Position numbers and translations under genes: made by a program
In this document: positions 1 to 64,000 of the stretch, piece by piece
How the letters are laid out: the number at the start of each line of letters is the position of its first letter
Position numbering within the stretch: the first letter of the stretch is position 1
Assembly: GCA_024704765.1 (NCBI GenBank)
Contig: JAKMXF010000066.1
Span: forward strand, 1,113,883-1,177,882
Length of the DNA: 64,000 nucleotides
Origin: Oopsacas minuta
Lineage: Eukaryota > Animalia > Porifera
Direction: 5' to 3'
Notes under the pieces: model-generated
Database searches by the model: none
Told to the model about the DNA's origin: nothing
The model's input: only the letters and a program-made list of their open reading frames with translations

Positions 1-1250
1 ACCCTCGAGCTAAAATTAATTGAACTCTCCAATGGTACAGTTCCCCCATGTGTTCCATCTCATTATCAGAATTTTAGTGTTAATGCTAAAATAATTGTTT
101 GTTTCTGGAATTAGCAATACAAGTATAATTTGGTTTGTGCGAGGTTAAAGATCAACTACCTACTTATTAATCTGTTTATACAATATGTAATGGTTACAGT
201 CAGTAAACAAATACGATAGCAAATGTCATATTTCCCCCACTACGCTGTATTCTTTCTTGACTCAAATTACCATCATTTTTTTGCGAATACTATGTGAATT
301 ATCTTATTAGTAAAGCCTGGATTATCTCGGGAATTCAAGTGTCATCCATGAGAAAGTATTTTTGCTATATTTCTGGGTATTTTATGGTGGAAAAGAGGAA
401 TAATGTGAAATTCCGAGAAAATTGTAATAGGGGTTGTCACGCATATTTTGCTCACCTCCGCCGCAAATTCGGGAGAATCTTTTTGCATTTATTACAGACC
501 TTCCCTATATTTACAACTATCTCTTCTAATAATGATGTTTCAACCTAATTTACTGGTTAATACCTGTTTTCATTTGTATGATTCAATTCTGTTTTAGTAT
601 TAATAATATCTACAAACCAAAATATACGATCTCCTGTTAACAAATTGTATTATTACATTACATAATCTCTAATTTCAATAATCACATGATGAGGTAATTA
701 TGTATTAATCACATGAAATAGGTAATTTATCCCTTGGAATAAATGTTTTTATCAAAAATATAGATTTCAATTCCCTCGTGACTCGACAATAATACATTAC
801 ATTTCTGATTACAAATATTTTAATCCAGGAATACCATATATCCTAGCAGGTGTTAAAATCTTTTTCTCAGATGCTTGAACTCAGTTTTGTGAATATTAGT
901 TTGTAAATTACCTTAGAAATATCACTAATAACTTGAACTTGAACTTTGAATGATAATTACGGAAATACACTACTTTTTCTAACGATAATTCCAGTTATTT
1001 CAATAAATAGTACTTCCCTTTTATGAGAATAATTGATTGGTGGTTGTACTACATCTTCCCCTTCCCTAAATCCATCCCATGATGACTGATGAGGATAGTT
1101 CATCTTATTGGTAATGCTTCAACAAACAACTTTGCACATGTGTATTACGTGTTTAGAAGATTATTCAGCAATTTGCCAGCTATGCAGCATTTGAATATTC
1201 TACTCTGCTACTGGATATTTTATGTATTTAATATTACGTATTATTCTTAG

Positions 1251-4200
1251 TTAGTTTTCTTCTGCGTTATCATCATCGTTGGAGAAGTTGGGATGGCAGT
1301 TTACGTCTATCTTGAAAGAACCAATGTAAGGCAATACAGTGGAACCTCGTTAATACGAAGGTTATTTAATTGGCATTACTCCGGTGATACGAACTTGGGG
1401 TAAGCGGACAAATTTTGGCAGTCCGTTGGTGTTCGTATTTACGAGATTCCACACAACAATTCTATGAACTTTACTATTATACAATTATTATGACATTGGA
1501 TTATTTCGTTAATTTTCTTATCAAAATCTCTAACAATCATGAAATATGAGAGTAAACTATACGTTTGATTTTCGGTGATCCCGTAACTAACGAAGTATAT
1601 AGTTGTTCACGATCACGAATACTTAGTATGTCACGTAATGCACCATTTTCCTACTAATCATTGTTCTCCACCAAAACTCAAATTGATTTATTCATGGAAT
1701 ACTGAATTATTATTTCAACTATTTTTCACTCTTCAGAAAATTCTGAGATTCTATGATACATCACCGAATCTTGGTGGATAATTTGGGGCCTTATGGTCAA
1801 AATACAGGCTTTTTCAATTTTCTGATCATTGTGAATTTTCTAAATTTCGGACTACGTATTCATGGTTGATTATTTCATAACATTCTAAAATTCCATTTTG
1901 CCATACCCGCTGAATATTTCAACTTAGAACTTTACTCAACTATTTAATTAATTTCCATTCCATTGTGTTTCATCTAGTTAGTCGACTTGCTGCCTTATAT
2001 CTGGAATTTCTTAGATGATACATTAAGAGTAGTATTACAAGATCAGGTAACCACCCCCCCCTACAGGAAGACAGTAATATGATATACTATTACATAAATA
2101 TTTATTGCATTATCTCTGCCTCTCCTGTTATTAATTATGGATTGTTTGGGATAGTCTGTAGTGATATGACTTGCTTACTAATTGATAACATTGATTGCAA
2201 ATTATTCAGCGAATATTTCTTTTATTGAGTTCATTGAAATAAATACAATGAAACAATGATATAATTCATCAATTTCTAACTTTGTAGAACTAGTCTAAAA
2301 TAGTTGGCTCGCCTACCCTATTCGGAAAACCAGTGAGTTGCCCTCTCCCATCTGCTTTTTATCCAATTATTTTTCGATTATCCCAGTCTGTTGCTATGGC
2401 AAAGTTCATCCAAACAACAAGCTATATCTAACAGATATATTTGCATACAATCTCACAATGCAACGCTAATTCCCCGTAAACTGGTGCACCAACAAAATCA
2501 TTTGTCTACACAAACATAAATCAGTATACGATGATTCAAAACATATAGCTTCCGTGTTAACTTAATTTTAGTGAAGATTATAAATCCATGAAAAAACGTT
2601 TTGTAAGTGATCACATGGCATAATGTAATCCTAGCTATCGCTTATCTTACTTGGATATATTAAGAACTTAGTGAATAAATGTGAAAAATCTTAGGAAATT
2701 TCCTAATAACAATCTTCGTATTGATTTGACCAAAATGTACTTTAGTTGATAGCGATTTGATTAATTGATATTACTCAAAATGATTTAAGATATCTTATTT
2801 TAGTTAAAAATATTACATAATTAGTATATTGTGATTGTTATAATACACTTTATTCGTCAGTAATTATGATATTCTTATGATTCTTTTCATTACAGATTTC
2901 TTGTAATTTTTACCACAAATTTCTATAGAAACACATTTTCTGTAAATTTCTATGATTTATCAATTCTCTTTTCTTGTAGCTACGTTGCTGTAACTTTGGA
3001 AATGTTACATTTGGGAACGATACCTTCGTGCCTGCCGTTAGTAATGGTAGCACTTCTTGTATTGAGGGAGTAACTGTAAGTTTGCTATTATATATTTTCA
3101 GCTAATACCAACATGAACTTCTCCTGAATTGTACAGGGCTATAATTTCCTTGGCCTTTCGAAATTGTCAATTTTAAGACAGATTCATGGATGTGTTAAAT
3201 GAGATCAGATACTTAAATAGGGGGGTGACGTCACAATGTTTAATTTGCACTATTCTTTAAAGCAGTTTTTATACATTCATTTCAAAAGAGTTCTCCAAAA
3301 AACTTTCAGCAAAATATGAGTAAATTTTTTAGTAAATTTCTCCAGTATTTCTTACAATTCTCTCTTTCCTCTAATTACTTTCAACACCTCAGAAAAATTC
3401 TATTTGATAATCTAATAGTGTACAATATGCATTTTTGCATAATCTCCTACAATTGTACTGCCTTTAATTCCACGTAGGACTTTGCAACCTAATCTATTCT
3501 GTTAACGTGAGCAAGTCTCAATTCAATAGTCTAAATTCTCCATAAATTATTCAGATAAAACGCCTTAAGTCTGGGATAAGACAAACATAGAAATACAACT
3601 AACTCTATTATAGATTATCTAGCACTGAGCTAAATGGTGATTCGTAGCATTACTTCCATTTGTGCCGTATGTAGATTTACTGCCCGTATTACTGCCTGTT
3701 TTAGTTATTATATTCGAATATTGCATGTAGGTTCTATTTAATTTCAATTTTTTAGCTGATATGTTACATGCAAACAGATTATTACTAGGAATTGCACTGA
3801 ATATTTTCAGAGTTTATTTCAGATTTTAAATGCTGTGCATTTACATTATATGGTTATAACACGTCACAATTCTCAGGAAATTTATTATCTATAATAAGCC
3901 ACGTGAACTAGCAAAGCCATAGCCACTAGTGATATTTTATGGATGTGAAATAATGTTAGAACATATTTAATTGTTTGTAGATTTGGTTACTTAATATCCG
4001 GTTGTGTAACACTTTACTATATCAAAAGAGAACTGAAATCACTTTTGTTTTTGTGAATTTCTCAACGTCTTTAATCTATTTTTGATTTCTATTAAGATGC
4101 ACAATCTGTAAAATATGTTGAACTTCCTTTGACGTCTGAAAATTTTTTCCAGATGCTACATCCTAAAATACACCTATATAATATTTTGTATTATTTTGAC

Positions 4201-5281
4201 GTTTATCATTATTTCTTCTATAGATTACTTGTTATCCCAAACTAACCGAGGTCCTTGGGATTACTGTGTATGTAGTGATCGGGTTTATGGTTGTTCTCGT
4301 TCTCATACAGGTACCACAACTAACGTACAATTCTCGTTTTACTAGAACTACAGTCTAATAGCAAGTCACATTTTGCACACGAATTTCCTTGCTGATTCGT
4401 GAACTTGCTATTAGAGGAATTATTTCCAATACAAAATGTACTCTAAGTCCCTGAAAAAACTTGCTAATAGGCGAACACCACTGTAGTTTCCCGATTCCAT
4501 CTCTGTTCTCAGTTTCGGACACAATTTCCCCAAAATCTCTACATACAATTAATTGATTCTAATCTATAACACGTCACAGTCACACGGTCATTTGTTGAAT
4601 GACTCTGCTTACAATTTATAGGAGGCAGTACCCTAATGACTTCATTTGAACATTCATATATTACGTAGAGGACATCTGTGAATATTTTATATGATGTCTC
4701 TACGTAATTATTGTGCCCGTGTATACTCTATACTCTGTGATATTTATAGAATATTATTACATAATTTTGTGTTCTTATAAGTATAATCAAGTTAATAGAC
4801 GATTCTAGCAATTATCCCTATTAGAGGTATTGAATCAATTTATGATAATTATAGTATCATCCATTTCTCTTGCTAGCAATGATATGAAAATCGAATTACA
4901 ACGTTCGTAACTTGTTTGTGGGCGAAATGTAAATTCTCAACATAACGCTTTATGGTTTATGAATAGAAATAATTATTTTCTATGTATTTAGCTCGCTGCT
5001 GCTACTGTTAGCATCCTATTAGCTCAGATAACCTATGCTTTCAAAAAGTATAGAAAAATGCAGGCAAATGAGGTAAGGGCATATTTCAATATGTTTTTTA
5101 GTTTGGAATACTCCCCTTATATCGAAGCTCAAGGGACCGTGATAATTACTTCGATATAACCGGAGTTGACTGTATTTATGTTTCTGCATTTTAGAAAGCC
5201 GCCAAGACTTCAAACGCTAGAATTCCCAGAGGAATGCAAACCAAAGCAGATCATGACCCAATCATGCAGACGAATTATTAA
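1251..5281 (+). CDS. Tetraspanin-family protein, 3' six exons (TM3, large extracellular loop, TM4, tail); 5' exons not resolved
   Basis: Hand-spliced GT-AG exons 1251-1325, 1978-2046, 2980-3075, 4224-4310, 4992-5072 and 5195-5281 are all phase 0. They read LVFFCVIIIVGEVGMAVYVYLERTN / LVDLLPYIWNFLDDTLRVVLQDQ / LRCCNFG...SCIEGVT / ITCYPKLTEVLGITVYVVIGFMVVLVLIQ / LAAATVSILLAQ... / ...QTNY*. This shows a polar Glu in TM3, LQxxLxCC, a Cys before TM4 and a Gln in TM4. Absent from the ORF track because the exons are short. Confidence 0.8.
1337..1453. mobile_element. Tc1/mariner-pogo-type MITE remnant in tetraspanin intron
   Basis: TA followed by CAGTGGAACCTCGT; the right end ACGAGATTCCAC is its imperfect inverse. 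Confidence 0.55.
5109..5172. mobile_element. Internally deleted copy of MITE family A
   Basis: Shares GAAGCTCAAGGGACC-GATAATTACTTCGATATAAC and the terminal GAGTTGACTG-TA with the copies at 43312, 52870 and 59884. Confidence 0.75.
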
Positions 5282-5579
5282 GTAGGCATTTTGTTTTTGC
5301 TTTTAAACGCTTTTAACGCTAGCAAACTTTATCATTCTTTGTTACTTATCAATTGTATTATTGTCTCATTTATATTTGTCTATCAATTATACGTAAACAA
5401 GTTTGTTTACTTTATGCATGTAATTGGATACAAAGTTGTTTGTTGTGTGTAGACAGAATAATCTCTGTGATACTGATTTGTAAGAATAATACCACATCAT
5501 AGAGAGCAATAGTGATATCGAGTATATATTATTCAGGGAGTTATCCTCATAGCATATTTACATCTCTCGGCTGTGTTCT

Positions 5580-8500
5580 ATGAAATCTGCGAAAGGCCTT
5601 TGCGATACGTGTTCTGAATCAACTCGTCCTGCTCTGGTAGCAGCAAGAGATGGTCACTTGAACTGCCTTGTATTTGCGTGCGATTCCCTTGGTCTAGCCA
5701 ATGAGCTTGATGGATACAGTGCAACACCATTACATTTTTCAGCACGACATGGTCATCTTGATTGCGTAGAATGGATAGTTCGTCATAATGTGATATCTCC
5801 TACGTCTGTTACACGTGGTGGTACAACCCCAGCACATGATGCAGCTGCAACAGGTCAGATAGATTGTCTCAAGTTTTTACTTTCAAATTCAAAGTGTTCA
5901 TTGAACGATCGTACTATCGAAGGTTCTACAATGCTACACATGGCCTGTCGTTTTGGCAGGCTCCCAATGGTGAAATGGCTGGTGGGTGAAAACGGAGTAT
6001 CACCCAATGAAACCGGCGTAAATGACGTCACCCCTATACATATTTCCGCGGCTAAAGACCATTTGAAATGCCTACAATGGTTAACACAGCAACCACAATA
6101 CATAGCTAATATGGAGACAATACACGGAGCTACTCCTACGTATTTCGCAGCGCAAGAGGGATGCTTCAAGAGCCTGGAATGGTTGATAGAACACGCGAAA
6201 GGTGACTCTAAAATAGCCGCAAAAGATGGTATGTTGCCTATACATGCTGCGGCACAGGCTGGACACCTAGACTGCATCAAATTGCTGATCTCCAGGGGTT
6301 ATGGGACTGTGAATGAATTGTCTAAAGATGGTGGAACGCCGATACACTTCGCGTCTGCAGGTGGACATGCTAATACGCTTGTATGGCTTATTCGTAATGG
6401 TGGTATAGTAAATGTTAAAGATAATTGTCGTAGTACTCCATTACATGACGCTGCTGAACAAGGACAAGCTACTACTGTTCGTGTGCTATTAGAATCTGGA
6501 AGTGATCCACGAGCAATGGACGATGAATGTTTTTCCCCTCTCGATTTAGCGGAGGAATCTGGCTCTGCTGAGTGCATCCATTTATTGAGGGTCGCGGCAT
6601 CCGGTCAGACTGTACCTCCCAATTTACAGTCACCTCAAAACAAACAAAATGGAAAGGTAAGTACAGGCAGTAGGTATTTAGACCGCGGAGGTTATGCACA
6701 GAGGGATTTTGATTATTTATCTTCTCCCACTGAGGTTGAGATCCAGACACCGAAGCAGAGAAGGAAAGGTAGGTTCAGCTTCAACTTTCTCCGGGGAAAC
6801 TCTGTTTTCAGCAGACGTTCTGCTACATCTCTTGATCACGAGGAAATTTTGAGGCGAAAAAGCAAAAAAGGCTACTACAGTAATCCAGATTCTGGTAATC
6901 AATCTCGAACAGATATATTCGCTAACGATAACCAAGCATCAAATCAACAATCTCCTTTGATGTTGAATGCGCTAATCAGCTCAAAATCTCCCGAAGTAAT
7001 ACGGGTAGTTCGTCATACTCAGCAGACCACCTCTCACAGCCCAAGTTATACTCCACCTCCTTCTCGAAAACGTTCTTTGACAGGCAATTTAGACAATTCT
7101 AATCCTCCCTCACCTGAACTATCAAAATCCACCGAATGGACAACTAGTAAGCCTAAGAAAAAACACATATTCAAGACACAGGAAGTGAACTCCGAATCTA
7201 GGGCAAAAGACAAAGCAAATTTTAAATCTTGGATGCAATACCAATCGAATATAAACAAACTCTCAACAAGCCCTAATCAAGATGTACATGTAGGTAAACA
7301 CAATAGAATATATGCAGTCAGGAATCCACTTATCGAAGCTGAGATTCAAAACGAGGAGAAACCAGAACGAAACATCATTGGAGTAGATGATACAGTTATT
7401 CTCAATAAGGTAAATTTCCTATCTGAAAATGACATTGAACATGTAGGTGCTAGAGAGTTTGGATTACCTGTTATTCCTCCTAAGCCTGTACTGTCAAAAG
7501 AGCAACTGATGCGCTTAGGCGATGATCCTTACAAAAAGGATGATGGCATCAGCTCGCCGTCTAAAGAGGATTACGGTGATTCTAACTATGCAAAACGTGA
7601 GCTCTCACTGGTAGATGAGAGAGATGAGATATCACGTATTTCAACATTTTCCGCCAAAAAATCAGTCCAATTAGTTGAGCCACAGGATCAGCCTGCAGCC
7701 GACCAAAAACGAGTGAACGCATCTTATCTTACAGGCATAAAGCAGAAACGCTTTGAAATGCTTGAAGCAGCTAGTCTAGCATTGCTAGGACCCCCGTTAA
7801 TCGGGCAAAGACGAGTGAATAAGTTTTTCATTGCAATCGGCAATGATCCTGGAATACACTGTTGGAAGGTTGGCCCTACCTCAAGCAAACTAACTGAAAT
7901 CACAGGAAACGGCCCTTTGTCTGGACATTTCCATGTATTAGATACTTATCTATTTCTGCATACTTCTGTCAATGGTCCAATATTCCATCAAATTCACGTT
8001 TGGAAAGGTCATTTATCTGATTGGGCAATTTATGACAAAGCCACAGAGTTAGCGCATGATCTCAGTAACTCTCTATCTGGCATCAGTCAGATTTATAAGG
8101 AAATTCAAGGCTTAGAAAGTGACCAGTTTATATCATATTTCAAATCTAGAGTTATCTACTATCACCAGTCAATCAATAAGCCATTCACTCAGGCCTGTTT
8201 GTACGAGTTATCGGGTACACATGCAATCAGATGCGCACAATCTAGCTTCGGCTTGAAGCAATTTACCACAACAATGATGTATATTCTCATTTCACAGAAA
8301 ACTATGTATCTTTGGGTTGGACCTCAAGCAACTGAGCATTTGAAAACAGCTGTTTATAATATTGCATTAGAGATAAGAGAAAAAGAACGAATGACGTCAT
8401 TTCTAGTGCTTGATCCTACGCAAAAGAATGAAGCGTTCAATTCAGCTCTTAGAATCGTGGAGCAAAAACCTTTAAAATCTTTCTCAAAAATATACCATTC

Positions 8501-11500
8501 AATCCATAACTCAAATATTCCCATAAAATACTACAGAACTATGTTTAATGAAGCTAAACGTATGGGCTATCGTGAGATTCGATATTCGCCAGTAATCTTC
8601 AACCGTGATGAACTAATATTCATCGTAATGTCTCTGAGATTGACTGTTTGGGTTGGTCATAATAAACGTCATCAAGCGCAGGATTTCCTCGGCATGGCAC
8701 AAGCACTGTTGAAAACTTGTTTCTATCCGGAATTACTTCATTGCGTTGTGCTACACGAATTCGGAGAAGATGCTCTATTTATCCATCAATTTCCTGAGCT
8801 TGAGAGACCTAATCTGAGCCTTTTAGATACTGAAACGAAAAATGAACTCAACATATTACCAATTCCAGTGCCTTTAATGCATGATGCGGGATTGGGTCGC
8901 ATCAAAATATTTGAGATTAATGCCAGTGGGAAGCGTGAACAGCCAATAGCAGAATTCGGGCATTTCAATTCATTGTACTGCTATTTTGTCCTGTATTCAT
9001 ATCGTAGGGAAATCAAGTTCCTATCTCTGATGTATGTGTGGATTGGTAATGAAGCTAATGATAATATTATCAGAAATCAAGAAATACAATTGAGAGAACT
9101 TCAAGCTAACACACCAGGTGATCAAGCGATCATATACATCCCTCAGAAGCTGGAAACCGATCACTTTTTGAGTCTTTTCAAAGCAAAGTTTATTGTGCAT
9201 CAAACATCGTTCAAAAGGTCATACGAAGATAATTCAGCATCTCTCTATAGGATATTTTCATTCAATCTGTTAAGCATCAAGGCAGTGCAAGTTGAAACGC
9301 AAGCGTCCTCTCTCTTGTCAAATTCCGCGTTTGTACTCAGTTCTCCGGCCAAGAGTATCGTATGGATTGGGCAGACTACGTCACAAAATGATCGTCGTGG
9401 TGCAATGCTAATTGCCAAAGAGCTGAAACCACAGGAACCTCTCACTTTGATGGAAGGTGAAGAAACGGAGAGATTTTGGGCACAACTTGGTGGGAAACAA
9501 ACCTACGCGCCTGTACCCAAAGAACATTGGCCACCACATCATGCCTCGCCAATACTCTATCATTTTTTTAAAGGCATAAAGCCTATATTCACTTCTATAC
9601 CTAATTTCACGCAGAAAGATTTGCATATTGGCAGCGTCTTTATTCTAGATACAAGTTCACATCTTTTCATATGGCATGGTAGTATGGTAGAGACGTTTGA
9701 CTCAAGAGCAATTGTGCAAGATTATCTGTTGCAAACAGCTCCAGAGAAGAGCTTAGACAAAATAGTGCTGGTTGTCCTTAATCAAGGTGCCGAGCCTTCT
9801 AGCTTCACAAGCCTATTCCCTGCATGGGATGATAACATTTGGAAAAATCCTGATAAACGATTGAGTCAGATTTTAGCAAGTAAGCCGATACTTAAACAGC
9901 CTCCTGCAGCCAATAATATCATTAGAGACGAGGCTAGATCTGCACTAAATATAGATGCCAGTATTCCTGCTGTGCACATTGAGCATGAGAAAAGCTTAGT
10001 TGAAAGATTACAGGAGAGACGAGGCAGTCCATCTGGCACACTACTAACTCCAGAGCCTTTCAAGATACAAGCTGACGCGGTTAAAGAAGATTTGATGAAA
10101 GAGATTAACGAACTGGATGAAGTTTTGAAAAGTTTTGAATTAGGAACAGCGATCAGTTTACCAAATACCGAATTTGAGCATGCGAATAAGAAAAAGATTA
10201 AATTAGACGCATTACGTAGAGGTGAGTTTTCAAAGTTCATGGGTAAACCTGAGCCTGTAGAAGAACTTGATACTGACGCTCTGATCAAAGAACTGGACAC
10301 AACGATGCAACAGGTGAATAGGAATGTATTAAACGAAGAGAAGCGAAGAAGCAGAACATACTCTAATCCTGAAGAGCTTATTCGTACAAGAGTAAACACA
10401 GATGTATCGTCCATGACTCCTTACACATTTTTACCCAACTTAAAGGAGCCTAGCACAACAGAAATGCTTGATAATTACGAAAGGAGACCAAGAAACGAGT
10501 CCATTGTCAGTATGAGCGGATCAAGTACTGGAGTACCAACTCAGCTGTCTTTGGTTAACACACCACTTATGTTGAAGAAAACTTCTGGCGGAAAATCCCC
10601 GAATTTCGCTCAGCGTAAACCTTTTAGTGTACCTGTTCCGGCCTCAAAAAGCCAAGAAAAGTACGTTAATGTCAATAGCAGTCAGCCAACTGGGATTGGG
10701 GCTTGGACGCCAAGCGTTGTGACCCCAAAAGGTCATTTTAAGCCTCCTCCACTGAGCGAGAAGAATAACCCAGAAATCGCCAAACATTTTCGCTCAAATG
10801 TGCAAGCGAAAATCGCTAAAACAAAAGCTAAATCTCCTCGTAACGATGAATTCCCAAGCCCTGCCTTAGACAGTACCAAATTTCTAATGTCTTTAGAACT
10901 AGAAGCAACTGGACAGATTGTAGAATTCGCTCTGAAGAGAAACACGCTTGTACAGAATGTGATTTATAAAGTAGTTGAAAAGTGCCGCTGCAAATTGACA
11001 CCAACCCTCTCCTTATTTGAAGTTCATCCCAGCTTGAACTTGGAGAGGAAGCTAGAAGATCACGAAGTTGTATTGAATGTTATGCAGCAATGGCCTGAGA
11101 GTTCTGGATCAACTGGTGAGTGTAAGCTTCTTGTTAGGGACTATCTAGACAAATATGCGATAATGGGAGGTATACTGAGTATCGATGAGGTAGAGATTTC
11201 TATTCATGACCGATCCCTACCTCGACTTAGATCTGAAATATTCGTCAACAGAACGATTCCTAAAGACGAAAAAGACTGGAGCAAAGTGAATATTGAATTC
11301 AAAATAGACGGTATATATTTCTGGCAAGATGAAAGAACTTTAAGATGTATTTCAAGATTTTCTGGAAATCAACTATACACATTTATCACGCAAGAAACAG
11401 ATACTCCTGCTCCTTATGCATTTGCATTGAAACCGTTAAATTCATGGAGCAGGGAGGAACTACACATTTTCTGCACACCAAATAATGAAATATTCTCTAC

Positions 11501-11624
11501 ATGGTATGGATATATTACAATTGGTATTTTCGGGTTAAAACCTTTATACAAAGACTGGCAAATAATGAGGAAACAATTTTCACAGCTTTTAGATATGAAG
11601 ACAAGATCTGACGAGACCCCCTAA
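5580..11624 (+). CDS. 2014-aa single-exon protein: espin-like ankyrin repeats + six gelsolin/villin repeats + MRL/Grb7-type RA and PH domains
   Basis: Ankyrin run collinear with espin (TPAHDAAATG, GATPTYFAAQEG, DGMLPIHAAAQAG, TPLHDAAEQG). Gelsolin repeats about 7840-9850 (PGIHCWKV, EIQGLESDQFISYFK, GHFNSLYCYFVLYSY, QGAEPSSFTSLFPAWD). RA motif LFEVHPSLNLERKLEDHEVVLNVMQQW followed by a PH-like region (DGIYFW, YAFALKP). Confidence 0.9.
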   Translation: MKSAKGLCDTCSESTRPALVAARDGHLNCLVFACDSLGLANELDGYSATPLHFSARHGHLDCVEWIVRHNVISPTSVTRGGTTPAHDAAATGQIDCLKFLLSNSKCSLNDRTIEGSTMLHMACRFGRLPMVKWLVGENGVSPNETGVNDVTPIHISAAKDHLKCLQWLTQQPQYIANMETIHGATPTYFAAQEGCFKSLEWLIEHAKGDSKIAAKDGMLPIHAAAQAGHLDCIKLLISRGYGTVNELSKDGGTPIHFASAGGHANTLVWLIRNGGIVNVKDNCRSTPLHDAAEQGQATTVRVLLESGSDPRAMDDECFSPLDLAEESGSAECIHLLRVAASGQTVPPNLQSPQNKQNGKVSTGSRYLDRGGYAQRDFDYLSSPTEVEIQTPKQRRKGRFSFNFLRGNSVFSRRSATSLDHEEILRRKSKKGYYSNPDSGNQSRTDIFANDNQASNQQSPLMLNALISSKSPEVIRVVRHTQQTTSHSPSYTPPPSRKRSLTGNLDNSNPPSPELSKSTEWTTSKPKKKHIFKTQEVNSESRAKDKANFKSWMQYQSNINKLSTSPNQDVHVGKHNRIYAVRNPLIEAEIQNEEKPERNIIGVDDTVILNKVNFLSENDIEHVGAREFGLPVIPPKPVLSKEQLMRLGDDPYKKDDGISSPSKEDYGDSNYAKRELSLVDERDEISRISTFSAKKSVQLVEPQDQPAADQKRVNASYLTGIKQKRFEMLEAASLALLGPPLIGQRRVNKFFIAIGNDPGIHCWKVGPTSSKLTEITGNGPLSGHFHVLDTYLFLHTSVNGPIFHQIHVWKGHLSDWAIYDKATELAHDLSNSLSGISQIYKEIQGLESDQFISYFKSRVIYYHQSINKPFTQACLYELSGTHAIRCAQSSFGLKQFTTTMMYILISQKTMYLWVGPQATEHLKTAVYNIALEIREKERMTSFLVLDPTQKNEAFNSALRIVEQKPLKSFSKIYHSIHNSNIPIKYYRTMFNEAKRMGYREIRYSPVIFNRDELIFIVMSLRLTVWVGHNKRHQAQDFLGMAQALLKTCFYPELLHCVVLHEFGEDALFIHQFPELERPNLSLLDTETKNELNILPIPVPLMHDAGLGRIKIFEINASGKREQPIAEFGHFNSLYCYFVLYSYRREIKFLSLMYVWIGNEANDNIIRNQEIQLRELQANTPGDQAIIYIPQKLETDHFLSLFKAKFIVHQTSFKRSYEDNSASLYRIFSFNLLSIKAVQVETQASSLLSNSAFVLSSPAKSIVWIGQTTSQNDRRGAMLIAKELKPQEPLTLMEGEETERFWAQLGGKQTYAPVPKEHWPPHHASPILYHFFKGIKPIFTSIPNFTQKDLHIGSVFILDTSSHLFIWHGSMVETFDSRAIVQDYLLQTAPEKSLDKIVLVVLNQGAEPSSFTSLFPAWDDNIWKNPDKRLSQILASKPILKQPPAANNIIRDEARSALNIDASIPAVHIEHEKSLVERLQERRGSPSGTLLTPEPFKIQADAVKEDLMKEINELDEVLKSFELGTAISLPNTEFEHANKKKIKLDALRRGEFSKFMGKPEPVEELDTDALIKELDTTMQQVNRNVLNEEKRRSRTYSNPEELIRTRVNTDVSSMTPYTFLPNLKEPSTTEMLDNYERRPRNESIVSMSGSSTGVPTQLSLVNTPLMLKKTSGGKSPNFAQRKPFSVPVPASKSQEKYVNVNSSQPTGIGAWTPSVVTPKGHFKPPPLSEKNNPEIAKHFRSNVQAKIAKTKAKSPRNDEFPSPALDSTKFLMSLELEATGQIVEFALKRNTLVQNVIYKVVEKCRCKLTPTLSLFEVHPSLNLERKLEDHEVVLNVMQQWPESSGSTGECKLLVRDYLDKYAIMGGILSIDEVEISIHDRSLPRLRSEIFVNRTIPKDEKDWSKVNIEFKIDGIYFWQDERTLRCISRFSGNQLYTFITQETDTPAPYAFALKPLNSWSREELHIFCTPNNEIFSTWYGYITIGIFGLKPLYKDWQIMRKQFSQLLDMKTRSDETP

Positions 11625-11633
11625 TAGTTACTG

Positions 11634-11671
11634 ATTATTATTATCATTATTATTATTATTATTATTATTAT
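11634..11671. repeat. (ATT)n microsatellite
   Basis: Direct reading; lies just after the stop codon at 11624. Confidence 0.9.
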
Positions 11672-12082
11672 TTTCATTGAATTGAATTTTCACCTTTATA
11701 CATTCAATATTTGTAATTTTTCATATTTGCCTTTCTATGTAATACAATTTTTGTATTAAAATATATTTATCGAATGTTATTTCAGTGCAGTAACCTAGTG
11801 GGAGAACAATTGACTGTTTACATCTGCTAATTTCCCACACTTTCCAGGTGAAAACGACATGTGTTTGTTCAAACTTGCAAATTACAAGTACAACTAAAAC
11901 ATGAATATCTGTATATTGCTTAATCCAGATAGTCTTAAGTAGCCATGATTCTATAAAAAATGTGGTAATTGTTATGAAACCCAGTGTTAAAATACGTCAA
12001 TTATTATCATATTGGAAAGAGATTACACTCTTGAATTATTTTTAAAATGGGTATTGGATTGATTAGAGATTTCACCGCAAAA

Positions 12083-12417
12083 ATGGAGACGATTGAGACT
12101 GACCGACAAACTAAAAAGAAGTCTAAAAGACCTTTAACAAGAGAATAATTGTCGAGTTCAATGAAACAGCTAGAAGTAAATTTATAAACGGATTCCAAGG
12201 TTGCAAGAAAAAACGAAAGAAAATCGCCTTGAAACAAAAAATAGCCAAAGAGAAAGCATTGAGACGTAAATTCAAATCCCAAAAGAGAAAAGAATTACTG
12301 GAAAAATTAGAAATATTAAAAGATCCCGAAGATACCCAAAAACAACCCACCGTTAGAACATTGAAAGTCTCTGATAATGTAATTAATATATCTGAAATTA
12401 ACCTTACATCAATGTAA
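12083..12417 (+). pseudogene. NOL12/Rrp17-like sequence with a frameshift near the 5' end
   Basis: The -1 frame from about 12127 reads RIIVEFNETARSKFINGFQGCKKKRKKIALKQKIAKEK, resembling the NOL12 motif (V.FDE..R.E.LTGF.KRK..RRK.A). The ATG frame (12083) stops at 12146-12148, and the NOL12 frame is closed upstream by TAA 12124-12126. Confidence 0.5.
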
Positions 12418-13385
12418 TGGCTAGTAATGATAATGAACATCTACCCAATGATGAAATATGATTATTTGTGTAGAAAGAAATCTGACCTGAATGACATAAA
12501 ACATCCATATACAATTTCTACCTGATTAGAAATTATGGTAGACAATGGGAATAGCACAAAATATAGAGAAATTGTTTACTTTTCCCAAAACAACCCCACA
12601 ACATTTATCATGCCCAGACATCGCAAGTTTGATCTTACAAAACAAGATAGCTTTCAACATATTAACGTGAAGGAAGCATATGTGTAAATATTCAATTTGC
12701 TTTGAACCTTTTTACCGAAATGAATACCCTTGCCATTTTACGGAATGTTATCGTGATTATGCTTGTAAATATTAAGCACCCACCCTCATTATGCTTACAC
12801 AATAATCGTTTTCAGTAATTAACAAATAATTGTTCTGAGTAAGAACAGCACTTGATTATATGCTAAGCGTTCCACGCAGTTTTCTTCGGGGATCATTTTA
12901 TAATATATATATATATATTTCTTCGGAATATGGAACAATCATTAATTAGCAGCCCAAATATATGGACAAGTTCTGAAGAGATTGCGATAGTTTCCAATTT
13001 AGAACTTTTATCACTCTATCGTTATAGTAGCTATAACGATACGGTGGTAAAAGTTTTTGTGTATATTATAACCTGCTTAATGCGATGTCTCTAACGAACA
13101 TGTATAATACTTGCAATGAACTGTTAACCTGCTCATTTATATACACAGATGATTAGTGAATTGTCATTACCCATAGATGTACAGATATCGTTCTTTCAAT
13201 TTCTACTACCCATTTTATTACAGTAGTATGATTATTCCTTTGTGAATTTATATTTCTACTCTAAACCAGGTGGATATATAGATCATCTCCGCTACATATG
13301 CCCAGGGCGGCTCTTGTAATTTCATGTAGGAACAAAGCAATTATCCATTCATATAATTTAATCATTGTTCTCATTAGTGCTCACA

Positions 13386-14369
13386 ATGAAGTGCTTAAGG
13401 CCATTAGCTCGTAGACTGACACTCAATACAGGAGCTGCTATACCAACACTAGGCCTAGGTACCTGGCAGTCTGAACCACAAGTAATAGGACCTGTGATAA
13501 GACATGCTATTGAGGAAGGTTATAGACATTTTGATTGTGCAGCTATGTACAAGAATGAAGCTGAAATAGGCCGAGCTTATAAAAGTATTATCAATGACGG
13601 TTTGTGTAGGCGAGAGGATTTATTTATTACTTCTAAATTAAGTCCTTATGACCTATTCCCTGATAAAATCAATGATGCAGTCAACAAGACATTGAGTGAC
13701 TTGAAATTAGATTATTTGGATCTTTATCTTATACACTGGCCTCATCGTATTAAATATCCTCCACTAAATACTACTGATACGTCACATGTAGAACCTTATA
13801 AAGAAAATTGGATGAAAGATGCTTGGATAATTCTAGAAAATATTTTCAAAGAAGGAAGGCTCAAAGCAATTGGATTATCAAATTTCTCCATAAAAAAGAT
13901 GGAACATATTTTATCAAATAGTACAGTTAAGCCAGCAGTCAACCAGGTCGAGAATCATATTTATTTTCAACAAGCAGTTATGAAAAAATACTTAGACTCT
14001 AAAGAAATTTTAATGCAATCGTATAGTCCGCTCGGCTCTCCTCAGAGAAGTTCGACTGCAGCAGAGGATCCAACTGTCTTGTCAGACCCAGTTGTGAAGA
14101 GAATTGCTGATACACACAATGCTACACCGGCACAGATATGTATCGCTTTTCTATTGAGAGACAATAAAGTTGTCTTAGCTAAGAGTGTAAATCCAATTCG
14201 TCTCAAATCTAACTTAAATTCTTTGGATATTCAACTGACAGAGCAAGATTATAAAGATATTACAGCAGTTGACAAAAACTATAGACTATTCCGAGCCAGA
14301 TTTCTGAGGCCTTATTCTACTTACAAGAATTTTTGGGACGAAGATTTCGAAGCAGAATTATCGAATTAA
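13386..14369 (+). CDS. Aldo-keto reductase, AKR1A1-like, intronless
   Basis: LGLGTW, GYRHFDCAAMYKNE, REDLFITSKL, LDYLDLYLIHWP, KAIGLSNFS, PAVNQVENH; catalytic D/Y/K/H present. First ATG is at 13386. Confidence 0.95.
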   Translation: MKCLRPLARRLTLNTGAAIPTLGLGTWQSEPQVIGPVIRHAIEEGYRHFDCAAMYKNEAEIGRAYKSIINDGLCRREDLFITSKLSPYDLFPDKINDAVNKTLSDLKLDYLDLYLIHWPHRIKYPPLNTTDTSHVEPYKENWMKDAWIILENIFKEGRLKAIGLSNFSIKKMEHILSNSTVKPAVNQVENHIYFQQAVMKKYLDSKEILMQSYSPLGSPQRSSTAAEDPTVLSDPVVKRIADTHNATPAQICIAFLLRDNKVVLAKSVNPIRLKSNLNSLDIQLTEQDYKDITAVDKNYRLFRARFLRPYSTYKNFWDEDFEAELSN

Positions 14370-14610
14370 TTCCAAAGAATATTATATTTAATATATTGTT
14401 AGGCCCCTGTTAATGAGAAATTGGTTTAGCTCCACATGAAGTCCATCTATGCATTTCGTTCTCTCATTATCTTATGGAAAGCAAACATTCCTTGGTAGAC
14501 ATACATTACGCTAACTATCTTTATTAATACTCAGGCATAATACAATTCTCTACAAGACATGGAAATAGCTACAAAATCTAGGACACACACAATTACTCAC
14601 AAGATAAGGG

Positions 14611-14790
14611 TTAACCACGAGTAATAAGATACATTAGTAAAAATAAAATAATAAACACGATAATGAGGGTGGGGATTACTATCTTTGGTATTTTCTCTCT
14701 AGCAGTTGTAAATTGTGCTTTTCTTTCAACTTTCTGTTTTTTTGTTTCTTTCGCTTCAGCAGAGTTCATTTTTTTGGTTCGAGACGGCAT
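14611..14790 (-). CDS. SMCO4: 59-aa single-pass membrane and coiled-coil protein 4 homolog
   Basis: Reads MPSRTKKMNSAEAKETKKQKVERKAQFTTAREKIPKIVIPTLIIVFIILFLLMYLITRG*. Matches the SMCO4 pattern (KET.K.K.ERK....A...I..V+PTL...hydrophobic...Y..TR) and its 59-aa length. Just under the size of ORFs in the track. Confidence 0.85.
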   Translation of the reverse strand: MPSRTKKMNSAEAKETKKQKVERKAQFTTAREKIPKIVIPTLIIVFIILFLLMYLITRG

Positions 14791-16016
14791 TTTGTCAGTT
14801 CACCACAAATGCACCAAATCTACAAATATGTGAAAAAACCGTTGAAATATAATCCAAAAAATCGGATATAATACTTAGCGAGTAATTTACATAGTATAAC
14901 CTTACTACCATCGATTAGCATTATGGTCTTATAATTATAACCATTCAAAACCCATTAGCCATTAATTTCTAGCAAACAGGTATAGTATTCACGATATACT
15001 TGTGAAAAGATAACCGCTATCTTAGACAATGATAACATTTGCTATGATCCAGTTTAGCATAATCCTAAAGTGCCCTTGTTAATAGTACATTGTGATAATG
15101 GAATGCTATGAGGTTGCATCATTGCGTAAGACTGCCCTTTCGATTGTGTCACATTAGTATTTAGACTGGTCCGTATAGATTATGTATTATCAGGTACCAT
15201 TGTATACCAGGTGCGTGGCGTTATTGACTGATAAAACCAATTCTTTGCTTTCGGAAGGGTTTTTATCTCTTTTAAATGTCTACGCAAACTTGTTATTGTA
15301 CTCTTCGAGTTGGTGAGAGATGGGGTAATTGGATAATTGATAAAAAAATATCCAGTTATTTGTTCAATGTTTATCCATACAACTTAGTGCGAAAATTAGC
15401 ATAAACACGGTATTTTGTATTATTTTTAACTTATTTAATTAACACAATGGAGTAATAGGACAGAATTTACTTACTTCTATCAGCAAAAGTATTTGAGTTA
15501 AGACTGTGAAAATTACAGCAGTAAGACGTCTTCAAAGCTTATACACGTAAGAAGCTTATATATTCGATGCATGAATTTCCTAGTGCTAATACAACATTAA
15601 TACCGTCCACAAATTAGAAATTATCCAATTAATCAAATCAGGAATTATCCAATTAATCATATTCTTAATTTCCAATTCTTTATGATGGAAGTTGTTAATA
15701 AACCCTAATTTCCCTAATTGCCTCTCTTTGTCCGTTATTTGTTTATTTCAGACTTTTATTTAATTAACCAAAAGAAAATAGCTTAATCATATTCGTATCA
15801 TGTAAACCTGAGCATGAGTTAATGAATTAAATATAGCTTCATCAATTCGTGGATATATTAGTTATATTATTAGAATATTATTTAGCATAAACTGACTTAT
15901 GGAAAATCTACAATTTATTTGGATATGGAATATTTCCACTGAATATTTTGTATTTACGAAGTGTTTCTCGCTTATTTAAAATTTTCACCCGTTTATTATG
16001 AATATTATGATTTGGA

Positions 16017-16116
16017 GTTATTTGTTATATACCGTATTGCAGTTATTTGTTATATACCGTATTGCAGTTATTTGTTATATACCGTATTGCAGTTATTTGT
16101 TATATACCGTATTGCA
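16017..16116. repeat. 25-bp tandem repeat, four perfect copies
   Basis: Unit GTTATTTGTTATATACCGTATTGCA x4, with a degenerate echo near 16183-16200. Confidence 0.95.
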
Positions 16117-18013
16117 GATTCTGCTTTATTGGAAAGTTTTTTCAGTGAATCTGCCAAAATTTTGGAATTTTCAAATACGGAATTTTATATACCATATTGC
16201 TCTGGATAAGCGTCCAGCCATGTTGGTAGAATCTTTTTTAACTTTGAAAGTAATTTGAGGAACTAATTATTCAATTTGCATATTGAATTGAGGCGTGGAT
16301 TTCACAAAGTATATTCTAGAGAAGGTGGCGGTTATTCACAATTCTTGGAACGTTTTTATAGCTCTCAGCGCTTATTCAGGGAAAATACGGTACATGATAA
16401 GACTCTTTTATGATTCTAAACTTACTCTGCCAAAGTCCTCAATAATCATTGTAAACTGAATTTATTCTAATAGACACACAAATTATTTACATGTTACATG
16501 CTCATAACCTCAATGTATCTAAAACAAACCTTACCAATATTGATAATGGATATTTTGATGTTGACATATTTCGTCGGATTTTTCAAATACATTAAATCTA
16601 TGTTTACGGTCAGTGTATTCTTATAATCATATTATCCGCAAGCTAGCACGAATAAATGAAAATGTTATATCCATATATTACTTCGACTTACATCTACCGC
16701 TAATATATTTCTGTACTCTTTTAGTTTCGAGCTAAGTATATTCACTAATTTGTTTATTACTATACTTTGTAAACTCGTGTAAACTCAAATTTGTCATTTT
16801 TGAACTAAACTTCGTATTTCCCCGAATTCAATTAGCAATTTCTTCCTCATAAGTAAAACTTTCATGAAAACTTCCAAATTAGCTTTTCATGAAGACAACA
16901 GTTGTAGTGATAATTATTAACGTATTTACTTGTTTGTATAAATAATCATGTTATTGTAAACTTGAAACTAGCTTAGTTAATCGAATTAAATTGTAAATTT
17001 CCTATTTTACCATTGGTAAAGTTCAATAAACCTTCACGCGTGTTTTTAGGTGAACCGAAAAACAATTATGCTTGCAAATATTAATATAATGAATTTACTA
17101 TATTGATATTACGTAAAATCGCATGAGGTTTACAGTGTTTTTGTGTCATTTGTGTTGTAAGGCTATTCTTCTGTTTTAATTTCAGTTTTGCTAACAAATC
17201 AATTAGAAATAATCTTTTACATCAATTTTGGAATGTCTACTTGTGTAATTAATAATAAGTGTGTATACCTCTAAGAGGATCACTGAACCATGATTAGATC
17301 TCAAATTACTCATTAGCAGAGGTCATAATATGATAACTTAGGCCACGCATTAGAGATATCTGTTTCAAGTATCAGGCCAAGTTTATTCAGTTTCAAAGGA
17401 ATTCCACGTATTAGTTTTGCATAATATCCTCAGAAATATTCATTTATTGCAGCGAATTTTTGCATATTTGATGATATACGCTATTACATTATATTAATTA
17501 TGAATTAATTGCAAAGAATACTTGTATTATTTTAGATTGTGGCTGACTACATACAGAATAAACGTATATTTTCCACGCCAAATTCAATTGTAATTCCTTT
17601 AGTGTAATGCATTATCAACTTCCGATATAGTTCAATATATGCTCAGATTTCCAATAATAAAAGTGTTGCCTTTCGGATAAGAATTTCATAAATCATTACA
17701 CACAATTAATAATATAATTCAGATAGTATACAATTCCGTAACATATACATCCTCATTACACAATTCCATTTTCAACCACTAACATTATTATGTGGTTATT
17801 TAAATTACTTACAACTGCTGGGAATCGTAAATCTTAACCTGAATTCGAACTTTAATGAGTAAGTTTCTGTTGAACTACTACGTGAACTGACTATAGAGAA
17901 TGTACATTGAAAATGTATAAATATGATCGTTATCTGGTCAATTGTATATTGAGTTTATCGAACATATATCTGATTATATATCTGCAAATTATATTTACCG
18001 ATTCGATTTTAAA

Positions 18014-19357
18014 ATGTCTGCAAGAGAAATAATTCATCTTCATCTCGGCCAAGCTGGTAGCCAAATTGGTGGTAGCTTATGGAACACATACTGCAACGAA
18101 TACAAAGTTGAAAGGAGTGGGAAATACAACGGGCAAAACCCTACAAACATTTCACATATCTTCAAAAATGTTGGGGAATCATACTACAAGCCACGAGCTG
18201 TCTTCTTCGATTTAGACCCTGAGACGAAACAAACATTCAGAGACACTTCACTAAAGCGGTTATTCGGGGAAGATCAATTCATTACTGGTAGGGAAGACGC
18301 GTCCAATAACTTCGCGAGAGGTTTTTACAACCTTGGCAGAGAGTTCAGAGACGAAATGATCGACGGAATACGAAGGGAATCTGAGGCCTGCGACAGTCTA
18401 CAGGGCTTCTATATATTCCGTTCGTTAGGAGGAGGTACAGGGTCGGGAGTTGGATCACTTTTGATCCAAGAACTACAACATGAATTCGGTGGGAAAGATA
18501 AGATGGATTTCAGCATCGCGCCATCTTCTGTACTAAACACATCAGTAACAGAGCCATACAATGTGGTGCATTCAATGTACAATAACATAGAAGATAATGA
18601 CATATCCGTCATGATGGACAACAAAGCACTGTATTCAGTCAGTGCAAACAAATTGGATATAGAAGTCCCCAGATATCGTGATCTGAACCGACTCGTTAGC
18701 AGAGTTGTGCAGAGTGTTACTTCAACGCTAGGAGCTGGAGCTGGGGCGAATAGAATGACGCTGTCTGAATTCAAAACAAATCTTATCCCGTTTTCCAGAA
18801 TTCACCATACAATTCCAAGTTATGCACCTCTGTCCACGAATTCACGGTCACATTACCATAGAATGAGCGTCACTGAGATAACACGATCTGCTTTCGATGA
18901 AGAAAGTACGTTTCTATCCGTGGGCGATATGAAAGACTCCAAATTTCTATCTTCATGTTTATTATACCGAGGTGATGTGTCACGGCGCGAAGCGAATCAA
19001 GCCAAAAATACAATTCTAGATGAGTATCAGTTTGTAGATTGGGCGCCAAATGGTATCAAACTTAACATACAAAACCGTGGATATACCAAATCAACTCCAT
19101 CAAAATCCGTAACAATGTTGGGAATAAATACTGCATTGAAAGACAGTCTATACGCCATGAATACACGATTCGACATGATGCTACAAAAACGGGCCTTCAT
19201 GCATTGGTACCTCATGGAAGGAATGGAAGAATTAGAATTCCATGATGCAAAAGAAGAATTATTCGCCTTAGAGAAAGACTACAACGAGCTACATAATGAC
19301 GACGATAGTTACACACGGCCTCTGAAATCACAGGGATACAGTGTTTATGAATACTAG
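18014..19357 (+). CDS. Highly divergent alpha-tubulin-like protein, 447 aa, intronless
   Basis: MSAREIIHLHLGQAGSQIG, PRAVFFDLDP, GREDASNNFARG, GGGTGSG signature, EFKTNLIP and KRAFMHWYLMEGMEE..F..A.E....LEKDY, the last being an alpha-type C-terminal helix. Confidence 0.9.
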   Translation: MSAREIIHLHLGQAGSQIGGSLWNTYCNEYKVERSGKYNGQNPTNISHIFKNVGESYYKPRAVFFDLDPETKQTFRDTSLKRLFGEDQFITGREDASNNFARGFYNLGREFRDEMIDGIRRESEACDSLQGFYIFRSLGGGTGSGVGSLLIQELQHEFGGKDKMDFSIAPSSVLNTSVTEPYNVVHSMYNNIEDNDISVMMDNKALYSVSANKLDIEVPRYRDLNRLVSRVVQSVTSTLGAGAGANRMTLSEFKTNLIPFSRIHHTIPSYAPLSTNSRSHYHRMSVTEITRSAFDEESTFLSVGDMKDSKFLSSCLLYRGDVSRREANQAKNTILDEYQFVDWAPNGIKLNIQNRGYTKSTPSKSVTMLGINTALKDSLYAMNTRFDMMLQKRAFMHWYLMEGMEELEFHDAKEELFALEKDYNELHNDDDSYTRPLKSQGYSVYEY

Positions 19358-20076
19358 ATTCATGTTTGTATAACATTTTATCTTTCATCACTTTATTATG
19401 TAAATTCAGCACGTATAAGTTGTAAAGTAATAAAAAGTGATTAAAATCATATTAGTTAATATTGAGTAGAATTGGGGGATAGCTTATTAGATAGAATACG
19501 AAGAATTAGAAGTATAAATGTTTAGATTATATTGTAGCCTCCACAAATGGGGTATGAGGGGCGCAGAAAAATGCTACACTGTTCCCCTTTTCAGCCGTTT
19601 GTGGAGAGGTTCATTTGTATGGAACTAGGAATTCGCTCAATTTTTTCACTCCGAGTTTCACTGCATTCGAAATATCTGCTAATATTTGAGACAATGGATA
19701 GTGTATAAAACATAACACTGCCAAAAATTGCTACACTATCCAACTAAGGATATATGAATCGATCCCACAATTTCGCAGACATTATCCCTCTTGGCAAACA
19801 AATGAACACATTTAGATATGATACATTCTCACAAATAAACAAAAAAATAGGGACCTGTGTTTGCTAATATGATATATATATATTGTATGTATTATGTACA
19901 CAGAAGGAACAACAATATAAGATTCCAGAGCTACTAAATATTACAATATCCATAACTATACTAATTGAAAATACGTCTGATGAACTCATAGTAATTACGT
20001 CACAGTTATATCTAGTGAGAGCAATAGATATACAAAATTAATGGTTGTAACTGGTATGTGATTGATGAAGGGATAA

Positions 20077-23000
20077 TTATTTGTCATCTTGTTTTGCTTT
20101 GGATTTGATTGTTCCGGATTTGGTGGGTGTACTACCTTGTCGGCTTTCTTTGTCTTTGAAAGAAGAGCTCCTTGAAACGGATTTACTAGCTTTAGAGCTA
20201 TCACCTGTAAATACAATTTATAAATATTCTGCGGTGTAATTTCCATAACTAGGAATTCGCTCTATTTTTATTCATTCCGTTTCCACTTACCGTGTCCAAA
20301 AGGGACTGGTTTTTGTATAGCTCTAACAGTTGGTGCATGAATCTTTGATGGTTGAGGGGGAGTGATACCGCTTGCGCCAGTATCAAGCTTCTTCTTTATG
20401 CTAGGAGATACTGGAGTAGAGCCTGGCTTCCTAGAAGGCATTGGAGATCCTAAAATGCAATGGTTAATTTATGGATCGACATCAGCGGTCTATTAATATA
20501 ATTTGTGAGTACATAGGAAAAGATCACAAAAATTCTGTTAAAAATCTAGAGAATATCATAAAATTTTACCTTCTTTGATGTGTGCGATTTCTGCAATAGA
20601 TTTAATAGGTGTATTCTCCACAGCTGGATCATGGAAGCTAATAGAAACTTGTTTATGTGTATCTTCTAATGCTTTTGTCTTACTATCAATCCTTGAATGA
20701 TACTCAGAGCTAATTTGTACCATAGAAGCTGAACCTGTTCCTTTCTTATCAAAATTGTAAATTTCTGTGTTTATTTTCCCGTGGATGTGTTTTGAATCTG
20801 CATTAGATCTGCAAGGATCTTGTTTGTGTAAGAAATTCTCTAATTTCTCCCAGCCTCCTCCTACTCGTACCATTACAGAGTTACGTAGGATACGTACGAG
20901 ACGCCAGGACTTGTTGTCTCCAAACTAAACAAATTCGTTAATAAACATACACGCAAACTGTATAAGCAGCGGTTCGCAACCTTTTTTAACCCGTGGACCA
21001 CCAAGTGATCTATGGGCCCTCGGTTCAGAGAATTTAACATTGACTAACCTGATACATAAGACCGTTAGCTGTCTCCTTCTTGTCAACTCTGAATTGGTGT
21101 TCACACTCACATTTACTGACCTCTTTCATAACCTATAATCATAAGCTACATTATGTACTGAAATCTATTGTTAGTGGTGAAACAGCAAAATGTTACTTAC
21201 ATGCTCGTTGATTACTACTTTCTCTGGCCTTGGATCGTTCTCAATCTATGCGTTAAAATTACAATAAAATTAATAGAATATACAAAAACTATAGGCTGAT
21301 GTAAATGACTTACTCTAGGTCTGAAGGATTTCATAAACAGATCAACATTCACTTGATTATTAGTCTCTTCGAATTTAGCTGCTACTAGTTCAAACTCTTG
21401 GTGCTTACAATTGAAGCCTAAAAAACAGAGTAGAGATTATTGTGTCTATCTGCGTGTTGTTTGTTTGTTGTTTTGTAAGATAAGTACCTGTGTTTTTAAG
21501 TTGAGTAATAAAATCTTCTTTAGCAAGATAAGTGTGGTTGATTATGTCAGCTTTCCTGAATATGTCTCCCTCTCTCATTTTCTGTTTCGTCATGTGAGAC
21601 TTGAACTAAAACGAAAGTTATAATAATACTGAACCAATATACATTATCTAACCTATGGTATATTCAACTTTATCCAATAACTGGTTGTATAACTGGTAAT
21701 GGCTAGATACAATGATTAGGACAGAGCATAAGAGACGCATTTTATGTCAGTGCTTGTAGTGTTGCTCTCAGGGGCCATATGAGTATTGTAGCCAGTGCCA
21801 AATGGGAAAACAAGTTAATTGAATTGAACTAGAATTTGATACACTTGACAGCAGTTTTGCTAGATCATGAACCAAGTTATTTTGGCCTTGGCATGCACCA
21901 TGAACTATAGTATGAAGGTTGACTTTTGACTTTGGGCATGAACCTTTATAATGTACTTTTTGTAAATAGTTCAACTTTCCACATCATTTGGCAACACTGC
22001 ATCACATAATATAGCCTCTTACTTAAAATATATAAATTCTACTCTATTTATTGCTTACATTTTCAAGCCAACTTTTGTAATCAAAAGAAGCATAAATTTG
22101 AATATCGACAATTCTATCTTTAGCTTCTTTCAAACGTCTCTGTCTCTCTGAGCCATGAACCCAAAGTATTTGCATTTTCTTATTCACTTTCTTCCTCATT
22201 TCTTCCATCTCTTTGCCTTTCTCAGTTTTTTGCAATGCTTTCACAACTCGGTTCTAGAAAACACAATTTTATTTCAATAAAGCCCCCATGTGCAAAACCT
22301 AAATATCCATTTTCGACAATTAATACTATAATTTTGCAATTCATTGAAGTACGTATATACAGTTTAAAGAATACATCAAAACAGTGGGTATGTAAATGTG
22401 TGTATAATTAATGTTATATATGCAAAAATCGTTTATTTTTTGGCAGAGTCACTAGCCGAAAAAATTAATGACGTTTCTTCATTATGACTATCTACATATC
22501 CTAAAAGCGTCAGTATTGGCCCTTCCTGCTGGGGTTTATTGCTCTGTACACAATCCATTATTCTCAATAGTTTACAAGTCTGCTCTCTCTCATCGTAGTC
22601 TATTAACTGTTCTCTAATTATTTTTGTTAAGTAATTTATGATCTCCCAATCAGAGTTCGACATTGACAGTGACTTTTTCAAGATATCTCCAGATTTAATT
22701 ACGTTCTGTCTGACTGATAGAGAATAGTAGAAAAGCAGATACGCTTTCATGGCCAAGTTAAGCAATGCTGACTGCATTAGACTCAGAATAAATTCGTCAT
22801 TTAGTGGAATAGTACGTTGACGTGTGATATATGATTTTGATAACATTGAGAGGAGTTTCCCGTCATAACTATGTCCGTGGAAAGTAGATTTCCCTTCGTT
22901 TATGGCAAATAACTGCGAATGCCGCCTAATCTGGTTATAAGGCTTAGTATTTTGCAAAGTCTTAGACTGTACCATCGCCATCTTAATATTATGCAGGTTA

Positions 23001-25152
23001 GATAATTGTAGAGAAGTCTGATCCGTAGTTGTCAGAATCATATTTCTATTAGCACTGCCGGGTAGAAATAGCGAGGAATTCCTAGTAAGCTCTTCTATTT
23101 CCATTTCACAAGAATTCAAACACTCACACATAACTGGCTTGCCGGATAACATCGAATATGCAACATGGATAAAATTCGGAGTTCTATATAGCTGAGCCAT
23201 TAGATCGCTATTTCCATGAGAATTTGATTTCAATTTTAATTTACTATTTGTGAATAGGATGGGAGAGTTTGGCAAAAGATTTGGTATGTCGAAAGTAGTG
23301 GTTGAAAGCAAATCGGGTGGAGTTAGATATCCGTCAGATCCTTCAATCGAATCACTCCCCTCAAATGACATAATCTTACTATTATAATCGAAAGCATTGT
23401 GATCTCTCAATAAGTTATAGCCTAATGGATTTACATTCAAAACCTGTTCCTGTGATGCAACCTTAATTCCAACAGGCTCCAAATTACTGACCATCCTCTC
23501 GGCCTCTTTCCTAGAGTGTTTGGTGTTGAAAAGGTTTGGCGAACCGCTGCTAGTGCTGGATGAGTGTAATGGGGGTTGTGACTGACCGTCGCCTGATTCT
23601 AAGGATGAGAATGACTTTGGAGAAAAGCTACCTTTAGTTCTCAATGTTTCATCCTCTTTCTTTTCAGGAAATAGCAAGGGGCCAGTCGTGTATGTAGAAT
23701 TCCTAACTGACCAAACTTTATTAGAATGCTCAGGCTTAAGATTAGTGTTATCTTCAGCCTTTTCAGTGCCTTTAACCGTTTTTTGCCTAGATTGGTATAA
23801 TGACCTTTCTTGAGGGACAAAATTGTTCACAGCGAATTGACCAATTGTGAGTAATGATGATTTTGGTTTGAGGCACATCGTGTCGTAGCGATTCAACAAT
23901 AATACAGAGGTGTCCTGCCGATACATGTGGGCAACGTCCTCAAGTAATCTCCTAATTTCTCCCCACATTTCTCCGGACACGAGTTCTGGCAGTGACCGTA
24001 GTTTCCTATCAAAATTTCTAACTGAAGAAGTGATAGTTGAAAGTGTGTAGGTAGGACTCCCTAACAACGTGCTGGGAGAGATGGAATGACTGTAATTTAG
24101 GTCTGAGTTAACCCTCTTTGTAAATCTCCCAGTTTTCTTAGTCATAGTATCTGAATGAGATCTTAGAATACTACTATGCCCTGGTGATGACGTCACCATA
24201 CCGGTATTATACTTACAAAGCATCTCATCAAGATCTTCCATTAACGATGACATATCTTCCAAATGTGACGTAATATCCTCAACAGCTGATTCGGGCGTTA
24301 TTCCTGGTGGCAGGCTCTTTGGTAAACCTTCAGTTTGTATAATTTGCAAGTCTTTACGTAATAAATTTGAATGTACTTTGAGATCTTTCAGAAATACTTC
24401 GTAATTCCTTCGATGAATATGTGTAACTATCTTTGCTAATGCTTTTACAATTTCTTCGAAAAACAACAAAATTTTGTTTTTATCCTGTGATATGTAGCAA
24501 ATGCAGTATGGACGTTCATTACCGCGTGCATGTAGATCATACACAGTCATATAGTTGACAATAGCCTCAGCATTTTCCATCGGTTCGCTCAACAACATTT
24601 GTACATCTTGATCCAATGAGAATCTGGATAATGGCTCCCCAGAATTATTGCTAACCTTCACATGCCAATCAACTGACAGCACACGAACTGCAAAAGCAAT
24701 TTGATTAAAATTCTGTGGACAACAATCTGGAATGCATAATACAGGAGTTGGTCCTATTTGCTCTGAGAATTCTGCGATGAAAATAAAATCATTGAATTTC
24801 GTTTCTGTGCCAGAAGAAACACTTCCAGATTTTGAACCCTGCCGCCTCAAGGGAGGAATCTTTAAATTTTTACCATACATTTGAATAGGTTTAATTGTAT
24901 GACTGTCTCTGCTTAGTTTTAGTACATTTCTAGTTGACGTGTAAATATTCTATGTTGGCCTACTATTTATTACTTCATAGCAGTATCGATTTCTTCGCTA
25001 CTGATTTAGTGAAACTCTAGATTGTATCTGAAACGTAGCCTACTGTATTGATGACATACAAATAGCCAGCACAGTGACTTCCTACAATAATGGTTTCAAA
25101 TTGCTGTTTGCAATAGAGGAAGTGTTTTGACAGCAATCAAATCACTCGGATA

Positions 25153-25205
<53 letters not shown>

Positions 25206-28200
25206 TTCTAATTGCGTAGTATTGATTTTATTTACTTACCACAGGCTCTAGTTCTTTATGCCATTCACCTAGTTCTTCCATGAATTTATCATGCTCTACT
25301 ATCATATCTTCTATCCTTTCTAGATCATCTGTTGAGCTAGGTATAGGCTCGCCTGATATTCTCTCCATCTCCAAAGTAGCGGTGTCTGTCCAGTATGCGA
25401 TTTTAACCAGTTTATTCTAAACAAAAATACAATAAAACTCCACACAAATTGAGTCATACTAGTTCAGAAACTGGGGTCCATGACCCCTTGGTGGTCCACG
25501 GACAAAGCCAACAGGATCTCAAAATTTGTATTGCAACATATGGGAGGGAGCCAATAGAATGTTTAAATTGGTTTAGGGGTCCACGGTTGAAATAGGTTAG
25601 GAACCGCTGTACTAGCCCTTCATTTACCATTATTTCTTCTATTCCTTTGCTCGCAGCTTCTAGTTCCTGCCTCCGACTATGAATCAGACTTTCAACTTGA
25701 GTCCAGAATTGAGTGATACTAGTTTTTATTTCATTTAAATCTTCAAGACCACTTTCGTGTGCACGAGGTTCAATTTGTTGGAATAACTGTATGAACTCTT
25801 CGAATTGAGGTTTATGTTGCTCGAGTCCTGATTCCATATCACTAATCTTCTTGTTCACAGTTTCCAAGTTATTTGGTGTCAATTCAGTGTTTTTAATAAT
25901 CTCGTTGTAGGTCTATAGATAGAAATTATAAGATTAGTAAATGTTTTATTAACAAACGCCAGAGTGAAACCTCCACAAACGGGCTTGTGAAAACTGAAAA
26001 CCGGGAATTTTGGAAACGGAATGAAAAATGAATTCCTAGTCCCATACATATGTACCTCCACAAACTATATTAATGCACTTACGGGCTCGAGCCAGTTGAG
26101 TAGTTGTATGTCTAGACTAGCTAATCTCTGTGCTGTCTTAGAAGCATTGTATATTTCATCACTCTGTTGCTTCGCTCGTGTGGAGAATACCTCCCATAGC
26201 TGTGAAATCTCTCCGAGCTGATCTTCTATAATGGTTTGATCGTCTATAAGGTTACCTGTGCGGATTGATAGAGATATTTCTTTCATTTCATCTAACATCT
26301 GTTCCATTTCAGGAAGGTGACTAACTAATGCCTACAAGATTACAATCATAACCTCCCAGGAAAAATAGGAGAATCCTGGGAATAATTACACATTTCTGGC
26401 TTTCTCCCACATATTTGCATGGAATTATTGTGTATGGATGTCTAATTTGGAGCTTAAACTTCGTTTTACTTTATGGATATTAAAATTGGAATTCCAGGGA
26501 ATATTTCGAAAACCGGTATTTGAATAAACTAACCTCATGTTTAATAGATATCCCTTCTACAACAGTTATTACTCCATAGCAATTCTCGCTATTATCCAGC
26601 TGATCCATGAAAGCTTCTAAATTTTCTCTCAGCTGATTCTCTCTGACATCAAATTGCTTCAGATCTCCAAGCGCTCGCATAATCCTCTCTCCGCGTGCTG
26701 CTACTTTGCTTTTAACTTGTACTACTAGTGTTTGTAGTTCTTCCGCTTCTGCTGTCATATTCAAAGACGGGAGGGTCTGTAGCACTGAAGTTATAGTGGG
26801 AGACTTAGTAGCTAAATGTGTTGCAAGAGCCTAGAAAATCGATAATGTACGTTAACATTACGTAATTCATATCGCAAAAAATATTGAACAAAATTTCGTG
26901 GATTTTAATTTTTCCAATTTTTCCTTGGATAAACCAGGAATCTCGGGTAGGCTGGAAGTATGCAGTCGAAATTGGGGGTTTGTCCCGTAAATGCCCGAGA
27001 GAGAGGAAAAACCCTGATATCGAATATATTAAAGAGTTTAAAGTCATAATCCATACCCTGTGCTTAGACAATGCTTGCTCTATGAACTCTACATTCGCTT
27101 CCAAGGGAGGAGAAGTGTCAAGTTCTTTATCAGCTTCTTTCAGGAAGTTTATCAGATTCTCAGTTGCTTTGCGGAGTTCTCCAGCTCGTAGATATGCCTA
27201 GAAAAATCAATAAGAAAGCTAGCCAAATTCTTTGAAAAAAATTGAATATTGCGTTTTTGCAAAATCTCAATAAAAATTGTCCAGATGTTTGCTAAAATCC
27301 GCAAAAAAGTGAATTTTGAAACATTTTACCGACAAAAATGGAATTTTACAAAAAATTCACTGGACGCCTCGTCGAGATAGATCTTTTGGAAAATCATATT
27401 TTGTGAGATGGTTACCTCGTCCATTTCCCTCTGTAGAGTTTCCATATCAGTCTGCAGATCTCCATACTTAACTTGCAAGTTAGCTACATTAGTAGATATA
27501 GTGTCTCCGTCTGTTGGACACTTCTTCTCCAAATCTGCGCCCTTCTCACTGATCTTATCCATATCCATCTGTTTATTCACAATCTCCATTAACAGCACCT
27601 TCACACTCTCCAATAGAACTTCTAGTGTATTAAGATCACCTGATTTGAAGGCTGTAGAGAGTTCTGAGAGTTTAATTGTAGCTTGATCAATATACGCGTC
27701 TAGATCACTACACATGGATTCGAATGACTGTGCTTCCATCTGGGCATCTTGTAGATTAGCCTAGAGGAGCGAATGTTTAATATACATACGAATAGCTTCA
27801 AAAATATGTATAAAAGGCTGTGGCTACATTGCCGGAAACTGCACCCAATTTTTTTCATAAAGTGTCGGCAACAGCAAAGCTCAAATTCCTACTCAAACAA
27901 CTCAAGGCCTGGCTCAAAAGACATCCAACGGCCTTGGACTCAGCAGCCAGCACTTTAAGAAAAGAATTGGGTGCCGTTGCTGACACTCTATCCATTTCCT
28001 TATAAAGTTACCGTAACATTCTCTTCCTTGTTCACGACTGACTCTACTTTCCCTTTAACTGAGACAATTGACTTGTCTAATTTAGCTTTATCTGACTCAA
28101 TAGCAAACTTGCTGAGCTCAATATTCAACTGTTCCAAATTACCAACACGAGTCTGCATCTCTTCCAAACTCTCATGAAAAATGTTTATCTTGCTTAATTC

Positions 28201-31200
28201 CTGTGCGCAGGCTTCAGAAACTCCTCTTACCGTAAAGTCAGTATCCAGACTCTTATCAGCTGTTTTTACCCATGTAGATATAGCATCTTCTTCTGTCTTA
28301 ATCTGTGCAGCTAGTCCTGATGTAGTCTGTAGTTGTGCTAGTCTGTCAGTGATAATAGCATGGAGAGATGTTTTGTCTGTTTCTAGATTGTCTCTTTCTA
28401 CAGCCACTGTCTGTATCTACGTACAAGATTACATAAATCATGTTAATAATATGTATGAGATACAGCGAAACCTCCACAAACTGGGCTTGTGGAAAGGGGG
28501 AGTTCTGGAAAGGGAGTGAATTCAAATTCCCACACAAATGGACCTCCCAAAAACGGGGGAAACCGGGTAGTATTTTTCGGCCTCTCTGACTCCCCGTATG
28601 TGAGGTTGCACTGTAATATTATTGTTACCTGATCTGTGAATTCTCCAGTAGCAGCTAATGTTGTTATCTGTACTATTGTATCAGACAAATGTACCATCTC
28701 TTCACTCGTCATGCTATCTAGCTTGTCTTTAATCGCTGTAACCTATTTCAAATATGTAAATATATGTTGTTAAGCATAAAGTAAATATTAGGATAGCAAA
28801 CCTGTGTAATTTCTGTCTTTATTGCCTGAATTTCAATTGGAATATTCGGTTTAAAAGCAGATATTCCTGCACTTATCTCCACCAGTTTAGCGGTTGTCAC
28901 TTTAACCTGCTCTTCAAACAACTGAGCGAGAACCTGCATCTTCTCCAATCTAGTTTCTCTCTGTTGAATTCTACCCTCCAATTGATTCCACAGTTCAAAT
29001 AACTCAACACATTGTTGTGTAGTAGTTTCATGAGATGGTCTTAACTCAGCAGAACATTGACTAGAGACTGCTTCTTGTTTCTGTTTCTCCTCAACGCGAC
29101 TTGAAAGTATTTCTTTGAAACTCTATAACATTGTAAGTAGTAGTCATTCAAGCAAAGCACTTGACAATTTCGAAAATGAATATTGTATCCTTAAATTACC
29201 TTTAGAGATTGCTGTTGTATTTCAAGCAGTTGTGTGTCTAAACCTAATGGTTCCCACTTCGACATAACTTCAACTTTGTCCTGCAGCCAACACATCAAGT
29301 CTTTATGAGTATCTGCGTATTTTGTTGCTAGAGTCAATCCTTCCTTCAGTTTATCATTATACTCACTAGAAACATCATTTAGGCTAGATTGTTCATGCTC
29401 TAATCTAGCTAGCTGTTCAGCTATACCCCCAGGAGATGATGCATTAATCTATATTGAGAGTAAATGTATAATCTTAACTATGCCAACAACGTCTTTTATT
29501 CTAGGCGCTAAACGTACTAAATTCCCCTATACTTACCTGTAGTTTGTGTTTGAGTGCTTTGATAGAACTTTCTATCTCTGAGACTATGGTTTCCACCTGT
29601 TGCATGTCAATCAGCTGTTCTTCCACGATAGTAGGGACTGCTCCAGGAGGACCTTTGTTCTCAATCTGTGACTTGAGTGTGAGAATTCGCTTCAATAACT
29701 GTCCGATTTCATCAGAACCTTCTTGAGCTAGCTGTACCTTATCAGCCAAAACTTGTTCATTTTGTTGAAGTGCTTCACTAAATTCGCCCCACTCAATTTC
29801 TAAACTACTTAGCTTTTGTTTCAACTCTTCATACGAATCAGCAATTTGTGGATCTAAACTGAACTCAGATTTCGAAAGATCCTGTAATTGCTCTGTGTTT
29901 GCTTTGGATATAATACCCATTCCAATTTCCAGAGTTTCTTTGAGTATCTGAACTTTCCCTGTGAGTTTTTCTTTCAACACCTATGATTAATCATAAATTC
30001 GTACAAAAATATTTTCATAAGTTCACTTACGTTATTAAACTCGATTTCTTGTCTAATAATGTCCGAATCAAGTGATGGAGCTGGTCTAGCTTGGAATTCA
30101 GCCTTTGTTTCACTGTACAGAGCTAATAGCATATTCAACTGAGGCTCAAACGGCTGCACAACAATATCTTGGTCTAAGATTCGTGTTTTGGAGGCAATAA
30201 ATGTCTGTCGTAGTGCTTGGAGAGTGGTTTCAAGTTCCTGTACTTGAGTAGCCATTTCTGTTTGATCTAGTTCAGTGTTAATGTTAGCACTTACATCTCC
30301 TAGCTTATGAAGGAGTTCTCTTGATTTGCGTTCCTCCTCTTTCAATTCAGCATCACTTTTCTATAGGAAGTAATTGGAATTAACTGTCAGTTGCTAATCA
30401 CAGAATTAATAGTGTTACTACCTCTATGGTAGTTTTTTGTTTGTCTAGAATGGCTTGGTTTGCAGCTGGTAGAGATATTCCTTGTAGAATTACGCCCATA
30501 TCTGCTACCATTGTAATATGAGATTGTAAATCTCTACAGAGAGCTTCTATCTGAGTTTTCTCATCCCTGAGCTTCTCAATCTTGAAAGAGGAATAATTAA
30601 TAATAATAGTGGAACTCCGAAAGTACGAACTCGTAATTTTCTCCAAAACTGTTTTTCAATAAATTGTATAGGAAAAATATTCCGAAAAGACTTACATACT
30701 TCGGTTAGTATATGCTAATTTTTGTTCCCGAGGGGATAAGTCTTATTTGATTATACTTTAACATAAACATGAGTAATTCCATTTTGCTCGTACCTGGTCT
30801 TTACAATCTTGCTGCTTTTCTGTTAAACTTAATTGCAATTTATTCCATCTTTGCTTAAAATCTTCCAGCAATTCTACTAATGGATGTGTGTCTACTAAAG
30901 ACACGTCACTGCTAGCAATCAGAGATTCACATTCCTCAATGAATGTTCCTGCAGCTGGTTCATAGCTCGATTTCTTACGCATAAATTCCTACAAAATATC
31001 CCATAAATATTGTATAATTATTCAGTAATTGATGAAACTTACTTCTGCAGTTGACAACCAAATTTCAAGCTCAAAAGCTCTAGGTTTGTCAGTCAGAATG
31101 CTTTCTCCTTCTTCTAAAAATTCGTTTATCGGATGGAATAGCTTCATAACATTATCTAGAGCCGCTAATGTTCCTTGTTTGTATTCTAAGCTCTTCTCAG

Positions 31201-34200
31201 AGAGGGACAACAGATCGTCCCACTGTCCGAGCAGTTTATCTGCATCTTCTTGGAACCTGTGTGTAGCATTAGGATCAGCTTCTGTGTTGTAACAGAGGTT
31301 AGGACGGGCATTAGATAGAGTTCTGGCATAGCTCTGGTGACTTTGAGTTATAGTCTGTATAAGAATTAGTTAAATTGTAGGTTAAAAATATGGTAAATCT
31401 ACTTTTACAACTTGTGCAGACTATCACTATAATTATATTACGGTCGATATTGTATTATTTGCCCAGAAATTCGCGAGAAAAGAGGCAATACCTCGGCGGA
31501 AAACACGATTTCCGCTGTAGTCTGTGCTATAACAACATTATATTACTCACCAATATTATTTGATCGTGAATTTGTGCAGATTTTGAATAATCTTCAAAGT
31601 CTGGAGTTTTCATTAGAATTCCTTTATGAAATCTCTAAGAAGGCAAAATAAATAAATATCTCAGAATAGTTTTGCTATAATTATATTACATCTTCGTTCT
31701 TTATTAGCTTAGTAAGACTGTTGATATCTAGTTCGCATCGATCTCTATTGGCTATTTCTAAATCCTCTTCATCTATCCACTGACCTAACTCATCAGCAAG
31801 TCTAGGCAGTAGAGCTACTAGTTTAGTCAGGCCTCCTAGCCCCTGATCTAATCGAGTAGCTTCCGTTAGCAGTAAATCCCAGCGATGTCTCAGGGCCTGA
31901 GCCCCCATTTTTATTGCCGGAGATCCTCCCGCTCCCTCCAGCTGTTCGGAAATATCTGCTAAAGCTGAGAGGGTGGCTTTCAAACCTGGCTCATGTTGTG
32001 GAATTGTCGTATTGATGAAGTCCTGTAATTAATTTTAATTAATACATATATTTGGAATCTGCCCATTCAGGCTACGTAATTTTTAAAATATTTGGTTACT
32101 AAAAATTACACTAAGTACAAGCAAATATACCAAATTTTAACATGCAGTATTAAAATGGGCCAAACTTTTGATTTTTCGCATATTTTAGCCAATTTCTAGA
32201 AAAAAGTTGATTTTGAAATTTCCAGGAATCGAATATTTTCCTATGAAAAACAATTATGTAGCCTGCATGGTAATTATTTCTAAATATAGAAACTTACCAA
32301 TACAGATTGCCTCAAAATTTCGAGATTCTCTTGCCCTTGCGTATCAGCTGTCATTGCTTTGTCACTCATTTTCAAAAGTTGTTCCTCCAGCTGTAGTAAC
32401 CAATCCCAAGCTTCTCCTAACTTATCAAATCCTAACTTCAAGGTTATAAGAGCTCCACCCCAATTATTACAATTATCCTGCAGTTTATTCAATTGTGTTT
32501 CAACAGAGCTTGCTAAAGGCTGTAACTCCGCATGAGTCTTTACATCTTCCATTATCTGTAAAAGTTCTTCAAATTTTTCAGGAAACTGAGTCTGCATATG
32601 GGCTTCCCACCTAATCTGCTCAAAAGCTCTTTCTAGTGTAATACCGAGTGGAGCTTGTTCACTCAAATTCTGTTGCCAGTATCGACACCATGCTTCCAAA
32701 TCAATCAATCTATTCTTCAGCTCCTCGTTCGCCGCCTCATCTTTAAGAGTTGACCAATGTGATCTAGCTTGTCCTATCTTATCTATTATTTTGTCTTTTA
32801 TTAGAGCATCTCCAGGGAGTTTAGCTAAAAGCTCTTCTGAATGAGTTTTAAAATCCATGTAAGCTTGAGTTTTTACTTGCTTGTTGTCACCAATAAGACT
32901 CTACAAACACAAACAAATAACTATGTATATGTTACTTGTTACTTTATAATGGGCTGTTACTAAGCTTCGGGATCAAAGCAATACTTCTTATATTTGCATA
33001 CAGATTCACATGATGTTGAATTTACATGGTAATTAACTCACCATTTTATCCCAGCTGCTAACTGCATCCGCAGAGGCTTCTACTTGTCGGATGAGTTCCC
33101 CGACAGACTCTACAAGCCCCAGTTTCTCTTTGAGGACATCTCTCAGGTGGTTGTGTCTTTCTCTGAGCTTTTTGAGTCGTTGTGGAGTTGTGACGTCATT
33201 TTCTGGATACATTTGTATTACTGCAGATGTTATAATTGTAGGTTCACCGTCGGATAATTCAACCTACAAAATTAATCCAATAATTCCTTATATTCGCGAA
33301 AATCAGCTAAAAATACACTGCATAGACATACACATTGTAGTACAATAGAATGCAAATTCAGTTATAATTTATAACTCACTTCCCAATTCTCATTCATCTC
33401 CATTGAAGTAATTGTTACTTCGCTTCCTGCCTCTATTCCGATCTATAAACGCTACAATGAATATTTGTACATATATTTCACTGTTGCCAGATCATGAACA
33501 AATTCGTGAACTTTCTGACAAAACTGAGAATACATTTTGTAATTAAAGCAGGTAACAACCTCATATGCCTTGACTATCAGATAGCCCAATATCTTCTTGC
33601 TAATAGGACTATTCCTTAGATGATATGGAGGAGCGTGTATAGCTAGATCCTCTAACTCATTCAAGGATACTGCTAGCTCCTGCTCACACTTTATTAAAAC
33701 CTGATTTAACACTGTAATACAGTTTACAGAGTATGAGTCTATCTCAGCTCCATATTGTAAAAGTGTGTTTTCAGCTTTTGATAACTCTGATTCATATTCC
33801 TCTACTTTCATGTTAAGCTAAACAAATAGCATGAAATATTATCAATACAAGAATTCGGAATTCAAACACACTCACCTCTCTATATACACCGTAATCTCTA
33901 ATATGAGTTTCTAAAGCTAGCTGTAAGCTGGCTACCCAGTGTTGTCTCTTTTCAACAGTTTGTGCTTCCAGCTAATTGATTTAATATTAAACACAGAATA
34001 TGGTGCTTATAATATTAAAGCAACTTACTATTATAATATCATTGTAAGCTGGATGTTGAGTTAATGTGCTGAAACTGCTTTGTAGCTTTGTGATTTTAGG
34101 ATTCAGCTCTCTAATTGAATTGTCTAATACCTATATAGGTTGTATTGTTAAAAAATTATTTTTGAAAGGAATAGCAAATTTATTGCTCACTTTCAACTCA

Positions 34201-37200
34201 TTTTCTAGGGTCTGTGGATTAGGTAGAGGATTCCATTTTCTAATTTTCTCTCTAACTTCTAATACTTCCATCTGGTCGTGAATGTCTCTTATAGATTCCA
34301 GAACTTCTTCCAAAATTCTAAGGTCCTCTGCTCTTTTCTTGCTTATCATCTTTAAGTTTGTATAACTGCTCTGTAGAGTATGTAGTTTGAGGCTGAATGA
34401 TTCAGCAACAGCACCCTGTAGTGAGCTAGCTACACGCTGACAGCCTGAGACCTGTTGAGAGAACTGTTCTATCTCTTCGTGGAGTACCGTGTGTGCACTG
34501 ATGGTCTGACGAACTTCCGTAACATTATTGTAGAATTGACCACGCTTTATTCGTTCCTAAAATGAAATTGAAATGTAATTGAATTTGTAATCGAATTGTA
34601 ATTCAAATACTTACTGTGTTGAGTCTAATCCATTCAATTAAGCCATCAATATCAGGGAGTTCTGGCTGTAGTTCTGCCAGAGACTTGTATATCTGATTCA
34701 GATTCTCACACTCAATGCTATATCTATATAGAGACGGAATTGAATATGTATGTTATAAATGTTTGTATAGCTAAACTCACGATTGTTTGACGTCACTGAT
34801 TGCCTTGCATTCTATCGCTGGAAGAGATTGTAGGATTATTTCTGTTTCATTCAGTGCAGTACGATTTGCCTATAAATAACAATAAATGTTTGCAATATCG
34901 CATAAATAATAAATTTTTACTTCTGCTTTTTCGTTAGCAGCTTGTTTACGCTTGTTTAGTTTTTCTAACTTCTTGCTATCATTTGTAGAAGAGTACTCAT
35001 TTTGTAGAGATAATACTTCTGTGTTTAGAGCTTTCAGTTCTGAAGAAATCTTTTGCAACTTCAACTTTGCTTTTTGTGCCAATTCTTCAATATGTTCTAA
35101 TCTAAATTAGTTGCAATTTCTATTATATGCAGAAATTCGTCTTCAATTTACAGACAGCTAATTCCACCGATTTAGCTCAGAATTCGATTAAATAGAGTGT
35201 TTTTATGGCGAAAATATTTTTCGCCTTCATCTAACAACTTACATGCCAATAAGCTTAGATAGCTCAGCAGATCTTTCTAGAGATAACTCTTCTATCAAAT
35301 GTATTTGTTCTAACAACCCTTCTATATCCAGATCAGCTGTAGCATTCTTGTCAGCTCCAGTCATCATCTATAATACAATTTATACAAACTTAATGAAAAC
35401 TATTAATAATGTTGTGAATGCGTACTTTTATTTTCTCTTCAAACCTCTGAATACTGATAACTTCATTTTCCTTCATTTTGCAGTCTTTTGAAGTTCTGTT
35501 TACTACATTAATCTCTCTCTAGACAAATGCATTAAATAAAATCTCTTTCCAAATATATAAATAAGATTAATTACTCTGCAATCTTCTGTATTAGTTGGCA
35601 CTTCCTTCCTGGCTAATAATATTCTCTTTTCTTGTATCCATTTGTTAACCTCTTCGAATCTCTGTTTAAGTTGATCTTTCTCAGACCAAGATGTTCCCTC
35701 AGGTAAAGGAGGTAGAGCTTGCTTCAACATGGACAAATACGTCATTGTGCATTTCTCATCGAATACACCTTTTGCCATATCTACAGACATTCAACATAGA
35801 AATACTCGCAAACTTGCAATGCTTGGATAATCCGGAGATTTCCCTTCATATACATGGAAAATTGAAAATCTCGGAAAAATTTGGTATTTTTGCAATATTT
35901 CTGGAATATTTTCGATGTAGTTAGGGGAAAACGAGAAATACAGGGAAAATATTAAAAATGCAAGGATTTGGCAATGAAAAGCCAGAGAATTCTGTAAAAT
36001 GGATTAGCACGCATATATTCGAGCTAAATTATCAAATAAAAGTAATAGTAATAACCTTCTGGCTCTAGCAATGACATGACGTAGAGTTCTTCTTGTGCAA
36101 CTTGGAAAGCATAATGTAGATTTTCAATTGGATTATTCTTATCGAGTCTGTTAATGTCAATAAGATCAGGTCTATGTCTGTGTATGAGAGCTGAGAATGC
36201 AATTCCATCTGTCCAACTGGTTGTCAAGTCGTTTATACTGACGTCATAATAACCTTCTGTAGCATTTTTGGCCCATTCTATTATCTCTTTTTTCGGGTCT
36301 TTATCTGATTGTGTAATCATTGATATCTAGCAAAACAGTAAATAATAATTGTTCATTTTATTTGATTGCTATATTTGAAGGGAATCTACCTGGAAATGTA
36401 GTATAATAGTCCATATGAGACCTAAAATGAGATTTTTCTTTCCATCAATAATATCTTCAGCTCCAATTCCAACTAGTTTTATCTATAATTCAGTAAATAT
36501 CGTTGAAATTATCGTTTATAGGTTAATTGATCGTTATTTACCTTTCTACTTTTTATGAAGTCTAACACAAAGTTCAAGTTATTGACATTGTGGAATCGCA
36601 TGTGACCTTTCTCAGGGAGTTTCTAAAAGCAAACATATAAATTGTACAAACACAATTTTACAAATTTCTTACAATTGGTTCATCTGTCAATAGTGTTACT
36701 AACATCGCCAACCTTTCTCCAGTAGCTAAGTCTTCATATATGTTATTGACTCGTTGATTAACCTAATAGAATGTAGAGCTAATCAGCTGATAGCATAAAC
36801 AGAATTAAGCATGTACTAACTTTATTTAGATGAGAATTCATCCATCTTGTGAATGTTTTCTTTTGCAGCTCTTCATGTAATGCTATTAATAGTATTATAT
36901 AGATAATATATGCGATAACTAGCAACAGATTCATACAACCCTTATACCAATTTTAACACATTCTGTGGACCCCTGCTGTCGTCCCAGGTTGGGAACCGCT
37001 AGCATAGAGGAAGTGATAGCTAGGACTATGCTAAAATATTCAAAAAATCGAACCTGCTACTTCCATCCGACTCTGTTCATATCCTTCATTCGTTTTCAAA
37101 TTCCTGGGTGAACTGGCACCAGAACTTGCGGTCGGACTCTGAGAACGAGGGTCATAAGGAGACCCCACCTTGGTTACATCTTGGTAATCCTGATAGTCAA

Positions 37201-37288
37201 ATATCTCCTGTACAGAATTCCTGAATGGAGATCTGGCACGCGGGTTAGATCCAGGATTCTTTGGAGACCGTAGAACGTTATCTGTCAT
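20077..37288 (-). CDS. Spectraplakin (MACF1/dystonin/Shot-like): CH1-CH2, plakin domain with SH3, spectrin repeats, EF-hands, GAS2 domain; about 40 exons
   Basis: CH1 exons [13 protein letters not shown] and [14 protein letters not shown]; CH2 [21 protein letters not shown]; plakin QHPAY and THIRDY motifs; many spectrin-repeat exons; [25 protein letters not shown]; EF exons at 21313-21605; GAS2 [39 protein letters not shown]. Stop TAA at 20077-20079; likely ATG at 37288. Confidence 0.92.
20967..21040. mobile_element. hAT/Charlie-like MITE fragment (family D)
   Basis: Starts CAGCGGTTCGCAACC, related to the ends at 25609, 37000, 47637 and 57424. Confidence 0.5.
22433..24880 (-). CDS. SMCR8: SMCR8-like longin/DENN protein, intronless, nested in a spectraplakin intron on the same strand
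   Basis: [48 protein letters not shown] and [12 protein letters not shown] match SMCR8 uDENN motifs; 815-aa open frame. Confidence 0.88.
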   Translation of the reverse strand: MYGKNLKIPPLRRQGSKSGSVSSGTETKFNDFIFIAEFSEQIGPTPVLCIPDCCPQNFNQIAFAVRVLSVDWHVKVSNNSGEPLSRFSLDQDVQMLLSEPMENAEAIVNYMTVYDLHARGNERPYCICYISQDKNKILLFFEEIVKALAKIVTHIHRRNYEVFLKDLKVHSNLLRKDLQIIQTEGLPKSLPPGITPESAVEDITSHLEDMSSLMEDLDEMLCKYNTGMVTSSPGHSSILRSHSDTMTKKTGRFTKRVNSDLNYSHSISPSTLLGSPTYTLSTITSSVRNFDRKLRSLPELVSGEMWGEIRRLLEDVAHMYRQDTSVLLLNRYDTMCLKPKSSLLTIGQFAVNNFVPQERSLYQSRQKTVKGTEKAEDNTNLKPEHSNKVWSVRNSTYTTGPLLFPEKKEDETLRTKGSFSPKSFSSLESGDGQSQPPLHSSSTSSGSPNLFNTKHSRKEAERMVSNLEPVGIKVASQEQVLNVNPLGYNLLRDHNAFDYNSKIMSFEGSDSIEGSDGYLTPPDLLSTTTFDIPNLLPNSPILFTNSKLKLKSNSHGNSDLMAQLYRTPNFIHVAYSMLSGKPVMCECLNSCEMEIEELTRNSSLFLPGSANRNMILTTTDQTSLQLSNLHNIKMAMVQSKTLQNTKPYNQIRRHSQLFAINEGKSTFHGHSYDGKLLSMLSKSYITRQRTIPLNDEFILSLMQSALLNLAMKAYLLFYYSLSVRQNVIKSGDILKKSLSMSNSDWEIINYLTKIIREQLIDYDEREQTCKLLRIMDCVQSNKPQQEGPILTLLGYVDSHNEETSLIFSASDSAKK
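25155..25204. repeat. (ATT)n microsatellite
   Basis: About 16 ATT units, about 35 nt inside the donor end of the SMCR8-containing intron. Confidence 0.9.
25460..25609. mobile_element. hAT/Charlie-like MITE (family D)
   Basis: Shares GACCCCTTGGTGGTC and GATCTCAAAATTTGTATTGCA with the 57424 copy; ends GGAACCGCTG. Confidence 0.7.
28463..28613. mobile_element. Tc1/mariner-pogo-type MITE (family B)
   Basis: TA-CAGCGAAACCTCCACA ... TGAGGTTGCACTG-TA: terminal inverted repeats with TA flanks. Relatives at about 19530-19665, 20250-20285, 25964-26065, 50938-51050 and 57049-57159. Confidence 0.8.
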
Positions 37289-37755
37289 GTACCTAACTAC
37301 CGACACAAACTATGTGAATAAATGTTAATCAACTGTTAATCACTTGACAAGATTGTGCCTAAACTCATATTTAATAAATGCCATTCTACACTAAAGCCAG
37401 TATAAGTATCATATTCTATGGGTTGAAGTCACTAGTAATATTTATACACCTCAAAGCACTGCGTTGAAACCAGAGATAGAACATCATTTGAGAGGCAATT
37501 ATATTAGACTCTCCGGCGTTATACAATTTGTATTTAATTATCTTCTAAGCTATTGAGCCTATTCATTGCAAGGGTATTTTTGAATAATATAACTTATTGC
37601 TTAGCAATCGCTGAGCCGCTACATGTATGTTGTTATTATTGCTACATACAGCTAGTCAGATCAACAACAATTATGATATTCTAATGCAGTTTGAGAATGG
37701 AATTCTACCGAATACTGTTACGTTGAATTTATTATAATTATGCAATTCTATACTA

Positions 37756-39208
37756 TCAACAGATTTTCGGAGAGCCTGCATTTTCTTTCGTTTTCGTTTC
37801 TGCGTGAGTATCTCCACGTATTTGAGAATTATCCTCCTGTTTGTTTGATTCGTCTGATTCAGCAACAAAATTATGTTTGTTTAGGTTTCCTAGCCAAATA
37901 AACATTGATTTATGTTCAGACTCTTGTTGTATAATATGTGGGTAAATATATTTATCTCTAAATTCTACAACTTCGTTCTCAAGACTTTCCCATTCTATTC
38001 GTTCATGAATACCATCGTCTCCAAATTTTCTATTATAGCCATTGAATTCTTGTTTTTCTAACATTAAGCCAAGAGACGGAGCCTTCGGTGTTTCAACTGT
38101 ATCGAGTTTGAAAGATCGAGCGATAATTTCCTCATTCGCGAAATTCTTCATAACCGCGATAGTAATTCCAATCATTTTACGGATTTGATGTAACATAAAA
38201 CTTTGTCCTTGCAAATGTATAGAAATGAATTCTAACTTACTTTTCTGGTCCAAAAATGGCAATCCTAGACTAACGTTAATAATATAACGGTTACAGCTGG
38301 GATCTTTTGCCTTGACTGCACTCGTGTAATTATGGAAATTATGAGTGCCTTTGAAAATACTCAATACATTTTGCAATCTGCCTACAGTCTCTGCATCAAT
38401 TCTGTAACCTTCATAGGTCTGTTCGTATGTTGGTGCGAATGCAAATGTTGGGCAAATATAATTATAGAATCGACTACTGCAAAAGTGTTTGCCGTTGAAA
38501 GATTGAGTGACTCTTAAAATCCTGAATACCCGAATCTGAGGAGGCAAAAATGAATTTATACCATCAAGATGACTCTTCAAAACATCCATTTTAAGAGAGA
38601 CAATCTGGCGAACAGCTGATACTCCTTTGTCTGTTTTAGATGTTCTTTGGAACTTTAAGTGTCCTAAAATTACACAAAATTATACATGTATTTATCTAAG
38701 GTATGACTGGCAGGTAGAATGTTGATTGTATAATATTATATTAATGAACAATGGATAATAACAAACTATATTTATGCAAAATAGGCAAAATCATCGAAAA
38801 AAAGGAAATTACACCTACGATTTTTACTGTACCTAGTTGGAACTTGACTTCCTCAGATATTGCTCCAGCTTTGAAAACAGCTTCCAACAGTTCTCCCTCT
38901 ATAGTCTTGGTACCAGCATTGTATTGCATTCCATGATAACCATATCCATTGTATGACATGAATAATGCAACCATTTTTCTGCTTACTTTAATCGGTGAAT
39001 TATCTTCAACCTTCTGAACTGAAGCAATCACTTCTTTTGGAATTTCAACAGTTTGATCTGACTCAATAACTATGTTGTCAGGACTATTACCATGAGAATG
39101 CTCTGGTGAATCAGACTTAGAACGTTTGCTGCTGCTCACTAACTTTCCAGCTTCTGAACAGTTCACTAATAGTTTACGTCTCATTGCTAATAGTCTAGCA
39201 ATGCACAA
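37756..39208 (-). CDS. PUS1: tRNA pseudouridine synthase 1 (TruA family), two exons
   Basis: Exons 39208-38833 and 38663-37756 join in frame (1284 nt): KMVALFMSYNGYGYHGMQ, TIEGELLEA, FQRTSKTDKGVSA, FKGTHNFHNYT, GQSFMLHQIRKMIG, KAPSLGLMLE. Confidence 0.93.
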
Positions 39209-40046
39209 TCAATACATTACCAGCAATACTGATTGACTTGTAAAAGCTGACATGTATATTATCTAGCCTAAAAATGCCTGTGTGGCCTGACCAATTTCTC
39301 ACTAATAGATGCTCAACATTTGCGCAATAATACCAATCATAAGTGGACACGAAGCTATAATCGTTGTAAATTAAAGTTATTAACAACTAAACGTGTAGCC
39401 AAGAATTGTTGTTTACAATTTTAATAAGACATAATACTAAAAGTTTAACACACAATATTAGCGTATTTGCTCTCAAGTTGCAATCGATATACAAACAGTC
39501 AGCATATATGTAATACTTTATGTCAAATTATAATTTATTAAAATGGTGGTTCAAAGGAGGAGGGATGTATTCCAGACTTTTGAACTAATAACATACTTTA
39601 TTTCCTAAAATCAAGAACATCTGGATAAATCAGGCTGAATCGATAATCATTGGATCATACAATCAGTGTTAAAATTGAATTTCTAATCATTTCTATTATC
39701 AGTAAAATTTCTTAAATTTTAAACTTTGTATAATTCGTGATGCTTAACAAACGAATAATTGTGGTTAATAGGGGAAATAAAATATTGACGCTTGAAATGA
39801 AGCCTTGATGCCAAAAGTATAGCTTAGTTGTTAGCCACTCAATTCTTATAAGGAATGTACATCTGTTTTAGATAAAAAGCAAAATCTTATCATATTATTA
39901 TGTGACAAATAGATTAATAAAATATGGTAAATGTTAATTAACTGTTAAAATAATACATAGCTCTAAACGCTCAGTGAGCCATAATTACAATATACACAAT
40001 ATACATCGAGTTTGTGGGTAAAAGACAGGAATAAAAAATTCCTGAT

Positions 40047-42242
40047 TTAACAAAGAATAATATTCTCTTCTGTCGTATAGAAAATATGCCCGAAGAAATC
40101 AATATTCATTGATTTAGGATTGAATGATTCTGGTACTTGTTCGCGTACAACCAGCTCTAGATCGGGGTTGAATATGTATAAAGTATTATTTTGATGGATA
40201 AAAAGTGTATCAGATGCGTTGACGCAGACGAACGTTGTGAAGTTCGGTATTCGCTCCCTTGGGGGTTGAGTCGGTTCAGTTCTCTTTGGGTTAGAGTTCG
40301 AACGCTTGCGACTTCTCCCGAGGGTACCGTTTTGGTTAGTTGGCTTTTCTACAACGAGTTTTTGAATCGGCGAGGAAATTTCTTCCTCGTTTATTTTAAG
40401 TTTCAAACTTATCTCTTTCAAAATGTTACCTCCTTTGTCAAGTACGTAGAGCATTTGTTTTGAATTTGGAACGTAGAATACAGTTTCCTTAGAGTTAACT
40501 GTCAGATTTATGCTCAATTTGACTTCATCACTGAAACTAGGTTGTATGATTTCAGGGAAGAAAGTGTTCGTTGCATTTTGTTTAGATTTAGGCTTTGGAG
40601 AAACTGGAGGAAGCTTGTGTATATCACTATTACTTCTGGTCAGCCTATTCGCCATTGGAAAAGGAATATCAAAACTACCTAAGTATGTTAACGACATATC
40701 GAATCTGTTGACGTTATTCGTAAGCAGGTTGTAGACGAGAAACTGTGCATTGGTCTTATCGAATGAAATGCAAACAGGATCTTCGAGAATGTGGCTCTCT
40801 GAAACAATTTGCACCGTGCTCAGCATATCATCAAGCTTCAGCAGTTGCTTGCCTACTCTATCCACTAAGTAAGTACATCTATTTTTATGCGCTAACAAAT
40901 TCGTAACAGATTTGACGTCTATTTGTTTAGAATGACATAGATTCCTTGTAGGGGAATAAGGATCTATGATAGTAGCTTTAAAAATTGGCGCGTTAATATC
41001 CTCAGTTGCTGGAGTTGTGCAAGCTGTCTGTGTTTTGAATACAACTAGGAGATAGTTAAACATTGTTACCGTAGTAGTAACTAACGTTATTTGCTCATGG
41101 TCGGTATCTGAACCTGACCAGCCAGATTTAAGAATATTTTTAGGATACGAAGCGATGGGTGATTCTAGTTTTGGCCTACGAATTGGATCTACATGTCCGA
41201 TTTTATCAAATTCACCAGCTAACTCCAATAAGCCATTTACGTTATATTCAACTTTGCCGATATCTAAATCCATGTCATGATCGTGAAAGGTAAAATCGTC
41301 GAGTCGGTGAGACAAAGTCAATGCGAGTGGGAGTATGTATTTTGATGGATAAGTCACTGTGTATTGCTCTACGATATCAAGGCATTCTTTGGTTTTCTCG
41401 TTCAGCATTTCATTTCTCTCATAAACAGACTGTAATAGCTTTATACGCTCGTCGTGTTGACTGATTATCGAGTATACAAGCGTATTCCTACGTTGGTTTA
41501 TCTTTTCAACCAAGAAATCAAAATGTCTATGTACCTCTTCAAGCCGTTGAAATTTCTGATCTTCTAACTTTTGGCGTCCTTCCATATGCTTATCATAAAG
41601 TTCTTCGGAAAATTTGCTTCTTATCTCTTTAACTTTCTTTCCCAAATTACTAACTTTTTCTTCAATGAAACTTTTCACCAACACAGTTGGATGATCTGTG
41701 TGATACATCTTAGCGCAATCGTCGCAGAAATATTTATCACACGCAGTACAGAGATACTTGACATGAACAAGAGGGTGATTCGGACAACCTATGTATGGTT
41801 CGCTTGGGACTATACTCGAGATTAGGGAAGTATTTAATTCTGTGAGTAAGATGAATGTATGCTTGCCAGAACCGAATTTGAGATGAGCTGATATGTCAAC
41901 GTTGCATATGAAAACTTGACAATCTACACAAAAATTTGTAGCGTTCGAAATAGGTCTTAGACAACAATTTTTGCAAACAATCGTTTCGTTATGCTCTTTA
42001 TAAACACGGCCAGCAGTTTGTATTGCAGTGATATTTCTCAGCAACAAGTTATTTGGAAAATCAGATCCAAGAATCCCGTTCTCGTAGTAAAGTTCATCAC
42101 AGGTTTTGCAAATACTGTTATAAAGCGCACATTCTCTACAGCACGAGTGTAAACACGGTAGCATAATTGGATTAACGTAGTGCCCATCGCAGAACATACA
42201 GGATTCTGGTATCAACTCTGTATTGAGCTGTTTCGTAGACAT
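40047..42242 (-). CDS. TRIM-family E3 ligase (RING, two B-boxes, coiled coil, degenerate NHL/beta-propeller-like C-terminus), intronless
   Basis: RING CMFC..PIMLPCLHSCCREC..CKTC; B-box1 CKNC..FCVDC..C..H..H; B-box2 CPNH..LCTACDKYFCDDC..H..H; helical region; then beta-rich repeats (YLVDRVGKQLLKL, DPVCISFD, MNIDFFGHIF). Confidence 0.85.
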   Translation of the reverse strand: MSTKQLNTELIPESCMFCDGHYVNPIMLPCLHSCCRECALYNSICKTCDELYYENGILGSDFPNNLLLRNITAIQTAGRVYKEHNETIVCKNCCLRPISNATNFCVDCQVFICNVDISAHLKFGSGKHTFILLTELNTSLISSIVPSEPYIGCPNHPLVHVKYLCTACDKYFCDDCAKMYHTDHPTVLVKSFIEEKVSNLGKKVKEIRSKFSEELYDKHMEGRQKLEDQKFQRLEEVHRHFDFLVEKINQRRNTLVYSIISQHDERIKLLQSVYERNEMLNEKTKECLDIVEQYTVTYPSKYILPLALTLSHRLDDFTFHDHDMDLDIGKVEYNVNGLLELAGEFDKIGHVDPIRRPKLESPIASYPKNILKSGWSGSDTDHEQITLVTTTVTMFNYLLVVFKTQTACTTPATEDINAPIFKATIIDPYSPTRNLCHSKQIDVKSVTNLLAHKNRCTYLVDRVGKQLLKLDDMLSTVQIVSESHILEDPVCISFDKTNAQFLVYNLLTNNVNRFDMSLTYLGSFDIPFPMANRLTRSNSDIHKLPPVSPKPKSKQNATNTFFPEIIQPSFSDEVKLSINLTVNSKETVFYVPNSKQMLYVLDKGGNILKEISLKLKINEEEISSPIQKLVVEKPTNQNGTLGRSRKRSNSNPKRTEPTQPPRERIPNFTTFVCVNASDTLFIHQNNTLYIFNPDLELVVREQVPESFNPKSMNIDFFGHIFYTTEENIILC

Positions 42243-43311
42243 CGCGCGGTTGAGACCTATTGATTTTAAATTATAATATAAATTTTAAGGTTGCAATTAT
42301 TTAAGAAGTGCACATTTTACACTTATATATGCATACAAAAATTGAAAGTGTCCCTAATAGAATTATACATGACTCAATTACAAAGCAAAACCCTTACCTA
42401 TGAATTGCATTAAAACTCGCGGTTTTCGGTAGAATTTGAAAGTGGATAATATTCTATTTGTGTACAATGACTCCAGCGTATTTATATATGGAGACCGAAT
42501 TAGCTGACCTTCTGTGTGGTTTATTCTCATTAATTATTCAAGCTGTATACCAAGCAGTCAACTGATTAGAAATTCTTACAAACTCAACAATGGTTATTCA
42601 TTAAAAATAATTGCTCCATTAACAATCAGGATTTATTTTGGTGGTAATGTCATAAGGAAAACAACACAATCTTTTCAAAGAAATCTCAAATACACATACG
42701 GAGATTTTGACCTAAAACAGCTCAGTAGGGACATATTCAAGTTAATAGAAATAATTAATGTTTTGAGATCATCAATTGGATCACATTATATATAGCAACC
42801 AATCACATGTGTTACTTACGTGGTTTAGGCAAACACGAAATATAAATTCTTCAAATCTTAAAAATATAAATTGTTAATTACTAAAATTATAATTATTATA
42901 AATGTAAAACATAAAGCATATAATGAAACTATCAAATTTCTATTAATTTATTGGAGGATTACACAGGTGACTAGAGGGAGTATACAACATGTAATTAAAT
43001 GTCTGCAGTCTCGGCCGTAATAATTTACAAATGCTAATTTTAATGGTAGAATATATTGTGTCAATTTGAAGGGAAATGATTTTTGATTGCATAGTTGGAG
43101 GCAAGCACTACTGGTAACTCCATACCTGGAAATTATTGAAATTGTATTAAATGAGTATCCCACTGCCAGAAAATAATTGAATTTACCCAAATATTGTTCT
43201 ATCCCGGATAAATACTCACCCATGAAGGAGCTAAAAATTACTAATCGCTGGGGTTACTATTCCAGTAGAGAATGTATATAATTTTTCCAGTACCTCTCTA
43301 AAAATAACTTA

Positions 43312-43477
43312 CAGTCAACTCACGCTATATCGAACACGGATATATCGAAGTCTGAAATAGTACAGATATGGTCCCAAACCGTCAAAGTAACATAAATGTC
43401 ATCGGTTATATCGAACTCCGCTTATACCGAAGTAATTATCGCAGTCCCTTGAGCTTCGACATAACGGGAGTTGACTG
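43312..43477. mobile_element. pogo/Tigger-like MITE family A, full copy
   Basis: TA-CAGTCAACTC ... GAGTTGACTG-TA: perfect 10-bp terminal inverted repeats and a TA duplication. Confidence 0.85.
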
Positions 43478-44112
43478 TACATTATGTTGCCAAACTAACT
43501 CAGCTCCATATAAATTGGGCTGAATTTAACCAAATTACATTCATCAACAATCTGGTAACTGTTTATTCTACCCACAAGTTTACTCGTACTAGGGATAATA
43601 CACATTATAATATTCATTGTTCCAGAAGTATTGAAATTGATATCGAGCAACAAATAGAAAAGTGAATTGCAATTCTCTAGAAATATATTCGTAGTACAGA
43701 TTCTAAATTACTACAATGTTATCACAGTTAGACCAGGGATACAATTGATTAAACTCGAAAATATTCCAACTGATAAACAATAGAATTCGAAAAATACATG
43801 AGATACGTGTTTTAGCAATTCTTGATGATTAATCTATGCCACACAAAGTTTATTAAATATCCTAAGCTCTATGTCTTACAAACTGGCTCTTCATTTACGT
43901 ATATATTCGGAATATATTGAGAAACTGGAAAATCATCAAACTAGAATAATTTGTATTGTAATTATTCATTGTACAAGTTAAGCAGTCTTCGTATTTATGT
44001 TACAGTGTATGTATTAGCTAACTTGTGTGTTCGAATCACACACAATAGTATTCACAACTTTTCTGCAATTAATAGTAATCGCTTGCTCTCAATACATATA
44101 TTGTTAGAAGCT

Positions 44113-44170
44113 ACAGTCAAACCTGCTTAACGGTCACTTTTAGCCAGTCGCTTCGGTGGCCGTTATAGAC
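44113..44170. mobile_element. Truncated pogo-like element end
   Basis: TA-CAGTCAAACCTGCTTAACGGTCAC resembles a CAGT-type terminus; no right terminal repeat found. Confidence 0.35.
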
Positions 44171-45565
44171 TTTTTCGAATTGGAACCAAAATGACATTAA
44201 CGGATGCAGCGGGGTTATACGTATATTTGTGTAAGGGCTATATAATTATTGAAATCTCTCTTAATAAATATATGCTACTACCATACAAATAAACTGAAAG
44301 TAGATTAACAATTACCAGCTTGAGTAAACTCGAGCTTAATTATTCAAACTCTATATACGTAACAGTACATTTGACAATAATAGTATGTAATAATAGTTTA
44401 TACAAAGTTCATTTAACCATGATATATTACGTCATCTATTAGATAGTTAGTATAATGGTAGAAATGGGAATAATTCCTGTACAATAATAGTAATAATCAT
44501 CCAAGAAAAATGGCCAGTACTCAGAGGTTCGGAAAAGTATTTGAAGGGTGCTCGAAACACAGGCCTTTATCAGAGTGCTAAGCGGGAAATGAAGTCATTG
44601 GATACGCGAAAGAAATAGTTTATGAGACTTGATGAAGCACTGATTTCAATACATACTTGTAATAAAACATGAATTTTCCAATAAAATTATCGGAATATTG
44701 AGCGAGCGAGGCTAGCGAGCAAAAATTACTAACTAGTACCGAAGGTCATTTAAAACAGTTCTATAAACATAATAATCTCACCATATTTGGGTATTGTAGG
44801 CAATACAAATTCTGTGATTTCCGTAATATTGCGCTTATTCGAAACCCACTGTGTACGTAACATGACTGTTCAATATGATAAAAATAAATTATATAACCAA
44901 TAACAATACAAATATATTTCCACAACCAATTGTCAACCAAATTACAGACTTGAACTAAAGCATCTAAGTATAACCATCTGGTCGAAATTTCTCAAGTCAT
45001 TCTTCACCCTTTTAATGAGATTGGAGATTCTTGTACATGATGATTAACAGAGTTATTGCATAAGTGTTATAATTATAATATCATATTTGTTAACTAAATA
45101 ATCTCGTGGGAGAATAAACTCTTCTACGTAGTAATGTACTTTCCATACCTTTAATAAAGTGAAATGAATAATTGGTGCAAAATTGTAAAATAGCTAATCT
45201 CCAGCGTAGCACCCACAGTATACTAATTATAAGACAATTGAAAGTAAAGCTCTATGAGTCATAACTCATAATGATATAATGAATTATACAAATATGTTCT
45301 AATCTAGGAAATTGAATGATGGCTTAAGATTGGAAATACGGATACTGTCATTAAATCTAGACAATGAGTTAGAGACATAACAGTCATATGTTTAGCTCGA
45401 ATTGATAAATATTCTGCGATAATTCACAAATTAGACAAATTTGTGGCCGAAAAGAAATCCGCACAGATAGTATGTAATCTAATTAGTATGGATTTTACTG
45501 AGTATTTGGGGAAATCACGTTAATTGACGCGGTTAGGGGGAAACGCGGATCGTATTCCTTATATA

Positions 45566-45640
45566 CAGTGAATGCCTATTATAAGAACACGTATTAATAC
45601 TCTCAATCCCAAGGGTTCTTTAATCTTACAACCGGCACGG
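45566..45640. mobile_element. MITE family C, deleted copy
   Basis: TA-CAGTGAATGCC..TTATAAGAACACGTATT ... ACCGGCAC; shares sequence with the 46221 and 54785 copies. Confidence 0.55.
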
Positions 45641-46220
45641 TATCCAACAAGGGAATTCAGTATTCGCAAATAAAAAAACAGCCACTTACTTCAACTTAAG
45701 TTATGTGGTTATTTTCTTTTCAATATCTCGCCTACTAGTTGCATACTGGTCTAATCTAACATAATACATGTTAATAAACAATTATATGTGCAAAGGTCTT
45801 TGTGGTTTGGGTTTGGCTTGTGTGTAAATCTAGCCCACACTTACTTGTAAAAAGAGATTTTGAAGAAGAAATCTCACTGACTTCTTCATAATTACAACAA
45901 ATAAGCTTAATGCTAATTGTTAAATTCCTAAACAAAAGTACAAAGTCAGTGGAAATCCTAAGAAACACTAAAATCTTGGTTTAATTGATACAATAAAGCC
46001 CTCACATTAAAATTCACAAATTCCAACAAGAAGCGAATTTTTGCCTTTTCTAAATTTTCTTATTTCATTCGTGTAGTACATACACCCAGGGACGTCGCTG
46101 GAGCTTGGGGGGTGGGCAAACCAAACCAAGTAGGAGCGCCAGGACCGTTAGGTTGTCATAGGCGGAAAGATGGGCTACTAATCCACACGACGATGTATAT
46201 TAATTGCCTTATGAAATTAA

Positions 46221-46353
46221 AGTGGATACCGGTTATAAAAACATGCCGGATATAAACACCATCCTCTGGAAAACAGTTCTTAAATAGTCCTGTAAGTAAA
46301 TTTTATACCGGTATAATAACACGTATTGGGGTTCTTATAACCGGCACCCACTG
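46221..46353. mobile_element. MITE family C
   Basis: AGTGGATACCGGTTATAAAAAC ... GTTCTTATAACCGGCACCCACTG-TA: inverted termini of about 22 bp. Confidence 0.75.
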
Positions 46354-46917
46354 TAGTAGGAAAATTAAGATCGCCAGATTACACATCAGCTGAACCATAT
46401 AAATTGAATCACATTTGCTTCTCACATATGATTATACAGATTGTATATTTTCAAACGTAATATTAGGTATCAAATTATTCAAATATTTAATATTAATATA
46501 TCTGTGTATAATGAGCACAGCACTTACTTAATGATAATTTAATAAATCTATAATTAGAATTCCTTTAGGTGTATGGCACAATTCCAGAATAACTTCTCTC
46601 AGCTAAGTAATATCCTTGAGCAATTGTGTTGGAATTCAAAGTGTTTAATTGTATTACGAATTGTTGAGTGTGTTTCATAGGAAATGCACGACTGTTAATG
46701 GTTGGTAACGGCCGCCAACTAAGTATTTATCAGAATTCCAACTTGTTCTAGGAAATAGAAAATATAGCTTTACATAACAGCATAGATTTACTATATGATC
46801 CTGAGCCCGTACACATGAACATACGCATAGCAGCTAGATAGTATATATAGCAGGGTTGTCACTGGAAAAGGAACACAAACAATTCAATTCACAATTTACA
46901 CAAACCAAATGAATAAG

Positions 46918-47526
46918 ATGGGGGAAATATCCAGCAAATATCAACTTAGGAAATCAATAATTAAAGATATTAGAAAAGAATTGAACCTGAAATCGAACAA
47001 ATCAACAAAGAAATGGTACGGGAGTTTCATGAAGTCATACCCTACGGGACAAGTAGATGAAGCTGAATTCGTTTCTATTTACAAGAAATTCTTCCCTCAA
47101 GGAGAGGTGCAAGATTTCGCGAGACATGTGTTCAGAGCTTTTGGCGGGAAAGAGAAAGGATCAATTGGATTCAAGGAGTTTTACAAAGCATTCGTTTTGC
47201 AAACTTCCGGCGATTTGAATGAGAAAATCGTGTTTGCATTTAGAATGTACGATCTAGATGGAGATGGCGAAATTACAAAAGACGAGATGTTAACCATAAT
47301 TCAGTCTATCTACAAACTATTGGGCCCCAATATAAGAATGCCATCACACTTAAATACACCTGAAAAGCGCACAGAACATGTCTTCAACCAAATGGACGTT
47401 AACAAAGTTGGAAATATCAATTTTGCTGAATTTCTCGCCGGAGCACTGAATAACAGTTTTATATTGAGAATGCTAGGAGGCAGTCTGGACAGCTCACCAA
47501 CTTCTTCAAAAAAAAGCATTAATTAA
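46918..47526 (+). CDS. Neuronal calcium sensor family EF-hand protein (NCS-1/neurocalcin-like), intronless
   Basis: WYGSFMKSYPTGQV, FPQGEVQDFARHVFRAF, EKIVFAFRMYDLDGDGEITKDEM, TPEKRTEHVFNQMDVNKVGNINFAEF. The second ATG gives an MGxxxS myristoylation-like start. Confidence 0.93.
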   Translation: MGEISSKYQLRKSIIKDIRKELNLKSNKSTKKWYGSFMKSYPTGQVDEAEFVSIYKKFFPQGEVQDFARHVFRAFGGKEKGSIGFKEFYKAFVLQTSGDLNEKIVFAFRMYDLDGDGEITKDEMLTIIQSIYKLLGPNIRMPSHLNTPEKRTEHVFNQMDVNKVGNINFAEFLAGALNNSFILRMLGGSLDSSPTSSKKSIN

Positions 47527-47636
47527 TTGAATGAACAACAGAATACTAATTAACCGTGTTATGTAGATGCAGTTTCACTTACTTGTGTCAAATGATGATT
47601 TAAAATATCGTAAAATGATTCATTTAAATATTAAGG

Positions 47637-47722
47637 CAGCGGTGAGGGGTACACAGAATCTCGAAATTTGTATTGTAGTCTATGGGAGGGGCTCCACGGG
47701 TGATAAAGGATGGGAAACGCTG
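47637..47722. mobile_element. hAT/Charlie-like MITE (family D), short copy
   Basis: CAGCGGT ... AAACGCTG termini; internal AATCTCGAAATTTGTATTGTAGTCTATGGGAGG shared with the 57424 and 25460 copies. Confidence 0.7.
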
Positions 47723-47867
47723 TATTAAGTGGTAAATTTTGATATCATAATGGGTATAATGAGTTGACACAGATAATAATAAGTGATACTGTAAAATAGA
47801 ATGGAGAAATTGCCATGCAAGTTTAATGCAATCAAATCCACAACACAATGAATTGGATTAACAAAAA

Positions 47868-49898
47868 CTATTTCCTTAACATTTTAGGATTCCTAACGAA
47901 CTCATCTGCTTCTGCTAACAGATCATCAGTTACGTCTTGACTTGGCTGCCATCCTTCGCTATCGCTTGATTCAATCTCTGTGCTGCACGATTCACTGGAA
48001 GAACCGCTGTCATCAAGAAAATCATCTTTCAAATCGTACGAGTTTGTAGTTCCGTCGTCATCACTTGCTCCATCTAGAACACTTTTCTTCTTTGTTTTTG
48101 CAGCTCTCGGCTTTTTTATTCGATGTGAGAATTCTCTAAAATGTGCTGGGTTCTTTCTATAACATTCAGATCCGTATGGACAGATTTTGGTTGGAGTGGT
48201 TGCAATTCCTCGAGGTGGATGAGAATAGCTAGCACGATGATCTGGATTCTTACGATAGCAATCTGCACCATAAGGACATACTGGCAAAATAGCTGCAGTA
48301 CTATCAGTAATTTTATCTGTAATATCAGAATTAGAACTAGTGGGTTCTGGTATGTGAGATGAGTGTAGAGAGTCTGGGCATTCTTTAGATTCTAGAGGGG
48401 GAGCTGGCTTGGAGGTCGTGCCTCCAGAAACTATAGAGTCTTCATGAGTTATGCTAGCATCATTTCTCTCAATCACTGCTGTACTACTACTATTAGAAGG
48501 GGACCTAGTCTTTTTGCTAGTAGCCGATGGCTTTTCTGATACTTTAGTCTCTGTTTCTGGCGTTTTAGTCTCAGTTATCGATTTAACTTTTTTGTTTGAA
48601 GGTATTGCACTTGTATCTTCTAGCATCCAAACAGGTAACTTCCTCTTTTTGTGAGTAGAACTGCTTGAAACAGATCCACCTGTGTCTGTGCCCATTGTAC
48701 TGTCCGAATTACAAGAGTTATTTTCTAAAACAACCTCCATTGCAGGGCCGATTTCATGCTTTTCGATCTCCCCTATACCATTACTCTCGGAATTAACTGC
48801 TGGGATCTCAGCTGTTTCGGTCGTTTTCTTAGAAATCTTCAAAGGATCAGTATCAATTTCTTGTGTAGAAGTAAACTCATCATGATCATCAGCAGGAATA
48901 CATACTGTCTCTGCCGGAATTTTTAAAGTTTCCATATTGTCTGGCACAATTTCCTGTGTGGAATTCATTTCAACTGTATCTGGTATACATAATGTCTCAC
49001 GGAGGTCTGTGGGTATTTCCACCGTTTCCAATGGATCAGCTTCAATTTCTTGTGTGGAATTAAGCTCATCAATACATAATGTATCGGTATTATCTATATG
49101 ATCTTTATACGTTTCCAAAGGATCAACATCGATTTCTGGTGTAGAATTAAACCCATCACTATTTCCAATTGGATGGTATAATGTTTCGCAGTTATCTATA
49201 GGACTTTTAAAGGTTTCTAAAGGATCTAGATCAATATCTTGGTCATCACTCAAACTCGTAGGTATATACAAAGTCTGGCTCGTGTCTGTCGGGATTTGTA
49301 AAGTTTCCAAAGGATCAGCTTCAATTACTTGTGTGGAATTCACCTCTAATGTAGCATCAGGGATATGTAGTGTATCACAGTTATCTATAGGATATTTGAC
49401 TGTTTCCAAAGGGTCTGCATACTTGCCAGAATTCACATCAACAGAATCAGCAGGAAGTAATAATGTCTCAGACGTTTCGACTGGACTTTTGAACGAATCC
49501 AAAGGATCCAGATCAATTTCTTGCGTAGGGGATACTTCATGGTTGTCAATGGGTAAGTATAATGTCTGGTCAGAAGATGAATGCTTGTTATCAACACGAA
49601 AGAACAGTTTGTCAGGAAGAAATGAGAATCTATCCCCATGGCATAATTCTATTTCTTCATCTTTATTAAGAACAACAGTCTTATCAGAGCCTAGTTTATG
49701 TACAAAGGTAGGATTTGTATGTACAGACTTTATGCTTAATTTGGTTTTGGCAGAGTCCAACACGAGTTGTGCGTGATTCCGAGACACAGATTTGTCAGTC
49801 ACTTTTAAAATATGGCCTCGACCTACCAAGATTGTGTCTGTCAGTTGTAGTGGCTTATGATGGCATCCAGATTCAGATTCAATATAGAAAGAAGACAT
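47868..49898 (-). CDS. APLF: Aprataxin and PNKP-like factor with an inserted acidic repeat array, intronless
   Basis: N-terminal FHA (LVGRG..KSVSRNHA), Ku-binding motif KRKLPVWML, tandem PBZ fingers CPYGADCYRKNPDHRASYSH and CPYGSECYRKNPAHFREFSH, acidic tail YDLKDDFLDD...SEGWQP. Confidence 0.92.
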   Translation of the reverse strand: MSSFYIESESGCHHKPLQLTDTILVGRGHILKVTDKSVSRNHAQLVLDSAKTKLSIKSVHTNPTFVHKLGSDKTVVLNKDEEIELCHGDRFSFLPDKLFFRVDNKHSSSDQTLYLPIDNHEVSPTQEIDLDPLDSFKSPVETSETLLLPADSVDVNSGKYADPLETVKYPIDNCDTLHIPDATLEVNSTQVIEADPLETLQIPTDTSQTLYIPTSLSDDQDIDLDPLETFKSPIDNCETLYHPIGNSDGFNSTPEIDVDPLETYKDHIDNTDTLCIDELNSTQEIEADPLETVEIPTDLRETLCIPDTVEMNSTQEIVPDNMETLKIPAETVCIPADDHDEFTSTQEIDTDPLKISKKTTETAEIPAVNSESNGIGEIEKHEIGPAMEVVLENNSCNSDSTMGTDTGGSVSSSSTHKKRKLPVWMLEDTSAIPSNKKVKSITETKTPETETKVSEKPSATSKKTRSPSNSSSTAVIERNDASITHEDSIVSGGTTSKPAPPLESKECPDSLHSSHIPEPTSSNSDITDKITDSTAAILPVCPYGADCYRKNPDHRASYSHPPRGIATTPTKICPYGSECYRKNPAHFREFSHRIKKPRAAKTKKKSVLDGASDDDGTTNSYDLKDDFLDDSGSSSESCSTEIESSDSEGWQPSQDVTDDLLAEADEFVRNPKMLRK

Positions 49899-50350
49899 TA
49901 CTTGGTTGTCTCAGAGATTTAAATAATTTTAGCTAATTGAAAATACAGTAGGTTCTGATTAACAGTGCTACAGGAAAATATTACAATTTTCTGTACTTTC
50001 TTTCCCAAAATGTAGTCGGAAATTGTCATTTATTGATGTGAACTTGGATATACGTACAAGGAACTTTATCATAGTGGTTGGTATGTGGTAATTGGGGTCA
50101 CTTGGACAGAAACAGTACCATATATAGTGTTAGATTGCTTAGTTATTAGGACAACACATCGATTCAGCTTAATCGGTCAAATAACTGCTATTGAGGTAAA
50201 TGTAGTTGTTAATGAGATCTACATTGTACGAGCAGGACCAACACTAATTTTAACTAGTAATTATCAACACATGGTTTGTTATTATAAAATTCGGGTTTTG
50301 TCTCTGGAATTGCGGTATCCGATCATTTGTATTCATCACTTTTTTGCAAT

Positions 50351-50818
50351 CTAACTCAATGAATACACAGACAACTGTATGTTAGTTTCCTTGAATGTAT
50401 CGATTAGAATCTGTTTCACATCTTTCCAAACCAGACGATCAAGACCGCAGCCTATTTTCGGTAAGCAAAGCTCCTTAACATCATTTAGCACGCAATGGTC
50501 TCGCATAGCACATACAGCTTGTCTTAGAGAAGCAAGTTTTGGCTTGTAGTTATATTTCTCTTTAGTTATGAGATAGTATATATAACGGGAATTATCCAGA
50601 AGCACTGAACACTCTCCGATTTCCTTATTTTGAGCCTTGAGAGCTGCTACTCCACCGAATTTCTTCTTGAATATGACAGCAATCCCCTTCCCCATGTGCA
50701 GATCTCTACTCACACAGTGGCCCATACTAGCAGTAGCAGGACAACTGAATAGATCGCCTACTCTCTCAGTTAATATGCTGTCCTTGCAAGGGTCTATTGG
50801 GATATTTTTCTCTGCCAT
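50351..50818 (-). CDS. OARD1: ADP-ribose glycohydrolase OARD1/TARG1 (macrodomain)
   Basis: GDLF, HCVSRDLHMGKGIAVIFKKKFGGV, RYIYYLITK, LPKIGCGLDRLVW. Confidence 0.93.
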   Translation of the reverse strand: MAEKNIPIDPCKDSILTERVGDLFSCPATASMGHCVSRDLHMGKGIAVIFKKKFGGVAALKAQNKEIGECSVLLDNSRYIYYLITKEKYNYKPKLASLRQAVCAMRDHCVLNDVKELCLPKIGCGLDRLVWKDVKQILIDTFKETNIQLSVYSLS

Positions 50819-51227
50819 CAGTTAAGGCTATGTCTCATAATTATATTTAAAATCTCAAATTTGATTACATCGTCTATGACACATCATTTTAAACCAAATT
50901 TGGCTAAAATGCATTTCCAACCGTTCTACTTAGAATACAGTGATTCCACAAACAGGGCTTGTGGAAACGGGGAAATTCTGTAAATTGAGTAAAAGAAAAT
51001 AGATCGAATTCCTGGTTCCAAATAAATGAACCTCGAAAAACGAAGAATTTGGCGTAGATGCGAGTGTATTTAAACTAGGGATATACAACTGTATTTTTAC
51101 AGACTATTTATCTAATCTATTCGGACTATGGATAAGTTACAGAAAGTTAACTCTAAAGTAAAAACAAAATCTAACAAACATGTACTACTACCCAGTAATA
51201 ACTAATAACTCACCATGCATACCATAA

Positions 51228-53576
51228 CTAATTCTCATCTGTATTAACAGATTCTAGACACAAATCATCTAACATTTCTTCCAGAGCAATAGTAGGTGCT
51301 TGATCTTCACCGGAAGGAGAATCTACTGTATCCATTACATCACTGTCACTCGTCATGACGTCATTAATATCCATACCAACAGGTGCTTTCCTCCGATGTC
51401 TCTTTGCATAAGGTTTCTTATAAATATTTACCTGTTTCCTCATTTCTTTATCTTCCTCCAATTCTTCCATGAATTCTTCTAACCCGTCTTCTCTGTCTGT
51501 TTCCATCTCACCTAGTCTCTTCAACTCCCATTTCCGGTTCTTAGACCTGGTTACGCTATCCCCATAGTATTTCTTCAGGATAATGACGTCAGGTAGTCTT
51601 GTAATGTCTCTGTCAAAATCTTTTTGAAGATCAGAGCTGAGATTTAGATTAGAAGTTTTTATACAAAATCCAATAGCACAATCTCCTGGTTTTAAGATAT
51701 GACCTAAGTGAGTACGTGAATGTATCTGCTGGTCCTGTTCCGATCCTATAAGACTTCCCTCCTGCATGCGTAGTAGCCATAAATCTGATAGTGTATTGTT
51801 AATGGGTGTGCCTGAACCTCTTGAGTTACGAACTAAACCTAAATAAACGGAATAGATCAAGTATACGTATTTTCGGCTATTTTCGACTGGAATAGGAGGA
51901 ATAACGTGATATCCCAGGAAAATATCAAAAATACCATAAATTTCCTAGACCTATGATATACCTTTTTGAAACTTCAGATCAACTTCATTCTCCAACACAA
52001 GGAATTGTAGCAAATTCTTAGGATTGGACAGAACAGGGAAAGGTTGTCTCCAATACTGATTACTACTAATCTCACAGGTTTGAAGAGAGAGAGGATCTAT
52101 CAAGTGAATAACTTGAGCTACTTTAGTACAAATAAGAGGACCTTGTGATATGTTACCAAGGGAACGAGCGAGGCTCTTAGGAATATATACAACATCGTCT
52201 TTACAGATTGGGACGACTTCTACTGCGTAAGCGAATTTGTAATCATAAGTGTTGTTATGTGTGTCATGAGAGACTAGCTCCTTAGACAATTTGTATCTAA
52301 TTGGAAGAAATAACGAGTTGAAATGTGGGAGAGTAATAAATCAATAGTAAACTCCTGTTATATCGTACACAGATACGAAATACCTGCTTATATCAACTAT
52401 CTATGAAGTACTCGATAGACTACAATTACTATTAGAATTATAATATCGGTATAACCTGCAAGGAACAACTTCTAGAAAGAAATCCACCAATTTCCTAGCT
52501 TGATCCTGTTGCAGAAAGAAGAAATCTAATCCATCTGGAGACGTCTTTATCTTACTAACCCTCTTATGAGGTTGTAATTTAACCATCAACTGTTCTAAGT
52601 ATAATAACGTTTTCTTATGTACAGCTCTCTGACGTAATTGTACAGTAGCACGCCATGAAGTGTTAGTTTCAGCTCTATGGCAGTCAGAACAGATTAGATG
52701 CATTACTATAAACTCTACATGGCATTTCTGTTGTAGGATTGAGCCCATTACGTCAGCTTGTAATGTCAGCCATACTTTTATTCGTCTGGAATGAGGCTCT
52801 GTCCAAGTGAATCCGGCATCTACTAATCTAGATTGATAGTTAAGCAATATAAACCGAATTAGATGTGTACAGTCAGTCAGCTCCCGTTATATCAAATTAC
52901 CCGCTTTTATGGAAAACTGAAATTGTACAAATATGGTTCCAAACTGTCAAAGTAACAAATATTTCAACAGTCATACCGAAGTAATTATCGAGGTCCCTTG
53001 AGCTTCAATATAACAGGAGTTGACTGTACATAAACTCATAGTTTCGGTGAGTTTCTAGTGTATCTTATCAACCGAAAAATCACTTCTATTCGAAGACATT
53101 AGAAAGTTGTTGAATATCTAATATCCTATACCGAAAGTATTATAATACTATTGTTTCAGTTTATAAGACACAACATTGATGCGATACAAAAGTTGAGTGA
53201 AAATTTCGAAATCAAACAGCTTACACATATCTTACCTAGGTTGATCTCTACCACCATATCCTTTTATCTTCTTAAGACAATGAGCCAGTAGCTCTCTGCT
53301 CTCTATGCTAACATTTAACCATGAATTAGGAGGTTGTAGATAACGGTCACAGAATCTGCACCACTGTAACTGATTCTGTGTAGAAATAGACTGGGTAACA
53401 TTCACCTGTGCTTTCAGACACAATATGCACATGCTGGTGGGATTAGGTGTTATTGATTCACCGCACATACAACATACAATAGTTGGTAACGTGGCGTCAT
53501 CAAATATATCCTTTTGAATAGCGTTTTGTACTACTTGAGGAGTATCTGAATCAAATACAATATTACTGCTAGCCAT
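51228..53576 (-). CDS. NMD3: 60S ribosomal export adaptor NMD3, four exons
   Basis: Exons 53576-53236, 52827-52456, 52296-51962 and 51838-51228 give CCMCG.SI.PNP..MC..CL, ESRELLAHCLKKIK, RLVDAGFTWTEPHSRRIKV, SHDTHNNTYDYK and FMEELEED.EMR..VNIYK. Confidence 0.95.
52870..53026. mobile_element. MITE family A copy in NMD3 intron 1
   Basis: TA-CAGTCAG(TCAG)CTCCCG ... GGAGTTGACTG-TA; interior collinear with the 43312 copy. Confidence 0.85.
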
Positions 53577-53635
53577 TAGAAACTGAATGAATAGAATAAT
53601 ATTAAATTTGGAAATTACTAAGACCCCTGGAATGA

Positions 53636-53928
53636 GAAACTTGTTTCAGCTACACACGATGTCAATCTAAGCATGTGGCCGCGGCATTTCATTACCTCAT
53701 TGTTCTATGAAGTTATCATACTACAAAGTGGCCAATTCATGGAAAATTTCAACGACTCTACTTATAAATGTTATTTAAGCGTGTTAAAGAGGTCTGTGAA
53801 GTTAAAATCACTACTATTCACCAGTTATCTAGTCGATATGTTGAATTTCACTGAGAAAATGGTAAAATATTAGCAAAACTCATGTGGCAGGTAAACTTGA
53901 TGCGGGAAGTGGAGCTGAAACAAGTTTC
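53636..53928. mobile_element. About 300-bp MITE family E
   Basis: GAAACTTGTTTCAGCTACAC ... GTGGAGCTGAAACAAGTTTC terminal inverted repeats; collinear second copy at 58677-58980. Confidence 0.85.
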
Positions 53929-54000
53929 CAACTAACATAAAGCATTTCAATAAATTGATAATCTTGCATTGAAAATTATTCCTAAACTATTATGACGTAA

Positions 54001-54438
54001 TTATTTCTTCCCTGGTACAACAATCTGTAACAATTCTCGTATTTTTCTCCGTAATCTATTCTGATTAGGTCCTGTTATGATACCAACTCTCTCTTTATTT
54101 CTAAAGAATAAAGTCTTTGGCACTGCGTGTATGTCAAAGTGCTGCACAACTTTCGGCACTTCCTCAATATCGACGCTTATTATATCAACATCAGGGAATT
54201 CTGTAGCTAACTTCTCAAGAGCGGAGAGAGCGAGTCTACAAGGAGGACACCAGTTGGAGAAGAAGTCGATCAGTACGAGTTTGTCAGGTTCTTGACTCTG
54301 TAGAATGTTACTGAGTGCTTGGAATGAATTTATGGATTGTATTTGTGTAGTGTTTGTGTGTGTGGGGGCAATCAGAGAGAAGTTTAGCTGAGGTAGTCTC
54401 AGGTGTAGGAATGCACGAACATAGGCTCGTCCTAACAT
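54001..54438 (-). CDS. Thioredoxin with N-terminal extension (mitochondrial TXN2-like), WCPPC active site
   Basis: KLVLIDFFSNWCPPC, SVDIEE, the cis-Pro motif AVP, and G before the final helix. The Arg/Leu-rich, acid-free N-terminus resembles a transit peptide. Confidence 0.88.
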   Translation of the reverse strand: MLGRAYVRAFLHLRLPQLNFSLIAPTHTNTTQIQSINSFQALSNILQSQEPDKLVLIDFFSNWCPPCRLALSALEKLATEFPDVDIISVDIEEVPKVVQHFDIHAVPKTLFFRNKERVGIITGPNQNRLRRKIRELLQIVVPGKK

Positions 54439-54784
54439 TTGACTAAATATCTAACAATGCGTAAATTAGAATATCTTCATAATTACAAAATATTGATTTG
54501 AAGCAAACTACTAAATGTATTATTTAAAAAGCCATAATTAATTGTGATGTCATAGACAATTAAAGTTGCCATATCTCATAAGATTTTCAATTATTTTCGA
54601 TAGTCTTAAATTGAAAAAATGTAGTTCATAGTGTCCTCTTTCAGTAAAATTAGTATTTGCAAAGACCTCGCATTCTCTAAGAATATTTAGTCTATTAAAA
54701 ATTGCAATAATTCCATACATGGAAGTAAAGTTTACACAGTAGAGCTAATCTTAATTTTCATATGCAATTTGAAAGTTTTTGAAA

Positions 54785-54911
54785 CAGTGGATGCCGATCC
54801 GGTTGGGGAGTAGCAATACACGTTCTTATAACCGGCATAAATATACGAGAAAATTTTTCAAGAGGATGGCGCATGTCCCTATTACCAGTGTTCTTAAACC
54901 GGCATCCACCG
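54785..54911. mobile_element. MITE family C
   Basis: CAGTGGATGCCG ... CCGGCATCCACCG-TA inverted termini. Confidence 0.75.
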
Positions 54912-55128
54912 TATCATGACATGCTGGCAATAGTCTACCTCTCCCATATAAATATTCTGTGTACAAAATTATAATTAGTGAATAAGTAAATTAATATAGG
55001 ATATAGCAGCAAAACATAAATGAAAATATACGTACTAAAATAATAAAGTAGACCTATACAGAAGCAATTATCTACAATCAGAGAACTGAAGTACAAATAC
55101 AAGATTGTGTACTCAGAAATAAATATGT

Positions 55129-56127
55129 TTACGGATATTTAGAGGCCCCACCCAACTCGTGAGCTTTCTCCTCCTTTTCCACTACACCAGCTTTCATGCG
55201 GTTTATCATGACCGCGGCATTGACTACTTTAGCCCAAGTCTTACGGGTTTTAGTCTTATTCATATTTCCGGTGAAATGTGAGTGAACTGATCCATGTTTG
55301 TCCGTTTTTATCCAAGGATGTTCAAGCGCCTCTTTACACGACATACGTAGTGTGGGATCGAGGGTAAGAAGCTTGGAAATGAAATTCTTAGCTGTTTCTG
55401 AGATTTCATCCCAATATGGCGATTCGTATTCATACTCACCTTTCTTTATCAATTCGAATAGCTGTAGATCATCTTCATCATAGAATGGTGGATAACCGCA
55501 TAATAAGATATACACGATAATACCCAAGGACCAGAGGTCCACTGCTTTGTTATAAGGCTCCTGACGGAGAACTTCTGGAGCTACGTACCCCGGCGTACCC
55601 ACAGCTGTCTTCATTAGGTCACCGATTGGAATCTTAGAGAGTCCAAAGTCAGACAGCATAATCTTTGAATTCTCAGATTTGTCGAATAGAAGTAGATTTT
55701 CAGGTTTCAAGTCTCTGTGTACAATTCCAGATTCGTGTAGATAGTCAATAGCCCGTAACAGCTGTAAGGTAATTCCCTTACCGTCTGCTTCTGTATAGTT
55801 ACCACGCTCTACTATCGCGTCGAATAATTCGCCTCCTTCCACCATCTGCATTATGAGGTACAAATACGCGTCACTGTCGATTACGTCATACATTCGGATG
55901 ATGTTAGGATGGTCCACTTTCTTCATAACATCAATTTCGTTCTTGAGAAGATCGTCTTTGCCCAAAAGTTGCTTTTTGTTGATACATTTTATAGCAACCA
56001 TATTACCCGTTGCCAAATTTTTCGCCGAGACAACTTCCGAGAAAGCTCCGTGACCCAGGACGTCAAACAATTTGTAACGTTTCGTTACCTTCTCCCCGAA
56101 CATTTTCATATTAATCTTTCCAGCCAT
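55129..56127 (-). CDS. CAMK1: Calcium/calmodulin-dependent protein kinase I, intronless
   Basis: LGHGAFSEV, VAIKCINKK, GGELFDAIVERGNYTE, HRDLKPENLL, MKTAVGTPGYVAPEVL..EPYNKAVDLWSLG, YWDEISETAKNFI, and a calmodulin-binding W...VNAAVMINRM segment. Confidence 0.95.
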   Translation of the reverse strand: MAGKINMKMFGEKVTKRYKLFDVLGHGAFSEVVSAKNLATGNMVAIKCINKKQLLGKDDLLKNEIDVMKKVDHPNIIRMYDVIDSDAYLYLIMQMVEGGELFDAIVERGNYTEADGKGITLQLLRAIDYLHESGIVHRDLKPENLLLFDKSENSKIMLSDFGLSKIPIGDLMKTAVGTPGYVAPEVLRQEPYNKAVDLWSLGIIVYILLCGYPPFYDEDDLQLFELIKKGEYEYESPYWDEISETAKNFISKLLTLDPTLRMSCKEALEHPWIKTDKHGSVHSHFTGNMNKTKTRKTWAKVVNAAVMINRMKAGVVEKEEKAHELGGASKYP

Positions 56128-56466
56128 TTGTGTGCAGAATCTAACACACAAAACTATTTATAATATTGGTAATAGATAAATTTAAGGAAATGCTTAGTAG
56201 TGCTTTCAGTACAATTATCTGATAACAGCAAAGCATAATGATGTTGGCCAAGAGGATATGAAATTACATAAGAATGTTTGGTGAAATTGTAGCAAACAAT
56301 AGCGACTATTATTGCTGTCTTTAAATAATATTATAATGAAACTAATTACGATATATATGACGGTGTAATATGATCTCGAAATAGGACCATACATCATACA
56401 GTATTCAGTACTTATACCACGCTACGTGAGGTAACTACCTTATTTAGGTAATTTTGGATATTATAA

Positions 56467-56488
56467 ACACACACACACACACACACAC
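56467..56488. repeat. (AC)11 microsatellite
   Basis: Direct reading; 17 nt upstream of the kinase-Claw ATG, in the divergent gap shared with CaMKI. Confidence 0.9.
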
Positions 56489-56505
56489 GAGTTGTCATAG
56501 GAAAA

Positions 56506-59500
56506 ATGCCGAAGTATCCAACTGTGAAAGAAATGAAACAACAGCGTAATGCCAGTAAGAACCAATTCACTCAAACGAATGAGTTCGTTTGGTGTAAAAT
56601 GAACCAGTTAGGGAAGGGGGCATTCGGTACAGTGTATTTGGGCTGGAGAGAGCCAGATGAAGAGTATATTGCAGTCAAGGCAATCCCTCAAACAACGATA
56701 GATATGGAGGAAAAAGTCAAACTGTTCTTGAAACGAGAAATCGAGATAATGAACACACTCAAAGGAGCTCCTTTCATTGTACAACTCATGTACTTAGAAA
56801 GGAACGCAAACGGTGTGAATATGTTTATGGAAATGTGTGATACAGATCTAGAAAAACATCTAGTAACAAATAAAGTTACTCAATTACAGCTGATTCGGTT
56901 TATGCAGCAAATAGCAATTAGTATCAATGCAATGCATGCCAAAGGAATTGTGCATAGAGATCTCAAGCCAGCAAATATCCTTATAAAGTATAGAGACACA
57001 AATATGCAAGAATTCGACATTAGGTAACAAATAAATTTATTATATGTACAGTGAAACCTCTACAAACGGGAGCCTGTGGAAACGGAGAGAAAATACATAG
57101 AGCGAATTCCGAGCTTATTTCGGCTGTTGCCTGTGAACCGGTTTGTGGAGGTTACACTGTATAACGATATTTGACTGTGACTACGTATTTTCAATGTATA
57201 GATTGGCAGATTTCGGGTACAGTCGTTTCTTCAAGACAGAAGGCCCCGAAGGAATGGAAATCAACAATATGCTGGATTCAGCAGCTGGCACCCCTGTATA
57301 CATGGCTCCAGAAGCTCTGGCTTGTGTTGTGGAACAAAATGCGCATTATAACCAACTCGTGGATATTTGGAGTGCAGGAGCTATCATATACAGAGTTGTA
57401 GTCGGTGAGTACATAGGGTAAACCAGCGGTTACCAATCTAGGATCCGGAGACCCCTTGGTGGTCAACGGACGACAGCAGGGGGTCCACATGATCTCAAAA
57501 TTTGTATTGCAGTCTATAGGAGGAGGAGAAGGACCACAGAACCTGTTAAAATTGGTATATTCAGGCATTTCCCTATTACACTTGAAAATATCCTGAAATA
57601 TCTCAAAATAGCAAAGTTTCGCAAGGAATTACAAAATTTTTGAAGTGAACCTCTGGAGGGTTGTCGAATATGTCCACTACCCGACGAGTGACGACCAGAC
57701 GTTAGTTGTTATTAGTGTGTGTGTATTAGGTGAACACGGATTCTACCATAGAATGCAAATGACAATGCAGGAACTCTTGAATGTTATCCGCAAGAAAGGC
57801 ACAGCTATTGGAGTAGTTGTAAATCCAAAAGGAAAGCCAATCTACATCAAGGAACTCCCTGAACAGACGGAAGATATCTTGAATCCACAAATGAAGCAGA
57901 CGGTTTCTTCAATGATCAGAGAAATGCTACAAGTTGAACCTCAGCTAAGAATGACAACCAGCAAGTTCTTACAGACTGTTGACGATATTGCAGTTTCTAA
58001 ATTCAATGTTATCTCCGTACACACAGGACAACAAACTAAAGTACCTATTAACCAGGAAATGACCTTGGAAGAGTTGGTACACACGTTAGCAAAGGATTTC
58101 AAGGGTAAGCACATTCAATTTCAAGCAAGGTTTGGCACCGATGCGAAATATTGGACATAAAAAATATCGAAAATATCGATGTACGTATGTATTGGGATTT
58201 CCAGAAGAAATATCGAAAATTATCCAAAAAATATCGATATTTTCGATATTTTTCTGTATTTTAACGAATTTTTCCTATTTTTAGAAATATCGTATCGAAA
58301 ATTTTAACCGATTTCAATGTTTGCCAAACTTTGTTTCCAGAAACTTTATCAATGTTTTCTATTTTGAATAGAAATGCCAGTAGCTGAAATGCACTTAATA
58401 TACGAGTCTCATACTAGTGAGAATATTGTCGCTACAAACGACCAGCTAAAGAAACTCTTAGAATTCCTAATGAGGTCATCCCACAAACCAGATGTTTTCC
58501 TTGTAAGCGGTGCTCTCCTCAAAGAGCTGGATCTCCCATACGATGAAGACATTAATGTTACAGCTAATCTATCTGCACTTTTGCAAATCAAGAGCAAGCG
58601 AGAATTGAAGGCGCAAAACAATACAGTTCTACTACCCCAGGTTGGATTAGTATAATTACGTCACACATATAAATGGGAAAACTGTTTCAGCTCCACATGA
58701 GCATGCGAGTGGGCGGCATTTCATTATCATTATCATTTTGTGACGTTATCATATTGTTAAGTGGCCAATTTATGGAAAATTCAACAACCCTACTTCGAAA
58801 TATGTTTTTTAAGCGTGTTAAAGGAGGTCTGTGAAGATAAAATCGCTACCATTCACCGGCTATTTACTAAATATATTGTGTAGTTGAAATACACTGATAA
58901 AATGGTGAAATATTGAAAATATTCATGCGGCCTGATGCAGCAGATAAACTTGATGCGGGCAGTGGAGCTGAAACAAGTTTATAACTACCAGTAGCCTAAA
59001 TATTAAATGTTGCTTTAAATAATGAAGTTCTATATTAGGTATGTAAGTCTACAATGGAGGAATACCAAAGTCTTCAGAAACAGCAACTAATAGGTTATCA
59101 AGCATTCATAACACACAGCATAAATGCAGTATCAAGATTTCAGGTCATAATATCCAGAACTGAAAAGGCACAGTCTGCAATGGACGCACAAGTCAATACA
59201 GTATTCAGATGTATTGAAGATGCAGTAGACTCCTTACAAGCACATGGATATGAAAATGAAGTCAATTCGTTACATGGAATAGACGAGGAATTGAGAGGAA
59301 TTATGAATTACATACAACAGTGCAAAGGCAAAGTAATAACAGCCTTTGAAACACAAATGAGGCAAGTTAAAGATATCAAGAGGCGAATGGGAGAACTCTC
59401 CAGTGACGATGTTATTATCTCCGCACAGAAAAAGTGTAGAGAAATTACAAAAGAATCGTTAGACTCACAACTCGACAAATCTGAAGATTTGTTAATGCTT

Positions 59501-60851
59501 TTAAATACTAAACAGAAATACTTCAATGATCTGTTACATCTGAAGTTAACAGGCCTCAATAATACATTGACTAAGTTAGAAGAGCAACAAGGAGAATTAG
59601 TTAAAGTTGAAACAGAGATTATTCCAGAACATGCGCGGAAAGTTGAGAAGCTAGGCAGGAGAGTTAACAAGACTGCGTTGGCTACTATCGCGGGTGGGGC
59701 AGGGTCTAGAGTTGAGAAATTCGAGAATCCTGAAGTTACAAACTTGAAAGAAAATCTCCAAGAAACGCAGCGAGAAAAAGATGAATTCAGTGATAAGGTA
59801 TGCAATCGAAATATATTTATTTGTTTCTGATAAAATGACAGTACAATGGACAGTCAAAACTTACGAGAATTTATTGAACTGTACAGTTAACTCCCGTTAT
59901 ATTGAAGCTCAAGGGACCGAGATAATTACTTCGATATAAACGATGAAATTTATGGTACTTTTGACAGTTTGGCACCATATTTGTACATTTTAAGAATTCG
60001 AAATAAGCTGATATTTCGACATATCCGTGTACGATATAACTGAAGTTGACTGTAAAGTAAACCTCTTTAATAGGAACATGGTCGAATTTCCAGATAATAG
60101 GACTAAAATAGACACAAATCCGCTCCCTACAATTGTAATTCAATTGGTATTACTCCGGATAAAGAGAACATATTTTGACAATCCGTTGGTGTTCGTAATT
60201 ACAATAAATAACGAAGTTCTACTGTGTTTACATTTAATCGTGAAGGTTGAGAAGTTGAAGAAACAGAGTGCAAAGGATAAAGGCCTTGTAGATAAGTTAT
60301 ACTTTAGATTAATGAAGTACAACAGATGGTTTGAAGACATTACCAAAGAGTTAGAGCTAGATGATACAGACAACAAACAAGATAAAATAGTCGATGAATC
60401 TTTCCTTGAATTAGACAGCTCAATACCAAACGAAATACGAAATTGCGTTCGCAAGGCAATACTTACAGATACAATAAAAGTTAGAGAGAAGATTATACAA
60501 AACAGAGACGACTACCTTACTTCAGAAGACGACAAGATATCCGTGAATAACCTCAAGGCAGGAGATCATGTATTGTTATTACCAAGCAAGGCAACTAGCA
60601 ATGTTCGTGCACACGTACACGTACCGCGTATATTCACACTTGAGACCAATCAACTATACTTTTTAGACGTTGAAAGTTACGAAAATTTTAAATTAGAAAT
60701 GAAAAAAGATTTTACTTCCTGTGTAACCGGTATTTTGACTGAAGATCCGAAACAAAAAGCAGCTCTAGCGAGAGAAGATTATCCCGTTACTCAATTCGGT
60801 ATGATTTTCTACACAGTCAAGGCAAAGCCTAAAATACAATCGGCTTTATAG
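56506..60851 (+). CDS. 909-aa Ser/Thr kinase (IKK/TBK1/ULK-like) fused to a FIP200/Atg11-like body (ubiquitin-like domain, helical scaffold, coiled coil, Claw); six exons
   Basis: Exons 56506-57023, 57202-57404, 57730-58104, 58372-58640, 59039-59797 and 60246-60851 have compatible phases and total 2730 nt. Kinase motifs GKGAFG, IAVK, REIE, HRDLKPAN, ADFG, MAPE. Ubiquitin-like VISVHTGQQ...TLEELVH. C-terminal KISVNNLKAGDHVLL...LYFLDVES...FYTVKA. Confidence 0.85.
57049..57159. mobile_element. MITE family B copy in kinase intron 1
   Basis: TA-CAGTGAAACCTCTACAAAC ... GTTTGTGGAGGTTACACTG-TA. Confidence 0.85.
57424..57560. mobile_element. hAT/Charlie-like MITE (family D) in kinase intron 2
   Basis: CAGCGGTTACCAA start; interior shared with the 25460 and 47637 copies. 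Confidence 0.7.
58126..58333. mobile_element. MITE-like element with internal AATATCGA repeats in kinase intron 3
   Basis: CAAGGTTTGGCA ... TGCCAAACTTTG (11/12 inverted match); interior has repeated AAATATCGAAAATATCGA and its inverse. Confidence 0.6.
58677..58980. mobile_element. MITE family E copy in kinase intron 4
   Basis: AAAACTGTTTCAGCTCCAC ... GTGGAGCTGAAACAAGTTT; collinear with 53636-53928. Confidence 0.85.
59884..60052. mobile_element. MITE family A copy (opposite orientation) in kinase intron 5
   Basis: TA-CAGTTAACTCCCG ... GAAGTTGACTG-TA; interior is the reverse complement of the 43312 copy. Confidence 0.85.
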
Positions 60852-60984
60852 CTGTGATCATTGCTAGAATTTTTGTGTTTTTGAATTTGTTTGCTCAGTT
60901 TTATAAGAATGTTAAAAAGCTCATAAATATTACAAATTATACAAATTTATACAAAAGTCAATACAAATGTACAAAAAGATTTTC

Positions 60985-61902
60985 TTAGAAACTCTTCGCG
61001 GCGTAAAAGAGGAATATCACTGGTGGAACAATAAATATGAGTGCGGGTAATAGAGGTACGCAGATAGTAAGAATAGCCACACCGCAGATAGTAAATATTA
61101 CAATTTCTTGGACAACTTTAAACCAACGTAATCTTTTGGTGACCTTTTTGCTACCCAAAATGGTGTATCTATCACAGGCATTGACTTCCCATTTATCTCC
61201 TCCGTGACCGCCGAGAAGAGTATTTGATTTTGATGTTTCTTTACCGCAGTTGTAGCACCAGTAACAAGAACATTTGATACAATTCATGCTTGGACATCCT
61301 CCATCACGTTGAGTAGGTACTTGACATCTTGGACATCTGAATGCGTTCTGTTGATGATTGACTCCGTCCCAATCCTTGGTCCATTGATTGAATTGATTGT
61401 TTTCATCTAAATTATCTTTGCATGATATCCCTGCATGAGTTGGTCCATAGCAAAAATAACACCAGGGTTTATAGCAGGTCGAACAGAGCATCTGATTGAC
61501 TTTAGTAGAACTTTTTGTTGAAGATTTTGCCTTTTTCATCAACTGGTAATTTTGCTCGCTAATACTCGTAATGTGTGAGCAATTTGGACAGGAGCGTTTT
61601 GTCGGTGAATTATCAGCATTCAATTTTAAAAGTGCTATCTTATTTTTCTGTGTCAGAGATATAAACTGATTAACAAGCTCGTCCGTGAGTTTTTGTGGAC
61701 ATCCAGGCATTGGACATGGAAATAAATACTGTCCATCTTCAATGCGATATTCTATATAAGATCTGAGACATTCAGCGCAAGCATACATCCAACAACAATG
61801 CAGCATTTCACATCTCCCATCAGAGACTGGTGTATTAGTGCATAAAGGACATAATTCTTCTTCTGTAGCACCTAATGAACTGTTTTCTATAGGATATTCC
61901 AT
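60985..61902 (-). CDS. RBR E3 ubiquitin ligase with C-terminal transmembrane anchor (RNF217/RNF144-like), intronless
   Basis: RING1 CPLC..CC..AC.ECLRSYI..CPMPGC; IBR CPNC..CSTC.KPWCYFC..H..C; RING2 CPRC..QRDGGCPSMNC.KC..WCYNC; hydrophobic tail IVIFTICGVAILTICVPLLPALIFIVPP. Confidence 0.9.
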   Translation of the reverse strand: MEYPIENSSLGATEEELCPLCTNTPVSDGRCEMLHCCWMYACAECLRSYIEYRIEDGQYLFPCPMPGCPQKLTDELVNQFISLTQKNKIALLKLNADNSPTKRSCPNCSHITSISEQNYQLMKKAKSSTKSSTKVNQMLCSTCYKPWCYFCYGPTHAGISCKDNLDENNQFNQWTKDWDGVNHQQNAFRCPRCQVPTQRDGGCPSMNCIKCSCYWCYNCGKETSKSNTLLGGHGGDKWEVNACDRYTILGSKKVTKRLRWFKVVQEIVIFTICGVAILTICVPLLPALIFIVPPVIFLFYAAKSF

Positions 61903-62923
61903 CTTGCTAACGATTAAAAATGTTAATGAATTACAATAGTAAGTATATAGTATGACAAATGAGGAACTTATTACAATCCTTTCTCGACAGTAGAATATGG
62001 ATTCTAATGTTCTTTAGAAATTTCCCTCTCAAACAAAGCGAGGAGTGTAAAAATGCCTAGAAAACATCCAAGCCATATATTAAAGAAATAATATATAAAG
62101 AGCTCAGCTTCACAGTTTTCGGGAATATAAGTAGTGAGTATAATTCGATGGATAATATATGAGGGTCTGTGTATTTTGTTTTTTGGTTTCTTGTTGATGG
62201 AAATTGTTTCGATTAATTGATCATGCCTCTTAATTGTGGTTGTGTTTTTCTAGCTATTTAATGTGGACTTGAGCTTTTATAACGCATTCAATAGTCGTTG
62301 ATCAATTTGATGCATTAGCGTTGTTATTAAGATCATTGTCAAATAACCTGCTGCAAATCCCACGCCTGCATTTTCGACCGATTACCTGAAATTGAATAAC
62401 TTGAGTCTTCAAATTTTCCATGATTTCAATATACGTAACACTAATATCGCCAAAAACTGTGCTCTAGTAGGGCTGAGCTTTACTAGAGCTGAGCTCTATA
62501 CCTTATCCCTATATTAAATATTGTTAGTCAAATGTCGAATAAAAGTTTAAGTTAAGTGATTGAAAGAGGCCAATTAGAAAGTAAATTACTTACTGTAAGG
62601 TTTCTAATCAGTATTTATTAATAAAGTCTGCCAGCTTGACAACCAATTATTGTGAATGGCACGCTAAGGTATTTTATCTAGAATGTTCCATAGGAAAGGT
62701 TTCTGAATTCAATCACTTTTATGACACATTTCCCCATCAAATACGACATAAGTAAAAGTTGTGAGACAGATTGTAGATACCAGCGGGCATTTTATAAGGC
62801 TACAGTTGCATGTATGCTTAGGTGTACGGATTCGCGAATCATTTGAGTATATAAAACAGCTGTGTAGTCATAATGGCTATTATAATATATCGATTTTGAT
62901 GTAATATTTGTAACTTTAGAATA

Positions 62924-64000
62924 ATGTCTGGGAATAGAAATAACAGTAAATCGAGCAAGAATAGCTCAAAAGATGGAAAAGATTCTAAGCAAATAAAAAC
63001 GGACAGTTCGTCAACAGATTCTTTGCTTAGCTTTTTGAGTACGGCTTCTAACGCAATGAGGAAAGCAATGGATATGACAAAACAAGGGAGTAGTGCAAAT
63101 AGTCGCAAGAGAGACCCCAATCATAGACGGCATCTTCTTAATAACATGAAAGAGTCCAGTTTGGAGTATAGCGCGTATAACAAACGTAGATATAAACGTC
63201 GTTCTATAAGCTCTAGCTCTGCACATAACGGAGATGCTCAGGCAGATTCTAGTGATTATCTGACTGATACTATGAAAGAACTGTTCATGAATTCTACAGA
63301 AGAACCTGGGACGAATTTACATTTCCAAAGCAGCAACCAAATGGAAGGATCTCTTCTGGGGTATACAGGAGATTCTGTGTATTTCCAAGAGAACGAATGG
63401 GCAGCTGATTGTGAGAGTATTGTCACTACTTCAGATCATTACTTCAATGCTAGCAATGAACTACAACTCAGTCAAAATTATGAGGGAAGTTATATGGGAG
63501 TGCCGCAAGTAACCGGATACATACCGGACCCTTTCGAGGGAGGCAGTAACTTCACGAATAGTTCTAGCTACTTGACGTCATCTCTGGAGATGAGTGAGAT
63601 AGGAGGACATCTGTCAGATAGTTTTAATCTAGAAACACTATGTAGAGATAATCTTGTGTCAAGTCAAGTATCTTGTTCTAGCTGTTTATACAATGATAAA
63701 GCTACAGGTCTACCAAACGAGAATGGAAATACAAACAATAATAATTTATCCAGAAAGACAGAATTGAGTATTTGCGTTGCTCCTGAAGCCCTGGCCTCTG
63801 GAGAATTCTCATCAGTAGACACGCGACTTGTGGAACAAGTTTTAGCACAAGCAGATATACAAGCTACTATGAATGAGTTGGTTGATATAGCTAGACCTAA
63901 AAGAAAGCGAGTAAGTGTAACTCCAACTCATGAGAACAATGATCAGATGTTACCATACTCCATAGCCTATCAAGATTGTCAGTTGTCACATAGACAATGT
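62924..64000 (+). CDS. Open reading frame of at least 359 codons running off the window; Ser/Asn-rich, probably disordered, product unknown
   Basis: Stop-free by hand translation from ATG 62924 (MSGNRNNSKSSKNSSKDG...) to the end of the window; contains an NLS-like RPKRKRV. Not in the ORF track, presumably because it lacks a stop. Confidence 0.75.
   Translation, partial: MSGNRNNSKSSKNSSKDGKDSKQIKTDSSSTDSLLSFLSTASNAMRKAMDMTKQGSSANSRKRDPNHRRHLLNNMKESSLEYSAYNKRRYKRRSISSSSAHNGDAQADSSDYLTDTMKELFMNSTEEPGTNLHFQSSNQMEGSLLGYTGDSVYFQENEWAADCESIVTTSDHYFNASNELQLSQNYEGSYMGVPQVTGYIPDPFEGGSNFTNSSSYLTSSLEMSEIGGHLSDSFNLETLCRDNLVSSQVSCSSCLYNDKATGLPNENGNTNNNNLSRKTELSICVAPEALASGEFSSVDTRLVEQVLAQADIQATMNELVDIARPKRKRVSVTPTHENNDQMLPYSIAYQDCQLSHRQC

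What the first reader, a model, noticed from the sequence alone, without database searches (positions are those of the whole stretch)
5580..11624. Three-way fusion of actin regulators: espin ankyrins + villin/gelsolin core + MRL (RA-PH) module in one exon
Seen: one uninterrupted 2014-codon ORF, so the fusion cannot be a splicing-model artefact. It carries ankyrin repeats collinear with espin/forked (aa ~1-340), six gelsolin repeats (nt ~7840-9850) without a villin headpiece, and a C-terminal RA+PH pair of the RIAM/lamellipodin/Grb7 type. Known: espin and villin build microvillar actin bundles, and MRL proteins couple Rap1/Ras and phosphoinositides to actin and integrins. I know of no described protein combining them. 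Inference: a small-GTPase- and lipid-gated actin severing/capping or bundling protein, perhaps for collar microvilli or syncytial cytoskeleton.
Basis: partly seen in the sequence, partly recalled or inferred. Interest (0 to 1): 0.88.

Follow-up and report, generated by a model that had tools for sequence, protein, structure and literature searches.

The report
Glass-sponge ankyrin–gelsolin–RA-PH fusion protein
A real, conserved 2014-residue glass-sponge protein joins an espin-type ankyrin domain, a six-repeat gelsolin core and a RIAM-type RA-PH unit. It arose when a gelsolin core joined an older sponge ankyrin+RA-PH protein, and it is a moderately interesting lineage-specific domain architecture rather than a new kind of system.

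Summary
Window 5580-11624 (+) is one uninterrupted 2014-codon ORF of Oopsacas minuta. It holds a 10-repeat espin-type ankyrin domain, a complete G1-G6 gelsolin core without a villin headpiece, and a C-terminal RA-PH unit of the MRL/Grb7 type.

Seven full-length orthologues (61-75% identical) exist as single ORFs in independent long-read assemblies. They share the same neighbouring genes and the same start and end, and dN is far below a saturated dS. Mis-join, splicing artefact and pseudogene are therefore excluded.

An exhaustive HMMER search of 1.84 billion representative proteins found no other protein with gelsolin plus RA-PH.

The fusion is not wholly new. Amphimedon queenslandica XP_019856099 carries the same espin-type ankyrin domain plus RA-PH but no gelsolin, and it is sister to the glass-sponge proteins (support 100/99). 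The simplest history is a sponge-specific espin paralogue that carried RA-PH and later gained a gelsolin core in the glass-sponge line.

The functional inference is only partly supported. The Lys needed for RIAM to bind Rap1 is invariant. However, RIAM's phosphoinositide-binding residues are absent, and most conserved Ca2+-site acidic residues of the gelsolin core are replaced.

No RNA evidence was obtained. The earlier notes of the scan that I retrieved concern other loci of this genome.

The parts
5580..11624 (+). Complete coding sequence, 2014 codons plus stop; Oopsacas minuta gene annotated in GenBank as 'Espin-like' (1988-aa model)
   Evidence: The N- and C-termini coincide in eight orthologues.
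5607..6614 (+). Espin-type ankyrin-repeat domain, 10 ANK repeats (aa 10-345)
   Evidence: Pfam. Collinear 219-bit match to Espin1-AR. AF2 block-mean pLDDT 95-98 over aa 11-340, with Foldseek top hits 5ET1/5ET0 at TM 0.90-0.92. The domain tree places it in the espin clade, support 98/98.
6657..6734 (+). 78-nt in-frame GT..AG stretch that the public model splices out (aa 361-386); probably coding
   Evidence: Conserved as protein in orthologues. dN 0.17 / dS 1.1 against P0002.
6615..7826 (+). Linker 1 (aa 346-749): predicted disordered over the part modelled (aa 350-490), with several short motifs invariant across orthologues (basic RRKGRF-type motif, RRxS-type sites, PxxPxK motif, pre-G1 helix)
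   Evidence: Conservation profile and alignments. AF2 pLDDT <50 for aa 350-490, with no docking into the ankyrin groove. No Pfam family, including WH2, was reported for aa 361-740.
7827..9854 (+). Six-repeat gelsolin-homology core G1-G6 (aa 750-1425) with no villin headpiece and degenerate Ca2+-site residues
   Evidence: PDB phmmer hit to gelsolin at E 4e-50, end to end. Pfam Gelsolin and DUF7904. Column analysis against 84 villin/gelsolin representatives.
9855..10889 (+). Linker 2 (aa 1426-1770), with two highly conserved predicted helices (aa ~1499-1522 and ~1560-1582) upstream of RA
   Evidence: Helices predicted at low confidence. No PDB match to RIAM talin-binding peptides at E<=10.
10890..11165 (+). 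Ras-association (RA) domain (aa ~1771-1862); K1801 aligns with RIAM K213
   Evidence: Pfam RA_2 at 3e-9 and RA at 1e-5. Match to the RIAM RA domain. The Lys is invariant, including in Amphimedon. K213A abolishes Rap1 binding in RIAM (PMC3471229).
11256..11573 (+). PH domain (aa ~1893-1998) of the integrated RA-PH unit; lacks the K-Xn-(K/R)-X-R phosphoinositide motif of RIAM
   Evidence: Profile match to the RIAM PH domain, i-Evalue 1.2e-4, and single-stretch RA+PH matches to lamellipodin and Grb14. Weak Pfam PH hit, E 0.049. Residue mapping.

Best explanation
SHOWN. This is a genuine, selectively maintained protein-coding gene found, in my searches, only in Oopsacas minuta and seven close relatives (presumably other glass sponges). 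Three folded modules are joined by long disordered linkers that carry motifs.

The N-terminal 10-repeat ankyrin domain belongs to a sponge-specific paralogue of espin. In the demosponge Amphimedon that paralogue already carries the C-terminal RA-PH unit. The glass-sponge version additionally has a full G1-G6 gelsolin core between the two.

INFERRED (mechanism). The RA-PH unit recruits the protein to membranes that carry an active Ras/Rap-type GTPase. The critical RA lysine is kept, but the canonical phosphoinositide pocket is not, so any lipid contribution would be non-canonical. The gelsolin core keeps its fold-defining residues but has lost most Ca2+-ligand acidic residues. It most likely binds actin in a Ca2+-independent way, by side-binding, capping or anchoring, rather than acting as a Ca2+-triggered severing switch. 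The espin-type ankyrin groove binds an extended peptide ligand, either a motor tail as in the Espin1-Myo3 complex or another partner.

Together this would make a GTPase-addressed membrane-to-actin linker or scaffold.
For: The ORF and its domains are confirmed.

Seven orthologues are single ORFs in independent long-read assemblies, with the same downstream neighbours (Nop25, aldo-keto reductase) and identical ends. Contigs from three runs of one sample, and from a second organism or strain at ~96% identity, cover the whole ORF without indels or joints.

dN is 0.065 (ankyrin), 0.093 (gelsolin) and 0.17 (RA-PH), against saturated dS.

The exhaustive search found only the orthologue cluster matching across gelsolin plus RA-PH. 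Fifteen long gelsolin hits carry VHP, CH, PH, LRR or PDZ domains, never Ank or RA.

Amphimedon P0312 has Ank+RA+PH: BLAST 1e-104 and 5e-8, the RA-PH profile at 5.5e-14, Pfam RA at 1e-5, and no gelsolin anywhere in its 23.8-kb locus. In the ankyrin-domain tree, the fusion proteins plus Amphimedon have support 100/99, and the canonical espins form a separate clade that includes the O. minuta 590-aa paralogue.

K1801 is equivalent to RIAM K213 and is invariant. The Ca2+-site columns are replaced in all eight orthologues while the structural W/G/F columns are kept.
Against: No transcript evidence was obtained. The runs that hold the sequence appear to be DNA, and no RNA run was listed.

No binding activity of any module can be read from sequence. 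The actin-contact residues of G1, G2 and G4 were not assessed reliably.

The RA-PH model failed (pLDDT 34), so the integrated RA-PH packing is inferred from sequence profiles only.

The taxonomic identity of the seven ENA orthologues is inferred from similarity and synteny, not from labels.

With only one demosponge orthologue, loss of gelsolin in Amphimedon cannot be distinguished from gain in glass sponges.
Confidence: 0.6

Rival explanations
1. One reading: a classical gelsolin/villin-type severing, capping or bundling enzyme. Its activity would be gated jointly by a small GTPase and by phosphoinositides, as in RIAM's coincidence detection, and by Ca2+ as in gelsolin.
For: The complete G1-G6 order is retained and many structural residues are kept. 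The RA-PH unit resembles RIAM and lamellipodin, whose RA-PH detects Rap1-GTP plus PI(4,5)P2 (PMC3471229). The RA lysine is conserved.
Against: Fifteen of 27 family-conserved acidic columns are replaced in all orthologues. These include the positions that align with the gelsolin Ca2+ ligands in G1, G2 and G4. There is no headpiece for villin-type bundling. The equivalents of RIAM K327/K331/R333 are E/S/V.
Confidence: 0.15
2. The gelsolin core no longer handles actin at all. It would serve as a protein-protein interaction platform or a rigid spacer, as proposed for parts of supervillin and flightless-I. The protein would then be a Ras/Rap signalling scaffold, not an actin regulator.
For: G1-G3 are strongly divergent, at only ~39 bits to gelsolin G1-G2. 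Ca2+-site residues and several G1-G2 linker residues are lost. The long linkers are rich in conserved short motifs typical of scaffolds.
Against: The core is the second most conserved part of the protein (70-83% identity, dN 0.09). Motifs typical of the actin-binding family are kept, including the QG.ES..F..YF block of G1 and the G4-G6 signature residues. None of this is a direct test.
Confidence: 0.2
3. Assembly mis-join, gene-model artefact or decaying pseudogene.
For: The public model differs from the ORF by a 78-nt predicted intron. No RNA evidence was obtained.
Against: Eight taxa keep the same intact ~2000-codon ORF with the same ends and neighbours. Independent contigs span every junction without indels. 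dN is far below dS in every segment.
Confidence: 0.02

Closest known systems
Amphimedon queenslandica XP_019856099 / UniRef A0A1X7U5G0 ('ankyrin-1-like'; 'Ras-associating domain-containing protein'), 952 aa
   Same: It has the espin-type 10-ANK domain: 43% identity over 400 aa, the best-scoring hit of the ankyrin-domain search (which by its length filter could not list the 2000-aa orthologues), and sister in the tree at 100/99. It has a disordered linker, then an RA-PH unit that ends ~20 aa before the C-terminus. The RIAM-K213-equivalent Lys is conserved.
   Different: It has no gelsolin repeats in the protein or anywhere in its 23.8-kb locus. The gene has introns, and the linker is acidic and unrelated in sequence. 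It is uncharacterised and only automatically named.
Espin / espin-like (ESPN, ESPNL; Drosophila forked)
   Same: The N-terminal ankyrin-repeat domain has 10 repeats and is collinear, at 35-40% identity, with the same superhelix (TM 0.9 to Espin1-AR).
   Different: No WH2 or espin-type tail was reported by Pfam for aa 361-740 and 1501-1740, and the rest of the protein is gelsolin plus RA-PH. It belongs to a separate sponge-specific paralogue clade. The canonical sponge espins (Ephydatia P0197, O. minuta P0207) group with the bilaterian espins.
Gelsolin superfamily six-repeat proteins (gelsolin, villin, adseverin; with N-terminal additions: flightless-I, supervillin)
   Same: It has G1-G6 in canonical order at 26-32% identity to many representatives, and the fold-defining residues are kept. 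Fusion of a gelsolin core to other modules is common: LRR, CH, PH and PDZ partners were seen.
   Different: It has no headpiece, most Ca2+-ligand acidic residues are replaced, and the flanking modules (espin-type ankyrin, RA-PH) were not seen with any other gelsolin core.
MRL adaptors (MIG-10/RIAM/lamellipodin) and Grb7/10/14
   Same: It has a tandem RA-PH unit. RIAM and lamellipodin score above Grb14, Grb10 and Grb7. The nearest Atlas clusters are RAPH1-type. The key RA lysine is kept.
   Different: There is no C-terminal proline-rich Ena/VASP- or profilin-binding region, because the protein ends 16 aa after the PH domain. There is no SH2/BPS. RIAM's PH phosphoinositide motif is absent. The two conserved helices upstream of RA share only their layout with RIAM TBS1/TBS2, with no detectable sequence match.

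Membership tests
Espin family | N-terminal 10-repeat ankyrin domain collinear with Espin1-AR | tested here: met
   Single-stretch 219-bit match to 5ET0/5ET1. AF2 model against 5ET1 gives TM 0.90, rmsd 2.2 A. Espin clade support 98/98.
Espin family | WH2 motif and C-terminal actin-bundling module | tested here: not met
   No Pfam family was reported for aa 361-740 or 1501-1740 at E<=1. The C-terminus is RA-PH. By contrast, the canonical sponge espin-like proteins show faint phostensin/VHP-like tails.
Espin family | Ankyrin groove binds a Myo3 ARB-type or internal auto-inhibitory peptide (basic residues, KxL, YY) | tested here: inconclusive
   AF2 of aa 1-490 did not dock the linker into the groove. 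No clear ARB-like motif was seen by eye in the linker alignments (motif definition from PMC4758956).
Gelsolin/villin superfamily | Six gelsolin-homology repeats in G1-G6 order | tested here: met
   aa 750-1425 aligns to gelsolin 4-717 at E 4e-50.
Gelsolin/villin superfamily | Conserved acidic Ca2+-coordinating residues in the repeats | tested here: not met
   Fifteen of 27 family-conserved Asp/Glu columns are replaced in all eight orthologues. Examples are aa 816/817/829 in G1, 899/904/921 in G2, 1133/1162/1163 in G4, 1249 in G5 and 1352 in G6. Assigning these columns to Ca2+ sites rests on my knowledge of the gelsolin structures.
Villin subfamily | C-terminal villin headpiece | tested here: not met
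   No VHP hit, and the headpiece columns are gaps.
Gelsolin/villin superfamily | Actin severing, capping or nucleating activity | not testable with these tools
   Requires biochemistry.
MRL family (MIG-10/RIAM/lamellipodin) | Integrated RA-PH tandem | tested here: met
   The profile matches RIAM at 5e-13 (RA 2e-6, PH 1.2e-4) and lamellipodin in a single stretch at 6e-10. Packing of the two domains was not modelled, because AF2 failed.
MRL family (MIG-10/RIAM/lamellipodin) | Proline-rich region with Ena/VASP EVH1 and profilin sites C-terminal to PH | tested here: not met
   The protein ends 16 aa after the PH domain in O. minuta, and the end is conserved in the orthologues.
MRL family (MIG-10/RIAM/lamellipodin) | N-terminal talin-binding amphipathic helices | tested here: inconclusive
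   Two invariant predicted helices lie upstream of RA. There was no sequence match to RIAM peptides in the PDB at E<=10.
MRL family (MIG-10/RIAM/lamellipodin) | RA lysine required for Ras/Rap binding (RIAM K213) | tested here: met
   K1801 aligns with K213 and is invariant in the orthologues and in Amphimedon (PMC3471229).
MRL family (MIG-10/RIAM/lamellipodin) | PH beta1-beta2 K-Xn-(K/R)-X-R phosphoinositide motif (RIAM K327/K331/R333) | tested here: not met
   The aligned residues are E, S/T and V/A (motif from PMC3471229).
Grb7/10/14 family | BPS region and C-terminal SH2 after RA-PH | tested here: not met
   No SH2 or BPS in Pfam, and the protein ends after the PH domain.

The most novel reading that the evidence does not exclude
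Glass sponges evolved a unique Ras/Rap-addressed, Ca2+-independent gelsolin-type actin regulator by inserting a villin-like core into a sponge-specific espin paralogue. In this reading, one polypeptide couples GTPase signalling at the membrane, actin-filament handling and an ankyrin-groove cargo such as a myosin tail. It would be specialised for the syncytial trabecular cytoskeleton or for the collar bodies of Hexactinellida.
Probability: 0.25. Interest if true: 0.6.

Novelty: new variant of a known kind. Interest (0 to 1): 0.45.

Why it matters
The gene gives a clean, datable example of stepwise domain accretion in early-branching animals. The steps are an espin duplication in sponges, then addition of RA-PH, then insertion of a whole six-repeat gelsolin core.

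It is also a candidate molecule for the unusual syncytial cytoskeleton of glass sponges, about which almost nothing molecular is known.

In addition, it is a natural experiment on what a gelsolin core does after losing its Ca2+ switch and being tethered to a GTPase-binding unit.

The value is evolutionary and cell-biological. It does not reveal a new mechanism class, and domain shuffling around gelsolin cores is common.

Tried and rejected
1. AlphaFold2 of aa 1495-2014 with the 8-sequence alignment failed (mean pLDDT 34.5), so no fold search of RA-PH was possible.

2. A word-indexed homologue search with the RA-PH/linker alignment returned nothing at E<=0.001. I read this as a sensitivity limit, not as absence.

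3. I tested whether the two conserved helices in linker 2 are RIAM-like talin-binding sites. phmmer of aa 1495-1530 against the PDB gave only a chance-level srGAP2 hit and no RIAM peptide. The idea stays an untested lead.

4. I tested whether the post-ankyrin linker docks into the ankyrin groove as in espin auto-inhibition. AF2 left aa 350-490 disordered.

5. RNA evidence could not be obtained. The runs holding the locus are of unknown kind, with flat depth and Nextera adapters, so probably DNA. No run was listed with the library word 'RNA'. No public contig encodes exactly the 2014-aa product.

6. I checked for hidden gelsolin exons in the Amphimedon locus. tblastn found none.

7. Profiles of linker 1, linker 2 and the gelsolin core, searched against all fetched proteins, gave no hits outside the orthologues and the ordinary gelsolins.

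8. The Atlas search with the full protein returned only generic ankyrin clusters.

9. dN/dS ratios could not be computed for most segments because dS is saturated.


Full report
OBSERVATION

The window carries a single uninterrupted ORF at 5580-11624 on the + strand, 2014 codons long and starting with ATG. Pfam finds ankyrin families over aa ~20-340, Gelsolin plus DUF7904 in the middle, and RA_2/RA at aa 1778-1853 with a weak PH hit behind it.

Against PDB sequences, aa 750-1425 aligns end to end with plasma gelsolin residues 4-717, that is all six repeats (E 4e-50). The last 274 residues match the RA-PH crystal constructs of RIAM, Grb14 and lamellipodin.

A profile built from eight orthologues strengthens the RA-PH match. 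RIAM scores 5e-13, with RA (2e-6) and PH (1.2e-4) each significant. Lamellipodin scores 6e-10 in one stretch across both domains, and Grb14 scores 1e-9.

The ankyrin domain aligns with mouse Espin1-AR in one collinear stretch, aa 16-339 to 6-329, at 219 bits. The best single stretch to ankyrin-1 scores only 137 bits. An AlphaFold2 model shows ten ANK repeats with block-mean pLDDT of 95-98 over aa 11-340. Its best PDB matches are the two Espin1-AR structures (TM 0.90-0.92, rmsd 2.2 A, 37% identity), far ahead of the other ankyrin proteins.

There is no villin headpiece by Pfam. The headpiece columns are empty in an alignment with 84 villin/gelsolin representatives.

IS THE GENE REAL?

The organism is the glass sponge Oopsacas minuta. 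The locus is GCA_024704765.1 contig JAKMXF010000066.1, and the public protein is named 'Espin-like'.

That public model is 1988 aa because it removes 78 in-frame bases (6657-6734, GTAAGT...AG) as an intron. All seven orthologues keep the corresponding stretch as conserved protein. Against P0002 it shows dN 0.17 and dS 1.1. It is therefore most likely coding, and in either case the architecture is unchanged.

Seven full-length orthologues (P0002-P0008; 61-75% identity, 1980-2053 aa) come from ENA long-read assemblies. Each was called as one uninterrupted ORF. For the two whose loci I fetched (P0002 and P0008), a G-patch gene lies upstream and Nop25 lies ~200 nt downstream.

In the window, Nop25 (12127-12411) and an aldo-keto reductase (13365-14369) follow in the same order. 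Start and stop positions coincide in all eight proteins.

Contigs from three runs of one sample, and from a second organism or strain about 96% identical, cover every domain junction without indels or joints.

dN is 0.065 for the ankyrin domain, 0.093 for the gelsolin core and 0.17 for RA-PH, and 0.20-0.32 for the linkers, while dS is saturated. Mis-join, model artefact and pseudogene are excluded.

What is missing is direct RNA evidence. The runs that hold the locus look like DNA, no RNA run was listed, and no public contig encodes exactly the 2014-aa product.

HOW WIDESPREAD IS THE ARCHITECTURE?

I ran an exhaustive phmmer search with the C-terminal 1200 residues (G1 onward through RA-PH) against 1.84 billion representative proteins. 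It found one protein matching over the whole query, the orthologue cluster representative P0008. The other 149 listed hits match only the gelsolin part.

I scanned the fifteen long hits among them. They carry headpiece, CH, PH, LRR or PDZ partners, and never ankyrin or RA. In the full-length word search, only the orthologues combine ankyrin with gelsolin.

No paper in the searchable library pairs Oopsacas with gelsolin or describes this domain combination.

So the three-part protein appears confined to O. minuta and its close relatives. I take these to be hexactinellids on the basis of similarity and synteny, because the ENA records carry no organism label in these tools.

THE KEY REFINEMENT

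Searching with the ankyrin domain alone returned mostly espin and espin-like proteins at 33-47% identity over more than 90% of the domain. The best hit, P0192/P0312, is Amphimedon queenslandica XP_019856099. UniRef lists it as a 'Ras-associating domain-containing protein'.

It matches the query at aa 2-400 (43% identity) and again at aa 1765-1987 (E 5e-8). The glass-sponge RA-PH profile hits it at 5.5e-14 over RA plus PH. Pfam finds RA (1e-5) and PH (0.007) at its C-terminus.

It has no gelsolin repeat, by Pfam, by the gelsolin profile, or by tblastn over its whole 23.8-kb locus.

In a maximum-likelihood tree of the ankyrin domains, the espin-type domains separate from the outgroup ankyrin proteins (98/98). 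The eight fusion proteins plus Amphimedon form a clade (100/99). This clade groups, with weaker support (89/82), with long espin-like proteins of Sycon and Oscarella.

The canonical espins form a separate clade (90/92). It contains the bilaterian ESPN/ESPNL, Ephydatia Em0008g371a and a second, 590-aa O. minuta 'Espin-like' protein, P0207.

The simplest history has three steps. Sponges duplicated espin. One copy carried, or acquired, an RA-PH unit at least in the demosponge-hexactinellid ancestor. A complete gelsolin core was then inserted into its linker in the glass-sponge line. Loss of the core in Amphimedon cannot yet be excluded.

Unchecked notes from this scan place a separate villin gene, and espin-like actin-binding tails on other proteins, elsewhere in the same genome.

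STATE OF EACH MODULE

RA domain. RIAM K213, whose mutation abolishes Rap1 binding and membrane recruitment (PMC3471229), aligns with K1801. This residue is invariant in all orthologues and in Amphimedon.

PH domain. RIAM's beta1-beta2 residues K327/K331/R333, which are required for PI(4,5)P2-dependent recruitment, align with E, S/T and V/A. The canonical phosphoinositide pocket is therefore not conserved.

Gelsolin core. I compared it with 84 villin/gelsolin representatives and looked at columns conserved in at least 70% of them. The structural W/G/F/L columns are mostly kept. However, 15 of the 27 conserved Asp/Glu columns are replaced by non-acidic or altered residues in all eight orthologues. 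Examples are aa 816, 817 and 829 in G1; 899, 904 and 921 in G2; 1133, 1162 and 1163 in G4; 1249 in G5; and 1352 in G6.

In the pairwise alignment with horse and human gelsolin, these are the positions of the acidic residues that I know as the type-1 and type-2 Ca2+ ligands. That assignment rests on my knowledge of the gelsolin structures. A Ca2+-triggered opening of the gelsolin kind is therefore unlikely.

Linkers. The modelled part of linker 1 (aa 350-490) is predicted disordered, but both linkers carry many invariant short motifs. Among them are basic RRxS-type sites, a PxxPxK motif and two strongly conserved helices about 200-280 residues upstream of RA.

The helix layout recalls RIAM's TBS1/TBS2 (PMC3605642). 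No sequence similarity to RIAM peptides was detectable, so I do not claim it.

MECHANISM

The following is shown: three folded modules, their family affinities, their conservation, and which hallmark residues are kept or lost.

The following is inferred. The RA-PH unit addresses the protein to membranes bearing an active Ras/Rap GTPase. The gelsolin core contacts actin without a Ca2+ switch. The espin-type groove binds an extended peptide ligand, as in the Espin1-Myo3 complexes (PMC4758956).

VERDICT

This is a real, conserved and apparently lineage-restricted domain architecture made of known modules. It is already present in public databases under an uninformative automatic name and is undescribed in the literature I could search. 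A simpler two-module relative exists in a demosponge.

It is a new variant of known kinds (espin paralogue, gelsolin superfamily, RA-PH adaptors). It is of moderate interest for cytoskeleton evolution and glass-sponge cell biology.

Noticed in passing
window 6657-6734: The GenBank model splices out a 78-nt in-frame GT..AG stretch. Orthologues conserve it as protein, so the annotated intron is probably false or optional.
   Followed up: yes
window 12127-12411 (+) and 13365-14369 (+): A Nop25 homologue and an aldo-keto reductase lie downstream, in the same order as in the orthologous loci L001 and L002. No + strand ORF of 70 aa or more covers Nop25, so it may be split or start late.
   Followed up: partly
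window 9866-10414 (-): A 182-aa antisense ORF lies inside the poorly conserved linker 2 of the gene. It is probably a chance ORF.
   Followed up: no
window 7467-7496 (aa 630-639): An invariant P.IPPKPVLS motif (PxxPxK, SH3 class II-like) lies in linker 1. Several RRxS-type basic sites are also conserved across the eight orthologues.
   Followed up: partly
window 10074-10145 and 10257-10325: Two near-invariant predicted amphipathic helices lie upstream of RA, arranged like RIAM TBS1/TBS2. No detectable sequence similarity to RIAM peptides was found.
   Followed up: partly
window 8768-10875: Runs X2 and X3, from the same sample as the assembly, carry alternative bases at several sites (4 synonymous and 5 non-synonymous among those listed), suggesting a second allele or haplotype. 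Run X5, from another organism or strain, differs at ~4% of sites, with 18 synonymous and 14 non-synonymous among the listed sites, most of them (27 of 32) in linker 2.
   Followed up: partly
P0207 (O. minuta, 590 aa) and P0205/P0206: A second, short 'Espin-like' gene of O. minuta and its relatives groups with the canonical espins. It shows a faint phostensin-like tail and is probably the true espin orthologue.
   Followed up: partly
L003 (Amphimedon GL345481.1) 10001-13816: The Amphimedon Ank+RA-PH gene has introns and a highly acidic ~350-aa linker. Its neighbours (Kelch-kinase, Arfaptin) differ from those of the glass-sponge locus.
   Followed up: partly

What the first reader, a model, noticed from the sequence alone, without database searches (positions are those of the whole stretch)
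56506..60851. A kinase-FIP200 chimera: IKK/TBK1/ULK-like kinase, ubiquitin-like domain, scaffold and Atg11 Claw in one protein
Seen: six phase-compatible exons give 909 aa. All catalytic motifs are intact, with an activation-loop Ser (MLDSAAGTP). The C-lobe has an IKK/TBK1-type insert (KGTAIGVVVNPKGKPIYIKELP). It is followed by a ubiquitin-like domain (KFNVISVHTG...KPDVFLV, resembling the FIP200 N-terminus KLYVFLVNTG...NPIFLF), a helical and coiled-coil region, and a terminal Claw (KISVNNLKAGDHVLL...IFTL...LYFLDVES...G.IFYTVKA). Known: FIP200 has a ubiquitin-like domain, scaffold and Claw but no kinase. TBK1 has kinase, ubiquitin-like domain and scaffold but no Claw. Their scaffolds are structurally related, and they normally cooperate as separate proteins in selective autophagy. 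I know of no described protein with both ends. Inference: a self-contained cargo-sensing autophagy or innate-immune initiator kinase, either a lineage-specific fusion or a relic of the common ancestor of TBK1/IKK and FIP200.
Basis: partly seen in the sequence, partly recalled or inferred. Interest (0 to 1): 0.93.

Follow-up and report, generated by a model that had tools for sequence, protein, structure and literature searches.

The report
Kinase fused to autophagy scaffold Claw
This animal genome, and at least four related species, carries an expressed gene for one protein that joins an active-looking kinase to the scaffold and cargo-receptor-binding "Claw" of the autophagy proteins FIP200/Atg11, parts that normally sit on separate proteins.

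Summary
Six GT-AG exons (56506-60851, + strand) give a 909-residue protein with no stops. An RNA-like run shows all five junctions at the predicted bases. Four other species keep the same six exons, phases and gene neighbours, with dN/dS 0.05-0.18 in every domain.

Exons 1-2 are a protein kinase with all catalytic motifs. The last exon passes Pfam's own cut-off for the Atg11/FIP200 Claw in all six sequences tested (22.2-25.4 bits, cut-off 22). A model of exon 5 (pLDDT 78.8) is a long three-helix bundle. Its best solved match is the scaffold domain of IKKbeta (Z 15.9), followed by IKKalpha, TBK1 and the FIP200 N-terminal domain. Unrelated helical bundles reach Z 12.9, so this support is moderate.

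Not supported: the kinase core is closest to ULK/Atg1, not TBK1/IKK. The ubiquitin-like domain could not be tested because an intron splits it.

No relative was found outside this clade, and no paper describing the architecture. The likeliest reading is a lineage-specific fusion, not an ancestral relic.

The scan noted a second such chimera on another piece of this genome (s1-284878); I did not check it.

The parts
56506..57023 (+). Exon 1 (aa 1-173, phase 2 end): N-terminal tail, kinase N-lobe and catalytic loop (GKGAFG, Lys58, HRDLKPAN)
   Evidence: Pfam Pkinase 104.6 bits. The best solved relatives are ULK1/ULK2 at 63 bits. Junction to exon 2 is seen in RNA.
57202..57404 (+). Exon 2 (aa 173-241): DFG, activation loop with Ser199, APE, subdomain IX
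   Evidence: Pfam Pkinase 44 bits, profile positions 140-191. Aa 192-257 are invariant in five species.
57730..58104 (+). Exon 3 (aa 241-366): end of the kinase C-lobe with a roughly 20-residue insert (aa 263-284), kinase end at about aa 325, then the first half of the putative ubiquitin-like domain (from aa 331)
   Evidence: Only the alphaH-alphaI part is weakly recognised as kinase (GAK). The insert weakly resembles beta-hairpin blades. No TBK1_ULD or ubiquitin profile hit.
58372..58640 (+). Exon 4 (aa 366-455): second half of the putative ubiquitin-like domain (ends KPDVFLV 404-410) and a conserved linker
   Evidence: The fold is untested. dN/dS is 0.07-0.09 for the ubiquitin-like region. 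No Pfam or PDB sequence match.
59039..59797 (+). Exon 5 (aa 456-708): long three-helix scaffold bundle, then the start of the C-terminal helical region
   Evidence: AlphaFold2 pLDDT 78.8, helices 2-68, 72-137 and 141-219. Best PDB matches: IKKbeta scaffold domain Z 15.9, IKKalpha 14.2, TBK1 13.3, FIP200 N-terminal domain 13.1. Unrelated bundles reach 12.9.
60246..60506 (+). Exon 6, first part (aa 709-795): helical, probably coiled-coil stalk before the Claw
   Evidence: Helices in a low-confidence model only. A weak coiled-coil profile hit. Coiled coil was not tested.
60507..60851 (+). Exon 6, second part (aa 796-909 plus stop): Atg11/FIP200-type Claw domain
   Evidence: Pfam PF10377 ATG11 scores 22.2 (window), 25.4 (L001) and 22.9 (L002) bits against a cut-off of 22, covering profile positions 31-131 of 132. 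All 6 of 6 sequences match. dN/dS is 0.09.

Best explanation
This is a real, expressed and long-conserved gene for a single 909-residue protein.

Shown:
- A catalytically competent Ser/Thr kinase domain (aa 28-325).
- A roughly 250-residue three-helix scaffold (aa 456-680) of the kind found after the kinase in IKK/TBK1 and in the N-terminal domain of FIP200.
- A C-terminal Atg11/FIP200 Claw (aa 796-909) behind a helical stalk.

Inferred:
- The roughly 90 residues between kinase and scaffold form a ubiquitin-like domain.
- The non-kinase part (ubiquitin-like, scaffold, stalk, Claw) is a compact Atg11/FIP200-type body.
- The head is an Atg1/ULK-like kinase. That would make the protein a lineage-specific fusion of two partners that elsewhere work as separate subunits of the autophagy-initiation complex.

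Likely mechanism, all inferred:
1. Scaffold, stalk and Claw make a dimer.
2. The two Claws dock on cargo-receptor motifs.
3. Clustering brings two kinase heads together.
4. The heads autophosphorylate the activation loop at Ser199 and then phosphorylate receptors or autophagy factors on the cargo.
For: - Gene model: RNA junctions, and five orthologous sequences with identical exon structure and synteny.
- Selection: dN/dS is 0.05-0.18 in every domain, and silent sites are saturated between the window and the others.
- Kinase: Pfam Pkinase, with invariant catalytic motifs.
- ULK affinity: ULK1/2 are the best solved matches to the N-lobe (63 bits), with ULK3 also listed. ULK1/2 are again among the top matches of the activation segment. 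The named hits of the large search are mostly ULK/ATG1 and none is TBK1/IKK.
- Claw: PF10377 above the curated cut-off in 6 of 6 sequences, aligned to the end of the profile and of the protein.
- Scaffold.
- Literature: Atg11/FIP200 proteins are defined by a ubiquitin-like domain, an Atg17-like domain and the Atg11 domain, and artificial dimerisation of Atg1 bypasses Atg11 (PMC7511232). The FIP200 N-terminal domain resembles the TBK1 ubiquitin-like and scaffold domains (PMC7337493). The Claw is a dimeric cargo-receptor-binding module (PMC6477179).
Against: - The Claw scores sit only just above the cut-off, and the six sequences are not independent.
- Direct searches of solved structures did not recover the FIP200 Claw.
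- The model of the last exon failed (pLDDT 39.5), so there is no fold evidence for the Claw.
- No piece hit the Atg17-like profile.
- In the search that does not rely on Foldseek, generic three-helix bundles scored as high as IKK1 and higher than TBK1 and FIP200.
- The margin of ULK over other kinases is small, about 5 bits on the N-lobe.
- The ubiquitin-like domain is untested.
- From the residue list in PMC6477179, and from my own memory of the human FIP200 sequence, the two arginines of the phosphopeptide pocket (R1573, R1584) appear to be replaced by Asp/Asn886 and Thr898. If so, the ligand may differ from that of FIP200.
Confidence: 0.5

Rival explanations
1. The protein is a divergent member of the IKK/TBK1 family (kinase, ubiquitin-like domain, scaffold domain). 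Its usual C-terminal adaptor-binding tail was replaced by the stalk and Claw of FIP200. It would then act like TBK1, recruited through a Claw.
For: The order kinase, roughly 90-residue domain, roughly 250-residue three-helix scaffold is the IKK-family layout. The best solved matches of the scaffold model are IKKbeta (Z 15.9, residues 432-663), IKKalpha (14.2) and TBK1 (13.3, residues 410-657), each covering the whole scaffold domain. The kinase has roughly 20 surplus residues between subdomains IX and XI. From memory, IKKbeta and TBK1 have an insert of similar size and pattern there.
Against: TBK1 and IKK are absent from the best 40 and 59 solved kinase matches and from the named hits. No hit to the Pfam TBK1_ULD, TBK1_CCD1 or IKBKB_SDD profiles on any piece. 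Generic bundles score close to the IKK/TBK1 scaffolds.
Confidence: 0.25
2. The C-terminal domain is not a true Claw. The Pfam match would be a borderline false positive, and the protein a lineage-specific kinase with a helical scaffold and an unrelated C-terminal domain.
For: Scores are only 22-25 bits. No hit to solved Claw structures by sequence. The exhaustive search with the last exon found no FIP200/Atg11 protein. The structure model failed. The protein-language search was uninformative.
Against: The E-values (1.5e-5 to 2.5e-4) are already corrected for the whole Pfam library. All scores for the whole last exon lie above the curated cut-off; the window's Claw-only piece scores 21.6. In L001 and L002 the match runs to the last profile position and sits at the extreme C-terminus behind a helical stalk, as in FIP200/Atg11. 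The conserved motifs are those I remember from the FIP200 Claw.
Confidence: 0.12
3. The protein is a surviving form of the ancestor of both TBK1/IKK and FIP200. TBK1/IKK would have lost the Claw and FIP200 would have lost the kinase.
For: Shi et al. proposed an evolutionary link between TBK1 and FIP200 (PMC7337493). Earlier notes in this scan, which I did not check, call the host a glass sponge, an early-branching animal.
Against: The gene was found only in one clade of closely related sequences. Atg11/FIP200 proteins without a kinase exist across eukaryotes (PMC7511232), so a kinase-bearing ancestor would need many independent losses. The kinase is ULK-like, not IKK-like.
Confidence: 0.05
4. 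The gene model is an artefact and the kinase and Claw exons belong to separate genes.
For: The exon 5>6 joint rests on one short contig with 21 nt on its shorter side. About 10% of the RNA depth retains intron 5.
Against: The joint lies exactly at GT..AG, at depth 1210, similar to the other four. In the orthologues this intron is only 50-56 nt, which leaves no room for a promoter. The frame, phase and exon lengths are conserved in five species.
Confidence: 0.02

Closest known systems
FIP200/RB1CC1 and Atg11 (scaffold of the autophagy-initiation complex)
   Same: Both have a C-terminal Atg11-homology Claw behind a helical stalk (Pfam PF10377). Both have a helical scaffold, and the FIP200 N-terminal domain is among the better structural matches here (Z 13.1). 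There may be a ubiquitin-like domain before the scaffold; its end, KPDVF, lies where I would place the NPIF motif that PMC7337493 reports at the end of the ubiquitin-like domains of TBK1 and FIP200.
   Different: This protein has a kinase domain at its N-terminus, which no described family member has. It is far shorter (584 non-kinase residues against more than 1000). It has no detectable Atg17-like profile. The basic pocket residues that bind phosphorylated receptor motifs seem not to be kept (inference).
TBK1/IKKepsilon and IKKalpha/beta
   Same: The order is kinase, a roughly 90-residue domain, then a roughly 250-residue three-helix scaffold. The IKKbeta, IKKalpha and TBK1 scaffold domains are the best solved matches of the exon 5 model. 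There is an activation-loop serine.
   Different: The kinase sequence is not IKK-like. There are no TBK1_ULD, TBK1_CCD1 or IKBKB_SDD profile hits. The C-terminus is a Claw rather than a TANK/NAP1/optineurin-binding or NEMO-binding tail.
ULK1/2 and Atg1
   Same: These are the closest kinase domains by sequence in solved structures and among named database hits. They are the kinases that normally work with FIP200/Atg11, and dimerisation by Atg11 activates Atg1 (PMC7511232).
   Different: Identity is only about 30-35%. There is a C-lobe insert of roughly 20 residues. No piece hit a profile for the C-terminal tandem-MIT/EAT domain that binds ATG13. Here the kinase is covalently joined to the scaffold.

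Membership tests
Eukaryotic protein kinase superfamily | Pkinase profile match with intact Gly-rich loop, VAIK Lys, HRD, DFG and APE | tested here: met
   Pfam PF00069 scores 104.6 and 44 bits on exons 1 and 2. The motifs are invariant in five species.
Atg11/FIP200 family | C-terminal Atg11 domain (Claw), Pfam PF10377 | tested here: met
   22.2, 25.4 and 22.9 bits against a cut-off of 22. All 6 of 6 sequences match, best E 1.5e-5 on a Claw-only piece (1.7e-5 in the six-sequence scan). Profile positions 31-131 of 132 are covered in L001 and L002 (30-88 in the window), at the C-terminus. The match is borderline and no fold confirmation was possible.
Atg11/FIP200 family | Atg17-like domain, Pfam PF04108 | tested here: not met
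   No hit on any exon piece of three species at E up to 1-10. The scaffold model does resemble the FIP200 N-terminal domain, Z 13.1 and 9.3.
Atg11/FIP200 family | N-terminal ubiquitin-like domain (CDD cd17060) | not testable with these tools
   The candidate domain (aa 331-412) is split by intron 3 in all species. A spliced sequence has no reference that could be handed to the tools. The two halves gave no hits.
IKK/TBK1 family | Kinase domain that groups with IKK/TBK1 by sequence | tested here: not met
   TBK1/IKK are absent from the best 40 (N-lobe) and 59 (activation segment) solved matches, and ULK1/2 are best for the N-lobe. The named hits are mostly ULK/ATG1 and none is IKK/TBK1. No tree was built.
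IKK/TBK1 family | Three-helix scaffold/dimerisation domain after the ubiquitin-like domain | tested here: inconclusive
   The best solved match is IKKbeta 432-663 at Z 15.9, with TBK1 410-657 at Z 13.3. Unrelated bundles reach Z 12.8-12.9, and no IKBKB_SDD or TBK1_CCD1 profile hit was found.
IKK/TBK1 family | Ubiquitin-like domain between kinase and scaffold (Pfam TBK1_ULD) | not testable with these tools
   Same reason as above. The position and length fit, but the fold was not tested.
ULK/Atg1 family | C-terminal tandem-MIT/EAT domain that binds ATG13 | tested here: not met
   No such profile hit on any piece. The C-terminal half is scaffold plus Claw instead.

The most novel reading that the evidence does not exclude
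The protein is a living representative of the ancestral kinase, ubiquitin-like, scaffold and Claw protein from which both TBK1/IKK (by loss of the Claw) and animal FIP200 (by loss of the kinase) descend, kept only in glass sponges.
Probability: 0.05. Interest if true: 0.9.

Novelty: new variant of a known kind. Interest (0 to 1): 0.64.

Why it matters
In all studied organisms, the kinase that starts autophagy (ULK/Atg1, helped by TBK1 in animals) and the scaffold that recognises cargo receptors (FIP200/Atg11) are separate proteins. They must be brought together.

A natural single-chain version is a 'Rosetta stone' fusion. It independently supports the functional coupling of the two parts. It also bears on the proposal of Shi et al. 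(PMC7337493) that TBK1 and FIP200 share a scaffold by descent.

It could serve as a compact model for testing whether cargo-driven clustering of a Claw is enough to switch on an attached kinase. It would also be the first kinase reported with an Atg11-type Claw.

All of this rests on computation. The value depends on confirming the Claw and the ubiquitin-like fold, and on showing kinase activity.

Tried and rejected
- First exon 5 acceptor (59048) was wrong. RNA shows 59039.
- AlphaFold2 of exon 6 with two sequences failed (pLDDT 39.5), so no fold search was run on it.
- Sequence searches of solved structures gave nothing for exon 6, the Claw alone or exon 5. Exon 3 gave only a weak match to the end of a kinase domain (GAK). 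Exon 4 gave only chance hits. FIP200, TBK1 and IKK never appeared.
- Protein-language searches of exons 3, 5 and 6 were uninformative.
- Fold searches of the scaffold model in the AlphaFold cluster library and the ESM Atlas returned only generic helical proteins.
- The exhaustive search with exon 6 found one cluster only, the L001 orthologue. Word-indexed searches with exons 6, 3 and 1 found only close orthologues plus generic kinases.
- I tried to pull in weak Atg11-domain hits with a very high E-value limit.
- The next-best kinase hits P0012 and P0013 were followed to their contigs. They are unrelated microbial-eukaryote kinases: L010 reads only with a non-standard code, and L011 is an EF-hand, Asn-rich protein.
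- Four literature searches found no paper describing a kinase with an Atg11/Claw domain.
- The full-length spliced protein could not be handed to the Pfam, structure or homology tools because it has no reference. I did not type it in. Every test that needs kinase plus ubiquitin-like domain, or the whole chain, was therefore left out.
Full report
**1. The observation**

The region 56506-60851 holds six open pieces on the + strand. Joined at GT..AG sites they give 2730 nt, which is 909 codons plus a stop, with no internal stop. My first try used an acceptor at 59048 and gave 906 aa.

Four public runs of one sample hold the locus. Three behave like DNA, with even depth across introns. The fourth, X4, behaves like RNA. 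Its exon depth is about 900-3000, against 8 in intron 3, 3 in the non-repeat part of intron 4 and 119 in intron 5.

Only X4 shows five joints with GT..AG ends, exactly at 57023>57202, 57404>57730, 58104>58372, 58640>59039 and 59797>60246, at depths of 886-1210. One 460-nt contig carries the end of exon 1, all of exon 2 and 233 nt of exon 3.

It has only 21 nt on its shorter side. It is nonetheless exact, deep, and backed by the comparative evidence below. About a tenth of the depth retains intron 5.

**2. Relatives**

An exhaustive profile-free search of 1.8 billion representative proteins with exon 6 found one protein only. Its contig (L001) carries the whole gene in the same neighbourhood.

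Word-indexed searches with exons 6, 3 and 1 added further loci:
- L002 and L003, two near-identical contigs of one sample that look like two haplotypes.
- L004, L005, and L006 to L008.

L006 and L007 encode essentially the same protein as L005. L008 lacks the 5' end and was not modelled.

All of them have six exons of 518, 203, 375, 269, 759 and 600 nt. The window's last exon is 606 nt. Phases and splice signals are the same, and their introns are only 47-210 nt.

The proteins are 907 aa and 78-83% identical to the window's. Silent sites are saturated between the window and the others. In the two less diverged pairs dN/dS is 0.09 and 0.07 overall. It is 0.05-0.18 in each domain and 0.09 in the Claw.

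The flanking genes are conserved too: an FHA-PBZ protein, a macro-domain protein, NMD3, thioredoxin, a CaMK-like kinase, this gene, then an IBR protein. So this is one old, constrained gene, not a chance run of open frames and not two genes.

**3. What the parts are**

*Kinase.* Exons 1 and 2 match Pfam Pkinase (104.6 and 44 bits), and every catalytic motif is invariant. A 66-residue stretch from the activation loop to the start of exon 3 does not vary at all in five species.

The best solved relatives of the N-lobe are ULK1 and ULK2 (63 bits). Next come a plant-type calcium kinase, ULK3, and then others at 50-58 bits. For the activation segment the best are phosphorylase kinase, STK33 and CaMK1, followed by ULK1/2.

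In the large protein collection, after the orthologues (308-379 bits) there is a gap down to 98 bits. The named hits below the gap are mostly 'ULK/ATG1', 'unc-51-like' and 'ULK2'. None is TBK1 or IKK. The head is therefore ULK/Atg1-like by a small but consistent margin, and it is not IKK-like by sequence.

*C-lobe insert.* The end of the kinase domain is recognised only weakly (a match to GAK's last helices). The distance from subdomain IX to XI is about 20 residues longer than the Pfam model allows. The surplus is the invariant stretch at 263-284, which weakly resembles beta-hairpin blades. Whether it is 'IKK/TBK1-type' could not be tested.

*Ubiquitin-like domain.* The candidate (aa 331-412) is cut by intron 3 in every species. 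A spliced sequence has no reference, so I could not scan or fold it. Its two halves hit nothing. Its position, length and hydrophobic pattern fit a beta-grasp domain. It ends in KPDVF, roughly where I would place the NPIF motif that Shi et al. report at the end of the ubiquitin-like domains of TBK1 and FIP200 (PMC7337493). This remains a lead only.

*Scaffold.* AlphaFold2 on exon 5 with three sequences gave pLDDT 78.8 and three long helices. Foldseek's first hit in the Protein Data Bank was IKKbeta.

A second alignment of Foldseek's best chains gave:
- IKKbeta 432-663: Z 15.9
- IKKalpha 429-660: Z 14.2
- TBK1 410-657: Z 13.3
- FIP200 N-terminal domain in the ULK1 complex core: Z 13.1
- Best unrelated bundle: Z 12.9

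Each of these matches covers the whole scaffold domain of its target.

An independent search over cluster representatives is more sobering. There, unrelated three-helix bundles (12.8) tie with IKK1 (12.5) and beat TBK1 (11.5) and FIP200 (9.3). I read this as follows. The fold is a long three-helix scaffold. The IKK/TBK1/FIP200 kind is the best match and fits the context. But the structural evidence alone is moderate.

*Claw.* Exon 6 matches Pfam ATG11 (PF10377) at 22.2 bits in the window, 25.4 in L001 and 22.9 in L002. The curated cut-off is 22, and the E-values are already corrected for the whole library (1.6e-4 to 1.7e-5). All six sequences tested match.

In L001 and L002 the alignment runs from profile position 31 to 131 of 132 and ends a few residues before the C-terminus. 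Cutting away the helical stalk does not remove the match.

Against this:
- No solved Claw was recovered by sequence.
- The exhaustive search found no FIP200 or Atg11 protein.
- The model of exon 6 failed.

I put the Claw assignment at about 85%.

**4. How it probably works**

Three findings from the literature bear on this:
- The FIP200 Claw is a dimeric module that binds cargo-receptor motifs through a basic pocket: R1573, R1584, K1569, F1574 (PMC6477179).
- In fission yeast the main job of Atg11 is to dimerise Atg1, and artificial dimerisation of Atg1 bypasses Atg11 (PMC7511232).
- IKK and TBK1 use their scaffold domains to dimerise (established knowledge).

In this protein, a kinase is covalently attached to a scaffold, a stalk and a Claw. 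The most economical mechanism is a constitutive dimer. Its two Claws would dock on receptor-coated cargo. Its kinase heads would be activated by proximity, through activation-loop phosphorylation at Ser199. They would then act on the receptors or on downstream autophagy factors. All of this is inference.

One caution. I aligned the end of the Claw to the human sequence from memory. That memory agrees with the residue numbers printed in PMC6477179. In this alignment the two pocket arginines correspond to Asp/Asn886 and Thr898. The ligand may therefore not be a phosphorylated receptor motif.

**5. Parentage**

Two one-step histories fit the data.

(a) An Atg1/ULK-like kinase domain was joined to the front of a compact Atg11/FIP200 paralogue. 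This explains the ULK-like head and lets one parent supply the ubiquitin-like domain, scaffold, stalk and Claw. Two of these, the ubiquitin-like domain and the Atg11 domain (Claw), are among the three hallmark domains of the family (PMC7511232). The scaffold would stand in for the third, the Atg17-like domain, although no piece hit that profile.

(b) An IKK/TBK1-type kinase gained a stalk and Claw. This explains the compact scaffold and the C-lobe insert, but not the kinase sequence.

I favour (a) at about 0.5 against 0.25. The 'ancestral relic' reading gets 0.05. The reasons are that the gene is confined to one clade in every search, and that kinase-less Atg11/FIP200 proteins occur across eukaryotes.

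**6. Host**

Earlier follow-up notes of this scan call the genome a glass sponge (Oopsacas minuta or kin). I did not verify this. The few introns of a few hundred bases fit the published description of that genome (PMC10280926).

First-stage notes also report a TBK1 gene, an IKK-like pair and a second 'kinase-FIP200 chimera' elsewhere in the genome (s1-226698, s1-226736, s1-284878). None of these was checked here.

**7. Novelty and verdict**

Four literature searches found no described kinase with an Atg11/Claw domain, and no database relative was found outside the clade. The parts are all known kinds, and the combination is new: a new variant of a known kind.

- The architecture is largely supported.
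- The TBK1/IKK label for the kinase is not supported.
- The ubiquitin-like domain and the function remain to be shown.

Noticed in passing
window 57004-57154, 57457-57607, 58816-58966, 59873-60023: The introns of this gene hold very high-copy repeats: DNA-run word depth reaches 17,099 against roughly 70-300 in the neighbouring exons. The orthologues lack them, and their introns are 47-210 nt. These are probably recent mobile-element insertions in this species.
   Followed up: no
window 60985-61902 (-): A 305-residue IBR/RBR-type zinc-finger protein with a hydrophobic C-terminal tail lies tail-to-tail 133 nt downstream. It keeps this position in at least L001, L004 and L005. A ubiquitin-ligase-like neighbour of an autophagy-type kinase could be a functional pairing.
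   Followed up: partly
window 47868-56151 (-): A conserved gene block sits upstream in the related loci: an FHA plus two PBZ fingers (APLF-like), a macro domain, NMD3 pieces, thioredoxin, and a CaMK-like kinase placed head-to-head with this gene.
   Followed up: partly
window 57259-57781 (aa 192-257, spanning intron 2): Sixty-six consecutive residues, from the activation loop into the first residues of exon 3, are identical in five species whose silent sites are saturated against the window. This is far more constrained than the rest of the kinase and suggests a docking or regulatory surface.
   Followed up: no
window 57795-57860 (aa 263-284): The invariant C-lobe insert weakly resembles the hairpin of YVTN beta-propeller blades from an archaeal surface-layer protein. 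It is probably a beta-hairpin.
   Followed up: no
window 60777-60815 (aa 886-898): The positions that I align with the FIP200 pocket arginines R1573 and R1584 are Asp/Asn and Thr in all orthologues. The alignment to human FIP200 is from memory, so treat it as a lead only.
   Followed up: partly
window 56470-56489: A (CA)n microsatellite lies 16 nt upstream of the start codon.
   Followed up: no
window 59798-60245: Intron 5 is retained in about a tenth of the RNA-like depth (118.8 against 1210).
   Followed up: no
L002 and L003: Two contigs of one sample carry 99.9% identical copies of the gene at depths labelled 350x and 166x. They are probably two haplotypes assembled separately.
   Followed up: no
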